A DNA stretch of 63,480 bases, filler included, from Stramenopiles sp. TOSAG23-2 (lineage: Eukaryota): assembly GCA_900128395.1 (NCBI GenBank). It is 9 parts of 9 records of this genome, joined end to end, with 100 filler letters (N's around TTAATTAATTAA, not from the genome) between each part and the next. Parts side by side here need not be neighbours in the genome. Positions count along the whole stretch, not along the records: positions 59,848 to 63,480 come from LT650474.1; 8 more parts are not named here. One strand, written 5' to 3'. Below are positions 1 through 63,480 of the stretch, in pieces. Both the position numbers and the translations under genes were made by a program. The notes under the pieces are model-generated. The model ran no database searches, was not told where the DNA came from, and worked only from the letters and a program-made list of their open reading frames with translations. Numbering within the stretch: the first letter of the stretch is position 1; each line of letters starts with the position of its first letter.

Positions 1-389
1 TATAGAGCGAGGAATTTCAATTTTCATGATGCATCATGTATTGTGCTTTTTATTTAAAGAAAAAAATAATTTTATAGATAAAGAGAGACAAAAAATATAA
101 TTTATATGTGGTAATAACGTAGTGTTTGTTATGAATACGCGTAGTAATTACTCGTGTAGGTGTACATTATATAATACGACTTCGTACATATATATATATA
201 TTGATTACGTACACAATTGTGACATATAAAATGTGTGTGTAGAAGAAAAAACTATAGAAAATTCGTACGAATGAATCAATTACTTCCCTCTCTCTCAGCC
301 CAGCTCTCGCAGTCTGGCAATAAATTAAATTGAATTCTTTTTTTTATTTATTTTTTCAAAAATACATTAATATATAAATATCTTTAAAA

Positions 390-1601
390 TCAAGTTTTTT
401 TCGGCTTACCCTCTTTGTCCAATTTATCACCTTCCCAATTTCTCCATTCCATACCATCTGGTGCTATTTTTTCTTTCTCATAATCTTTCTCAGATACTTC
501 ACCCCAATTGGTGGATAAGACAGTACCTCCACTTGTTTGAAAGGATTTGTTCATAGCACGCCTAGTATCTTCATTTGCTTTTGAATAAATATCTCTAAAT
601 AATTTATTCAATGCATCTTCACCTTCCAATTTCTCATCTTCCTCCTCTTTCTTTAAATCTTGGCCTATTTTGTCCCAATCACGATTTGAAGCATAAGCTT
701 TCGTCGATTTCTTGGAATCAGTAATTACAGCTGGGACTACTCCTGCGGAGCTTTTTAATACCACAACTTCATCATCTGCCCTTTCTAACTTGGCCCATTG
801 ATATGAGGTTTTCTTCGATAATTTAATTTCAATTTTAGGTTTGCATATTCTATACGATGCAGAACTTGGATTGATCTCATCAAATAAATCAATATCAAGT
901 AAGAAATCATTTCCATCTTCCAATTTCACTGTGATTGTTACATTTCGTGTATCGAATTCTACATTCACAGTATCTTCACTTTGATTTTTTGCCATCAATG
1001 AAATAACAACACGATCCAATGTTTGATACCAATCATGTTTAAAACGTGGTGGTACTGTTTTTGACGTTGGTGGTACTTCTTGTTGCTCTGTTTTCACAGT
1101 GGTATTATTATTTTCTTGTCCTAAATTGCTACTATCATTCTTCTCATCATTGTTATTGTTATTATTATCATTATTCACATCATTTTCTTCTTCGTCGTCA
1201 TCGTCGTCATCATCGTCTTCATCCTCAATTTCTGCATCACATTTTCTGATCCACATTTCATATGTTTCTTTTTGTTTTTTTGACGTTACTAACGTGACAC
1301 CTTTTTCAAACGATGCTTTTGCACTTTCAAATTCATCTAAATGGAAAGCTGCAAGGCCAAAGCGCAAATATGCATTAGCAAGATTTGGATTCAACCCCTT
1401 TGCTTGCAATGCATCATCCATCGCTTCTTCATATTGCTTCAATTTTAAATATGCTGCAGCTCGTTTAGCAAAATAATTTGCTTTTGCATTGTTATCGCCA
1501 TTATCACTTTCCGTAATTGCTTTTGAAAAAGCTTCAATAGCACCTTCATAATCTTCATCTACAAATAATTCATTTCCTTCCGTAAATGCAACCGATGCCA
1601 T
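390..1601 (-). CDS. SGT1: SGT1/SUGT1 Hsp90 co-chaperone (TPR-CS-SGS)
   Basis: N-terminal TPRs, CS domain (KHDWYQT..VVISL..KIEIKLSK) and the diagnostic SGS domain (GEDALNKLFRDIYSKANEDTRRAMNKSFQTSGGTVLSTNWGEV). Confidence 0.96.
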   Translation of the reverse strand: MASVAFTEGNELFVDEDYEGAIEAFSKAITESDNGDNNAKANYFAKRAAAYLKLKQYEEAMDDALQAKGLNPNLANAYLRFGLAAFHLDEFESAKASFEKGVTLVTSKKQKETYEMWIRKCDAEIEDEDDDDDDDDEEENDVNNDNNNNNNDEKNDSSNLGQENNNTTVKTEQQEVPPTSKTVPPRFKHDWYQTLDRVVISLMAKNQSEDTVNVEFDTRNVTITVKLEDGNDFLLDIDLFDEINPSSASYRICKPKIEIKLSKKTSYQWAKLERADDEVVVLKSSAGVVPAVITDSKKSTKAYASNRDWDKIGQDLKKEEEDEKLEGEDALNKLFRDIYSKANEDTRRAMNKSFQTSGGTVLSTNWGEVSEKDYEKEKIAPDGMEWRNWEGDKLDKEGKPKKT

Positions 1602-1624
1602 GTTTAGAATGTTGTATATATATA

Positions 1625-1628
<4 letters not shown>

Positions 1629-1657
<29 letters not shown>
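1629..1657. repeat. (TG)n microsatellite
   Basis: Pure TG run directly upstream of the SGT1 start. Confidence 0.9.
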
Positions 1658-2213
1658 CGTGCGTAATGTATGTAACACTTGGTTTCTTGCTGGTATTTTT
1701 ATTTTTCTTCTTTCGTATCTAATATTTACTACCACCATGTCTCTAAATACAGTAATTTAATTGATGACTATTTATTTTCACACACACTGGAAACCTTCAT
1801 TTCTAATTTAAATTGATTATTCATTTTTTCAAAAAAAAATCAGTGCAACAACACACCACCATAACCACGCCCGGATGAAATTATTAAAAAATGTCCTTGA
1901 ATTTCCCTAATTTTATTAAGGATTTTATAAAAATGCACAAGCAGTCACAGTCAGGAGAGCTGTAAACTACTAGTAAAGATACCTGATATAATAGCACACC
2001 CAGATTACTCCCACCACAGCATTTTCCTTGCAGTACCTTATCCTGACAAAAGGAAAACATAGTACATATATAATAAGTACTTATGTCATACGTGAAGAAA
2101 AAAGAAATATGATTAAACAATTTATATCATTATCATCACTATTTCACATATTTATAATCATATGAACTGTATATATATAATAAAAATACCAATATAATAA
2201 ATTTTTGATACCA

Positions 2214-3443
2214 ATGTTAACTACTGTAACAAATGCAATATCGAAATTGCCACAAATATTATTAGATCAACATCGTTTGTTGCAAGGTAGTCGAATATTA
2301 ATTGTTGCATCTAATAATGCTAAAAATAGAGCACCATTTAATCAAACGATGTTAACGCTGCAAAAAAAAGGCAGATTTCAATGCGTGCCATTTTTATCCC
2401 CCAGTGGTAATGAGGCGAAGATAGAGACTGTTGATGATGGTGTCTTAATGGCTCAAAAGACCGGTTGTGAAGCGGTCCTTGCAGTCGGTGGTGGTACTAT
2501 TATTGATATTGGAAAAATGATTAGTGCAGTTTTAACAAATGGTGGATCTGTAAATGATTATATAAAAAGTCCAAAAGCCAATGTAGTAAATAAAGAATTA
2601 TTTGATGAAGATCGAAATATTAATCCAACTGTAAATATTGCAATACCAACATTAATGGGTAGTGGTGCTGAATTATCCAATCATGCCGTCCTTTTGAACG
2701 CAGGCGAAGAAAAAATGATTACATTTTCAAATGATTTATTGCGACCAAATTTTGTTGTTGCTGATAAAAGTTTTGCAAAAGGTGTTTCTAATAGTTTGGA
2801 ATCGGTAGTTTGTTTTGCAAATTTTGCTAGAGCAATTGATTTGCATATAAATAATGTACAATCTATCGACGTAGCTGAAGAGGATGTAGAATCTTGGGGA
2901 CAACATGTAGCTAGCTTAGAAGCTAGTAAATTATATTTATCAACAATTTTGAAAGATGATGATGAGGATGATAATAATGACGATGGATGGTACGAAATTG
3001 CATCAGGTGCAAGTTTTCAATCTGCATATTCGTTAAATATATCAGATTCTGGTTTATCAATTTCTGCAAGATTTGCACAAACAATATGTGGCTTATTTTC
3101 TGTACCATATGCAAATGTACATAGTGCTATATTTTTACCTTTACTTAAAGCTAGAATTGATCATGCAAAAATTAAAAATAAGAAAAAAGATATTGAATTT
3201 TTAGATCGTTTGCAAGTAGCTGCTTCGACAATCTGTGAGGATCCCAGTAGTAATGTAGATGATTTAATACAATATTTGGAAGATGTATATGAAAAGTTAG
3301 GTTTACAAAATATGAAAGAATTAGGCATGTCACGTACGGATAGTGAATTAGCAATATCATTAGTATTTACTGAAAACGATTTAGAAGAAATACAATTGTT
3401 AGGTAGAGAAACTCTCTTGAATGTTATTGTAGCGGAGGAGTAA
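2214..3443 (+). CDS. Iron-containing alcohol dehydrogenase-family protein, metal ligands degenerate
   Basis: AVGGGTIIDIGK and AIPTLMGSGAELS NAD-binding motifs and LRPNFVVAD. The first ATG is at 2214 (the ORF track starts at a TTG at 2205). Confidence 0.75.
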   Translation: MLTTVTNAISKLPQILLDQHRLLQGSRILIVASNNAKNRAPFNQTMLTLQKKGRFQCVPFLSPSGNEAKIETVDDGVLMAQKTGCEAVLAVGGGTIIDIGKMISAVLTNGGSVNDYIKSPKANVVNKELFDEDRNINPTVNIAIPTLMGSGAELSNHAVLLNAGEEKMITFSNDLLRPNFVVADKSFAKGVSNSLESVVCFANFARAIDLHINNVQSIDVAEEDVESWGQHVASLEASKLYLSTILKDDDEDDNNDDGWYEIASGASFQSAYSLNISDSGLSISARFAQTICGLFSVPYANVHSAIFLPLLKARIDHAKIKNKKKDIEFLDRLQVAASTICEDPSSNVDDLIQYLEDVYEKLGLQNMKELGMSRTDSELAISLVFTENDLEEIQLLGRETLLNVIVAEE

Positions 3444-3712
3444 AAAAGAAGTATTGATATGACATCGAGTATAATGAATACGCGTTCGTATATATATAAG
3501 ATGGTTATAATACGTCGTATTCGTATTATTTACATAAAATATATGGATTAATATACCGAGTATTGAGCGTATCATACGAAGTACGACTCGTATAATATAT
3601 GATACTCGTAGTATTTTTCACGGAAAGAAAAATTATTATATATATAAAACTTTATACGAACGTAGATTTTAACCGCACATATATCAATATAATATAATAT
3701 AATTTGTGCGCG

Positions 3713-3726
3713 TCTCTCTTTCTCCC

Positions 3727-3759
<33 letters not shown>
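3713..3759. repeat. (CT)n microsatellite
   Basis: CT-rich run in the 3' flank of UTP21. Confidence 0.85.
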
Positions 3760-3776
3760 GTGTGTACAATTTTTTT

Positions 3777-6700
3777 TCATTGTATCTGCCCTGACATATG
3801 TTCAATTAAACACAAACTTGTCTGTATTTTACCTCGTAATTGACCCCAGCTTTCTTTTTGTATTCTTTGCAGCTTGATCAATTCTATCATTAAACTTTTC
3901 GTATTCACAATGACGTCTAAATGTTGTTTCAACACTACATTTAAATAAGATTGTACAACTTGAAAATCTCGCCTTATTGCTGTTTCTAGTATGAATACTT
4001 TTAAAACTTTACGTAATGCATCAATTCCTACTTCATCTTCCAATCCAAAACATAATGATTTAATTTCTAAATCCACTGATGATGCAGATTTATTTTTTAA
4101 ATGTGCAATAATCGTTTTACTACTATTGCTATTATTATCCTGTACAGTATCTAACAACCGCATTAATTGAGTCTTATGTCTTTGGCCACCTATGGATAAC
4201 AATCGTGATTTTGATCTTCCTGCTTCATCACTAACATTGTTGCCACTACTTTGTTCTTTAGCTATTTCTTCTTTTTCTTCTTCTAAAGTAACAGCAGATA
4301 CACCAAGGTTTATTCTTGATGGTATGAAGAACGGTGCTTGCTCTGGTGCTTTGGGAGCTTCAACTGGTTTATTTCGATCTTTAATCAAATCCAATTTTGA
4401 AAGTGTTTCCCATCTACTACGTGGAATTGAAGACAATGTTGCTAATGAATTTGCTAACGGAGTATCATCCATTAAACCGTTATTATTAATCACTGGACGC
4501 GAGGTATTATTTGTATCTTCACCTGTCCCATTATTGCCATCATCATCATCATCATTGGTGGATAAACCCGGCTTACTCGTTGGTAATCCCATTCTTACCG
4601 GTTCGTCGACATTACCATTCAACAATAAATTTTCAAATTTGCCCCTGTTTGCCCATAAAAATATACCAACTTCATCAACATGTGTAGTTGCTAAAAACTC
4701 TCCAGTTTTGGACAAACTAAGGCTAGTAACTGCTTTACCAAATACATACCAATTGATACATGTACCAGATGGAATATCCCATACTCTTAATGATAAATCA
4801 ACAGAACTAGTAATGAGCCATCTTCCATCCGGACTGATTGTCATATCAGTGATAGGCCTTGTATGACCTTGAAAATAACGTACCCTCCTAATATTGAAAA
4901 TATCGTATATTAACACGCTATAATCATCGCAAGAACATGCCAATAAACCACTTTCTCGATGTAAATATGAATTAACAATTGGACTTTGCACTTTGACAGT
5001 TTCAATTAATTTGATCGTTTTAAAATCCCATAATTTGATTGTCTTATCTAAACTTGTTGAGATTAAATATTTATTAGCATTTGATGTGTTAATGGAAGTG
5101 ATAGGTGCATCCTGTTTCAAGTCATTTTCATGAACACTTGGATAGCGACCGCGTTGCAAACCTGATTGCATACTGAAACGATAGATATATCCGATAACCG
5201 TTCCTACAAGGCCATAGTTACCACATACGGTTAGTGCAACAGATACAATACGATCGTTATACCCATCACGCGAATCTAAATTTGCACGTGCAAATGTTCC
5301 ACGTTTGCGTTTTGCTTTCTTTGAAATACCAAATTCAACATGGCCGGATGTGCTGCTGCCATTTCCACCGCCAGGTTGTAATACTAATGATTCAAGTGTC
5401 TTCTTTTTAAATGACCATGTATATGCAGATGACGTTTTTTCATGGCAACTTATAATATTTGCCCAATCGCTATTACGCAATTCGCAACAATCAAAATCAA
5501 CTATTGGCGGTAATTTAAGATCAGAAATTTTCTTCGAATGTCGATTTGAAATTGATTCCAGTGGTCCTTGACTCAACTCTCTACTTTGCGAGTCACGAGT
5601 AGCATGAAAAGAGCGGAAGGAACAATCTTGCCCACCCGATAAAATTTGTAAAGCGGATCCATCCACAGCCTTTCCATTATTTTCATCTAAATTGTCGCCA
5701 TAAAATCGTACCATCGTAGGTGGGTTTGAATGACCGGTTCTGCTTTTTAACAATCGGCATGTACCATCAGGTTTATCAAATATAAACATTTTCAATGAAT
5801 TGTCAATTGAACTAGACAATAACAATGGTTCGTTATTCAAAAATTCTAATTTTACAATTGCATCCGTATGCTGTTGTTTTATTTCACTATGAAGACTGCG
5901 AGTTTCCAAATTCCATATAGAGATCGAACCACTTGTGCTACCAGCTGCTAAGATAGATGTTGTATTGTTTTTGCTATTGGTACCGTTGCTATTTACACGA
6001 AACGTGTCATTTCTAAATGCTAAACTTGTTATTCCACCATCACCATGTACAAATTTCATTAAAATTTCGTCGTATTTTAAATTGTGAATGAAAATTCTAC
6101 CATTACGACAACCAATACCAACAACATCAATTGCAGGGCTTTGTACTACAGTCGTAATTTCTTTATTTATAAACTGAGTAAATCTGTATATGCATTTTTT
6201 CGACCGTACATTCCATAAATCTAAATGACCATCGTCAGATGCAATTAAAATTTTGTTTAAATACGTATTGGGATGTAAAATCGATGTCACATTTAACAAT
6301 TCTTTATTATTATCGAAGTTGGAATTATTGACATCATCTTGTAAAAACCTGTTATTACGTATTAAATTAAATTGATCGTAATATTCAACATTATATCCAT
6401 TATTACGTATTAAACTCCACATGACTATTGTATTGTCTTTACTTATTGAAATTAAATAATTTCCAAAAATGTATAATTGCATAATGTTTGTTTGATGTTT
6501 TCCATTTAATATTTTTAAAAATTCCGTACGTTTATATACAACAATTTCTTTTGATGCAATACATACGCAAAATGTTAAATCATGCCAAACAGTTAAATAT
6601 TGTATTTTTTTATTTAATTGCGGGGAACACAAAGCTAATGTTAAATCATCCGCGCGATATATATTAAACGCACGTTCAACTGCCATCGCTAAGAAATTTA

Positions 6701-7157
6701 CAGTGCCAATAGTTTGATTTATTACAAATGGAACATCACTTGATATCAATCCAACTGCACGATATGGTTGAAATATATTGGAATGAAAACTATAATTATC
6801 TGTTTTGTCTATATTTCGTTTTTTTGATTTTTTGATCTTTTTAGAAGATGTTTTTGTTGTTGTTGTAATAATGACGACATTTTCTTCTTCATCTTCCTCG
6901 TCATCTCCATCTATAGCAACATCGCCATTATCTTCATCATCTTCATCTTCTTTTTCCACTTCCATATTGTTATTGTTATTGTTATTGTTGTTATTATTAT
7001 TATTATTACTTTGCTCCTTTTGTTCTACTACTTCGTTTTGTTCCTCATCCACTTGTTGTTGGTGTAGTTGTGCATTGCTATAATGTTGTTTCATTTCAAT
7101 TGCTTTTTTAACATCACTGATAGTCCATTGATTTTTTTTACTACTTTTTTTGCCCAC
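3777..7157 (-). CDS. UTP21: U3 snoRNA-associated protein 21 / WDR36
   Basis: IFQPYRAVGL, HPNTYLNKIL, SPAIDVVGIG, WD40 repeats and the Utp21 C-terminal motif LDLIKDRNKPVEAPKAPEQAPFF. Start uncertain (GTG at 7157 or ATG at 7094). Confidence 0.94.
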   Translation of the reverse strand: MGKKSSKKNQWTISDVKKAIEMKQHYSNAQLHQQQVDEEQNEVVEQKEQSNNNNNNNNNNNNNNMEVEKEDEDDEDNGDVAIDGDDEEDEEENVVIITTTTKTSSKKIKKSKKRNIDKTDNYSFHSNIFQPYRAVGLISSDVPFVINQTIGTVNFLAMAVERAFNIYRADDLTLALCSPQLNKKIQYLTVWHDLTFCVCIASKEIVVYKRTEFLKILNGKHQTNIMQLYIFGNYLISISKDNTIVMWSLIRNNGYNVEYYDQFNLIRNNRFLQDDVNNSNFDNNKELLNVTSILHPNTYLNKILIASDDGHLDLWNVRSKKCIYRFTQFINKEITTVVQSPAIDVVGIGCRNGRIFIHNLKYDEILMKFVHGDGGITSLAFRNDTFRVNSNGTNSKNNTTSILAAGSTSGSISIWNLETRSLHSEIKQQHTDAIVKLEFLNNEPLLLSSSIDNSLKMFIFDKPDGTCRLLKSRTGHSNPPTMVRFYGDNLDENNGKAVDGSALQILSGGQDCSFRSFHATRDSQSRELSQGPLESISNRHSKKISDLKLPPIVDFDCCELRNSDWANIISCHEKTSSAYTWSFKKKTLESLVLQPGGGNGSSTSGHVEFGISKKAKRKRGTFARANLDSRDGYNDRIVSVALTVCGNYGLVGTVIGYIYRFSMQSGLQRGRYPSVHENDLKQDAPITSINTSNANKYLISTSLDKTIKLWDFKTIKLIETVKVQSPIVNSYLHRESGLLACSCDDYSVLIYDIFNIRRVRYFQGHTRPITDMTISPDGRWLITSSVDLSLRVWDIPSGTCINWYVFGKAVTSLSLSKTGEFLATTHVDEVGIFLWANRGKFENLLLNGNVDEPVRMGLPTSKPGLSTNDDDDDGNNGTGEDTNNTSRPVINNNGLMDDTPLANSLATLSSIPRSRWETLSKLDLIKDRNKPVEAPKAPEQAPFFIPSRINLGVSAVTLEEEKEEIAKEQSSGNNVSDEAGRSKSRLLSIGGQRHKTQLMRLLDTVQDNNSNSSKTIIAHLKNKSASSVDLEIKSLCFGLEDEVGIDALRKVLKVFILETAIRRDFQVVQSYLNVVLKQHLDVIVNTKSLMIELIKLQRIQKESWGQLRGKIQTSLCLIEHMSGQIQ

Positions 7158-7422
7158 GCTAGGTTTGATTTTAAAATGTTGGTGCGGGATCGAAATTTCA
7201 TAATAGTATTGATATACAATTAATTCAATTTTCTAGTTGGTGATTTATTTTTCCAGTAAATTTAGTTGATTAGGTGGATAATCTAGGTAGGTAGGTGGGT
7301 GGCTAATGTTATTTCTATATTATATGTTAAAAAATCCCACCTCAAAATCTCGTTATTTTTTTTTTGAGGTAAAAATCAATGCTATTCCCCTGTAAAAGCA
7401 AAAATCCGCTGGTCAAACTTTT

Positions 7423-7522
7423 NNNNNNNNNNNNNNNNNNNNNNNNNNNNNNNNNNNNNNNNNNNNTTAATTAATTAANNNNNNNNNNNNNNNNNNNNNN
7501 NNNNNNNNNNNNNNNNNNNNNN
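7423..7522. other. Artificial contig spacer (N44-TTAATTAATTAA-N44)
   Basis: 100-nt N block with a six-frame stop linker, recurring identically about every 7.4 kb. Confidence 0.98.
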
Positions 7523-7523
7523 T

Positions 7524-7582
7524 TGGTTAAAATCTAAGTTATAATAGTTTTACTTCTCATGGTAAATAATATGCTCAATACT
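7524..7582 (-). repeat. Dispersed 3'-flank element, copy 1
   Basis: The minus strand reads AGTATTGAGCATATTATTTACCATGAGAAGTAAAACTATTATAACTTAGATTTTAACCA, matching 36241-36303 and 61552-61636. Confidence 0.75.
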
Positions 7583-7604
7583 ATATATATATATTATAAT
7601 ATTA

Positions 7605-8123
7605 TCACAATTTTTGTTCACGGGATGTCTTAAATATTTCTAATCTTAATGGTAACGGTTTACCGATCCAATAGCAAAAGTCATTATGATCTCTATAGGG
7701 ATCCCCAGTATTTGGATGTACGAGCGCTGAAAGATTTCCTTTTCTAGTACAAAACCATGATAAATATTGTGACATTTGTGTTGGCGTATGCAGTTCTGCA
7801 CTCCACATGGCTGATGGATGTGGTCCGATAGGGAAAGAATAAGGACGGTTTACAGTCATGTTAGGAAATTTATGTAATGATTCCCAGCGCAAGGTCAAGG
7901 CAAATGTTGTTTCTTCTTCTGATTTACTATTAAAATATACATGCACATCCCAAGATTGAACAGGCTTTTCAAAATTTTCCAAGGGCGTTGTATCAAGTTT
8001 CCCAAACCTTCGGTCGTAACCATAGTTGTTCACATTATTTTTATGGTTTACCATTGCCTCGGCAACTGTTGGTTGTTTTGACGGTGGAACCGCCTCGTGC
8101 ATTTGATAGACTTTAGATGACAT
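7605..8123 (-). CDS. DOPA 4,5-dioxygenase family protein (fungal/bacterial DODA type)
   Basis: WDVHVYF, PIGPHP and LSALVHPNTGDPYRDH..WIGKPLPL signature. The first ATG is at 8123. Confidence 0.88.
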   Translation of the reverse strand: MSSKVYQMHEAVPPSKQPTVAEAMVNHKNNVNNYGYDRRFGKLDTTPLENFEKPVQSWDVHVYFNSKSEEETTFALTLRWESLHKFPNMTVNRPYSFPIGPHPSAMWSAELHTPTQMSQYLSWFCTRKGNLSALVHPNTGDPYRDHNDFCYWIGKPLPLRLEIFKTSREQKL

Positions 8124-8543
8124 TATTTTTACTTTTGTATTAGAAAATATGATGATTACCAATTTGAATTGATAATATAAAAAATTATAACAATAGAAAA
8201 GAATGAAATATGAATCGAATCATTATATGTTGAAGTGTATAAAATCAATATGTCTATTGTAAATATGGGAGATGTATTGGTGTGTGCCTTGTGGTGTGTG
8301 CGTAATCCAATATTTCTGTTGCCGTACTGCGTAACAACATAGATCACTATAGCTTTATATAACTATATAATAGTACAGTTTTTGTGTATTCTATTACTAA
8401 TAGCTCTACCTAATATAATACAACAATCAACAATAGCAAATATAGCAATAATCATATCATATATATATTTATAATTGAAATAATCATCAAAAAGAGTAAA
8501 AATTGAAATACTAATAATAATAAGATAAAAGATTATACAGTTG

Positions 8544-8885
8544 CTAAAGGCTCTTTTTTTTCTTTTTCTTTAGATTATTTTTCAAAAGGCGTAGATCTCT
8601 TTTCACTATAACTTGATCACTCACTGTAACTTTTTCAGCCAATGCTTCCTCGAGAGCAGCAATATCATCATTTTTCATTTTATTTAATACATCTTGCTCG
8701 CCACTAACTAAATTCCATGTTTTCGATGGTAGTGGCGATAATGGAATTTGTACACTCTTTTTTTTACTACTTCCAGTTGAACCGATGAAATTTGTCACTA
8801 CATTTTCGGATGATTTTTCAATCGATTGCCTTAATACATCATCATTTGTTATAAAATGGGTTATATTTGGATTATTCAATAACAA
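8544..8885 (-). CDS. Hypothetical protein, probably a 3' exon with a basic C-terminal tail
   Basis: Open frame with protein-like composition ending in KKKKKKSL. No ATG start or family recognised. Confidence 0.3.
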   Translation of the reverse strand: MLLNNPNITHFITNDDVLRQSIEKSSENVVTNFIGSTGSSKKKSVQIPLSPLPSKTWNLVSGEQDVLNKMKNDDIAALEEALAEKVTVSDQVIVKRDLRLLKNNLKKKKKKSL

Positions 8886-9476
8886 TGTTGAAACGCATGA
8901 GCCAGTAATAAACGGGCCTTATGTATTGCATGAATCCTTTCTTCTATCTATCTATCATCTATCTTTTGATGTATACAGTACATTATGTACATGTAAAGTC
9001 TAGGACCTAGACATGTATCAATCAATTGTTGCATATATTTAATACTATGATGTAAAATAATATGATGTGCACACAGTGCCACATAATGAAAAATAACGAT
9101 TTCCATACGTAAAAAAGTATTAGCACATAGCACATTGTCACATAACTGCACCCTATTTTTATATTCCTTTTTCTATTTTGGATCAAAAATCACATTGATA
9201 GTAATATTATATTAGTATATAAAAATACATACTTAATGTATTTTTTAAAACCCTTCCGTTTTGGACGTACCAGGTAATACCAGGTAATAATATTAATAAT
9301 AAAATACCACCAAATGCACTCTTTCTTCTTCTTCGATTATTATTATTATTATTATTTATTCATATTACGGTACTAATTACTAACTGGCAATGGTATATTA
9401 GAAATGAGGTATGAAAGGGTAAATACAAAACCATGAATGTTATTATTCACATCACGTTGCATCAAACAACAACAAA

Positions 9477-10571
9477 ATGCATGTAGATAGAACAGAAGAA
9501 TTTTTTGATATTGTAAATAAATTAAACGCTGGGAAAAAAACTCCAGGTGGTAATACTTCTAATAATATTATTGAGGAAGACTTATTATTTGAAAATGGCG
9601 AGGAAGAAAATGATGAAACACTTCAAATAATTTTACAATTTCATAAGTTAAGCAACAAAGTTCGGAATGGAATTTCACGTATGACAGAATTGATTGATAA
9701 TAAGTTTACATCGTATGTTGCGCTTGCGCAGAATAGTTTTATGTTTCCTGATACTCCAAGATTATCCAAGGCTGAAAAAGAGGAAGTTGATTCAATTGTC
9801 GAAGATTTTTGTAAAGCAAGTAATTTACAGTTAAAAGAAATTAGCATATTAGCCAATGCAAGTGCAAAACGTAAAGATGTTACCTCGTCGCAGGTTAAAC
9901 ATTCGAAGCAAGTAGTTTTGTTTTTAACAAAATGTTATAAACGTATTGTAAAAAAAATACATACCATGAAAAAAACGTTTGCAACAGAATTAAAAAAACA
10001 AGATGAACCACTTTGTCCTGATGAATTACCAAACAATATAATGTTTAAAATAAATAATACTGATAATAATAATAATAACAATAATAACATATCATCAAGC
10101 AGTGGTTTTCTTGGTGCAGCATCTCTTGTTGCTTCTATTAGTGGTGGTAGTAGTGGCAAAATGGCGAAAAAAAACCTAGGAAATAATGGACATGATAAAA
10201 AAGATGAAGTAAACATTATGAATGAAATGGATATACAAAATATTAATGATGATAATTTAAAGAAAGAAATTGAAAAAGAAAATAGATTACTGATGGCAGA
10301 ATTTGAAAATGATTTTGAAGAAGCAAAAATAATGGAAAGTAAAATGATGGAAATAGCTGAGATGACACAAGTTTTTGGTTCAGCGGTGAAGGAGCAACAT
10401 GAAATGATCGAGCGGATTGGGGATGAAGTGGAAGATAGCGTACAAAATGTTGTCCGTGGTAATAAACAATTAATAAAAGCAGAGGAAAATACTGGTACTG
10501 GTAGTCGTTTCTTAGTTTATGTTTTATTGATTCTATCCTTTATATTATTGTTCTTGGATTATTATTCGTGA
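9477..10571 (+). CDS. STX18: Syntaxin-18/Ufe1/SYP81-type Qa-SNARE
   Basis: N-terminal DRTEEF motif, SNARE heptads (MESKMMEIAEMTQVFGSAVKEQHEMIERI..GNKQL) and a C-terminal TM ending LLFLDYYS. Confidence 0.88.
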   Translation: MHVDRTEEFFDIVNKLNAGKKTPGGNTSNNIIEEDLLFENGEEENDETLQIILQFHKLSNKVRNGISRMTELIDNKFTSYVALAQNSFMFPDTPRLSKAEKEEVDSIVEDFCKASNLQLKEISILANASAKRKDVTSSQVKHSKQVVLFLTKCYKRIVKKIHTMKKTFATELKKQDEPLCPDELPNNIMFKINNTDNNNNNNNNISSSSGFLGAASLVASISGGSSGKMAKKNLGNNGHDKKDEVNIMNEMDIQNINDDNLKKEIEKENRLLMAEFENDFEEAKIMESKMMEIAEMTQVFGSAVKEQHEMIERIGDEVEDSVQNVVRGNKQLIKAEENTGTGSRFLVYVLLILSFILLFLDYYS

Positions 10572-11122
10572 TGTGAATAACGTAAACCCAGGTGACTGAT
10601 GTGAGAGCAAATTTTGATTTTCAATATACATTCAGTGTACGTATATAATATATGTACAAAATATAACATTTTAGTTTTTTACTTTTTCTTTGTTAACAGT
10701 CGTCAAGAGTATATTCTATATATATACATTCGTATACATTTTAATTTCGTATTTATTTTTTATTTTTTGGTCCCTGCATTACTAGAATTTTACAGTAGAG
10801 CTTACTACCTACCTTTATATAGGATATTATTATACATTCTGATGATAATACCAATAATGCTGTGCCGATATATAAGATTATCAGTTATAAATACAACATT
10901 GTATTGTTATACTGTACTTAGGTGATGCGTATATAATACGTGCGTACGTTATAATAATATTATTTTGGATATAGTTATGTTGCTTATTCCAACTTATAGT
11001 AATATCTGAAACATCTGTAGTGTATTATGCAAATGAAATAGAATCAAACAAAAAGGTATATATATGTAACTATATCTGTTATATATAATAGCAGTTGTTT
11101 ATATATAATCCAAAAAAACAAA

Positions 11123-12889
11123 ATGTCAAAGCGGCGTACAAAGTCTTCCTCCAAAAATAATACTACCAAAGATAATATTGATAGGCAATTAGGAAAAGAT
11201 GAACAAGAAGGTGGTGAAAATTTAGAACTAACGGAAGAGGAAATATTGGAACAAGAGCGTTTAGAACGGAAGCGTATAAGGCAACAACGTCGTGATGATA
11301 TGAGAAATGAAATATTAGGAACATTAAATGTAAATCAAAATGAAAATTTAGGAGCTGGTCAAGTTAGCTTTGAGGTACCAGATTGCCCATGGAGAGCAAA
11401 TGTAATAAGTCCATTGCAACAATATGTAGATAGAGAAGAAGAAAGTCACGAAGCAAAGTTAAAACGTAATAAAATTCCACCTAAAAAAATAAATGAAATG
11501 TGCGCTCGATGGATCCTCACGCTTGTTTCTATACATACGCATCATAAGAATACGAATGAGAGTTTAGCTAATGTAGTTTATAAAGAACGTGTAAAAGCAT
11601 CTAAAGGAATGAGATCTATGGCAGATAATTATATCATGTCGTTGCTTGACGCTGTATTGCGTTTATCACATTTGCCACGTGTCTGCCTATTTGGCAAAGT
11701 TGCTGGGTTGTACCCGGAGGATGGGTATCCTTTTTTCCCTGAGAGTGCCAAAATTTTGATTTATTTAATAAAAATGTGCTTTGGAATGCAAACTGCATCT
11801 GCGGAGCGTATGGAGGAAGATGGTAGTGTCTGGTTATCCGCTGATGTTGCAGATACCTGTGTACAAAGTATGTTTGATCAAAATCCATATTGGAATTTAG
11901 AAAAATGGCATGATTCATGTTATAAATACAATGTGAATTTGCCATGGAGTGATGGAAATATAAGGCTTGATTTAGCAGCAAATTTAGCTAGTATCATGAC
12001 AACTGTAGGTGATATTGATGCAAAAGATCGTAGGCGATTGCCATCCGACATTCGAGGTTCTGGAGTCACGCAAGTCATCATTGATGCAGATCGTTTAATG
12101 GATGTAATGTTTTCCGCATTTATTAAAGAACGTCGCCGTGTGGAACATGAATTGGAAGAGGCCGAGATACATAGATTGAAAGTACAACGAAGGATGGAAC
12201 AAGCATATCAGCAACAACTAATCAATGTTCAAAATAGACCAATTACTACTATGGAACGTCATTATTTAAAAAAGGGCGTGAAACGATTTGGCGTCGGCTC
12301 ATGGAAACGAATTTTAAATGATAGACGATATGTTTTAGTTCATCGTACGGAAAAGATTTTAGAAAAAGAATGGAGTAAAATTGCTGGTAGGAGGGCGAAG
12401 AGAGAGAAACGAAGATGGGATTGGAGGCGCTGGCCATGGAATCCAGAATGGGAATGGGGCGGATTAATCGTTGAAAGAGATGGTGCAAGAAATGGGTTGA
12501 ATAATAATGCGGATGTGGACTTATGGGCATTGATAGAGGAGCAAGGATATTATGAAAGTGAGGATGATCTTGATGAAGATGATTTTGATAGTGAATCTAC
12601 TCATTTTACAGATAGTTCAGACGGGGAAGAATATGAAGAAGATGAAGATATGATATCAGTGCCACAAGTAGGCTTTGATGATAATGTAAATATGGAAACG
12701 CAACAAGAACAACTCATGGAATCAATCTCTGAAAATGTGGAAGGTGGATTTTTCGTAACTAGCGGCATTGGTAGCCGTGGAAATAATCATAACAACAACA
12801 ACAACAACAATAGTAAGGGTATGATACCAAGTTCATCTGCACCTCAATTAGGTGCAAAATCTAAAAAATCACCATACATTGTTGCTTAA
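11123..12889 (+). CDS. Protein with a single telobox/TRF-like Myb domain
   Basis: ERHYLKKGVKRFGVGSWKRIL..HRTEKILEKEW resembles the TRF-type Myb repeat. The rest is not recognised. Confidence 0.6.
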   Translation: MSKRRTKSSSKNNTTKDNIDRQLGKDEQEGGENLELTEEEILEQERLERKRIRQQRRDDMRNEILGTLNVNQNENLGAGQVSFEVPDCPWRANVISPLQQYVDREEESHEAKLKRNKIPPKKINEMCARWILTLVSIHTHHKNTNESLANVVYKERVKASKGMRSMADNYIMSLLDAVLRLSHLPRVCLFGKVAGLYPEDGYPFFPESAKILIYLIKMCFGMQTASAERMEEDGSVWLSADVADTCVQSMFDQNPYWNLEKWHDSCYKYNVNLPWSDGNIRLDLAANLASIMTTVGDIDAKDRRRLPSDIRGSGVTQVIIDADRLMDVMFSAFIKERRRVEHELEEAEIHRLKVQRRMEQAYQQQLINVQNRPITTMERHYLKKGVKRFGVGSWKRILNDRRYVLVHRTEKILEKEWSKIAGRRAKREKRRWDWRRWPWNPEWEWGGLIVERDGARNGLNNNADVDLWALIEEQGYYESEDDLDEDDFDSESTHFTDSSDGEEYEEDEDMISVPQVGFDDNVNMETQQEQLMESISENVEGGFFVTSGIGSRGNNHNNNNNNNSKGMIPSSSAPQLGAKSKKSPYIVA

Positions 12890-13018
12890 AAAAATGATGT
12901 GATATTACTAGGAATATTACGATTACTATTATATTAATTTATATATATACACATATTACAGAAAATTTTGAAAAGGAATAACCACTTTTCTAAGTTTATA
13001 TGTTCTCTCTCTGTTACT

Positions 13019-13207
13019 CTACCCTTTTGGATTTCGTTTTTTAATTTTATCGTTGTGTTCTCGAAAATCTTGAATATTTACTTTCGTCGAATTATCTCGT
13101 TGATTTTCATAATATTGCCATGCTCCAAAAACAGCACCGGCTACGACCCATGCACCAATCCCTTTAGCACCGCCTGGAAACAAGTTTTTTTTTATATTTC
13201 CTGACAT
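13019..13207 (-). CDS. Small single-TM protein (62 aa)
   Basis: ATG to TAA, GC-richer than its flanks, with a Gly/Ala-rich hydrophobic segment (GIGAWVVAGAVFGAWQYY) followed by a charged tail. Confidence 0.65.
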   Translation of the reverse strand: MSGNIKKNLFPGGAKGIGAWVVAGAVFGAWQYYENQRDNSTKVNIQDFREHNDKIKKRNPKG

Positions 13208-13256
13208 CCTGTTATATGTCTTTGTATGTATTCAATTATATATATAGTATATATAG

Positions 13257-13287
<31 letters not shown>

Positions 13288-13508
13288 ATGTATCCACATT
13301 TTGTATTATTCGATTTTGTGTTTCTGATCATCATACTTCTTTTAGAAATATAGTACAGGTAGTACGAGTTTTGTATAATACTTATTACTGTACGTCGAAT
13401 ATGTAGTTATTATATAGATTAGCCTATCAATATATGATATAGTACTATAGAAAAAAGTATAAATTTAAAACATTTACTGTGGCTGTGTTGACATTATTAC
13501 ATACTACA

Positions 13509-14940
13509 TCAGGTACTGTTGCTGTCGTCGGATAAGTCAGCCTTTCGAAATAAATTGTAGTAGTTGTCTTTTATATACATTACACTTGTTGGTGGTGGTT
13601 TTCTTTCTCCATCATCATTTAAAAACGAAACGCGTTTCTTTACAGAGCTACTATTACCAATAATACTATGATTTGTATTCATTCTTGCAATGTGTTTTTG
13701 CATCTGTACCTCTTTTTCTTCTTCTTCTTTTTGCATTTCTTGTTCAAATAGATTATTTAATGTAATCAACACACCACTAGCTGCTGTGTGTTTTCTGTTG
13801 GTATCATCTATCGCAGTATAAGAACAGAAAGTATTTCCATGGATATCTCGCAGAGTGCAAGTAATATGCCATCGAGGAGATTGGTTTAAAAACTCATATT
13901 CTGGTTGTGAGAACATATGCTTTAACTTTTGACAAAAATTATTCAACGATGTTATCGGACTTGCACTTCGATGGATCCTATTACATATACGATGAAGCAG
14001 CTTGTATAAATCTTTACTTGACATTTTCTTTGTAATGCTTGGATTGCTATCATTTACTTTCTTTATTGATATTATTTCTCTCAATTTATCTACCACCAAG
14101 CTGTACCCATTGTCTAGTTTGCCTTCTGAACGAATGTGATTATTTTTATTCAACTGCTTTAATTTTAATAAAATATATGCTGCAATGAATCCTGATAACA
14201 AGCTCTTGTAATATCTTTTAGTTTCTATTAGTTTATTTCTTGCAATAGTGGCCTGACCGTCCAAAACAACATTACCATTATGACGATATAATAAAACAAA
14301 TGACATTAAATATTCATCCCCACCGGTTTCCATATGTGTCACTAAAGGATCAAACACATCATTGCATTTAAATGTAAAAGATTCAAGAATCTCAAATGGT
14401 TGTTTATAATTCATATCACATGAAACTTCATTCAAAACATCAAAAATGCTATCTTCGTTTAATTTTTGCGCATCTTCATTTAAGTTATACGGATTAAAAT
14501 AGAGCATTTTACACTGATTGTTACTATTCGTTTTAGGAGGAGCTTTATCCTGTAGTTCAGGACTCTCCAAATTATACTTTTTCTGGGTATAAATGTTAAA
14601 ATAAATACGTTTATAAGTAACATCATCTTCTGTTATATTTTCATATGCAACGCCATCTGGAAAGCCATCCTCGCACCACCACTTTTTTTTTGTTTTCTTA
14701 TTATAATAGTACCAGTTTTCTCTTGATTTTGAAAAATGTTTCTTCCAATTAATTTTTAACTCCTCCTTGACATTTTCAGTCGCATGGATTCGCTTTATTT
14801 TAGTCAAATCACTTTCACTTTTCTTTTTAATCGTAGATTTATTACGCGGAGAAGATGTCTTTAATAAGCTGCCACTACTGGAATGTGTATTAATCGATAA
14901 CGATTTTCCAGTAGGGGTGACACTTTTCTTATCAAATTCA
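13509..14940 (-). CDS. WW-domain protein with a dsRBD-like module, 5'-truncated
   Basis: WKKHFSKSRENWYYYNKKTKKKWW is WW-like and ITSLNNFCQK..PEYEF..WHITCTL is dsRBD-like. The frame is open to the contig edge. Confidence 0.6.
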
Positions 14941-15040
14941 NNNNNNNNNNNNNNNNNNNNNNNNNNNNNNNNNNNNNNNNNNNNTTAATTAATTAANNNN
15001 NNNNNNNNNNNNNNNNNNNNNNNNNNNNNNNNNNNNNNNN
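14941..15040. other. Artificial contig spacer
   Basis: N44-TTAATTAATTAA-N44. Confidence 0.98.
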
Positions 15041-15041
15041 T

Positions 15042-16394
15042 TCATGCCCATTGCCAGACGGGTCTTCTCAATCTATTGTACAATGGAGTGCATTGGGAAT
15101 AAGCATACTAATGATCTTATTTCATCGCCCGATCTTGACTTTAATATTATCAGTAGTGAAAGATCCTGTGAAACGGCATAATCTGTTCAATCGCTTGGAT
15201 CAAATTCAAAGTGAATGGGGGTCTTGGGTTGGTAAAATGGGCAATCGACGCATTCAAGAAAGTACCCCGTCCAAATTTGGAGCAGGTTTCACTTTAGCAT
15301 TCTTGCCTGTTGCCATTTTTATCGCTATTCAATTAATCATGGCTAATGATCCGATATGCACCGTAGGTTTACAAGTACCTAGTGAACGTCGGGCACATGG
15401 ATTGATGACGTGGAAAGTATCTTTGCCCACTGCACCGACAAAAAGCGTGTGCTCCCAGTTTGATTCATCTCAAACAATAGGTTTTGATAGTGCAACGCTG
15501 TCCGTTAAGGAAACAACGTGCGTAAACAACGTTCAAACGGTGGAGTGTCTTAATTGTGTTTTAGATGGAGAAAATGTGCTTGTCTTCGATATTCCACATT
15601 CTGCTCAAGTTGCTCGCATTGAGTTTAGCGCGCCATCAGCCGCCCCGGGAGCTTCCGAGCAAATATCATGGTCGATCATTCGGCCCCAAAATGGGACTTG
15701 GATCTTCCCTGCGAATACTGAACGTGTCCAAACTTTTCGCGTTCGTGAAAGTTTCTTTGAAGATAAAACTGTAGGGCGAACGCAAGGTGTGAGAACTGGG
15801 GAAACTGGAGAATTCATTCATGAAGGCTTTGTAATAACTGCAGAGCCACCTACTTCAGCTGGTTTTGAGAGCAAAACTGCTACATTTGATGCAACTAGTA
15901 CTTGGAAAATTCGTATTAGAGTTTTACGTGCAGAGACGATCCAATATGTCGAAAAAGCATACACTCAAGATAGTGTTCAATTATTTTTCGCAGTCATTGC
16001 TGGTGTATCCAGTCTTTTTGCTATCTGGACATCTGTTTTATATGGATGGGCAGCTGGTTTTTTTAAACGTTGTGAGAAAAAAACTAAGGGGAAGCCAAAG
16101 GAGAAAGTGGAAGGAATTGAAATTCCCAGTGTTCAAGATATGGATAAAAATAAATTACATCAGTTGGTGAAAGAGCTAGTTGCCATAGAAATGGCGAAAC
16201 AGACAGTAGATGCAACAGAAGATAATGAACTAAATGGCGAATCAGAGACTACGTTACAAAACGAATCAGATGTTCAAGAGACTACACCATTGTCTACAAT
16301 GGATGTTGTGACAGGGGATAATAAATTAAATGGCAAAAATAAAGAGGAGGAGGGACGTAAATCTGCAAAAATCGTGGCAAATGCAGTAATTTAA
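15042..16394 (+). CDS. Multi-pass membrane protein of unknown function, 5'-truncated
   Basis: Three hydrophobic segments, the last two flanking a Cys-containing loop. The frame is open to the contig edge. Confidence 0.65.
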   Translation, partial: SCPLPDGSSQSIVQWSALGISILMILFHRPILTLILSVVKDPVKRHNLFNRLDQIQSEWGSWVGKMGNRRIQESTPSKFGAGFTLAFLPVAIFIAIQLIMANDPICTVGLQVPSERRAHGLMTWKVSLPTAPTKSVCSQFDSSQTIGFDSATLSVKETTCVNNVQTVECLNCVLDGENVLVFDIPHSAQVARIEFSAPSAAPGASEQISWSIIRPQNGTWIFPANTERVQTFRVRESFFEDKTVGRTQGVRTGETGEFIHEGFVITAEPPTSAGFESKTATFDATSTWKIRIRVLRAETIQYVEKAYTQDSVQLFFAVIAGVSSLFAIWTSVLYGWAAGFFKRCEKKTKGKPKEKVEGIEIPSVQDMDKNKLHQLVKELVAIEMAKQTVDATEDNELNGESETTLQNESDVQETTPLSTMDVVTGDNKLNGKNKEEEGRKSAKIVANAVI

Positions 16395-16473
16395 AATAAA
16401 AGAGGAGAGTCTTGTAAAAATATTTTTGGATTATTTTTTTAAATTTATTTTATCTGATTTTATTAACTTGTCA

Positions 16474-19400
16474 CTATTTTTCTGTTTCTATTTTTTTTTC
16501 TCTCTCTTCGAATCGTTTTTCCAATTCCTTTTCCCTCTCCTCATACCGCCTTTCTAATTCATCATATTTTTTTTGCTTTTTATCATGAATCTTTTGCTCC
16601 ATTGATTTATAAATGTTGCTGCTTACAATTGGCGAGTTGACGACTGGCTTCTTACCAAATCCGAAGGATAAAACTATGCATGCGACTACGACGAAAAATA
16701 TAAATATTAGCCATAATTTATTACTAAATGCTTTATCTGCCTTAATGTAAAATTTAACATTCTTTTTTGGAGGGTCTGAACGAATAGTTCTTAGTTTCCT
16801 TTCATACGATTCCCTACCTTCAACGTAATGTTGCTGGTTTTTATCTTCATCATCATCATCGTCTTTTCCTTCATAATCATTATTATCCTCCTCGTCGTCT
16901 TTTCCTTCATAAACATAATGACCATCGTCCGATTCTTCTTCTTCATCTTGTTCACTACTGCTACTTCGTTCGTCATCAGTATTTTGAAACCAATAGACTT
17001 CTCGTGTAATTTTTCTACGCGATGCTTCAATAAGATCGATATTGTTGACATCAATATCATTAGTTGTGGATTTGCTATCAAGCGTCCAATTCCAACATTG
17101 ATTGTTGTTTGCATTCTCGATGCCAACATTTTTTTTACTTTTCTTTGCTTTACTTAATTTCTTTTCGATATACAACATCAGCCATACATAATTATTGGCT
17201 TTTATATCTTTAGGAAAGTGCTTCAACTCTGGTTCATCAAAACCCATTATAATCAGCATATCATAGATTGAAGCTTCAGATGTTTCTATATATTTATTCT
17301 CTTTTATCGCATTCAACTGTTGCCTAACCTCTAATATGTTACGATTATGCTTCAAGAATTTATGTATCTTGCCATAATTAAATTTATGCTTGAAGCGCAA
17401 CCCCATATCTTGAAAGAGATATCCCTCATATTCCATCCATTCTTTCAAAACGTACATTAATGATAAAATAAATTTCATATCCAAGGCTAGGAAAACGGAC
17501 GGATCATCAATACTTTCTAGTAATTGATGCTCTTCCACATCACCCTGCATATCCTGAAGTATTTCTTTCAAAGTTACACTTTGAAAATTGTCATTTTCAA
17601 ACCTTGAACTTACAAATGCGTTTGTAACAGCGTTGTCCAATTCTTGTAGTAGTTTTCTGATTGTATTTGGAGACCGCATGTGAATTTTATCTACAAGTTC
17701 ATAGTATTGAAGATTCTCATCTGTTTCTACACCCTTTTCAAGTAATTGCTTTATAACACTTGATGTAAAAATATCCATGTCCTCTAAACCACTAGCCAAA
17801 TTTGCTTTTTCAGCTGCATCACGAAATTCAAAAGATACGTGAAAGTTTTTTTTCACCTTTCCATTTTCGATGGAATCGTCAATCTTTACTGGATGTGAGA
17901 GATATCGAACTCGGATTTCTTCTTGTAAAGCGTTGTAGTCAAAATTTGGCTCGTCCAATTGACTATTCCAAAAACTTTCAATCAAATTATCTAATTCAGT
18001 ACTTTCCTTTTTCTTATCTAATGCCACAAACGAATATTTTAAGGCATTTCCATGCGTTACGCTTGTTAAATGAACAGGAGGTGCATCATGGTTTGGGAAT
18101 AATGTATTTATAACATTGTTGTGTAATTCTACCATCCTTTCAATAACATTGTAAAGCCAGTCGTTGCCATCTTCATTAGCATTGCCTAAAAAATGAGCAA
18201 TTTTAGTCTCATCTGTAATCGACTCTAATGTGCTGCCCTCCTCATTACAACCACCATCCAGCCTATTATTATTTGCTTCAGCAAAATAATTATAACCGTC
18301 TTTGCATCGATTCCATAGACGAATAATATGACCAACTTTGTCCTTTTTAAATCTTTTTTTCAATTGTTTTCTTTCAAATATATAACCTAGCGAATATTTG
18401 TCTTGAGCTTCTTTTTTCGTGATTAAATGCCCAAGTGTATCATACAGCCAATGATATAATTCAATCAAATCTGGTAGTACTTGAATCTGTTTCAATAACT
18501 CTCTCCGTTCATTAAATCGAACAATCAAAAGAACGTCTTCTATATTCTCGTTGTTGGTTAAATGATTTAAGAATGAAACTTGATAATTTTCCAAATTAAA
18601 CTGATCTCCTTGTGCACTTGTAAAAATACATAAAGGTTTTATATTCGAAGAATATTGGTGCAAATCTTCCCATACTTCAATTGAATTTTGCCCTTGTTGT
18701 ACCTCTGCTTCCGCTTCTCTTAAAGGTCTGGCATATTGCTCAATATCAGCTTCATATGGAAGAGCTGTAGACCAAGAAAAGGTTTTGCCACATCCATATC
18801 CTGCTACATTCGAATGCGCATCCCTTCCACACTCCATTGTATCACACCCCCCATTTTTTTCCCAATGCTTGCCACATTGTGGACATAACCTATGTGTCAA
18901 GCGTAATTGTGCGGCATCCCTTTGCGCCTCAGCATGACGTTCTCTCAATTCCTGCAATCGTTGTTGTAAAGCTTCTGGGGTGTTTGAAGGACATGCATTT
19001 GCCCAATGCTCCGCCCACGAAAATTTTGATAATAAGGAAGCTTCAGCTTGAATTAGCGTCCAAATGTGAGCTACTTCATGGCAATAGTTTAGCAAGAAAG
19101 CAAAAAACAACTTTGACCATTGAGCATCACTATTCATTAACTCGTTCGTGATTGTTTCAAAACTATCGTACTCAGTTACGGATGAAATTACACCTTGGTG
19201 ATTGGTATTTAATGTTTCCGCATATTCAGATGCTAATTTAGCAACGAATAAAACACATAACGCACTATATTGAATTTGTAAAAACAATTCATTTTTCTCG
19301 TTTTTATATTCATTTACTAGCATTGCAAAATCTACAGCTGTGTTTGATTGAGCCATATGTTGAACCAAATCTTTAAATATTGCGAAAAATACGACATCTC

Positions 19401-22400
19401 CCAACGGATGCGTTTCTCCATCCTTTTGCAAACACTGTGGAAAATAATTAAATGTATCTGCATTTATATCACTAAGAAAAACATTAATTACCCCAATTAT
19501 TGTATTGTCATATCTATTATTATAAATGGCAGTATTGTCAGTGGTAGACATATTAATCATCTGCCTAATTAAAACGATTGATATGTTTTGAGAAATACTT
19601 TCGTTTTGGATAAGCTGCAACAAAAATTGTATGTCTTCTGAAATTACTTCTGTATTACCAATTTGAGTTAAGCGATTCGGCGAGAAATACCAATGCAATA
19701 AACGACGTTGATATGTATTATTAGTTTCATAAAGCTCATACAAAGTTTGTAAATTAGCTGAAGAATTATTAACATTTTTCAAATCATGAAATAATGCTAA
19801 TGCAACTTCCTCTCTATTCTCTGTCTTTAAGATTTCTTCAGAAACATACGCGACAGCACATAAATAATCTAAATCTTGTACAAGGTCACGGCTAAGCTTT
19901 TGTTTCTCTTTGTTCATATTGGATAATAGCAACGGTAGTTGCTTATTAAAATATTGAAACGAATACAACCATCTTTGCGTTTTCTCCACAGCCATTTTAT
20001 GGCCTTCGATCCAACAAGAAATTATCTTCTCTTTGAATGTATGTATATATACTTTAATCGTCTTTTCTAACATTTCTATTTCATTTTTAAACGAAAAGCA
20101 TATGTCATTTCCTGGTTCAATTGCGTTTAAAGATAATACTGGCATAAGTGGTAATATAAATTTGTCTAGGGATACCAAATATTTTTTCAAAACCAGATGT
20201 AATTTTAAAATTAACGGTAATTCAATCATCCAGTTAGTTTGTTGCATCATATTCTTCAACCATTTTTTTAAAAACGATGTAGTGTAGGCTTCACTTGCTC
20301 TTCCCACAGATCCATTCTTAACATGCCTTGCTTCAATAAGTTTTACAAAATCATGAAGATACAATTCAAAAAAATCATCATTCTGTTCAACTATTTTTAA
20401 AATGTTTCCTAAATTTGCTTCTTTCTCTATTTTATCGTTCAATATACGCTCTAAACCCTCTCCAACATCTGTCGTACTATGGCGTTGTTTTCGTTCTGTT
20501 TTATCAGAAAACTGCACCAGCATATCAAGCTGGTTAAAAATATCAACAAAAAATGGAAATGTACATTGTAGCATTTGGGTATGAGTTTTTGTGACGTAAT
20601 TTTGTTGCCTTAATCCACGAATGGTTTTTAATTCGTGTATTTTCACAATGTTGTCTTGTTGAGACGTTGAATATAATAATTGATAAACGCGCCAATAGAA
20701 ATTTCTAATTTTTGGACCATTTTTCAAAAGAATTTCAGTACCCATTGCAACGTTCATCTTTGAAACAGCTGAGGAAATAAAATTAGCAAATGTTGCCGAA
20801 AATGTTGCTGATAACGCTTCATAAATTGAACCATGTACACTTCCAACAAACAAATTGGATGCTTTTTGCTCTAATTCTCTTGCTACAGTTTTATCATCCC
20901 ATAAATTTGCAAATAAATTACATAAATGTATTCCCAGTGTTTCAACTTTATTATTATTTGTTTTTATTTCTACTTTGAATAGCCCTTTTAACTTTTCCAA
21001 GCTGTTTCTATATTCTATCTTCCTTGGCACACCACTTTCGACACTTGCAGGATCTATCATTTTAACTCGACAAGCAGCTGTTTTCAACGCATTATCTGGT
21101 AAAAGAATTTTAGATAAATACCGTGATAAAGTTTCCATAGGTTGCCAATGTTCCACTACACCACATGCTACTTCACACCACAATTTAGTTTTAAACCGGT
21201 CAGTAGAAGTCGCTTGACCAATACAATCTAGAAAATAATGTTCCCAACCAGGAACAAAATTTACTGGGTAACGAGGTTTATAGCATTTGTCAATATCAAA
21301 TAGCTTTGTTGCAGTAGACGGGAAAGCAAAGTGTAACAAAAGATATACACTTTTATTTTGGCCCAAGTTCTTTAAATCATCTATTTTCATTCGTAAATAA
21401 TTGATCCTACCTACGGAGATTTCTTCCATATTTACAACCATAACTAAGATATTTTCCCCACCTTCCTCAAATTTTACTAATGCGTCTTGTAGCGAAGATT
21501 GTGTAACAAAGTGGTTAAGCTTATACACTAAAACACTTTTTACATTGTCATGAACAAAAATCTTAATATTATTTTCATATGTATGATCCTTTTTCATGGA
21601 GTTAGGAAGCATAGATATTGCATCGGAGTTTCTTGTATAGACAATGTTCCGTTGGCATTTTTGTTTATTTTCTTGGATCAGCTTTTTCAAACTAAAATGT
21701 TCTTGTTCAAAGTACATTCGACGCAAATCAAGAGGCAATTTTTTTGAAGAGTGAATAACACTTTCAGGCGTTGCAATTTGAAGAAGTTTATTAACTGCTG
21801 CAAACACATATTTACGCTTTTTGTCTTCTGTTTGAAGGTTATCTAATGTAATATTTTCAACAGTACCATTGGCAACCATTTCAACAAAAATAGATTCAAT
21901 TGTCTGCCTATCTCTGAAGCAAAAGAAACTTCTGTAACCCATTTTGTCCAAGAGGCTGTTAACAATTTTATATGCAGATTCGAGGTGCTCCCGCTCTTCT
22001 ATATTGGAATGAGTTTCCAAAACATAATTATACATATCCTTCTGTGTTATAAAATATTTTTCAAATCTATTCAATAACGGAATTGGTGCAGATTCTAAAT
22101 CCGAGCTTTTTAAATGAAGGATACAATTAAAATTTTTGTCAATTGCACATGGCTGCGATAACGATCCAATTGCAATGTTTGCATAATTTGCTGTAGTTTA
22201 TAATGTTGATTAAACAAATCATAAAAACACTCATTAATAGTTTCCGTCTGACTTAAAAAGACACATCTTCCCTCATCTGCAGCAAACTTAACACCACTGA
22301 CAAGCTTGACTTTTTCTGCATCACCATCTCCAGAAAAATCTGAAAGTTTAAAAACTTTACTAATACGCTCATCATTAAACCATTTACCACAAAAGTGTTT

Positions 22401-22425
22401 CAAGTTTCTTACTAGAGTATCATCG
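16474..22425 (-). CDS. RNF213 (mysterin)-like giant AAA+/E3 protein, 5'-truncated, one frameshift near 22195
   Basis: The AAA-region motif FYDLFNQHY continues in another frame as YANIAIG..CAIDKNFNCILH..APIPLLNRFEKY. Also KLLQIATPESV and CTD-like LPDLIELYHWL and MVELHNNVI. Contains an RBR RING2-like zinc domain and a C-terminal TM. Confidence 0.8.
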
Positions 22426-22525
22426 NNNNNNNNNNNNNNNNNNNNNNNNNNNNNNNNNNNNNNNNNNNNTTAATTAATTAANNNNNNNNNNNNNNNNNNN
22501 NNNNNNNNNNNNNNNNNNNNNNNNN
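22426..22525. other. Artificial contig spacer
   Basis: N44-TTAATTAATTAA-N44. Confidence 0.98.
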
Positions 22526-22888
22526 GTATTCCATTTGTATATTATTATGTAGTCCAGTAGTAGTAATAATAATAATAATAATAGTAAATAATAATGTTAA
22601 TAATACTAATAAATAATTTTTTATTAGTAGTACAGTGTAGTGTGTATCCAGTGTGTTGTATTAATGTAGTAGTAATTTATTTTTTGAAAGTAATATTATA
22701 ATAGGGCTCTATTTAGTATTCCATTTGTATATTATTATGTAGTCCAGTAGTAGTAATAATAATAATAATAGTAAATAATAATGTTAATACTAATAATTTT
22801 TTATTAGTAGTAGTGTGTATCCAGTGTGTTGTATTAATGTAGTAGTAATTTATTTTTTGAAAGTAATATTATAATAGGGCTCTATTTA
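22526..22888. repeat. Imperfect tandem duplication (period 190) at the contig start
   Basis: GTATTCCATTTG.. starts at both 22526 and 22716. The copies differ by small indels, probably two haplotypes. Confidence 0.8.
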
Positions 22889-23040
22889 TATTATAATATT
22901 ATAATACATAATATATGATGGTGCATAGTGCATAGTGCATCTAGTTCATATTATAGCCACACCTAATAGTTCTAATTTGCATTTATAAACATTCTATCAT
23001 TTTATAAATTAGTTTGATTATTTTATAATTTCTCCAAACA

Positions 23041-26000
23041 TCAAAGTCTACTAACCGTACTTGTAAATGCAGCAGCTTCCGTAGTTGATGTCGTTTCATC
23101 AGTAAGCACGACACCTGATACATACCATACTTTATCAGCAACACATGTTAACATGACGCGTGTCCCAGGGTCTCCACCGGGACCATTGGTCCATACTTGA
23201 GGTGTTGTTCTAAAGTCATCTGACGTACTTGCACCCGCAACTTCCCCTTGGGTAGTACAAGCCGCTTTTGTATTTAATAAATAGCAAAAATGTTGTTGAT
23301 CAATTGTACACGTCTCTGTATATGTTTCTTCAAAATTGTTAGCCAAAAGTCCACTACAAGTACTTCCCCCATTAGAACAAGGATTGTCATCACAATTAGT
23401 TTAGCAAAAATGTTGTTGATCAATTGTACACGTCTCTGTATATGTTTCTTCAAAATTGTTAGCCAAAAGTCCACTACAAGTACTTCCCCCATTAGAACAA
23501 GGATTGTCATCACAATTAGTTACATTTCCATAAGTTGCTGTTGCCCACAATTTACATGTCCGTGTTGCATAAACGTTACTGCACAACCCATGCCCACGAA
23601 AATCAAGTTGTTGAGCACCAGCAACAGCTGCAGTGTAGAAGGAATCAGACAGAGTTACAGTTTGTACACCACCTATTATGGTATCAGTTCCCGAACAACG
23701 AACAAAATGCCCTACCTGCGTATCTACAAGAACATCGAATAGCACCAGCAACAGCTGCAGTGTAGAAGGAATCAGACAGAGTTACAGTTTGTACACCACC
23801 TATTATGGTATCAGTTCCCGAACAACGAACAAAATGCCCTACCTGCGTATCTACAAGAACATCGAATTCAAAAAATGCACCTAAAGTGCTAGTTGTACAT
23901 TCAGGCAAAGTAACGATAAATCCTGTAGCATTATTCAGATAAAATCGCTTCCCGGAATCGCTATTTACAAGTGTCCTATCTACGCCTATGGTTTCAACTT
24001 CATAATGATGGCCCGTCATCATATGTCCACTAATTTTAACTGATTCAACGTAGACATCACCATTGGTGGATGACACAGTCAAATCAGCACCATTCGCCCC
24101 TGTATGAGTAATTGCTTGTGCACTTGTTGATGACATTGTAATACCACCCCCTGCAAAAGCGATGTTTCCCGTGGCTGATAAGCCACCAGCAGTAATATTT
24201 AAACCTCCGGAAGTTACGGACAAGGCACCTGTAATTGTAATTTTCCCATCACCTCTGATGGTAAAGACTTCGGCAGGGGTACCGGCTATGGAACTATAGG
24301 CTTCCATTAAATTATATGTAGTAGCAGATCCTTGTGTTGCCTCTAATCGCAAAACAGATCCTGTAAATCCATCACTATCAGTCTGCGTTAATGTAACAAC
24401 ATCGACGTCCCCAGTAGCGCTGTTGGCAAAATACGCACCACCATCTTCAACAACAATGCCACCGCCAGTGTAAAAATTACCTGCTACACCAAGGCCGCCA
24501 GCAACAATGACAGAACCAGTGGTTGTTGATGTCGATGTAGTAGTATCTAATGAAACAACACCTTCTCCGACATATAATGTTTTTGCAATACCAGCTCCAC
24601 CAGTCGTTTGAAATGACCCAGTTGTTGTACTGGTACTATCTACTGTACTCGTTATAAAAACTTGACCTGTGCCATCGACTTTAAATTGCTGCGTTCCACC
24701 AGTGTTTACAAAATCACTACTAAACTTCAAGAAATTCCAATTAGTTGAACTACCACTATTTGTATCCAATTGCAAAATGTTTCCGGTATAAGCAGCGCTT
24801 ATCGCGCCTGCTTTCAACAGGGCATTATTTGAATCATCATAAACTTCTATCACACCATCATTTAATGTAATTCCACCTGATTCAAGCGTTATACCACCCT
24901 TTTCAATGTTTAAACCATTTGTCATTTTGACCAGACCATCTCCTTGGATGCTAAAAACAGTTGCTCCAGAAGCAGTTGCTTTTAAAAAATTAAAATCTGA
25001 TGAAGCCGATCTAGTAGTAGAAAGTTCCATCACATTACCTGTGTACGAATCACCTGTTGACGACACTATTAAAGCTGCGGCGGCATCATCAACTTCCTGC
25101 GTTGTTCCACGTGTATCACATGAAGAGCCATAATAGTTTGTACCACATGTGCACAACCCTGTTGCAAAATCACATACACCTCTATTTGAACAAGTTGCAT
25201 ATTCATTTGTCGCGGCAGTAGTAATTGCTATGGTACAACTGGGTGTTGTCGGCGATGACGTTATTAAACCACCTGTGCATGATATTTGAGACAATGCAGG
25301 TGAGCCAGTATGGCTATATATATTATTTTCAAATACCAGCTCAGGATATTTTGTAATTGTTACCGTCATTGTTGCTGCCTTTGTGGTACCATCAACATTA
25401 GAAACGACACAAGTTGCCGTTTCAACATTCAACAACGCCATTATCGCATTTGCACAAGCTGCATCTGCCAATGCACTACCGTCAGCCTCGAATGTTGTCT
25501 CATGACCAACAAATTTTAAAGTCCATAATCCGGCCAATGACCCAGATGCAACATTGGTAGTGATCGTAAATACCAAATTGGTTCCTGTCGTCAACGGATC
25601 ATCACCCTTCGGACATAGCCTATAAGTACAATCATTTCCACCCCAACCCCATTCACAAACACAGCCGTGAATAAAGTCTTTGTCCCAACCAGTGTATGCT
25701 GGTCCAAGTCCATCACCTATTGTCCCATCCGTTGTATCTGCTCCATGCCTAGTTCCAGCATCGTAAATGCTTGTGCAGGTACCGTGGCCATTGCATATAT
25801 TGTCGACACTTTCTTCCCCTTCCTCTGAATATGGAGGACATGTTAGCCTTTCACAAGTCGGACCAACAAATCCAATTTTGCAAACACAAAAACCAGTAAA
25901 CCTATCGCAAATTCCTGCATTGGAACACTCTGCCATATTATTATCAGTTGTTGTATGTGTACCAGCCGAAAATAATGCTATACCTCTTTTGCAATCGCGA

Positions 26001-26179
26001 AGGGAGCAGTCCCTTGCTCCATCCCAACCTTCGTAACAAGTGCAACTGTCAGTTGCATTACAACTTCCATGGCCACTGCACAGGTTTGGGCAATGTGAAG
26101 ATGACGGTAATACAAAATATGCCACTAACAATAGTACTATATAAAAAAATGACGACACAAAAACGTTTAAACCTGACAT
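23041..26179 (-). CDS. EGF/mastigoneme-like secreted protein, tandem copy 1 (interrupted by two short duplications)
   Basis: Nearly identical to 26881-29757 over its 5' part. The frame is broken by tandem duplications at 23614-23867 (period 127) and 23282-23520 (period 120); removing one copy of each restores a full ORF. Confidence 0.8.
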
Positions 26180-26319
26180 TCTCTAATCGTAAATCTAATT
26201 ATTTTTGAAGTTCTTGACACATCAATATTTTCTGACAAGAAAGCGCAGTAATGGCAACCATTAATTGTTAGGTAAGTAAAACTAATACACACGGGTAAAT
26301 CTTCGAACAGTTTGATCTA

Positions 26320-26321
<2 letters not shown>

Positions 26322-26350
<29 letters not shown>
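26322..26350. repeat. (TA)n microsatellite
   Basis: TA run between the two EGF gene copies. Confidence 0.85.
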
Positions 26351-26358
<8 letters not shown>

Positions 26359-26880
26359 ACGGTTCTCTGTATATTTATGTGTATATTTATATTTACTTAT
26401 TATATATGATTTATTAGGTAATAATACCGAATACAGTATGAATACATGGAATATAATAATAATAATTGTTGTTGCTGTTTTATTTAAACCAATAGTATGC
26501 CTGGTATGCTGGTTTGCTGGTTGCTGGTATGCTGGTATTATGCATGCCTGGCATACCAGAGACCAGAGACCAGAGTAGCACAGTATGCCAGTAGGCCTGT
26601 TATGATAGTTAATAGTAATAATAAAAGCAAGACGTTAAAGTAATTATATAGTAAATAGTAAATAGTAAATAGTAGCACAGTAATGCAGTAGAGATGCGAG
26701 CTAGAGCTAGCCTGGCTAGCGCTATGGCCAGCTGGGCTATAAGCTTATAAGCCCAGGTAATAAAACTAACACTATTCATATAGCACTATAATGTATAATA
26801 TTTTGATTTTTTTATAATTTTCTCCAAATGTCGTGTGTTGTGCTGTTCCGACTATTCTCCAAACATCAAAGTCTACTACC

Positions 26881-29757
26881 CTAACCCGTACTTGTAAATA
26901 CAGCAGCTTCCGTAGTTGATGTCGTTTCATCAGTACGCACGACACCTGATAAATACCATACTTTATCAGCAACACATGTTAACATGACTCGTGTCCCAGA
27001 ATCTCCACCGGGACCATTGGTCCATACTTGAGGTGTTGTTCTAAAGTCATCTGACGTACTTCTACCCGAAAGTACCCCTTGGGTAGTACAAGCCGCTTTT
27101 GTATTTAATAAATAGCAAAAATGTTGTTGATCAATTGTACACGTCTCTGTATATGTTTCTTCAAAATCTTTAGTAGTGCTACAAGCATCTCCCCCATTAG
27201 CACAAGGATCAGCAGAACAATCAGTTACATTTCCATAAGTCAATGCTGCATCCGATTTACATGTCCGTGTTGCATAAACGTTACTGCACAACCCATGCCC
27301 ACGAATATCAAGTTGTTTAGCACCAGCAACAGCTGCAGTGTAGAAGGAATCAGACAGAGTTACAGTTTGTACACCACCTACTATGGTATCACTTCCCGAA
27401 CAACGAACAAAATGCCCTACCTGCGTATCTACAAGAACATCGAATTCAAAAAATGCACCTAAAGTGCTAGTTGTACATTCAGGCAAAGTAACGATAAATC
27501 CTGTAGCATTATTCAGATAAAATCGCTTCCCGGAATCGCTATTTACAAGTGTCCTATCTACGCCTATGGTTTCAACTTCATAATGATGGCCCGTCATCAT
27601 ATGTCCACTAATTTTAACTGATTCAACGTAGACATCACCATTGGTGGATGACACAGTCAAATCAGCATCATTCGCCCCTGTATGAGTAATTGCTTGTGCA
27701 CTTGTTGATGACATTGTAATACCACCCCCTGCAAAAGCGATGTTTCCCGTGGCTGATAAGCCACCAGCAGTAATATTTAAACCTCCGGAAGTTACGGACA
27801 AGGCACCTGTAATTGTAATTTTCCCATCACCTCTGATGGTAAAGACTTCGGCAGGGGTACCGGCTATGGAACTATAGGCTTCCATTAAATTATATGTAGT
27901 AGCAGATCCTTGTGTTGCCTCTAATCGCAAAACAGATCCTGTAAATCCATCACTATCAGTCTGCGTTAATGTAACAACATCGACGTCCCCAGTAGCGCTG
28001 TTGGCAAAATACGCACCACCATCTTCAACAACAATGCCACCGCCAGTGTAAAAATTACCTGCTACACCAAGGCCGCCAGCAACAATGACAGAACCAGTGG
28101 TTGTTGATGTCGATGTAGTAGTATCTAATGAAACAACACCTTCTCCGACATATAATGTTTTTGCAATACCAGCTCCACCAGTCGTTTGAAATGACCCAGT
28201 TGTTGTACTGGTACTATCTACTGTACTCGTTATAAAAACTTGACCTGTGCCATCGACTTTAAATTGCTGCGTTCCACCAGTGTTTACAAAATCACTACTA
28301 AACTTCAAGAAATTCCAATTAGTTGAACTACCACTATTTGTATCCAATTGCAAAATGTTTCCGGTATAAGCAGCGCTTATCGCGCCTGCTTTCAACAGGG
28401 CATTATTTGAATCATCATAAACTTCTATCACACCATCATTTAATGTAATTCCACCTGATTCAAGCGTTATACCACCCTTTTCAATGTTTAAACCATTTGT
28501 CATTTTGACCAGACCATCTCCTTGGATGCTAAAAACAGTTGCTCCAGAAGCAGTTGCTTTTAAAAAATTAAAATCTGATGAAGCCGATCTAGTAGTAGAA
28601 AGTTCCATCACATTACCTGTGTACGAATCACCTGTTGACGACACTATTAAAGCTGCGGCGGCATCATCAACTTCCTGCGTTGTTCCACGTGTATCACATG
28701 AAGAGCCATAATAGTTTGTACCACATGTGCACAACCCTGTTGCAAAATCACATACACCTCTATTTGAACAAGTTGCATATTCATTTGTCGCGGCAGTAGT
28801 AATTGCTATGGTACAACTGGGTGTTGTCGGCGATGACGTTATTAAACCACCTGTGCATGATATTTGAGACAATGCAGGTGAGCCAGTATGGCTATATATA
28901 TTATTTTCAAATACCAGCTCAGGATATTTTGTAATTGTTACCGTCATTGTTGCTGCCTTTGTGGTACCATCAACATTAGAAACGACACAAGTTGCCGTTT
29001 CAACATTCAACAACGCCATTATCGCATTTGCACAAGCTGCATCTGCCAATGCACTACCGTCAGCCTCGAATGTTGTCTCATGACCAACAAATTTTAAAGT
29101 CCATAATCCGGCCAATGACCCAGATGCAACATTGGTAGTGATCGTAAATACCAAATTGGTTCCTGTCGTCAACGGATCATCACCCTTCGGACATAGCCTA
29201 TAAGTACAATCATTTCCACCCCAACCCCATTCACAAACACAGCCGTGAATAAAGTCTTTGTCCCAACCAGTGTATGCTGGTCCAAGTCCATCACCTATTG
29301 TCCCATCCGTTGTATCTGCTCCATGCCTAGTTCCAGCATCGTAAATGCTTGTGCAGGTACCGTGGCCATTGCATATATTGTCGACACTTTCTTCCCCTTC
29401 CTCTGAATATGGAGGACATGTTAGCCTTTCACAAGTCGGACCAACAAATCCAATTTTGCAAACACAAAAACCAGTAAACCTATCGCAAATTCCTGCATTG
29501 GAACACTCTGCCATATTATTATCAGTTGTTGTATGTGTACCAGCCGAAAATAATGCTATACCTCTTTTGCAATCGCGAAGGGAGCAGTCCCTTGCTCCAT
29601 CCCAACCTTCGTAACAAGTGCAACTGTCAGTTGCATTACAACTTCCATGGCCACTGCACAGGTTTGGGCAATGTGAAGATGACGGTAATACAAAATATGC
29701 CACTAACAATAGTACTATATAAAAAAATGACGACACAAAAACGTTTAAACCTGACAT
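26881..29757 (-). CDS. EGF/mastigoneme-like (Sig1/OCM-type) secreted protein with a fibre-like C-terminal half, tandem copy 2
   Basis: Signal peptide, CPNLCSGHGSC, ECSNAGICDR, CPKGDDPLT and TCSNRGVCD motifs typical of stramenopile mastigoneme/Sig proteins, followed by Gly/Thr-rich beta repeats. Confidence 0.85.
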   Translation of the reverse strand: MSGLNVFVSSFFYIVLLLVAYFVLPSSSHCPNLCSGHGSCNATDSCTCYEGWDGARDCSLRDCKRGIALFSAGTHTTTDNNMAECSNAGICDRFTGFCVCKIGFVGPTCERLTCPPYSEEGEESVDNICNGHGTCTSIYDAGTRHGADTTDGTIGDGLGPAYTGWDKDFIHGCVCEWGWGGNDCTYRLCPKGDDPLTTGTNLVFTITTNVASGSLAGLWTLKFVGHETTFEADGSALADAACANAIMALLNVETATCVVSNVDGTTKAATMTVTITKYPELVFENNIYSHTGSPALSQISCTGGLITSSPTTPSCTIAITTAATNEYATCSNRGVCDFATGLCTCGTNYYGSSCDTRGTTQEVDDAAAALIVSSTGDSYTGNVMELSTTRSASSDFNFLKATASGATVFSIQGDGLVKMTNGLNIEKGGITLESGGITLNDGVIEVYDDSNNALLKAGAISAAYTGNILQLDTNSGSSTNWNFLKFSSDFVNTGGTQQFKVDGTGQVFITSTVDSTSTTTGSFQTTGGAGIAKTLYVGEGVVSLDTTTSTSTTTGSVIVAGGLGVAGNFYTGGGIVVEDGGAYFANSATGDVDVVTLTQTDSDGFTGSVLRLEATQGSATTYNLMEAYSSIAGTPAEVFTIRGDGKITITGALSVTSGGLNITAGGLSATGNIAFAGGGITMSSTSAQAITHTGANDADLTVSSTNGDVYVESVKISGHMMTGHHYEVETIGVDRTLVNSDSGKRFYLNNATGFIVTLPECTTSTLGAFFEFDVLVDTQVGHFVRCSGSDTIVGGVQTVTLSDSFYTAAVAGAKQLDIRGHGLCSNVYATRTCKSDAALTYGNVTDCSADPCANGGDACSTTKDFEETYTETCTIDQQHFCYLLNTKAACTTQGVLSGRSTSDDFRTTPQVWTNGPGGDSGTRVMLTCVADKVWYLSGVVRTDETTSTTEAAVFTSTG

Positions 29758-29898
29758 TCTCTAATCGTAAATCTAATTATTTTTGAAGTTCTTGACACAT
29801 CAATATTTTCTGACAAGAAAGCGCAGTAATGGCAACCATTAATTGTTAGGTAAGTAAAACTAATACACACGGGTAAATCTTCGAACAGTTTGATCTAT

Positions 29899-29998
29899 NN
29901 NNNNNNNNNNNNNNNNNNNNNNNNNNNNNNNNNNNNNNNNNNTTAATTAATTAANNNNNNNNNNNNNNNNNNNNNNNNNNNNNNNNNNNNNNNNNNNN
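29899..29998. other. Artificial contig spacer
   Basis: N44-TTAATTAATTAA-N44. Confidence 0.98.
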
Positions 29999-32000
29999 GA
30001 AGATGATGATGCTGAAGAAGAAGAAGAAGAATTCAACGGTCGCAAACTGAAAAGATGCGGGAAAAAGTGTCAAAAAAACAAAAGAAAAGAGCAGAATGCT
30101 AAGAAAAAGAAAAAGAGAATTGAACAAAAGGAAAAGAAAAAGAGAATTGAACAAAAGGAAAAGGAAGAACAGAAGCAAAAGAGAATTGAACACAATGAAA
30201 AGGAAGAACAGAAGAAAAAGAGAATTGAACACAATGAAAAGGAAACGCAAAAGAGAATTGAACACAATGAAAAGGAAGAACAGAAGGAAAAGAGAATTGG
30301 ACAAAAGGAAGAACAGAAGGAAAAGAGAATTGAACACAATGAAAAGGAAAAAGAAAAGAGAATTCAACAAAAGGAAAATGAAAAAGAAAAGAGAATTCAA
30401 CAAAAGGAAAATGAAAAGGAGCAAAATGAAAAGAACGTGGAAGAACAGAGAATAAAATATCTTGAAAATTCCGCATCTAAAGTAGACCTTGGTATACAGG
30501 TGAAAGAATATATTGATGACAAATTGGATTCATTGAAATCTTACGATAAATATGTATGTGACCATAGTGGTTATGACAATCAATCACCATTATGCTGGAA
30601 TAAACATGGTAACCAGATTCATTGAAATCTTACGATAAATATGTATGTGACCATAGTGGTTATGACAATCAATCACCATTATGCTGGAATAAACATGGTA
30701 ACCATTGGGGTGAAGACAACGACCGCGATGGAAAAACTTGTGTATCCCCACATGGTTGTTGGTTGTTACGTACACCAGGCTTTACACTTAATAATGAATA
30801 TAAGGAAGATAGTAATGTTAGAACAGTTGAAGATTTTAAGAAAAATGTCTTGAGCAAATGGAATCTTAGTAATAAGATGAAAGAAGAATTGGAGGAAAAA
30901 TTAATGCCCATGGTGCTGAATGAAGGCGCTTCAAAAATTTTTGGAGACCATGTATTTGTGGAGCCAAAAAAAGGTGAAGGGGAGTGGTTCTTGGAAATTA
31001 TATTTGTACATAGTGAAATGTTCAGAATCAAGAAAGTAGTATATTTGAAACTTCATAGTAAAGGCTGGTTGTTGAAACCAAGAGCATGTGCATATGCCAA
31101 TAATGGTGGCAATCGATATTGTTGGAAACGCGGCTATAAACAAGATGAAATTGACATCATTACAAAAACGTTGGAATTAAAAGCTTTTGAGGCCGTGAGA
31201 CATGTTGCACCAACAAAAGGCGGGCCATTGCCATGTAAAGACGAATTTAATTGTTTTTGTTATCAGGAAAAAAACAAAGGTAAAGGAATTCCATCAAATT
31301 GCCTGGATGCTATGAAACATTATTTTACTACGGGTCGTCCACACAGAGGTTATGATGGAACATGTTGTTTGAAAGGTGCAAAGATTGTTTTTGTTATCAG
31401 GAAAAAAACAAAGGTAAAGGAATTCCATCAAATTGCCTGGATGCTATGAAACATTATTTTACTACGGGTCGTCCACACAGAGGTTATGATGGAACATGTT
31501 GTTTGAAAGGTGCAAAGAAGGAAAAAGTAAATAATAAAGGCATCACGGCAGCAATTTATGACGATGGATTCAGTGGACAGCAATGTAATCCATCAAATTA
31601 TAAAAGATATAGTTTTGATGATAATGAAATTACCGTTACGGAGGGTTGCTCTGCTACATTTATTTGCAATGGAGCTCCTGTAACTTGCAATTCGGTAATC
31701 AGTCCAAAAGAAGGGTCGAGGGGGGGTTATGGGGGGTCCTATGTTGAATGTGCAAGAAAATGTAATGCGCCCAATATTCCGAGCTATTATGATGACAGGA
31801 GGAGAAGAAGATTGGGAAGCAGAAGATTAGATAGTTATGCCACAGATTCTCCATCTAGAATGTGTTCTGAACCTAGGGATATTGATAGAAGGAGAAGACT
31901 TCAAGAAGATTCCGGGAGGAGACAACTCATGTCTCATGGTGATTGTCTAGATTGTATAAGAAAATGCTATGGGATTATTAATACATGCAAATGTAATTAA
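29999..32000 (+). CDS. Cys-rich, probably secreted protein with a charged repeat and RRL motifs; 5'-truncated and split by two duplications
   Basis: ORFs 30437, 30622 and 31362 join into one frame once the tandem duplications at 30527-30704 (period 89) and 31250-31517 (period 134) are collapsed. The C-terminus has RRRLG/RRLDS/RRRLQ motifs. Confidence 0.65.
30105..30430 (+). repeat. Coding minisatellite (KRIEHNEKEEQK-type repeats)
   Basis: Recurrent AAAAGAGAATTGAACA unit of variable length. Confidence 0.85.
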
Positions 32001-32578
32001 ACACTTATATATATATATGAAGTCGTAATGTACAGCAGTGTCATTAACTAAATTATATATTAAAGGAAATCAATATAAGGAATTGCATGAGGACATCATC
32101 AGGAATGACTCTATTCGTCGCACATCGGTTCAATCAAAAACAAATACAAAAACCGATAAACGAATTGAGAACTCTCGTGATGAGATATATATAAATAATT
32201 TCCTATGTTTATACGTACCAGTATAATAAATAAGTATTTAAAAATCATTTTTGATTTGAGATGTTAATGAACGGGAGTAAAAGAAATTTATATAATATAT
32301 GAGTAAGAGAACATTTTATATATTTTTATACTCGTAAAAAAATAAAAAAAATATATACTTCGTATAAAATATTTTAATATATTACCAGTATAATAAATAA
32401 GTATTTAAAAATCATTTTTGATTTGAGATGTTAATGAACGGGAGTAAAAGAAATTTATATAATATATGAGTAAGAGAACATTTTATATATAAAATTATAT
32501 ACTTAATAATACGCGCACATTTTTTATATGTATTAATAATACTTCGTACTTGGTACTCGTAAAAAATATTTGTTCAGG

Positions 32579-33910
32579 TTACACCCAATCACCTTCTTTT
32601 AATTTTCTTGGTAAATATACATCGGTTAAATATTTAAAACCGAATGTACTCAATGCCTGTATTTCTGCCTTTTGTTTGGTACGTTTCATAATTTTTAATT
32701 GTTTAATCCAACTTTTATTATTCGAAACAAATTCCTCTTTCATTAAATCATCACATTGTTTAATATCGGCTTGTGTCATTGGAATTCTACAATCATCAGG
32801 TATTTCATATTTATCTAAATCAGATGGCAATACTCCTAACCATTTAATATCTGGTGTTGACATACTGCCACTATCATATGACATATTTTTTGAACCACTC
32901 ATATATACTGATAAAATTTTCAAACCATATGGATCACTATCAACTAATGCTAATACAGGAATTTTCAATTCCATTTTCAAACGTTTTAAAAACATTCTTG
33001 ATGCAACATCCGGTTGTCCTTTTGCTGTAATAATGATACATTTATATTTATTATAAAAACGATCTTCTGCTAAACGCATAAATGCTGCATCTTTCTCAAC
33101 TAATAAAATAAACTCTGCATCACTTTGAATATTTGTAACTTTGTCTAAGTGTGGTGGTATACCTTTTGCACCTACACCCATTTTCGTACAATCAATTACA
33201 TCTCCAGCTTCAACAAATTTCAATTGCCCAATAACAACACCTTTCTCTGATGCTACTACATGCAATGAACTACGTGTACAACCAAGCATAACAGCAACAT
33301 CATCAAGCATTGAATCGCTTTGACGCTGATTTTTAAATAAGTTGACGTCTGAATAAAATAAATCCCGCTTTGTTACATGGATACCTTGCTTTAATACATG
33401 ATACACTAAATCTAAAACACGGGTCATAATAGCTGTTTTTTGCGATTCGGATGAATGCGCAAAGTTACGCTTCATCATAGTTTCAACAGTTGTTTTCAAT
33501 ACTAAGCGATTTACCTCTGGTACATATTCTTGATTGTTTTTACTTCTGGATGGTAACGAAAATTGCAAGCCTTTTCCTTGTAATATTGAAAATGCAGCTT
33601 GTACAAATACTTGTTCAATTTCAGTCAATACTTCTTTTTCAGGCATTATTTTTACTTCTTTAAAATCTTTATGTCCTAAAATCTGTTCTAAGCTTTTTCC
33701 TTCTGTTTCAGAGATATGGTTTTTTTCATTTCGAATTAATTTTGCTAGTGCTGGAAATTCTTTTTGTAATAATGTTTTCGGCTCTGTCGATGACTTTTTT
33801 GTAGTTGATTTTTTTGGTTTTTTATTGGAGGAAGAGGAGGAAGAGGAGGAAGAATCTGATGATTTCTTCGATCTACTATTTGTACGCTTTTTTGATTTGG
33901 ATGATGACAT
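32579..33910 (-). CDS. TOP6A: DNA topoisomerase VI subunit A (SPO11-3 type)
   Basis: HVTKRDLFY (catalytic Tyr), [55 protein letters not shown] and GSKNMSYDS match the plant/protist SPO11-3 clade. Confidence 0.93.
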
Positions 33911-34457
33911 GGTTTATATAAAATTATGTATATGCCATGCACTTTATTTGTAATATGTATGTGTATATATCATCTTGAAAACAATGTTTTGACAAACATG
34001 TATCTATAACCTTTTATTATAGTTTTCTTCATTCAATTTAAATTCCTCTTCTTCTTCTTCTTGATATTTTTTTTTTTCTCGTCGTCTCGTATTGCACTAT
34101 TGTTGTGCACTTGCTTGTGCTATTCTCCTCCTCCTCGTCGAACTAAGAATAATAAAATCTTTACGACTTGTATGGTTTGAATTTTGAAAATATAACTAGG
34201 TTTAAGGTAGCAGTAGCCAGGCTCTATGCTATACCGTCTACCGTGTAACATTATCATGCTATAGCTTTGGGCATTTTCCTTAAAACAAAATGTCGTATTG
34301 TGCACGTGTGCACGTGTGTTTATATTTACCAGGATGTACTATTATTTACATACATAAGTCATATATACTTAAACAATAATATCAAAAATGAAATGAAGAA
34401 CAGAAAAAAGAACACAACAACGAGATGAAATATTAATTACGGCTACATCTCTCCATC

Positions 34458-36143
34458 ATGCCATGTACAGATCAATTAAATAGAAATGAAAAAATATTAG
34501 CTGCCATCTCCGTTTGTTGCACGTGTTTTTGGTTGGCACAAATTGTTTCTAATGGTAATATTTCTTCATTTTCAACTTGGTCCCTTTATATTTTATGTAT
34601 TGTAATTGGGACATATATTATATTGCCTGGTTTATACATTGGTAAAGAGAAGAAGAATTATACAATTGATGCATCAAAAATTGATGTCAAAATGGCTAAC
34701 GAGACGGATGGCAAGAATATAGGGGAGAAAATTACTGCTGGGAAAAATATTTTCAAATATTTTTTAGCTTTGTTTTATACAATCTTCATTATATTTACAA
34801 TACAAATTATTTCGTCGGCTATATGCATTTGCACGATAAATAATTTATACGTTGTTGATTATATTTTAACGTTGTTTTTATGTGGATCTTTCACGGCTTT
34901 TTTATTTGTTCTATTTATAGTAAAGTATAAAATTATTACAAAAGAGAATTTTTATGGACAGCAAAGTAATAATGATGATGATGATGATTTATTCATAATA
35001 CGTTCAAAGACCAATAAACCTTTTAAAAATCATTGTTGTCAATGTTGCTGTATATCATATTGTTACTACTTTGGTCTACCAATTATGATCTATTTCTGTT
35101 TTTCAACCATGATAGATACCATATCATTAAATGATACATATATCAATCCTGAATTAGATTCTAGTCTAGGAATTGTTGCTGGTAAAACAATTGGTCATAA
35201 ATTATATTTTCAATGTACTCTAAAGGGAAAATATAATAGTTCTCAACCAACTGTTTTATTTATGCATGGATGGAGTGGGAGTGCCTTTGATGCAACTCAT
35301 GTTGCTAGAGATCCGAAATTTGTTGCTACTGGTGCCAAATTTTGTAGCATGTCACGTGCTGGATACGGATTTTCAGATACAATATCACATGATACTGAAA
35401 AAAGCAATTTTGGTTACTTGGCAAAAATGACTCAAGAGGGTTTACACGAGATTGGTGTAACTGGTGATTTAATTTTAATGTTTCATAGTTATGGAGGAAT
35501 ACAAGCCTTGGCGTTGGCAAATCAATTGAGTAACGATGAAACTATCAATGTTGCAGGTGCAGTTGCTATAGATGCAAGTACGGTAGCAAATTCAGTTGAA
35601 CGTGGTGCAGACAGATATTGCTCGGATACAACAATAGAGACCCCATCCTTAACGGGTTTGCTTTTACCAAGCATATTAAAAGCCCTGCCACGAGGTTCAT
35701 ACCGCGTTGCAGTAAATATTATTAATTTCATGGATATTGGTACGATGTTCAAATGGTTTCCTGAAGATATTCAACCACGATATAAATCAAATTGGTTCAA
35801 GCTTAAAAAGGAAGATGTGGTGTACATCGAATTAAAAGATATTTACCGGAATTGTGGATGGGCATTAAAAGGTCAGTTAGAATTTATGAAAATGAAACGA
35901 ATAGAAACGTTTATCAGGTATGTGGAGAGTACTCCAGACAGTAAGCAACGGAGAATATTCACCGATTTCATAGATGTTGCAAATAACAACCAATATTACA
36001 ATGTAACAAATAATCATACGACTGTGATAATTGGTGATAAATCTACTGGCCTGACAGGGATGCATGCTAAAATGTTATTTCAAAAAAAATATGCGGAAAA
36101 GTTTATAACACCGGGATTGTTAAGAGTCATAAATGACTTGTAG
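34458..36143 (+). CDS. Membrane-anchored alpha/beta hydrolase
   Basis: Several N-terminal TMs, PTVLFMHGWSG, SRAGYGFSD and the nucleophile elbow FHSYGG. Confidence 0.8.
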   Translation: MPCTDQLNRNEKILAAISVCCTCFWLAQIVSNGNISSFSTWSLYILCIVIGTYIILPGLYIGKEKKNYTIDASKIDVKMANETDGKNIGEKITAGKNIFKYFLALFYTIFIIFTIQIISSAICICTINNLYVVDYILTLFLCGSFTAFLFVLFIVKYKIITKENFYGQQSNNDDDDDLFIIRSKTNKPFKNHCCQCCCISYCYYFGLPIMIYFCFSTMIDTISLNDTYINPELDSSLGIVAGKTIGHKLYFQCTLKGKYNSSQPTVLFMHGWSGSAFDATHVARDPKFVATGAKFCSMSRAGYGFSDTISHDTEKSNFGYLAKMTQEGLHEIGVTGDLILMFHSYGGIQALALANQLSNDETINVAGAVAIDASTVANSVERGADRYCSDTTIETPSLTGLLLPSILKALPRGSYRVAVNIINFMDIGTMFKWFPEDIQPRYKSNWFKLKKEDVVYIELKDIYRNCGWALKGQLEFMKMKRIETFIRYVESTPDSKQRRIFTDFIDVANNNQYYNVTNNHTTVIIGDKSTGLTGMHAKMLFQKKYAEKFITPGLLRVINDL

Positions 36144-36240
36144 GCTGTAAAAAAATTTTACGAAGCAAAATGTTTTTTCGTAAGATACATTATATATATA
36201 TATATAAATATCATAATATATATATATCATATATCATATG

Positions 36241-36303
36241 AGTATTGAGCATATATTACTTAACACGAGAAGTGTAAAAATATTATAACTTAGATTTTAA
36301 CCA
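36241..36303 (+). repeat. Dispersed 3'-flank element, copy 2
   Basis: AGTATTGAGCATATATTACTTAACACGAGAAGTGTAAAAATATTATAACTTAGATTTTAACCA. Confidence 0.75.
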
Positions 36304-37369
36304 TCATCATGATGTTAGTATCATATACTGATATCATAACATTTTATTTTTAAAAATATTATAAGACTCACACACGTGTGTTTTTTATTTCTTTTTTCAA
36401 AATTTAAATACTCTTCGCGTAATCTTTTTTATGATACGTGTTTTTTTTAGTAAAAGAAAAATCAATTGTTCTTTTACTCTCAAGACTATAATTTAACCAT
36501 TCTCCAAATTCCCGTTTTTGCATGCTTGATAAAATCTTCTTGGCCTGTATACTTGTCACTTGTCCTGTATAATAAGTACATAATACTGTAGACTAATGAC
36601 TAATGATGTTGCGTAGCAAGTTCAACATTTCTTTCGAGAGAAAAGAAAGAAGAAAAAAATGCAACAAGATTTTTCCAATGGTAAACGCGTTGTATACCTA
36701 AGTTGCACTAGGTATAATAATCCAAACAACGCGTAGTAGCAAAAAAAGAAGAAGAAGATATTATTATTATTATATAAATATGCAAGTAAAATTAAAATAA
36801 GATGCAGGTAGAAGAACAATAGTGTCATAAAAGAAAGTTATATAAACTTTTTATTTTACTTAATTTCAACATAAAATAAAATTGTACGTTACGTTTATAA
36901 GTTTCTAATAAAAATTTTATTACTACAAATATTTATAGACCGTGAAGCAAGTATGAAGTATAAATATGCATAGTCTACATTTTTAATAGGAGAACACGAA
37001 ATATAAATGTCCATAGTCTACGTTTTTTAAATAGGCGAGCATGAAGCATAAACCTCTACATTTATTACGTGTAAAGTGGCTAAGTGCCTAAATAATAATA
37101 TTTTTTTAATTGATAGGTATGGTTTTTAGTATACTAATATATTTTAACATATAATAATGTAAATATAGTTTATTATTTATACTTAATTAATTTATGTACA
37201 AAGAATAATATAATTTTAAAATAATATAATTTGACACATAAATATCAAGTACAAAAATATCACTAAAATTGATATATTATTTATGAAACAGATATAAGAA
37301 AATACTTAAATGTGTTCACCTTGGACGCGCTGTTGCATATCGACAGTCAAGAAATAAATATCCGATTTT

Positions 37370-37469
37370 NNNNNNNNNNNNNNNNNNNNNNNNNNNNNNN
37401 NNNNNNNNNNNNNTTAATTAATTAANNNNNNNNNNNNNNNNNNNNNNNNNNNNNNNNNNNNNNNNNNNN
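37370..37469. other. Artificial contig spacer
   Basis: N44-TTAATTAATTAA-N44. Confidence 0.98.
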
Positions 37470-40262
37470 GAAGGCACATGGGTCGGTGTTACGTTGGATC
37501 GTCCATTAGGAAAAAATAATGGTTCAATACGAGGGGAAGAATATTTTCAGTGTGAAGAGCATTATGGACTTTTTGTACGTATGAAAACGTTGTCTGCATA
37601 TGATGAGGAAACGCATGCCGTCAATAGGATCCAAACAATAGCACGTGGGAGATTAGCAAGAAAAAGAACACGCGAGAGACGGAACGTTAAAGCTTGGAAT
37701 ATCATGGACAATCATTATGAAGATTTACACGTGAAGAAAGGGAGGAAAGTATTGGATGCTGCGTTTGGACTTGCTTCTAAAGGTAGTGATCGTTATGAAG
37801 GAAAGGAAGATAATGATGATAAAAACAGAGGCAAAATTTTATACAGAAAACGTTTTAAAAACATTGAATCTACTTTAGTCGAAAAATCTTACAAAGGTGT
37901 ACATGTTGGTTTAAATCTGGAATTAGAAACTGTTTTAAAATTATTGGAACAATTTAAAGCAGGTATACCATTGCATTTTAAATATGTTGTACGAATAGTT
38001 GATCGATTTCGCCAAGAATCTGCGAAATTTCCTTGCGTGCAACGTGTAACAATACCAGAAAATAGCACGTTAACAGTAATAGGCGATCTGCATGGACAAT
38101 TACAAGATTTATATACTATATTCACCATTAATGGATTGCCTGATGAGAAAAATTGTTATTTATTTAATGGTGATTTCGTAGATCGTGGCCAATGTGGTGT
38201 TGAAATTGCATTAATTTTATTCTGCTTCAAAATGCTATACCCAGATTCCGTTTATTTAAATCGTGGAAACCATGAATCACGCGCTCAAAATAGTTGGATG
38301 GGTTTTGAAGATGAAGTCTTTGGGAAATACCATTCGGAAAATGATTTTGCAAGGGCAAGAACGTTGTACAATATGTTTGGTACTTGTTTTGATCATTTAC
38401 CATTGGTAACGATTATAAGTGAAAAAGTATTTGTTTGTCATGGTGGTTTGTTCCACGTTGATGGCGTAATGGTAGAGCATTTGGATGCCATACGTCGTAA
38501 ACGGGAGCCACCGATAGGTGGTAAATCTTTGGAAGATCGTCTTTTTGAAGATATATTATGGAGTGATCCAAGGCCAAGTGCAACATATCCAGACAAATTA
38601 ACTGGTTGTGTCCCTTCAGCACGTGGCGCGGGGGTTGAATTTGGACCCGATGTGACAGAAAAATTCTGTGCACAGAATGGTTTTGCATTAGTAATTCGTT
38701 CTCACGAATGTGTTCCTGAAGGTTATGAAATTCAACATAATGGACGTTTAATCACAGTATTTAGTGCATCTAGGTATTGTGGGACGCAAACCAATAAAGG
38801 TGCATTTATTACCTTTAACAGTGACGTGCAACCGGAAATACAACAATATTATGCCCATTCGTTAGATGTTAATTCATTTGGCAACGATCGGGAACATGTG
38901 AGACAACAATTGTTGGAAGATGATTTGGTACGAATGATTATTGAACGGGTTTGCGATAAGAAAACGGATTTATATTGGTACTTCACAAGACAAGATAAGG
39001 AACATAATGGCTTATGCACACGAAGTGAATGGGCGCATACAATGCGCACTGTATTAAATTTAGAGTTACCATATTTATCATTGCAACATTTAATATGCGA
39101 TGCCGATGAAGTAAATGGAAATATAAATTATAGCGATTTCCTAGAGAGATATCGCTTTCAAATGTCAACTGGTGATTATAAATGGGTTGATAAGATAATG
39201 AAAAGAGTGAATCATAAATTATATTCCCTATGTGGAAATATCGAAGAAGCATTTGCTTTATTTGATGTTGATGATGATGGTTTGATTGAATATGATGAAT
39301 TTTTGAAAACATTCCAATCGTTGGATGTCGGTTTGACGGATAAACAAGCATACGAGTTGATGCGTAGCATCGATACAGATAATAATGGAGTAATCGATTT
39401 CAAAGAATTCTGCGAAAGGTTCCAAATTGTATTTGATAAAGTTCGTATTACATCTGATGGCAATCCATTAGAAGGTGTGTCAACTGATGCACATGAAAAT
39501 TTGAGTAGGATTTTGTCACAAAAAGACAAAGAAGCAAATACATTGGAAAGCAAAATAGAAAGTAAATCGAATAATGATGTTAATAAGCGACAACGCCGTT
39601 CATCTAGTATCAGTGATGATGCATGGGTACAGCAAAAATTACACCATATTGGCGTGTTACTATTTAAACACAATTATCGTTTGGATGAAGCATTTGCAAA
39701 GTTTGATGTAGATAGCTCTGGGGAAATATCAAAAGAAGAATTTATTGAAGCGTTAGGTGGATTAGGGCTAACACTAAGCAATGAAGATGCTTTGCGTATA
39801 TTTGCTGCTATTGATCATGCAAATTCACAACAAATAAGTTATTTAGAATTTGTCAATGCATTTAATGTTGATGATACTGGTATGATTAATAAAAATATGA
39901 TAAATCGTAGTAGTTGGCAAGATTCGATAATACAAATGGTAGCAAACGTTTTATTTCAACATCGTGTACAATTATTAAGTGCTTTTCGCCTGTTTGATCT
40001 GGGTAATAGTAGTGAAATTAGTGGGGATGATTTTAAAACAGCTATGTTAACTGTAAATGTTTTATTTCCAGAACCATTATCAAATGCACAAATTTCGGAA
40101 TTGAAAGATGCATTAATAAATAGTAAAAGTGGAAAAATTGATTATAGAGACTTTTTAGAATCATTTCAAATTGTTGATGTTGGTTGGACAAATAGTGTAG
40201 AAAGTTCTTCGTTAAGTAGGGAAAAAAGAAGAAGGGATAGTGGATATTACAATAAGAAGTGA
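37470..40262 (+). CDS. PPEF: PPEF/RdgC-type Ser/Thr phosphatase with CAP-Gly, IQ and EF-hand domains, 5'-truncated
   Basis: WVGVTLDRPLGKNNG..YFQC..YGLFVR (CAP-Gly), IQTIARGRLAR (IQ), GDLHGQ/GDFVDRG/RGNHE/SASRY (PPP family) and several EF hands. Confidence 0.9.
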   Translation, partial: EGTWVGVTLDRPLGKNNGSIRGEEYFQCEEHYGLFVRMKTLSAYDEETHAVNRIQTIARGRLARKRTRERRNVKAWNIMDNHYEDLHVKKGRKVLDAAFGLASKGSDRYEGKEDNDDKNRGKILYRKRFKNIESTLVEKSYKGVHVGLNLELETVLKLLEQFKAGIPLHFKYVVRIVDRFRQESAKFPCVQRVTIPENSTLTVIGDLHGQLQDLYTIFTINGLPDEKNCYLFNGDFVDRGQCGVEIALILFCFKMLYPDSVYLNRGNHESRAQNSWMGFEDEVFGKYHSENDFARARTLYNMFGTCFDHLPLVTIISEKVFVCHGGLFHVDGVMVEHLDAIRRKREPPIGGKSLEDRLFEDILWSDPRPSATYPDKLTGCVPSARGAGVEFGPDVTEKFCAQNGFALVIRSHECVPEGYEIQHNGRLITVFSASRYCGTQTNKGAFITFNSDVQPEIQQYYAHSLDVNSFGNDREHVRQQLLEDDLVRMIIERVCDKKTDLYWYFTRQDKEHNGLCTRSEWAHTMRTVLNLELPYLSLQHLICDADEVNGNINYSDFLERYRFQMSTGDYKWVDKIMKRVNHKLYSLCGNIEEAFALFDVDDDGLIEYDEFLKTFQSLDVGLTDKQAYELMRSIDTDNNGVIDFKEFCERFQIVFDKVRITSDGNPLEGVSTDAHENLSRILSQKDKEANTLESKIESKSNNDVNKRQRRSSSISDDAWVQQKLHHIGVLLFKHNYRLDEAFAKFDVDSSGEISKEEFIEALGGLGLTLSNEDALRIFAAIDHANSQQISYLEFVNAFNVDDTGMINKNMINRSSWQDSIIQMVANVLFQHRVQLLSAFRLFDLGNSSEISGDDFKTAMLTVNVLFPEPLSNAQISELKDALINSKSGKIDYRDFLESFQIVDVGWTNSVESSSLSREKRRRDSGYYNKK

Positions 40263-40495
40263 GGCGGCGGATTTTTTTATATTATGATATGAATGACGGA
40301 TGATATTACGAACCATTTGAACAAATGTTCTCTGTTCTTTTCTCTCGTATGTGTGTATGTTTAAAATGAAAAAAAATTAAAAGAGTACAGGAGCGTGTGT
40401 GTGGTATTTTTTTTTAAATTAATTGTACGAACGCTCCCTGTGTATTATTAATATTTTATTTTTTAAATTTTCGTTATTTTCTCCATATTTGATTA

Positions 40496-40762
40496 TTATT
40501 TCTCTTTCCTAAATAATCTTCTTCTATCATGATCATCCTGATCATCGTCATGGTGATGATCATCTGCAGTCGCTGCATGTTCATCTATTGCTTCTTGTGG
40601 GAAAATTTGATACATTGTTAAAATTATAATTATTAGAAATGAAAACATAAGAATAGCTTTAAATTTAAAACCATCTCTATTTGTTGAATATGTAACCTTT
40701 TTCGAAGGTTGTGTCTTTATATCTATTGTTTGTGTGTGCTCTATTTCAATATCACGTAACAT
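40496..40762 (-). CDS. Small single-TM protein with an Asp/His-rich tail and RRRL motif
   Basis: ATG at 40762, hydrophobic AILMFSFLIIIILTMY, tail DDHHHDDDQDDHDRRRL. Confidence 0.5.
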   Translation of the reverse strand: MLRDIEIEHTQTIDIKTQPSKKVTYSTNRDGFKFKAILMFSFLIIIILTMYQIFPQEAIDEHAATADDHHHDDDQDDHDRRRLFRKEK

Positions 40763-41246
40763 TTGAAAATTCTCTATACTTTCAAAATGTGTAAATATGT
40801 TATATATGTTTATTATATATATAAATTCTCTAAAATCGTAGTGAATAAAGTATAATTTTGAAATAGTACAAGTAGTATACAATATTTACTTTATTTGTGT
40901 GTTGTGTGTGAAATGTGCCAAATCTATAAATTAAATTAATATGTAATGGAAATGTGTTTTGGTGCTTTGTTGCATGCATTAATTGATGTGAAAAATTATT
41001 ATAACGATTTTTTTGTTTTTTTTTTTTGTGGTGGAACAATATAAATAGTATAGTATTAGTATGTGATGTGGTAGTTTAAGGTATAATATCGTTTCATAAA
41101 ATAAATTAATAATAAACTCTCTCCTCTGCAAGAACCTCTAAAACTCATCATAATGTGTTGAAAGTATAATTCCTAAGGTACTTCTTGCCAAAACCAAAAC
41201 TATCCCAAAGGGAAAAAATATTAAACAAATGACACCACATTGTTAC

Positions 41247-41280
41247 ATCTATAGCGCGTGTTCGATCCCCGCCTGAGGCA
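41247..41280 (+). pseudogene. Orphan tRNA 3' half (tRNA-Phe-like relic)
   Basis: ATCTATAG-CGCGTG-TTCGATC-CCCGC-CTGAGGC-A gives a T-arm with B-box (one mismatch), acceptor strand and A73, with a T-run about 20 nt downstream. No complementary 5' half (GCCTCAG) was seen nearby. Confidence 0.55.
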
Positions 41281-41418
41281 TGTGCATAACAGCATATCTT
41301 ATTTTTTTTTGTCTCTTGCACACTCTGACTTCATCTGTTTGCTACATGTATGTGTTTGATTAAAAAAATTGAAATCAATCATATCAGCATTTTTTGAAGT
41401 GTTCATTTTTGTTTTATT

Positions 41419-42927
41419 TTACAACTCCCCTCCTCTGTTATTATTATTACTACGACGTCTTGTTCCACTACCAACACTTTTACCATTATCATCTATTACA
41501 ACATTGTCCACCATGTTTTGCCCATCAACAACAACATTGTCAAAGCCACAGCTTGAGAAAATTGATTTAGAGGATTCTTCAACCAATGTTTGGAATTCAT
41601 TTTGTAAAAGATGTATTGGCATCTCTCCTGTATTATCTATAGCTTTATCATACACTTGCAAATATTTTTTCAACATTTTTTTATGTACATTTTTAATCAA
41701 TTTCAATGCTTTTTTTAAAACTTTATGTTTTTTAGTAATAGATATTAATGCCAATCGGACAGCTTCTTCCTTTGCATTATTAAGAGACAATGCAATATTT
41801 TTTATGATTGATTTCATTTTTTTAATAATACTACTTTTGGTATTATTATAATTTGATATATAAATAGGCTTTATTGGTAACATTTTGCGTATATCTATAT
41901 GCTCTTTTTTTAATGCATATTGTCTAATTAAATCTAATGTCATTTGTGGTAGCTGTGGTAGTTTCTTAATTGCATGCAATCCATCTTTTGTTTTTTTAAA
42001 ATATATTCCCATACAACATTGTGCCATTCCTAGATATGTTGTTTGGATTGTATCACTTTCAACACCAAATGTAATATGAATAGACGATGTAGATGAATGA
42101 TCTTGATGTGTATTTACATGTATTGGTTTTTCAACATTATTATTTGAAACTTTTGTGGATGTTACATGTACCATTCCTCTCGGTATGTATAAAAGGTCAC
42201 CAGGATTCAATAATACAGTTTTGATAAATTTCAATTTATTTATATTAATTGGCATATTTTTCTTTCCTTTTCCAACTTCTAAATTTAATACAGGTAATTT
42301 AATTTCAGGTTCATACATGGTCCATTGTTTTATACCATTTATTTGATAGATTAATACATCTTGTCGATCATTATGCGGTGGAATAGATATTTTTGCACCT
42401 GAATTAGTTATATACATATTTGCATTTACTAATGTTCCAAATGTTGATATTAAATGTTTACACATTAATGCAACTTCTTTAAACACAATTCCTGCTTTAT
42501 TTACATTTAATGTTTGAAAATTTTTTAACCCTTTTCTTATTAATTGTGATGAAAATAATTGGGGTCGATACGTTTTATAATCAATAAGCATTTTCTTAAC
42601 TTGATTACCAGATCTAAAAAAAGCAACATTTACATTTCCATACCTCAACATTTTGTCATTTGCTTCCTTTATAATATTTTTCAATTTTGATATTGAAAGA
42701 GATGAAAATGTTGTGTTAGTTTTACTATACTGCATGTAATGCACATCTTTTTCAAAGGTATTAAGAACGAACGATTTATTCTTGGATATATTGTATAATG
42801 CAGTATTTTTAAAATATCCCAACATATTATCTATTTTAAATGCATTATCGTTTCCAACCAATGATATTAATATTAATAATAATACATGGTATATGAAGTT
42901 ATAATAAAAACGTGATATTATTTCCAT
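41419..42927 (-). CDS. JmjC/cupin-4 2OG-Fe(II) oxygenase (ROX: NO66/MINA/ycfD-like) with a signal peptide-like N-terminus
   Basis: NANMYIT..PPHNDRQDVLIYQINGIKQW and LNPGDLLYIPRGMVH (HxD..H triad), SIHITFG. Confidence 0.85.
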   Translation of the reverse strand: MEIISRFYYNFIYHVLLLILISLVGNDNAFKIDNMLGYFKNTALYNISKNKSFVLNTFEKDVHYMQYSKTNTTFSSLSISKLKNIIKEANDKMLRYGNVNVAFFRSGNQVKKMLIDYKTYRPQLFSSQLIRKGLKNFQTLNVNKAGIVFKEVALMCKHLISTFGTLVNANMYITNSGAKISIPPHNDRQDVLIYQINGIKQWTMYEPEIKLPVLNLEVGKGKKNMPININKLKFIKTVLLNPGDLLYIPRGMVHVTSTKVSNNNVEKPIHVNTHQDHSSTSSIHITFGVESDTIQTTYLGMAQCCMGIYFKKTKDGLHAIKKLPQLPQMTLDLIRQYALKKEHIDIRKMLPIKPIYISNYNNTKSSIIKKMKSIIKNIALSLNNAKEEAVRLALISITKKHKVLKKALKLIKNVHKKMLKKYLQVYDKAIDNTGEMPIHLLQNEFQTLVEESSKSIFSSCGFDNVVVDGQNMVDNVVIDDNGKSVGSGTRRRSNNNNRGGEL

Positions 42928-43562
42928 ATTGGATGATACAATGATGTTGATGAATTGTGCAATTCAATATTTATAATGTTTTCTATTCATATATATTGAA
43001 AAAAATCCTGTGGTTTTGTATCTATAGGGGAAGGATATATATCTAATATAATTTCAATAATCTTACATCTTAATCTGTGCACTTTTATATATATAATAAA
43101 TTAAAAATAAAAAATTAATGCATAACTAGACAAATCTATCTCACTATGATATAAACTCACTATAAACTTTTATATGCACATAATATTACACGTCATTTAA
43201 TTAATGCATTAACTTATTTTTTAATTTACTCATGATAATTCCTACTCTCCAGAAAGAATACAATAACTGAGACAATTTAATATCTATCTCACTAAACTGA
43301 AAGATGGACAATGAATATATATTGAGAGATATATTAAATGCAGGCGCACTAATTTATCTAGATATATACTGATATATGAACATTACATGAAATACATTGC
43401 AAGCGAGTGTGTACTACTCGACACACTAACACCCACCCACACACACATTATCATATCATCCACGTATTATTAATAGACCATCAAACCGTTTTTTATGAAT
43501 ATTTAATATTTATCATCACACCCTATATAATATATATATATAACCATCATTTTATATTCATA

Positions 43563-44375
43563 CTACTTCGTTTTCTTATCTTTATCACCATCATCATCAT
43601 GGGAAGTATGATGATCCTCATGTGGCCATACCATATTAAATGTATATTCAACAAAATGTTCAATGGGTTCATCAATTGTGAATGGTAATAGTGGAATAAT
43701 ACCTAAACCCAATGCAGTTGGGCCATAACGTTTTAATGTAACATTTGCAACATTTTTTACTGCATCCTGTGATTTATGTACTGCCGTATGTATTATTAAA
43801 GATGGAACAATAATCGATGCTAATAATTGAAAATATAATGTTTCTGTCCCAGCTCTCATAGCTGCTTGTTGAATTTCATCATCACTTTTATTTGATGCTT
43901 TTGCTTCATTTATTGCTTTATTACTTGCAGAATATACATCATATCCAACATATGCAAATGCAACGCCATACATGGCTCTTACAAAGTGTTGACTTACTAA
44001 AGGTCGTGATGCTTCTCCCACGTCAGATGAATAAGCAATATATCTTGTTGATGCTTTTGCTGTTTTAGAAAAGACAGCTAATACCCTAGCAGCACGAGCA
44101 CTATAACCTGCATATCTAGCACCATTTCCTTCATCCCAATCTTTATCATCAACTTTTACAGCTTTTTTTTCTTCATTATTATTAATAGTATCATCTTTGT
44201 TATCAGGACTAATAGCTATGACATTGACATCGTCCTTTTGTTTTCCTTGTTGTATCATTATATTATTTTTATAATAATCAAAATATTTATTATTATTATT
44301 CATTATTACATGGTTATTATTTTCATTGGATAATGCACAGGGTATACCTCTTCTTGCGAATAATGTTGTAAACAT
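43563..44375 (-). CDS. MTFP1: Mitochondrial fission process protein 1 (MTP18)
   Basis: RYIAYSSDVGEASRPLV..YGVAFAYV.YD, ETLYFQLLASIIVP and PTALGLGIIPLL..IDEPIEHFVE. Confidence 0.9.
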   Translation of the reverse strand: MFTTLFARRGIPCALSNENNNHVIMNNNNKYFDYYKNNIMIQQGKQKDDVNVIAISPDNKDDTINNNEEKKAVKVDDKDWDEGNGARYAGYSARAARVLAVFSKTAKASTRYIAYSSDVGEASRPLVSQHFVRAMYGVAFAYVGYDVYSASNKAINEAKASNKSDDEIQQAAMRAGTETLYFQLLASIIVPSLIIHTAVHKSQDAVKNVANVTLKRYGPTALGLGIIPLLPFTIDEPIEHFVEYTFNMVWPHEDHHTSHDDDGDKDKKTK

Positions 44376-44831
44376 GTTGCTTATACCTTGATTTCTATAT
44401 TATATTATACAGATGTTCGTTGTTGCTATAAATTGATAATATGTATTTTGTTTTCTTTTTTTCTCTGACGAAGAATACACATGAATACCACTCATTGGGA
44501 ACTAATAAGTGATTTTGTTTTTTTAAATTTTAAAATATATATATATATTTAATAAATATAATTAATTATATATAAATAAAAATGATGCTTTTAACGGTTT
44601 TGCCAGGTTAAGGTTTGCTGAAAAATAATAAAAAAATTCAAAAAATATACTAATACTAGTATAATAATTTTGTTGTATAGTTGGAATAGTCTAATTTCCA
44701 ATGTAAGATACCAGCAGGTGAAATACTACTATAACTATTAACTATGACCCCAATAAGGTATATATCCTGGGCAAATAAAAAATGGGTTAGTAGTGAGTAC
44801 GGTAAAATTATATAGTATCTCACCATAGGCA

Positions 44832-44931
44832 NNNNNNNNNNNNNNNNNNNNNNNNNNNNNNNNNNNNNNNNNNNNTTAATTAATTAANNNNNNNNNNNNN
44901 NNNNNNNNNNNNNNNNNNNNNNNNNNNNNNN
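44832..44931. other. Artificial contig spacer
   Basis: N44-TTAATTAATTAA-N44. Confidence 0.98.
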
Positions 44932-45110
44932 TTTATTAACATACATCATCTGGATGGAGAAAGAAGGAGAAAAGAGGACAATTGATGTGTATTATAAACA
45001 TGTAAATATATATCACATCGAAATCATTTAAATTATATATATATAAAAATAAATATAATATATACTCCACCCCTCTATCTACACACATATACACTTTCAT
45101 ATATATACCA

Positions 45111-45138
<28 letters not shown>

Positions 45139-45141
<3 letters not shown>

Positions 45142-47451
45142 GGAAATAAAAATAGTCGAAAAAAAAAGAAATCCTCCTCCTCAAGTACAATAAAAAAATC
45201 AATAAATTATATTAAACAACAAAAAATTGGTGAGGGTAAATATGGGCGTGTATTTCGTGGTTTACGAGAAACAGATCAATCTGAAGTTGCTATGAAATAT
45301 TTGGACTTTTCAAAATTACCAGAAGGAAAGATAAAAACACAAGTTGAACGTACATTAAGTGAATTAGATGCTATGAAACGTTTAGGGAAGGATGATAATA
45401 TTGTTGAATTATTTGATACAAGACTTGAAAATACATCTATCATTATTGTAATGGAATTTTGTCCAAATGGTAATTTCCGAGATATACTGCGCAAAGAAGC
45501 GCCTATTGGCGATATTAATAAAATACACCAATATTTGTTTGACATCGTATCAGGTTTAAGAGCCCTACGAGTTGCTTCCATCGTTCATCGAGATTTAAAA
45601 CCTGAAAATATCTTATTAGCCAAAAATGGAAAATTAAAATTATGTGATTTTGGTATGGCACGTCAATTGGATGGATATAATGCAAACCGAATATGCGGAA
45701 CATTATTGTACATAGCACCAGAAGTTATCAAACGGAAAAAATATTCCCATACGATTGATTTGTGGGCATTAGGTATAATTTTGTATGAAATGTTGGTAAA
45801 CGATCACCCTTTCTTATCGCGTGATATCGGCATTGATTCATTTGCTCAACCAAAAGAAATTGCAAGAATTAATTTAACATTAATTAAAAGCAAAAGGCAA
45901 TCAAATGGTGAGACGAAAATTACATTTCCTGTACTGCCAGATGAAGTTCTTAATGCAAGAAATTTGATTTGTCGATTGTTACAAGAAAAACCTGAAAATC
46001 GCCTTCAATATAATAAATTATTTAAAGCATTAAATATCCCAGAGATTGATCCAAATGAAACGGAACGTTCGTTTACAATAGATAATAATGATATGGATGA
46101 GGAGAAAGGTGATAATAATAATAATAACAGCAACAACGACAACAACAACAACAACAATGGCAACAATCGAAATTCATCTCATGCTGCTGCTGATAAACGT
46201 AAGGAAAGAATTAAACGTAGTATGACATTAGATCGTGGAGGTAAATTGGCAAGGGTGGTAGATACGTCAAAAATGGCATCATGGGGTCCACAATGCACAT
46301 ATCTTCAATCAATGAAAATATCAGATATTGAACAAGGTCGGCCTGAATTAATAACATTAAATGCTGATATTACCTGTCAAGATGCAATTGCAATTTTACA
46401 TGAAAATCATATATCCTCCGCTCCTGTCATCGATTCAAATGGGAATACCAATGGTTTTGTAGACAATGCAGATTTAGTAACACATTTATTAGATGCAATG
46501 CAAAGCAAAGAACAAAATTTATTACGTGGTTTTATAGTACCAAGTAAAAGAATAGTAAATTATGGAAAATCAAAAGCATTTGAAAATGCACCATTTTCTG
46601 TATCTGAAGAAAGCAATTTATTATCAGCTATGTTACATATGGGTAGTGGTGTTAAACGATTTGCGGTGACAGATAAAAATAATGAATTTGTCACTGTTAT
46701 TAGCCAAAGTTCCATCAATTCGTATTTATTGAAAAAAATAAAGCAATTACAATCCAACAATGGTAGTAATAATAATAATAATAATAATAATATTGATAAT
46801 GATGATGATAATAATAATAACAATAAAAGCATTATTTCTAAAAATGATATGATGATACAAATGAAAGAAAATGCATTACAAAAAATGGGTGCTTCTCTAT
46901 TACAAATTATTGCAATGTCAATTGAAAAATTAAATTTAATCCCATCAGACCGCGAAATGATTGTATCAGAATCAAATTTAAATGCCGCAAATGCGTTTTT
47001 ACGTATATCTGAAAACAACATATCTGCCATACCGATTGTTAATGAGAAAGGAAAAATGGTAAATGTACTTTCAACAAGTGATATTGCTTTATTGGCATTT
47101 CTTGATTTAGAAAACGGCAGAAATAAAACGGATTTAAATGAAAATAGTCCAGCACAAGAAGCAGCAACAAAAATACAAGTAGCCTTCGATGCATTAAATA
47201 GGATGGATATGTCTGTGTCTGAATATATTGATACTGTAAAAACACATAAAAATCGAGATAAAAATTTACCGAAAAAAGGTAAATTAATTACGGCTACAAG
47301 AAAAACAACATTATTAGAAGTAATGGAACAAATGGATAAATATCGTGTACATCGTGTATTTGTTGTCGATTCATATTTAAAACCAATTGGTGTTATTTCA
47401 CACACGGATGTGTTGAATACAATTATTACGACTAATCCTGAGAATTTTTAA
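45139..47451 (+). CDS. Ser/Thr protein kinase fused to four CBS domains
   Basis: GEGKYG, VAMK, HRDLKPEN, DFG and YIAPE kinase motifs. C-terminal CBS motifs ISSAPV, VKRFAV, ISAIPIV and VHRVFVVD..GVISHTDVL. The MGNKNS N-terminus may be myristoylated. Confidence 0.9.
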
Positions 47452-48070
47452 AAAAATGTGAAGAAAAGTGCTGATGTGAATCGATGAAATAATGTGCAAA
47501 ATCCAAATAATATATATCTTCTTATTAAATTTGCATTTTTATTCTAGATTTATATATTCTAAACAATCCCTCTTAAATTTTAGGTGCCTGCCGGGCCTGC
47601 GTGTGTGTGTGGTTCTATATTTGCTATTCTGGTTTTTTCTGGTACTATGCGCTACTACAGTATTATTAGTATGTGGGGGAATCCTGGAATTTCCAGCTGT
47701 ACTATTTACCTGCTATTGGACCGTATTCATATCCGCGTAACCGCGTGTGGATGTGTGGATAAATGATAAATAATGAAGAGTAAATTCAATAAATGAATAA
47801 CAAAACAATGCGTATGTGTGTGTGTTTGTAGAAAGGAAACCTCTGTATATAAGTCAATAATAATAATCATAATTATAAACATACAAGAATTTAAGTTTAT
47901 TACGATTGTAAGATTATAAATTATAAGAATCATTATACATTATATATATATATATAGCACCTACGATATATATAAATATATTTTATTAGAAAATAATCTA
48001 CATGGAAAACATGTTCAAATAATTTATGTACAGAAACACCATTTAATGTTTAAAAGGTTTCGGTAAATGG

Positions 48071-48433
48071 TTGCGTGAAAGCGATGAAAGTGTAGAGTGG
48101 GCTACCAATCCATTGGATACGGAAAAGGTATTGAATATGGGTGATATTGAAATGATGGCTAATAATAATAATAAGAAGAAGGAGGGGATGAGAAAAAAAG
48201 AAGAAGAAGACGAAAAAGATAAAAATACTAGAGCGAGTGATAAATATACTCGTTTCATGATGGAAAATAGCGCATTAAGAGCAGAGATGAAGAGAAAAGA
48301 TGCAGTAATTGAAAAAAACAACTTCGTGATTAAGATAAAAGATGAAGAAATTAAGATAAAAGATGAAGAAATTAAGATAAAAGATGAAGAAATTAAGAGG
48401 TTGAAAATATTGTTACTTGAAGTGCAAAGTTGA
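48071..48433 (+). CDS. Small coiled-coil protein with a 21-bp coding repeat
   Basis: Repeated IKIKDEE heptads. The first ATG is at 48137, and a diverged partial copy lies at about 48517-48590. Confidence 0.4.
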   Translation: MRESDESVEWATNPLDTEKVLNMGDIEMMANNNNKKKEGMRKKEEEDEKDKNTRASDKYTRFMMENSALRAEMKRKDAVIEKNNFVIKIKDEEIKIKDEEIKIKDEEIKRLKILLLEVQS

Positions 48434-48886
48434 TGCAAAAAAGATAAGTTTAAACGTGATCCAAAAATAAAAAAAATGTGTCAAAAAAAATGATATTACT
48501 ATCATACGATAATGCTAGTGATAAATACTCGTTTCATGATGGAAAATAGTGCATTAATCAAGCAATTAAGAGCAGAAATGAAGAGAAAAAGTTTTAAACG
48601 GAATTAGTACGAATAAGCAGTTTGTTGAAAATGATTTTACATGGAAACAATTAATCCCAACTAATTATTTAACCAAAAAAAGATCGATGCACGCGGGGCG
48701 TGGTAAAAAAAGTATGCCATTAAAATTTAAAAAGTGTTTATTTTTATACGGCGATATTATTGTTTGCAAAATACAAAACCCCTTAAAATATTTTCAAACT
48801 CATGCACGTCATATATGATATACTGTATACTACAGTATACTATCACTTTATTAAAAATATATTAGTGTAAAAAAAATGACTTTTTT

Positions 48887-51800
48887 TTACCCTCTAAACC
48901 CAGCAAATGCTTTACCAGCAGTTTTTTTTGCCAATCGCTGAATTAATGGTTCATATCGTACTCGCCAATTAATTAAATAACTTCTTGTTTCAGATGGTTT
49001 AATCAAATCATGTACTCCAAAGGATTCACTTCCAGGAAATGGACTGTGGGGCGTAGTGTGTATGATGAAAGAGCGATGTGTTAGAGAGGGTGTCTTTTTA
49101 TCGGTTATGGGAAGTAGAATTTAGATACTTACTTCAATCCTTTTGAAAATTGCGCCTCGAGCTCCTTTCGTCTTTGTTCCGGATTTGGATGATTAGCAAG
49201 TTCACGCTTATATGCCACTGCTATTCCACTTTCAACAGGTAAAGTACCTGTTTCTACGCTAGGCCATGATAAAACATAATTGCTTGGAGCAAAATGCGCA
49301 GCAGCCGCTACACCATATGATTTTCTGCATAACAATGTACACCATGGATAAGGATACGTTTGTGATGTTAATACAGCTTTTGTACCACGTCTAATTGTAC
49401 CAGCTTTTTCAGCTTCGATACCAATCATAAACCCGGGTTCATCTACAAGGGCTATAATGGGTACATGAAATGTTTGACAAACTTCCATGAAACGTACTAC
49501 TTTGTCCGATGCATCAGCTGTCATTGCACCACCTAATACTCTGTTGTCATTTGCATATATCCCTGTTACATGTCCATTAATTCTAGCAAATCCTGTGATT
49601 TGAGTTCCACCGAAGGCCACGGTCCCAATTTCAAAAAATGAGCCATGATCTACTATCAAACTTATTAATTGTCGCATATCGTATGTTTGTCTACGATCAC
49701 GTGGTATGATTGTATTTAATACCATTGCTCGTTTCTCCTCCATGTCCACGTCCGTTTTATATGGGATGTATGGTGGCGTGCTATGTACATTCGATGGTAA
49801 ATAACTTAAAAATGTTCTTATTTGACGCATAGCATCTTCTTCATCTTCAGCAAAATTATCAACAATACCTGAGGTATCATGAATTTGTATACCTCCAAGT
49901 TCTTCCTTGGTCGTCTCATAACCTAATGCACGAGTCACAACAGTTGCACCAGCAGTCAAAACATATGCAGATTTGACCATGACAGCAAAATGAGATGCAA
50001 CAAATCGAGATGCAGGTAAACCAGCTACACTGCCCATAGCAGCGGTACATACAGGTATAGTTTGTAAACATTTTGCAACTGTACTAAATCTTGGAGTGCC
50101 ATAAACAGTAGGTCCAGCACTTTTTGCACCTTTTTTACGACGATTATCTGCACCTGCAGGCGATCCACCCGCACCTTCATGTAATCGAACTAATGGCTGT
50201 TCCAACTCCAATGCTAATGTTTCAGTATATATACTTTTCCGTAATCCAGCTAAATTTGGACTTCCGCCAGACATAGTAAAGTCTTCCCCACATGCTATAA
50301 TTGGTCTACCATCTACAAAACCAGTACCAATTATAAAATTACCTGGGGTAAAAGAAATTAATTTCCCATTTTCATCTTTTTCACTACCACCTGCAATCCT
50401 TCCAATTTCATGAAAGGAATTTTGATCGAGCAATATATTGATGCGTTCTCTGACTGTTAAACGTCCTTTTGCATGATGTGCAGCTATTTTTTCTTCACCA
50501 CTACCAGCCAATGCAAATTCTCTTCGTTTTTCAATTTCATTCATGTAATCGGACCATCCTTCATCTTCTTCCTCTGCCATTCCTTCACCAACTGATTGTA
50601 AGCGTATAATAGCAATTTCATCACCAGGATTAATATTTACGCCTTCTTTAAAATCTTCTTGTAATGCAACAATGACACCTTCTTTTGGTGAGCGTATAAC
50701 AGTCTCCATTTTCATACTAACAACTGAAATCAAACGATCTCCTTCTTTGACACCATCACCAACTGCAACATGATATTTAATAACATTTCCTGAAATTTCC
50801 ATTACAACCGCAAAATCACCCGGTGTTTTATCATTAAATGCTATTAATTTTGCATTTGCATTATCTTCATCGTTTATGCCCCCATCTGAAAATTTACTAG
50901 ATTGTTCATCTAATAAGGTCAATATACTATTTTTGTTGCTACTGCTTTGATTAGACATGATATCTGGAAATTCTGTTAAAAACGTCGTTCGTGCTTCACC
51001 ATTTTGAAAGACACTATTATCCGTAATTTTAATCAAAGATTCTAAATTAGTTGGTAATCCACTGACATGAAATTCTTCCAATGCAGCTTTTAATTTAGCA
51101 ACTACTTGATCAAATGTTTTGTTATTGTTATTATTAAACACGACTAGCTTTGCAAATAATGGATCATAAAATGGTGGTGGTTTTAATCCTAAATAACCAC
51201 ATCCATCAACACGGATACCAATTCCACTTGGTTGATTGTAACCTTTTATCGTTCCTTCACCAGTTGCAACTACACGTGCCTGTATTGCAAACCCATTTGC
51301 TTGGATATTGCTATTCATTAATCCTAACGTTTCTAATGATTTACCAGCTGCAATTAAAAATTGTGTTTCTACTAAATCAATCCCAGTAACTTGCTCCGTA
51401 ACAGTATGTTCTACTTGGATACGAGGATTACATTCAATGAAATAATATTCATTTTTTTCTGGCGAGTATAAAAATTCGACAGTACCAGCATTTTCATACT
51501 TTGCTGCTTTTACAAGTTTAATAGCATCTGCATACATATTTTTACGTGTTTGTTTAGACAAATTAGGCGCAGGAGCAATTTCCATTACTTTTTGATTGCG
51601 TAATTGTACGGAACAATCTCGTTCAAATAAATGTATCGTATTTCCTTTTGAATCTGCTAATATTTGTATTTCAATATGCCTAGGCCGTTGTACATATTGT
51701 TCAACAAACATATCCCCATTTCCAAATGCATTTAATGCTTCTTTTTGACAAGATTCAAATGCTGGTATAATATCATCTGCATTATCAACAATACGCATAC

Positions 51801-52292
51801 CTCTACCACCACCACCATTACTTGCTTTTAACATAACCGGATAAGTCATACCTATGTTATTATTAGCAACAAAATATTGAACATCCTGCCCAGTTGCAAA
51901 TACGGTTGTTGATCCTGGTACAACTGGTACATTTGCATTGATTGCTAATTTTCTTGCTTCTACTTTTGAACCAAATAATGCAATAGTCGTTGACGTTGGC
52001 CCAATAAATTTTATATTATTATCTTCACAACGTTTAACAAATTCATCATTTTCAGATAGAAAACCATAACCAGGATGGATACAGTCACAATTATGTTTTT
52101 TCGCTGCGTTAATAATTGCCTCAATAGATAAATATTTTTGAACTGGATCTGAAATAGATTGCCCTATTTCTACATTTTCAGATGTAACCCGAGAATGCAA
52201 TGCTTTTGAATCTTGCTCTGATGAGACAGAAACAGACGGAATATTCAGACCAGCAGCTGCTTTTGCAATACGTATTGCAATTTCCCCACGAT
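48887..52292 (-). CDS. Single-chain biotin-dependent acyl-CoA carboxylase (BC-BCCP-CT), 5'-truncated, one intron
   Basis: RGEIAIRI at the contig edge, HPGYGFLSEN, GGGGRGMR, ERDCSVQ, NPRIQVEH, biotinyl site SMKME, then CT domains. The spliced last exon reads NPFPGSESFGVHDLIKPSETR..FRG*. Confidence 0.92.
49044..49132 (-). other. Spliceosomal (U2-type) intron, 89 nt
   Basis: GTAAGT donor, CTCTCTAACA branch point and CACAG acceptor. Removal restores the conserved CT C-terminus in frame. Confidence 0.9.
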
Positions 52293-52392
52293 NNNNNNNN
52301 NNNNNNNNNNNNNNNNNNNNNNNNNNNNNNNNNNNNTTAATTAATTAANNNNNNNNNNNNNNNNNNNNNNNNNNNNNNNNNNNNNNNNNNNN
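52293..52392. other. Artificial contig spacer
   Basis: N44-TTAATTAATTAA-N44. Confidence 0.98.
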
Positions 52393-52547
52393 AAAAACAA
52401 TAACTTCAACTTTTTTAAGTCTTTTAAAAAGACCACTTCAGCTATATCATCTGAATCACTTGTATATGCGAAAACGATTTGAACAAGGATTATCAGATAA
52501 AAACAATAACTTCAACTTTTTTAAGTCTTTTAAAAAGACCACTTCAG

Positions 52548-55500
52548 CTATATCATCTTTCCAACACCACTCACAGTTTTACATCGTATCACTTGGTTGC
52601 CTAAGCAATAAGTTGCATCACAAAAGTCAGCATCAATTGAACATCCAGTAGCTGTATAATCCAAATTATTAGCATCGGGGCCATATTTCACAACAGGCGT
52701 TGGTTTTGAAACACTAGTCATTTTCGTAACTTTAGCTTTTGTAGGACCAAAATTACTTCCAACAATAATAATATCATCACCTCCTGGCGTTTCTAAACTA
52801 TTATACAATGTACCATTTGTTGATGCCGATGAAATATCATTTATATCTTGGATACTGATAATAAAATTACTAACAGTGGCTGATAGTGAAGCTTCTCCTG
52901 CAACACCATTACCTTGATCATGCACCGTAATGGATAATTTATACTTTTCACAATTTTCAAAATCCAATGGAGTAGAATCAAGTTTTAAAACCGTTGTACC
53001 TGTATCAATAGCAAACATTCTTGGATTTGTGGCCTCATCTACATCATATACGCAATCTTCACTATTAATGGTATAATTAAAATTGAAAATTTCAACTCTG
53101 ATAAAGTCAATATTGGCGGTTCATTTCTGTCTTTCACTGTTAAAGTAACATCTGTTGAAACATTATTACTACCTGAGTCAGTCACAGTAATGGTAAATAT
53201 GACACTACTAATCTCCTCGAAATTTAAGGATGCTCCTAATTGAAGTTTTACTTGGTCGTAATTTTCATTTATGAAACTTGACGCGCTAAAATCGGTTGTT
53301 TTAAGTTTATTAGTCGTCAAAATAGTAGCATCGGTAACCGCATTTCCACTTTTTTTAGCAACTATTGCAGTGACTGCATATGAACATTTGCTAGATGCAA
53401 TTCCACACTTTGGTCTATTTGCGTTCACATTACCCCAGTTACTAACCGTCGTCTCATATCGATCACTCGTATCTACATCTAACGCAATAAATTCATTATT
53501 TTGTCCATTTGCTGTAATTTCCAATTGATGGCTTGCTCCAGCATTTTCCCATGCAGATGCTGTGTATGGATAAAGTGTATTTTTAAACACTGGTGCTTCG
53601 TTTTTATTTTTAATGATCACATATAAATAACTCGTAACAACCGATACCCCATCTGTAATATCAATCTCTACTGTAACATTTGCAACTGCATTTGCATTCC
53701 ATGCATAACCACCCCTTTCATAATCAATACCACTAGTAGTTAATTTGATCTGTCCACTCGAAGCATCGATTGAAAATGGTACATTTGGAGACAGAATGAC
53801 AGATGTTGAATCTCCCATATTCGAAGCACTATTACCAGTAATTTTGCCATTTGTATAAATTAGTGTATCACCAGTATTTGTTGGGATTACAGCTGCTATT
53901 GGTCTGAAAGTAATGGTACTATCTGTATCAATTGCAGTAACAGTAAAAATAGCAGTATTTGATACTGTTGTCTCATCAATATCTATAGTTGCTGGTAGAT
54001 TATTGAAATATGGCACAGAATTATGTTTTATAATTTTGATATATGCATAGACACTAGCTGCAGAAGTTTTTGGTTCTGTTGCTTGATTGTTTCTTATTTG
54101 GACTTCAATTCTGAAACCTCCATTTTTATTTCGAAGTTCAGGGCAATTTGTTGTAATTGCAGCTTGATCTGCATAGCTGCTTTTCACAGATATAACACCA
54201 GTATTGGCATCAATTTCAAAACATTCCTTCGTAGTAGCCCAACCACCAAGTGAAGATGTGTTGGCTTCATATTTTTGCGATACGATCTGATACACAAATT
54301 GGTAATTTGTATTTGCAACATTATTAAGAATAGCAGCATCTTCATCTTTTTTCAAATCGTCAGTTGGTGTATATAAATTAGTCAATTTAACCGTCTTTGT
54401 ACCACCTTTGCATCCAACTGCACTACTTGGACTGTTTGTACAAGTGCTTGCCTCGTCATGTTCAATAATAGTTAACCAAGAATCTTGATCACTTAGAACA
54501 GTTGTAGTGTTCAGAGTCGGTGGATCATTCATATCGTTTAACGCAACGGATACTTCAGAATTGCCTGAGTTCATACCTGGATCAGTGACATTAAATCCGA
54601 CAACATAAGATTGACTCTCTTCATAATTTAGTCTAGATGTACTTGCTACTTTCAATAAACCACCTGTAGCACTATCTAATTCAAATTGAGTTACAGTACC
54701 AGTGGTATTGTCTTCACCAGAATATGTATAACCACTTATTAAACTGAATGTCAATGTCTGACTTTCTGGATCTTTAGTTATAGCTTTTAAATCTTGTATT
54801 GTTCCACTGTAATATGATGTATCGCTTGTAGTTTCGTTTATACTTTGTACATATGGTGATTGTGTAAACATCTCAGTAAAATATGGATCTTCATCTACAT
54901 TTGTTATTGTTAATGTAAAATCAGTTGTGACGGTTGTTCCCCTATCCATATCATCACTAACTTTAACAGTAAATTGTAAAGCGTTGACGTTCGCATTGCA
55001 ACCAATATTACTCGTTGAGTCAGCTGTAATATCTAGGTACGTATTGGCTTTTAGTGTTATTACACCTGTGAATGCATTTATGTTGAAACATCCGTAAGTA
55101 CCAGTATGGAAAGCAAAACTTTTGACTGATGATGATTCCGGGTCAGTATAATTGTAATCACTAGTATCAACAACAACAGTTCCGGCTACAGTTCCTGCTT
55201 TTGATGTATCAACTTCCCATACTTCATTTCCAGCACTTGTTGAACCACTAACTTTACGCAGAGGTGTTTCCGCTATAGATTTTGCAACTGTAGGTGCAAC
55301 TTCAGGCGGTTCATTTACATCAAGTACATTCACTGTCACAGTACCTATGACGTTTTTTGCATCTTTACAATTTGCGGTAGTACAATCTGCTGAATTAGGT
55401 AATCCATTATCAGTTACAGTGACACTTACAGTCCTAGTTTTAGTACTTGATGCCTCATAATCAAGATTTGCTGTTGTTTTCAATTGACAAGCGCATAAAC

Positions 55501-58500
55501 CACCGGTACATGATGTTATAGCATTCCATCCTGGCGTAGTTGTAGTATATGTCAATGTATTAGCAGTACTACCAGTATCATCTTGATCTGATGCATAAAA
55601 TATACCACTAATATTTCCTTGGTAATTTTCTGCAACAGTAAGTGTTGGTATATTCGTTGGAAATGTTGGTGGATCATTAACATCTCTTAATTTCAATTGA
55701 AATTGCTTTTTCACTTCAAATTCAGGATCTTGTACAGTTACTTCAAGCGAAAACGAATTTGATGGTAAATACGTTAACGAAGCTGCTGGAAGATTGGTTG
55801 TAAATTGTCCATTCATAACATCAAATGGTGCTAACGCTACTGTACCAGATGTCCCAACTACTAAACTTGGTAATGAAGTGCCATCAAAACCGTTTAATGT
55901 AAACGTTTGACTGTCTACAACAGTAATTTCATATGTTGAGCTTACATATGCGTTATTTACTTTTAAACGATAATCGCTATTAATTTCAACCATACCACTC
56001 ACTCCTGAAAATGATACACGATCCCCAGTTTTGAACGAGTTTGTAGATGTAATTACCTTTGCTGGATTTGTACGTTGCACAGATGATACTGATACTGTTG
56101 GGCATGATAAACATAGAATTGACCAGCGAAGAGGGTCATTATCCAAATCAGATGCTTGATTTGCTACATTTGCAACAGGTGTGTTGTATGCCACTTGCTC
56201 GTCAATATAGCATGGATCGTTTGGACCAGTACATTCAACTGCCGTGTAGTTAAATTCTGGTGGATCATTTACATCAATAATACGTATTGGCAAACAAAAT
56301 CCATTTTTGGCATCGCAATTATTCTTAAATGTTGTACTACCACAATTTGTATTTACGCTTGTGTACGTTGGCGAAGGGGCGCATTTTGATGTATACAAAG
56401 ACTCCGTTCGATCTCCAAAAAAACTTGGATCATCACATGCACTAATACATAAATAATGTACAGTATTATCAATATAATTCAGCATTGGAGTTGATTTTTT
56501 AACATAAACATCACCAGAACATTTTGAAACACCAAATGTTTCATTTGATATTGTCGGATAAGCAAACTCAAGAGAGTAAAATACGTCTTGTCCAACATCA
56601 GGATCACTAGTAAGCGCTGATGTCACAACATCTCCCATAGAATATTTACCATCGCTACCAAGAACAGCCGCGCGATTAGCACGACTACCTACAGATGAGC
56701 GTTCATATATTGCACGATCTACTAGACCAAGTGGAATGTAAGATGGCGCATCATTTACATTAGTGACTTCAATTACTAAAGTGCATGTGCCAGTTGGATT
56801 AGGTGAAACTGTACTATCTGTTGCCGTTATCGTCAAACTATATTTCGTACATGTTATAGTATCCAATGCTTGGTTACTTTTGACAAAACCACTTACCATA
56901 TTAAAATGATTAGTAGTTGTATCTTTCAATGTGCCTTGTAAACATGTCTCCGTTGATTTTGTAAAACCGCCATCAGGAATATTACCATCATTAATGTTTC
57001 GTGCCCGAACATCAAAATTTGTTTCAACCCACGTACCAGATGAATCACGTCCCATCACTTGCGCATCATTTGATTTCTCTGGTATTTGACCACTACCTTC
57101 GCCCACTTTTGGATCAAGTTGATTTTTTATTTTGCATATTCCCAGACCATTACTGTCTTGCCATTTCACTGATTTAGCTTCACCATTTTGACATGAATAT
57201 CCTGCTGGACAGTCCGCTTGGGCCTCTCTCACGTTTGTTGCACAATTGGCTCCATTTGGAGATGTAGGTGGGCATACTGTAATCTTGTTTGCATCCACAG
57301 TTATTGCAGTAGCTCCAGTACCTTCAGGGCAATAATATTTTTGTGGGTCATTACCAGTACCACAAGTTGCCGCAGTTGCTTTATTACTGCCTTCAGCACA
57401 TCGATAACCAGCTTGGCATGGTAAACATTGGGAATTATAATTAGCATTGTTTGGATCTGTAATACCACCAGCATGTTTGATTCCAGTTGTAGATCCATAT
57501 TTACCAGCTGGACATGGGTGGTACCAACCATCACAATTAGCACCATTGCATGTACCACCTAAGCAATAATTTGGAGGATTGCATGGAGTTTGCGTATCGC
57601 GTGTCATTACTACATTATCATCTTTTCCACTTCCACTTGAATAAAATCCAGGATCAATAAATAATGGCGTTGTACTACCAGATGGGCAATAGCATGTAGA
57701 AGATTTAACATTAACGTTTTGTTCACATCCTGAGCCTTGTCCACATAAATGTTTACATCTTGAATCTTTTAATGTACTTGAAGTCCATGCAGTAGCCGAT
57801 GTACAATCAGTATCTCCACTACCTTGAGGACAAAAGTATCCAGCTGGACATACATGTGGCGTTGCCGATGTACTTCCAGCAGCACCATAATGCCCAGCAG
57901 TAATTTCCAATTGTGGTGGATTGCTAGTTGGTGTACCACCATAAGCGTGCGTATTCAATACATTGCTTGGGCAATAAAATCCTTTTTTACATTCACCCTT
58001 GCATTGACTGTCCGACATTGCATCTTCATCCCCATATCGTCCAGCAGGACATGCTTGGCAATAATCTGCAGTATCACGATTTGGATATTGGTTTTCGTCA
58101 CCAAATTTACCTTTTGGACATGCAGTACACGCAGCTTGCCCAGATGTTCCTTTTTGTATATTTGCATTTGCATGTATAGAATAATATCCAGCTGGGCAAG
58201 GCTTGCAATAGCTTGCACTTGATGTATCAGACCATGCGGTTGAAGGAGAAGTGTCTTCCCATGTGCCTTTCGGGCATCCGTATTGAACCGTATACTCTTT
58301 ATCAACCCATACACCTTCACATCCCCAACCTCTAAATGAAACTTTGTTGATAGTTTGTGTGTTTTGGTTTGTCTTATCCATAGCACGTAAACGCACTGGA
58401 AGTAGTTCAAACCATAATCCAGTGAAACCTTGGCCTCCTGAACAATGGCTACGTTTTAAATAGTCGTCTCCTTGACCTAAATATTTTGCAGTGTATGTAT

Positions 58501-58888
58501 CGTAACATTGTTTATCTTGAATTCGAGCTGGACTTCCACCCATATTTTCGTTACCATTATTTGGATAATTACCATAAAAGCTGGAAATAGTATTAGCTGA
58601 GCATGTAGAACCAGTTGTTCCTTCCCTTGTTACTGGCTTTCCATTAATCGTTACAACAAGCCGTTGTTCTTCATAATATCCATACGCATAATAACACCAA
58701 TCGTTTTGGGGATGATATGATGATACCCATACGTAAAAATCATCTGTATACCCCGTGCTTCGAGTATAAATAACTTCTGTATTTGGGATCGAATAACATG
58801 AAGATGCAACGTGAGCATTTAATAATTGTACCTCGTAGGAACATAAATATATTATTATTACAAGAAATAATATGAAATAATTTTGCAT
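52548..58888 (-). CDS. Giant secreted protein: Cys-rich GCC2/ephrin-like repeats, many cadherin repeats and an IPT/TIG domain; frameshift near 53080, 3'-incomplete
   Basis: Signal peptide, CPAGYY/CPKGKF repeats, DVNDPP/NVNDAP/LDYE cadherin motifs, and the TIG-like GGDDIIIVGSNFGP in the downstream frame. Confidence 0.85.
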
Positions 58889-59747
58889 TTTATATTTGCT
58901 TAAAACAACGCGTTGCTAGATTTATTCCTTATACTCAAAGCTATTGCTTTCCATTGCGTTTCATCAAAATATTTAATTCAATGTTCGTGATCAATTTCTT
59001 CTTATTCAATGCATTATCCATAGGCATATTACTGTATCGTTTATAAAATGTTTAATAATAATAAATATATCTTAATAATGATGTGCTTATGTACATAATA
59101 TAAATAGTGCTGGAGTTAGCCAGGTTAGAGTGGTGGTGGTGCTTATCGACTAATTATAATAATAATTTAAATTATTATTTATGATTTATTATAATAAAAG
59201 TAATAAAACCTGGCAACATACTTAAACTTATTATTACTATTATACTTGCCTATCAAAGCATCACAAAAAGTAAATCTAAATCTAAATTAAATCTTTAAAA
59301 GTCTGTCGAAATTTTGATGGGATGAAAGTGGTCTGGTGTCTGGTGGTCAGCCAGGTCAGCGAATTATAATTAATAGAATGTTCTAGTTCTATTTCTAATA
59401 TTACCAAGTATAAATTAAAATAGCAGTGCAATACCTGGTATTTGGTATTCCTTAATACTTAATAGATTGTTAGTGGATTTCAAAACTTAAGTACTACGTA
59501 ATTTAGTATACAGAGTATACTTATATTTGATATTAATAAGAGAGATATTGGATATTACAACAAATCGGATATTCTTAGTATATTCTATCAAAATAACTAT
59601 ATTTGGCTATTTTGGGATTTTTTGTAATACAATACCTCTCTATCAAATATATGCACATATATTAGTACACTAAATTAGTAACTTAAATTAAACCAGTCTA
59701 GTAAGCATGGTAAGAAGCAATCTGGCAATCCAGCAATACCTGCTGTA

Positions 59748-59847
59748 NNNNNNNNNNNNNNNNNNNNNNNNNNNNNNNNNNNNNNNNNNNNTTAATTAAT
59801 TAANNNNNNNNNNNNNNNNNNNNNNNNNNNNNNNNNNNNNNNNNNNN
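59748..59847. other. Artificial contig spacer
   Basis: N44-TTAATTAATTAA-N44. Confidence 0.98.
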
Positions 59848-59896
59848 ATGATAACGAAGAATTAATAAAACGGTATATATATATATACCGTATAAA

Positions 59897-61360
59897 ATGT
59901 TTTTTGATCCAAGCACATTAGGATGGATATCAATTGCAATATCAACATTATTCACGTTGTTCCCATATTTTACCTCTAATTTATTAAATACAACATTACC
60001 AAAACCAACAGGAAAATATATTGTTGGATCATTTCTCACTCGAAGTAATATAGGGAACAAAAGTTTGATCAGATATTTTTATCCAACATCTAAAGTTGGA
60101 AATGGTGGTGGTAGTAGTGATAGTATACCAGAAAATGGTAAGTGGTTGCCAAGTTTTATCTATTACAAGGGATATGCACGTTTTTTAGGTTTTGCTGATA
60201 ATTCATTTTTGTTGTATATAATGAGAAGTTTAATATATGTATGTGGTCGTTGGATTGATCAAAAAGAGGAGAATTTACATATATATCATGATGACGACGA
60301 CGACAGGAAATATCCTGTTTTAATTTTTTCCCACGGAATGGGTGGTTCACAATCAATGTATTCTATCATATGCACGGAAATGGCATCTAGAGGATTTATT
60401 GTCATTGTCCCAGAACATACAGATGGTTCAGCAAGTTGTACAATTGATTCAAATGGTAAAACTATTTTTGCAGAGTTTGAAAGTGATCAAAATTTTTTGT
60501 TGGAACGAAGGGATATTTTAGGTACAGATGATCGTGACGCAATACGAAATGATAAGGCATCTCGTGAATATATGATAAATTGGAGAAATAAGCAAAGTCA
60601 AATACGTGTTGAAGATGTTTTCCAAGCCTTGTCCTTTACATGTGAACATGAAATATTAAAACAATATATTGATAAAAATAATGTAAATATTATGGGACAT
60701 TCTTTCGGTGGAACAAGTGTGTTAGGGGCAATTGCGCGGACTGGTGGTGTAACAACGTATAAAAATGACACTATTATTCATCGATTTATCTCTGCGATTG
60801 TTTTAGATGGATGGATGTGGCCAATTGTTGGCGATGATGAAAATAGTTATTTTATTGATGAGAAATTTGGTGGAAATAATGAGGAGAGGAACAACAGTTT
60901 AGTGAAACAAAATACTCCAATTTTATTTATAGATGCACATACATTTATTGATAATTTAGTTTGGTATTCTACGAAAATAGAAATTGCACAACGATACAAA
61001 ACACATCATGGTGAGAATAATAGTGATGTCATGTTATTGAATTTAAAACATAGTGCACATTTTACTTTTTCAGATGTTTTAGTACTGGGTGGAAAAGCAT
61101 ATCCTATTTTAAATCAATATAGATCAAGGCCACAAACGTTAAAAAAAAAAGTAAATGATGAAGAAGAAGAAAAAGAAGAAGGTATTCCAACGCAAGAAGA
61201 ATTATTGTTTAGTATAATGAATTTATCATATGATTTTATGCAACAGTATCATAATGGTGGTGGTGGTGGTGGTAGTGATGATACTTGGAGAAATAATATT
61301 GATTACAAGTTGTATAAAGTAATAAGCGATTCACGACAAGTTGGAAGTGGAAAGCTTTGA
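59897..61360 (+). CDS. Platelet-activating factor acetylhydrolase (PAFAH2/PLA2G7-like)
   Basis: LPKPTGKYIVG, KYPVLIFSHGMGG..EMASRGFIV..EHTDGSA, GHSFGG, LDGWMWP and HFTFSD. Confidence 0.9.
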   Translation: MFFDPSTLGWISIAISTLFTLFPYFTSNLLNTTLPKPTGKYIVGSFLTRSNIGNKSLIRYFYPTSKVGNGGGSSDSIPENGKWLPSFIYYKGYARFLGFADNSFLLYIMRSLIYVCGRWIDQKEENLHIYHDDDDDRKYPVLIFSHGMGGSQSMYSIICTEMASRGFIVIVPEHTDGSASCTIDSNGKTIFAEFESDQNFLLERRDILGTDDRDAIRNDKASREYMINWRNKQSQIRVEDVFQALSFTCEHEILKQYIDKNNVNIMGHSFGGTSVLGAIARTGGVTTYKNDTIIHRFISAIVLDGWMWPIVGDDENSYFIDEKFGGNNEERNNSLVKQNTPILFIDAHTFIDNLVWYSTKIEIAQRYKTHHGENNSDVMLLNLKHSAHFTFSDVLVLGGKAYPILNQYRSRPQTLKKKVNDEEEEKEEGIPTQEELLFSIMNLSYDFMQQYHNGGGGGGSDDTWRNNIDYKLYKVISDSRQVGSGKL

Positions 61361-61551
61361 AATGGGAGATCTGGGAGATGTTGTGTTTTTACTTTAAATT
61401 ATTTATATTATAAATTTTTATCAAGCGAGTTAAGAAAGGAAGGATAAAAACCTACTCATGCTTGTAGGGTATTACATATTTTGCAGAGGTGCATTTAGAG
61501 CTTTACTATATATAGTAGGATAGCATAATTATTACTTCGTACTTGAGATTG

Positions 61552-61636
61552 AGTATTGAGCACAGTATATGTATTTACTTAAGCACGGGAAGACGGGAAG
61601 TAAAATATTATTTTATAACACTTAAGATTTTAACCA
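61552..61636 (+). repeat. Dispersed 3'-flank element, copy 3 (with insertions)
   Basis: AGTATTGAGC..TTACTTAAGCACGGGAAG..TAAAATATTATTTTATAACACTTAAGATTTTAACCA. Confidence 0.7.
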
Positions 61637-61790
61637 TCATATACACGGATCTCATATATATAATGCATATCATACACATATGATATCTCTCATGTTAAAA
61701 AATTCAAGTGTCATGTATGATACATCTCATTTAAATATCAAATGCAGACAACTCAGGGGGGGCAAGGGCAAAAAAAAAAGCAGAGGGGGG

Positions 61791-61800
61791 CAAAAAGAAA
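61791..61800 (-). terminator. Pol III-type oligo-T terminator of the tRNA-Pro gene
   Basis: The minus strand reads TTTCTTTTTG right after the discriminator base, and a longer T-run follows. Confidence 0.7.
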
Positions 61801-61941
61801 GGGCCGCACGGGGAATCGCTGTTTTTTTTAACGTTTATTTGTTAGAGAATTGATCTACATTTTTTATACTTGTTAGATAAGACTTACAACCCCGGACCAC
61901 TCGCACCCAAAGCGAGTATCATACCACTAGACCACGCGGCC
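61801..61941 (-). tRNA. trnP-TGG: tRNA-Pro(UGG) with a 69-nt GT-AG intron in the T-loop
   Basis: Exon 1 (61941-61888) is GGCCGCGTGGTCTAGTGGTATGATACTCGCTTTGGGTGCGAGTGGTCCGGGGTT and exon 2 (61818-61801) is CGATTCCCCGTGCGGCCC. Joined they give a 72-nt cloverleaf with paired acceptor, anticodon (CTCGC/GCGAG, TGG) and T stems (CGGGG/CCCCG, loop TTCGATT). Confidence 0.93.
61819..61887 (-). other. Spliceosomal-type intron inside the tRNA gene (between positions 55 and 56)
   Basis: GTAAGTCTTATCTAACA..TTCTCTAACAAATAAACGTTAAAAAAAACAG. The boundaries are fixed by the tRNA sequence and cannot slide. Confidence 0.85.
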
Positions 61942-62322
61942 TCCAATTGGAGGTTGCAGAAGATTTTTTAATTTTTTCTGCGTGTCATACATTGTTACAA
62001 AAAGTGGAAAAAAAGTATATATATACAAATTATAAATTTTCTCATGGCAATACCACCATAACATAGACACAGCAGGTATATTAAACCCTATTTTAAACAT
62101 TAGGAAGCGATCATTTCTTGGTTACAAATGCACAAATATACGTTATTATTATTAATATATATATATCTCTCATTGGAAAGAAAAAGGTATATATCCATAT
62201 ATACAGCTATATCGAGATAGATCCAATCCATTTTATCCAGCAACCTTTTTTTTATTTTTAATTATTTTGACATCTATAAACACACAGTCTCATCATCCCT
62301 ATCTATACATATTCAACCACTC

Positions 62323-63450
62323 ATGTCATATGAAAAACCAATACGTAAACCACAAGTTCCACCTGGATTAGACGAGTTTGAACCAAATAGATTACATGCT
62401 GGTTTAAATGATTTACAAGCAGCAAAAGGTGCACATAGGTTAGTATATACACATCCTTCAGAAGATGTTGATAAATTAAATAGTACAGATCGTGTACGAC
62501 GTAATAAAGTTGCACGGGAACATGGACGTTTGCCAGCATTGACAATAAAAAAAGAATTTAATAACAATGGTTTACAAGAAGCTGATCCATTGTCATCCTT
62601 CGTTACTGCACAACCTATTAAACGTTCATGGATGAATGCAAAAGGGGAAGAATATATATTACAAACTTCTATTAATGATAATGAAAGTAGACGTGTATTT
62701 CCAATACCACGTAAAAATATAAATAAGCGTTTTAAAGAAAAATTGCAATTAGAACAATACACAATAGAACAAAAAGAAATAAGTATGAATGAAAAAAATG
62801 AAATAAATGATAATATTGTAAAAGAAATAACAAATGATTATTCCATCGATAATATTAATAAACATCGTTTTATAGATGGAGATGAGAATGGTAGTACTGA
62901 ATTTCTTGTAAATGATGTTGTATTATCAAAATGGGGGAAAACATGGATGATGGCAAAAATAATAGAATTAGGAAACGATAAAATAAAAATTAATTATTTT
63001 GGTAAAAACAAGGAAGACGACAGATGGGTCGATGATAGTAATGATAAATTGAAAAAGCAAGTATTAATATTAGATCGACATAAAGCAGAAGAACGACGTG
63101 GTGCATTTCCAAAATTAGGCGATGGTGTATTAGTTCGAGTCGTACCTGCAAAAGATGCAAATATATACACAGCATTTGGAACTGGTTTATTAGGTACATG
63201 TATTAAATGTTTACCACAAAATGATTGTTCTGTAGTAAAAATCGAACCAAATTTATTATTAAAAGAAGGATTTATTGGTACCTTTGCAAATGGATGGTTG
63301 AGTATACGTTATAAAGATCATTTTGCCCAAGAAAAATGTAATTTTATTCATTCCACTATTCGTTGTTTGAAGGAGGAAGTAGAAGAAGAGGAAATTGTTG
63401 ATCCAGAGGGAAAAACGGAGAAGAAAGAAAAAGAGGTTAAAACGAAGTAA
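62323..63450 (+). CDS. Hypothetical protein with a Tudor/chromo-barrel-like domain
   Basis: FLVNDVVLSKWGKTWMMAKIIEL..IKINYFG..DDRWVD resembles a Tudor-knot/Agenet module. Confidence 0.6.
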   Translation: MSYEKPIRKPQVPPGLDEFEPNRLHAGLNDLQAAKGAHRLVYTHPSEDVDKLNSTDRVRRNKVAREHGRLPALTIKKEFNNNGLQEADPLSSFVTAQPIKRSWMNAKGEEYILQTSINDNESRRVFPIPRKNINKRFKEKLQLEQYTIEQKEISMNEKNEINDNIVKEITNDYSIDNINKHRFIDGDENGSTEFLVNDVVLSKWGKTWMMAKIIELGNDKIKINYFGKNKEDDRWVDDSNDKLKKQVLILDRHKAEERRGAFPKLGDGVLVRVVPAKDANIYTAFGTGLLGTCIKCLPQNDCSVVKIEPNLLLKEGFIGTFANGWLSIRYKDHFAQEKCNFIHSTIRCLKEEVEEEEIVDPEGKTEKKEKEVKTK

Positions 63451-63480
63451 CACACAACAAATAAAATGCCGTGTCTGGTT

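What the first reader, a model, noticed from the sequence alone, without database searches (positions are those of the whole stretch)
61801..61941. tRNA-Pro gene interrupted by a spliceosomal-type intron in the T-loop/B-box
Seen: removing 61819-61887 gives a flawless 72-nt tRNA-Pro(UGG) followed by an oligo-T terminator. The insert lies between U55 and C56, and the tRNA sequence fixes its ends with no sliding and no target-site duplication. Those ends are exactly GTAAGT..CAG, with a CTCTAAC branch point about 22 nt upstream of the AG. These are the same donor, branch and acceptor signals as the mRNA intron at 49044-49132. A bulge-helix-bulge cannot form, because exon GGGG would have to pair with intron AAAC. 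Established: nuclear tRNA introns are cut by the TSEN endonuclease, at 37/38 or at BHB motifs in non-canonical positions. Spliceosomal introns are known in some fungal U6, snoRNA and rRNA genes, but I know of none in a tRNA. The intron also splits the B-box (GGTTCGANNCC), the TFIIIC-binding internal promoter. Inference: this lineage may splice tRNA precursors with the spliceosome and transcribe them without an intact B-box or by Pol II. Unmutated exons suggest function or a very recent insertion. Standard tRNA finders could easily miss such genes.
Basis: partly seen in the sequence, partly recalled or inferred. Interest (0 to 1): 0.95.

Follow-up and report, generated by a model that had tools for sequence, protein, structure and literature searches.

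The report
tRNA-Pro gene split by spliceosome-type intron
A proline tRNA gene of an uncultured marine protist is interrupted in its T-loop by a 69-base insert that carries the full signals of an mRNA-type intron, which has not been reported for a tRNA gene in the papers searched, but whether it is ever spliced could not be tested.

Summary
On the minus strand, 61941-61888 plus 61818-61801 give a flawless 72-nt tRNA-Pro(UGG). They are separated by a 69-nt insert between T55 and C56, and only one excision gives that product.

The insert starts GTAAGT, ends CAG, and has TCTCTAAC 23 nt before the end. That 8-mer occurs only twice in both strands of the window. The other copy is the branch site of the one well-supported mRNA intron, 49044-49132.

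A bulge-helix-bulge is impossible and the insert is unstructured. It is not repeated in the window. It holds a B-box-like GATCAATTC (about 0.01 expected by chance), as recalled for the fission-yeast U6 intron.

Function was not shown:
- No whole genome is held.
- None of the 29 contig pieces listed bridges either junction, in DNA or RNA.
- 0 of 22 metagenome loci with the same exon-1 21-mer carry an insert.
- Seven literature searches found no spliceosomal intron in a tRNA gene.

My reading is a real spliceosome-type intron, probably acquired by reverse splicing. It is about as likely to be spliced and functional (about 0.45) as to be a young dead copy (about 0.35).

The parts
61888..61941 (-). 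tRNA-Pro(UGG) exon 1. It covers tRNA positions 1-55: acceptor 5' strand, D arm, anticodon arm with TGG, variable loop, T-stem 5' strand and T54 T55.
   Evidence: Rfam gives a sub-threshold tRNA match of 23.5 bits.
61924..61934 (-). A box, TGGTCTAGTGG (tRNA positions 8-18), intact.
   Evidence: Read. The A-box consensus is recalled.
61819..61887 (-). 69-nt spliceosome-type intron between T55 and C56. Composition is A35 T18 C9 G7, with no TTTT on the sense strand.
61882..61887 (-). 5' splice site GTAAGT.
   Evidence: GTAAGT occurs 11 times in both strands of the window.
61841..61848 (-). Branch-site motif TCTCTAAC, its branch A 23 nt before the 3' end.
   Evidence: this is one of only 2 copies in both strands. 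The other is in the mRNA intron 49044-49132.
61847..61855 (-). B-box-like GATCAATTC inside the intron. It matches GWTCRANNC, with A at the position of T54 as in initiator tRNA.
   Evidence: 22 matches in 126,960 positions, so about 0.011 are expected in the intron. The consensus and the initiator comparison are recalled.
61819..61821 (-). 3' splice site CAG, the first AG downstream of the branch motif.
   Evidence: Read.
61801..61818 (-). tRNA exon 2: C56 to C73, that is the rest of the T loop, the T-stem 3' strand, the acceptor 3' strand and the discriminator C.
61792..61800 (-). TTTCTTTTT, a Pol III terminator-like run directly after the discriminator. A T10 run follows at 61779..61770.
   Evidence: Read.
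61963..61977 (-). AAAAAATTAAAAAAT, an A/T-rich TATA-like block at -36 to -22 from tRNA position 1. It is a possible upstream promoter element (inference).
   Evidence: Read. The analogy is to the C. merolae passages read.
61940..61953 (.). A perfect 14-nt palindrome, CCTCCAATTGGAGG, spanning the tRNA start. Its role is unknown.
49044..49132 (-). Comparator: an 89-nt mRNA intron (phase 2) in the biotin carboxylase / carboxyltransferase gene, GTAAGT...TCTCTAAC...CACAG.

Best explanation
This is a genuine nuclear tRNA-Pro(UGG) gene that has acquired a spliceosomal (U2-type, GT-AG) intron between T55 and C56.

Origin (inferred): an excised intron was reverse-spliced into a tRNA or pre-tRNA. The product was then reverse-transcribed and recombined into the gene. 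This route gives exact GT..AG borders and no target-site duplication.

Expression (inferred):
- RNA polymerase III starts from the intact A box. It is helped by the B-box-like GATCAATTC inside the intron and/or the A/T-rich block at about -30.
- It reads through the intron, which has no T4 run.
- It stops at TTTCTTTTT.

Splicing (inferred): the T stem closes the intron into a loop, which brings the splice sites together. The spliceosome removes the intron as a lariat and restores the TTCGATT T loop.

What is shown: the anatomy and the match to this genome's splice signals. What is inferred: transcription, splicing and use in translation.
For: - The joined exons give a perfect 72-nt cloverleaf. 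They are 72 of 72 identical to an uninterrupted tRNA-Pro(UGG) at metagenome locus L005.
- Only one excision frame exists, and it coincides with GT..AG.
- GTAAGT is rare, with 11 copies in both strands.
- TCTCTAAC occurs only twice in both strands: here, and in the homology-supported mRNA intron 49044-49132.
- The third CTCTAAC of the window lies in a candidate 5'UTR intron, 59221..59110.
- The intron is unstructured, -2.0 kcal/mol with z +0.23. It cannot form a BHB.
- A B-box-like motif lies inside the intron, with about 0.011 expected by chance.
- The sense strand has an A-over-T excess, P = 0.0145. The tract between branch site and 3' splice site is A-rich rather than T-rich. This fits avoidance of Pol III terminators.
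- The terminator lies directly after the discriminator base.
- Precedents: spliceosomal introns are known in U6 (the sole S. pombe copy, removed by the spliceosome), U2, U5 and U1 snRNA genes and in rRNA genes, with reverse splicing proposed (PMC5855946, section 14 read).
- Reverse splicing is discussed as a route to intron transposition (PMC11146597, passages read).
Against: - No RNA evidence. No joint 61818->61888 appears in three metatranscriptome runs. These runs are contigs, two of them poly(A)-selected, so the test had little power.
- The insert was not confirmed in an independent DNA sample. The one listed DNA contig that reaches it (X1 record 7) stops matching exactly at 61818, with 6 unaligned letters left. 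It may be an allele without the insert or with a different one.
- 0 of 22 metagenome loci with the same exon-1 21-mer have an insert.
- There is no second example in the window.
- The canonical B box, including C56, is split.
- There is no polypyrimidine tract.
- The exon ends TT|C are not a typical protosplice site.
- The lack of TTTT is itself uninformative (P = 0.42).
- The B-box-like motif was looked for after the fact.
- tRNA genes are usually multi-copy, so a dead copy would be tolerated.
Confidence: 0.45

Rival explanations
1. A young, dead tRNA gene copy. The same reverse-splicing or intron-transposition event put a real intron into one of several tRNA-Pro(UGG) genes. The split B box silences the gene, or the Pol III transcript is not spliced. 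The exons look perfect only because the event is recent.
For: - There is no RNA evidence of splicing.
- The DNA contig X1 record 7, from a roughly 99%-alike strain, stops matching exactly at the exon 2/intron border. This fits an insert that is polymorphic.
- Uninterrupted tRNA-Pro(UGG) genes of identical mature sequence exist in nature (L005, 72 of 72).
- It is a single case in 63 kb.
- No report of a spliceosomal tRNA intron turned up in seven literature searches.
Against: - There is not one substitution in 72 exon bases (against L005), and the 5' splice site, branch motif and 3' splice site all match the consensus. A dead copy keeps that state only briefly.
- The B-box-like motif and the A-over-T skew of the intron are not expected for a random Pol II intron.
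- L005 looks like a giant-virus tRNA cluster (GC 0.29, 5 tRNAs). It is not this organism, so no intact copy has been shown in this genome.
Confidence: 0.35
2. The gene is functional but is made by RNA polymerase II. The tRNA is cut out of a longer spliced non-coding transcript that starts upstream, so no B box is needed.
For: - Spliceosomal introns normally sit in Pol II transcripts (PMC12530127, introduction passages read).
- An RNA-library contig (X15 record 16, 426 nt) joins 379 nt of other upstream sequence to the first 46 nt of a near-identical tRNA-Pro. This is from another locus or a relative, and DNA carry-over is not excluded.
Against: - The A box, the terminator run directly after the discriminator and the absence of T4 in the intron all fit Pol III.
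- Both neighbouring genes are on the other strand.
Confidence: 0.07
3. An ectopic tRNA intron removed by a divergent tRNA-splicing endonuclease or another protein enzyme without a BHB. This is what has been suggested for nucleomorph tRNA introns. The splice-signal look would then be coincidence.
For: - T-loop introns exist in red-algal and nucleomorph tRNA genes (PMC13578239, passages read).
- Most ectopic introns of the Guillardia theta nucleomorph are said not to form a BHB (PMC3728597, discussion passage read).
Against: - The central helix would pair exon GGGG with intron AAAC, which gives at most one pair (read).
- The intron has no stable structure.
- The coincidence of GTAAGT, TCTCTAAC and CAG at the exact borders is of the order of 1e-6 or less. 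This is my own estimate from the motif counts.
Confidence: 0.04
4. An artefact of assembly or amplification. On this reading the insert does not exist in the organism's genome.
For: - The window comes from environmental data.
- No listed contig of an independent sample bridges either junction.
Against: A chimera or misjoin would not place a 69-nt piece with a consensus 5' splice site, this genome's own branch motif and a CAG exactly where their removal restores a perfect tRNA.
Confidence: 0.05

Closest known systems
mRNA-type (spliceosomal) introns in non-coding RNA genes: S. pombe U6 snRNA (a Pol III gene), fungal U6/U2/U5/U1 genes and rRNA genes
   Same: - A short intron with canonical 5' splice site, branch site and 3' splice site lies inside a conserved structural RNA gene that is not an mRNA.
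- There is no target-site duplication.
- Reverse splicing is the proposed origin (PMC5855946 section 14).
- U6 shows that a Pol III transcript can be spliced by the spliceosome.
- A B-box match inside the Schizosaccharomyces U6 intron is known to me only from the title of Frendewey et al. 1990 in that review's reference list. The paper itself is not held.
   Different: - The host here is a tRNA, which is not a spliceosome component and is not near its active site.
- The intron splits the internal promoter and the T loop.
- No expression data exist.
- No tRNA case appears in that review or in my searches.
Ectopic (non-37/38) tRNA introns of Cyanidioschyzon merolae, Chondrus crispus and nucleomorphs
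   Same: - An intron lies in the T loop of a nuclear tRNA gene and interrupts the B box.
- The size is similar (11-69 bp in C. merolae).
- An upstream TATA-like element plus a T stretch is proposed to drive transcription without intact A/B boxes (PMC3728597; PMC13578239).
   Different: - Those introns are defined by BHB or BHB-like motifs and are cut by the tRNA-splicing endonuclease.
- This one cannot form the motif, and it carries GTAAGT / TCTCTAAC / CAG instead.
Canonical 37/38 tRNA introns (TSEN-dependent)
   Same: Both interrupt a nuclear tRNA gene and must be removed to give a functional tRNA.
   Different: The position differs (55/56, not 37/38). There is no anticodon-intron pairing. 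The signals are spliceosomal.
Introner elements and transposon-derived introns of marine protists
   Same: The setting is a marine protist with a recently gained, short intron that has strong signals.
   Different: No second copy was found in the window or in the 111 fetched loci (only the 22 metagenome loci had been fetched when that search ran). There are no terminal inverted repeats and no target-site duplication (read). The host genome could not be searched.

Membership tests
Spliceosomal U2-type GT-AG intron | A 5' splice site that matches the consensus (GTAAGT/GTATGT). | tested here: met
   GTAAGT lies at 61887..61882. It occurs only 11 times in both strands of the window.
Spliceosomal U2-type GT-AG intron | A branch-site motif 10-50 nt upstream of the 3' splice site, matching the organism's own introns. 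| tested here: met
   TCTCTAAC lies 23 nt before the end. It is one of 2 copies in the window; the other is in the mRNA intron 49044-49132.
Spliceosomal U2-type GT-AG intron | A 3' splice site YAG that is the first AG after the branch point. | tested here: met
   CAG lies at 61821..61819. No AG lies between the branch motif and it (read).
Spliceosomal U2-type GT-AG intron | A polypyrimidine tract between branch point and 3' splice site. | tested here: not met
   The tract is AAATAAACGTTAAAAAAAA, which is A-rich. This feature is dispensable in intron-poor, yeast-like systems (recalled).
Spliceosomal U2-type GT-AG intron | Removed by the spliceosome through a lariat. | not testable with these tools
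   Only contigs of public runs could be laid, and no joint was seen.
Spliceosomal U2-type GT-AG intron | Lies in an RNA polymerase II transcript. | tested here: inconclusive
   The host has tRNA-gene anatomy: an A box and an oligo-T terminator. The polymerase is unknown. U6 shows that exceptions exist.
Endonuclease-type (BHB) tRNA intron | Canonical position 37/38, or a bulge-helix-bulge with each cut in a 3-nt bulge flanking a 4-bp helix. | tested here: not met
   The position is 55/56. The helix would be exon GGGG against intron AAAC. The intron's MFE is -2.0 kcal/mol, z +0.23.
Eukaryotic nuclear tRNA gene (Pol III type 2) | A cloverleaf with conserved D and T loops and an anticodon. | tested here: met
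   Met only after the insert is removed: ARAGORN calls tRNA-Pro(tgg), 72 nt. As it stands, no finder calls it.
Eukaryotic nuclear tRNA gene (Pol III type 2) | Intact internal A and B boxes. | tested here: not met
   The A box is intact. The B box GGTTCGATTCC is split after GGTT. A B-box-like GATCAATTC lies in the intron.
Eukaryotic nuclear tRNA gene (Pol III type 2) | An oligo-T terminator close to the 3' end, and none inside. | tested here: met
   TTTCTTTTT lies at 61800..61792. There is no TTTT in the exons or the intron.
Introner or transposon-derived intron family | Many near-identical copies, with a target-site duplication or terminal repeats. | tested here: inconclusive
   No other copy was found in the 63-kb window or in the fetched loci. 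No TSD or TIR is visible. The genome is not available.
Group I / group II intron in a tRNA gene | A ribozyme-sized, structured intron. | tested here: not met
   The insert is 69 nt and unstructured. There is no Rfam intron match.

The most novel reading that the evidence does not exclude
In this uncultured marine protist lineage, the spliceosome is a regular tRNA-maturation enzyme. Several tRNA genes would carry GT-AG introns outside the anticodon loop. These genes would be invisible to standard tRNA finders. They would be transcribed by Pol III from A boxes plus intronic or upstream elements and spliced through lariats. This would be the first link between the two supposedly unrelated nuclear intron systems.
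Probability: 0.12. Interest if true: 0.95.

Novelty: new variant of a known kind. Interest (0 to 1): 0.72.

Why it matters
Textbooks and current reviews treat spliceosomal introns and tRNA introns as unrelated systems with separate substrates (PMC12530127, introduction passages read). A spliced tRNA of this kind would matter in four ways:
- It would extend the short list of non-coding RNA genes with spliceosomal introns (U6, U2, U5, U1, rRNA) to tRNA.
- It would give a second natural case of a Pol III transcript processed by the spliceosome.
- It would give a clean, datable example of intron gain without a transposon signature.
- It would show that tRNA finders can miss genes, so 'missing' isoacceptors in protist genomes need a split-aware search.

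If it is a dead copy, it is still a rare snapshot of an intron landing in an abundant structured RNA.

Tried and rejected
- Whole genome: none is held. So I could make no count of tRNA-Pro copies, no search for TSEN subunits and no genome-wide split-tRNA scan.

I repeated it on the N-free part 59848-63480.
  - No joint 61818->61888 appears in any of the 4 runs.
  - None of the 29 listed pieces bridges a junction. 141 pieces and 51 loose ends were not shown.
  - Poly(A) RNA contigs of X16 and X18 cover both flanking genes, but no listed piece covers the tRNA.
  - Depth arithmetic on the bin 61800-61921 could not settle whether X1 covers the insert.

- Metagenome scan with the exon-1 21-mer: 22 loci, and none has an insert after GGGGTT. 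17 continue CGATTCC, 4 continue CAAATCC and 1 (L003) is odd. 13 of the 22 carry two or more further ARAGORN-called tRNAs and look like giant-virus tRNA clusters. None is the window's locus, so the scan says nothing about relatives of this organism.

- Viral-contig scans:
  - The junction 14-mer gave 89 matches, 0 with tRNA context.
  - The intron 5' 19-mer gave 1 match, inside what looks like coding sequence (no ORF or family search was run on it) and extending to 22 nt. I judge it chance.
  - The intron 3' 20-mer gave 0 matches.

- Introner idea: no second copy in the window or the loci.

- Pfam on the 51-aa last exon of the carboxylase alone: no hit. The intron rests on the truncated domain plus the open frame.

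- A T-arm-like sequence at about 41250-41283 was tested as a second split tRNA. No matching 5' acceptor strand with a D arm lies within about 950 nt upstream, and there is no Rfam match.

- Lack of TTTT in the intron is not significant (P = 0.42).

- Earlier notes of this scan: nothing relevant.

- Frendewey et al. 1990 is not held.

- Supplementary files were not consulted. The supplements of the C. merolae paper may list exact T-loop intron positions.

Full report
WHAT IS THERE

The feature lies on the minus strand.
- 61941..61888 reads GGCCGCG...GGGGTT. These 54 nt are tRNA positions 1-55.
- 61887..61819 is a 69-nt insert.
- 61818..61801 reads CGATTCCCCGTGCGGCCC.
- TTTCTTTTT follows directly, and a T10 run lies 13 nt further on.

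ARAGORN finds no tRNA in the window, even with intron options. Rfam finds nothing at gathering score. With E-value thresholds Rfam gives only a 23.5-bit match on exon 1. This is the sole tRNA-like signal in 63 kb.

A script joined the exons by coordinates, and ARAGORN then called a 72-nt tRNA-Pro(tgg) with every stem paired. Only one 69-nt excision gives this product, so the borders are fixed by the tRNA. They fall exactly on GT...AG. No direct repeat flanks the insert.

IS IT A SPLICEOSOMAL-TYPE INTRON?

The window is gene-dense and intron-poor: 20 ORFs of 250 aa or more. I could support only one mRNA intron.
- That intron is 49044-49132 on the minus strand, in a biotin carboxylase / carboxyltransferase gene.
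- The Pfam Carboxyl_trans match stops at profile position 441 of 493 at the ORF's last residues.
- After GTAAGT...CACAG, 51 more codons are open in the right phase.
- Pfam on that 51-aa piece alone gave no hit.

This intron and the tRNA insert share GTAAGT, TCTCTAAC and CAG. Motif counts over both strands of the window:
- GTAAGT occurs 11 times.
- GTAAGT..CTAAC..YAG occurs 4 times. The two plus-strand hits lie antisense inside a long minus-strand ORF.
- TCTCTAAC occurs exactly twice, in these two introns.
- CTCTAAC occurs three times. The third copy is in a candidate 5'UTR intron at 59221..59110.

In the insert the first AG after the branch motif is the terminal CAG. I take the match to this genome's own rare splice signals, at borders dictated independently by the tRNA, as far beyond chance.

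WHAT IT IS NOT

- Not a BHB intron. A bulge-helix-bulge with cuts at these borders needs exon GGGG paired with intron AAAC, which gives one pair at most. The insert alone folds at -2.0 kcal/mol, z +0.23. In the whole precursor no bulged helix appears.
- Not a ribozyme-type intron. It is too small and too unstructured for group I or II.
- Not shown to be an introner. It is not repeated in the window or in the fetched loci, and it has no terminal repeats or duplication. With no genome to search, the introner idea is only weakly tested.

HOW IT COULD BE EXPRESSED

- The A box is intact. The B box is cut after GGTT.
- Inside the intron lies GATCAATTC. It fits the GWTCRANNC form of the B box (consensus recalled). 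Such motifs occur 22 times in 126,960 positions, so about 0.011 are expected in the intron.
- An A/T-rich block lies at -36 to -22.
- The sense strand of the intron has 35 A against 18 T (P = 0.0145), and no TTTT. The absence of TTTT alone is not significant (P = 0.42; 38% of AT-rich 69-mers in the window lack it).
- The tract before the 3' splice site is A-rich, not pyrimidine-rich.

These points fit a Pol III transcript that has to be read through to the terminator. Two precedents are relevant:
- The S. pombe U6 gene is a Pol III gene whose single copy carries a spliceosomal intron. The title of Frendewey et al. 1990 says that Schizosaccharomyces U6 introns hold a B-box match. I saw only the title; the paper is not held.
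- In C. merolae, introns split the A/B boxes, and an upstream TATA-like element plus a T stretch is proposed to drive transcription.

ORIGIN

Exact GT..AG borders without a target duplication fit reverse splicing into an RNA, followed by reverse transcription and recombination. This is the origin proposed for snRNA-gene introns and discussed for intron transposition. It is inference.

WHAT COULD NOT BE SHOWN

The organism
- It is an uncultured marine eukaryote. The runs that hold the stretch are seawater and marine metagenomes and metatranscriptomes.
- Its genes are cellular: SGT1, UTP21, SNARE and topoisomerase VI-A.
- The best named relatives of its topoisomerase VI-A are oomycetes and a labyrinthulid at 57-65% identity. 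Plants score about the same, so the lineage is unresolved.

Laid contigs
- I laid contigs of one DNA run and three RNA runs. No 61818->61888 joint appears in any run.
- None of the 29 listed pieces bridges a junction, and 141 pieces were not shown.
- The one listed DNA contig that reaches the insert (X1 record 7: 61582-61818, 1 other letter, 3 gaps) stops matching exactly at the exon 2/intron border, with 6 letters left.
  - It may be an insert-free allele that breaks in the repeated tRNA sequence.
  - It may be a variant intron end.
  - I cannot tell which.

Metagenome scan
- The scan with the exon-1 21-mer returned 22 loci, none with an insert.
- 13 of the 22 carry two or more further ARAGORN-called tRNAs and look like giant-virus tRNA clusters. 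None is this locus.
- L005 carries a tRNA-Pro identical at 72 of 72 positions to the joined exons. This shows that the exon sequence is that of a working tRNA.

Literature
- Seven full-text searches found no spliceosomal intron in a tRNA gene.
- A 2018 U6 review lists U6, U2, U5, U1 and rRNA as hosts (section 14 read).
- A 2026 review of tRNA gene repertoires contains no word starting 'spliceosom' in its main text.

VERDICT

- The insert is a bona fide spliceosome-type intron by every sequence criterion except a pyrimidine tract.
- Splicing and function are untested.
- I put about 0.45 on a working, Pol III-made, spliceosome-spliced tRNA gene. I put about 0.35 on a young dead copy. The small remainder goes to a Pol II host transcript, an unknown protein enzyme, or an artefact.
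- It is best filed as a new variant of the known kind 'mRNA-type intron in a non-coding RNA gene', with a tRNA as a new host.

Noticed in passing
window 61438-61536: A short stretch in the intergenic DNA downstream of the tRNA has enormous depth in all four laid runs. In X1 the bin mean is 6424 and the depth reaches 24,381 at one place. In the RNA runs it is 175, 38 and 26. Every contig runs on into unlike sequence before 61438. Something very abundant in seawater shares about 40-100 nt with this spot. It is unexplained.
   Followed up: partly
window 41250-41310 (+): An orphan T-arm-like sequence, GCGCGTGTTCGATCCCCGCCTGAGGCA, with a good B box. CTATAG precedes it and a T9 run follows about 25 nt later. 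No matching 5' half was found within about 950 nt, and ARAGORN and Rfam are negative. It may be a tRNA 3'-half relic or a B-box-only (TFIIIC) site.
   Followed up: partly
Read-laying table 5c, at window 61941/61801 (run X1): A DNA contig of depth 13.3 joins the tRNA 3' end, through 30 other letters, to a tRNA 5' start. So tandem (or permuted) tRNA-Pro genes 30 nt apart, with no T run between them, exist in some genome of that sample. I guess this is a giant-virus-type cluster.
   Followed up: no
Read laying record 16 (run X15), at window 61896-61942: A 426-nt contig from an RNA library carries 379 nt of different upstream sequence followed by the first 46 nt of a near-identical tRNA-Pro. Its last upstream bases resemble the window's (TGCAACCT.CCA). 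It may be a paralogue or a relative with a long leader, or it may be DNA carry-over.
   Followed up: no
L005 (metagenome locus), tRNA at about 483-554: A low-GC (0.29) contig with a cluster of 5 tRNAs carries a tRNA-Pro(UGG) identical at 72 of 72 positions to the window's joined exons. If L005 is a giant virus, this may hint at a virus-host link.
   Followed up: partly
window 59110-59221 (-): A candidate 5'UTR intron of the 1949-aa gene: GTATGT...CTCTAAC...CAG, 112 nt. It holds the third and last CTCTAAC of the window. It is unverified.
   Followed up: partly
window 23684-26179 and 26881-29757 (-): Two tandem EGF/teneurin-like genes have identical Pfam domain coordinates, and identical flanking sequence about 3578 nt apart. 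This looks like a recent tandem duplication.
   Followed up: no
window 30125-30335 (-): The motif TGTGTTCAATTCTCT recurs six times at spacings of 27-72 nt. This is a tandem-repeat region in an intergenic gap.
   Followed up: no
window 45139-47451 (+): A protein kinase domain is fused to three CBS domains in one 770-aa ORF. This is an unusual architecture.
   Followed up: no
window, pairs of 44-nt N runs from 7423 to 59847: Pairs of 44-nt N runs, each pair separated by 12 letters, recur about every 7.47 kb. They look like masks, not assembly gaps. They prevented laying reads on a stretch that would have included the control intron.
   Followed up: yes
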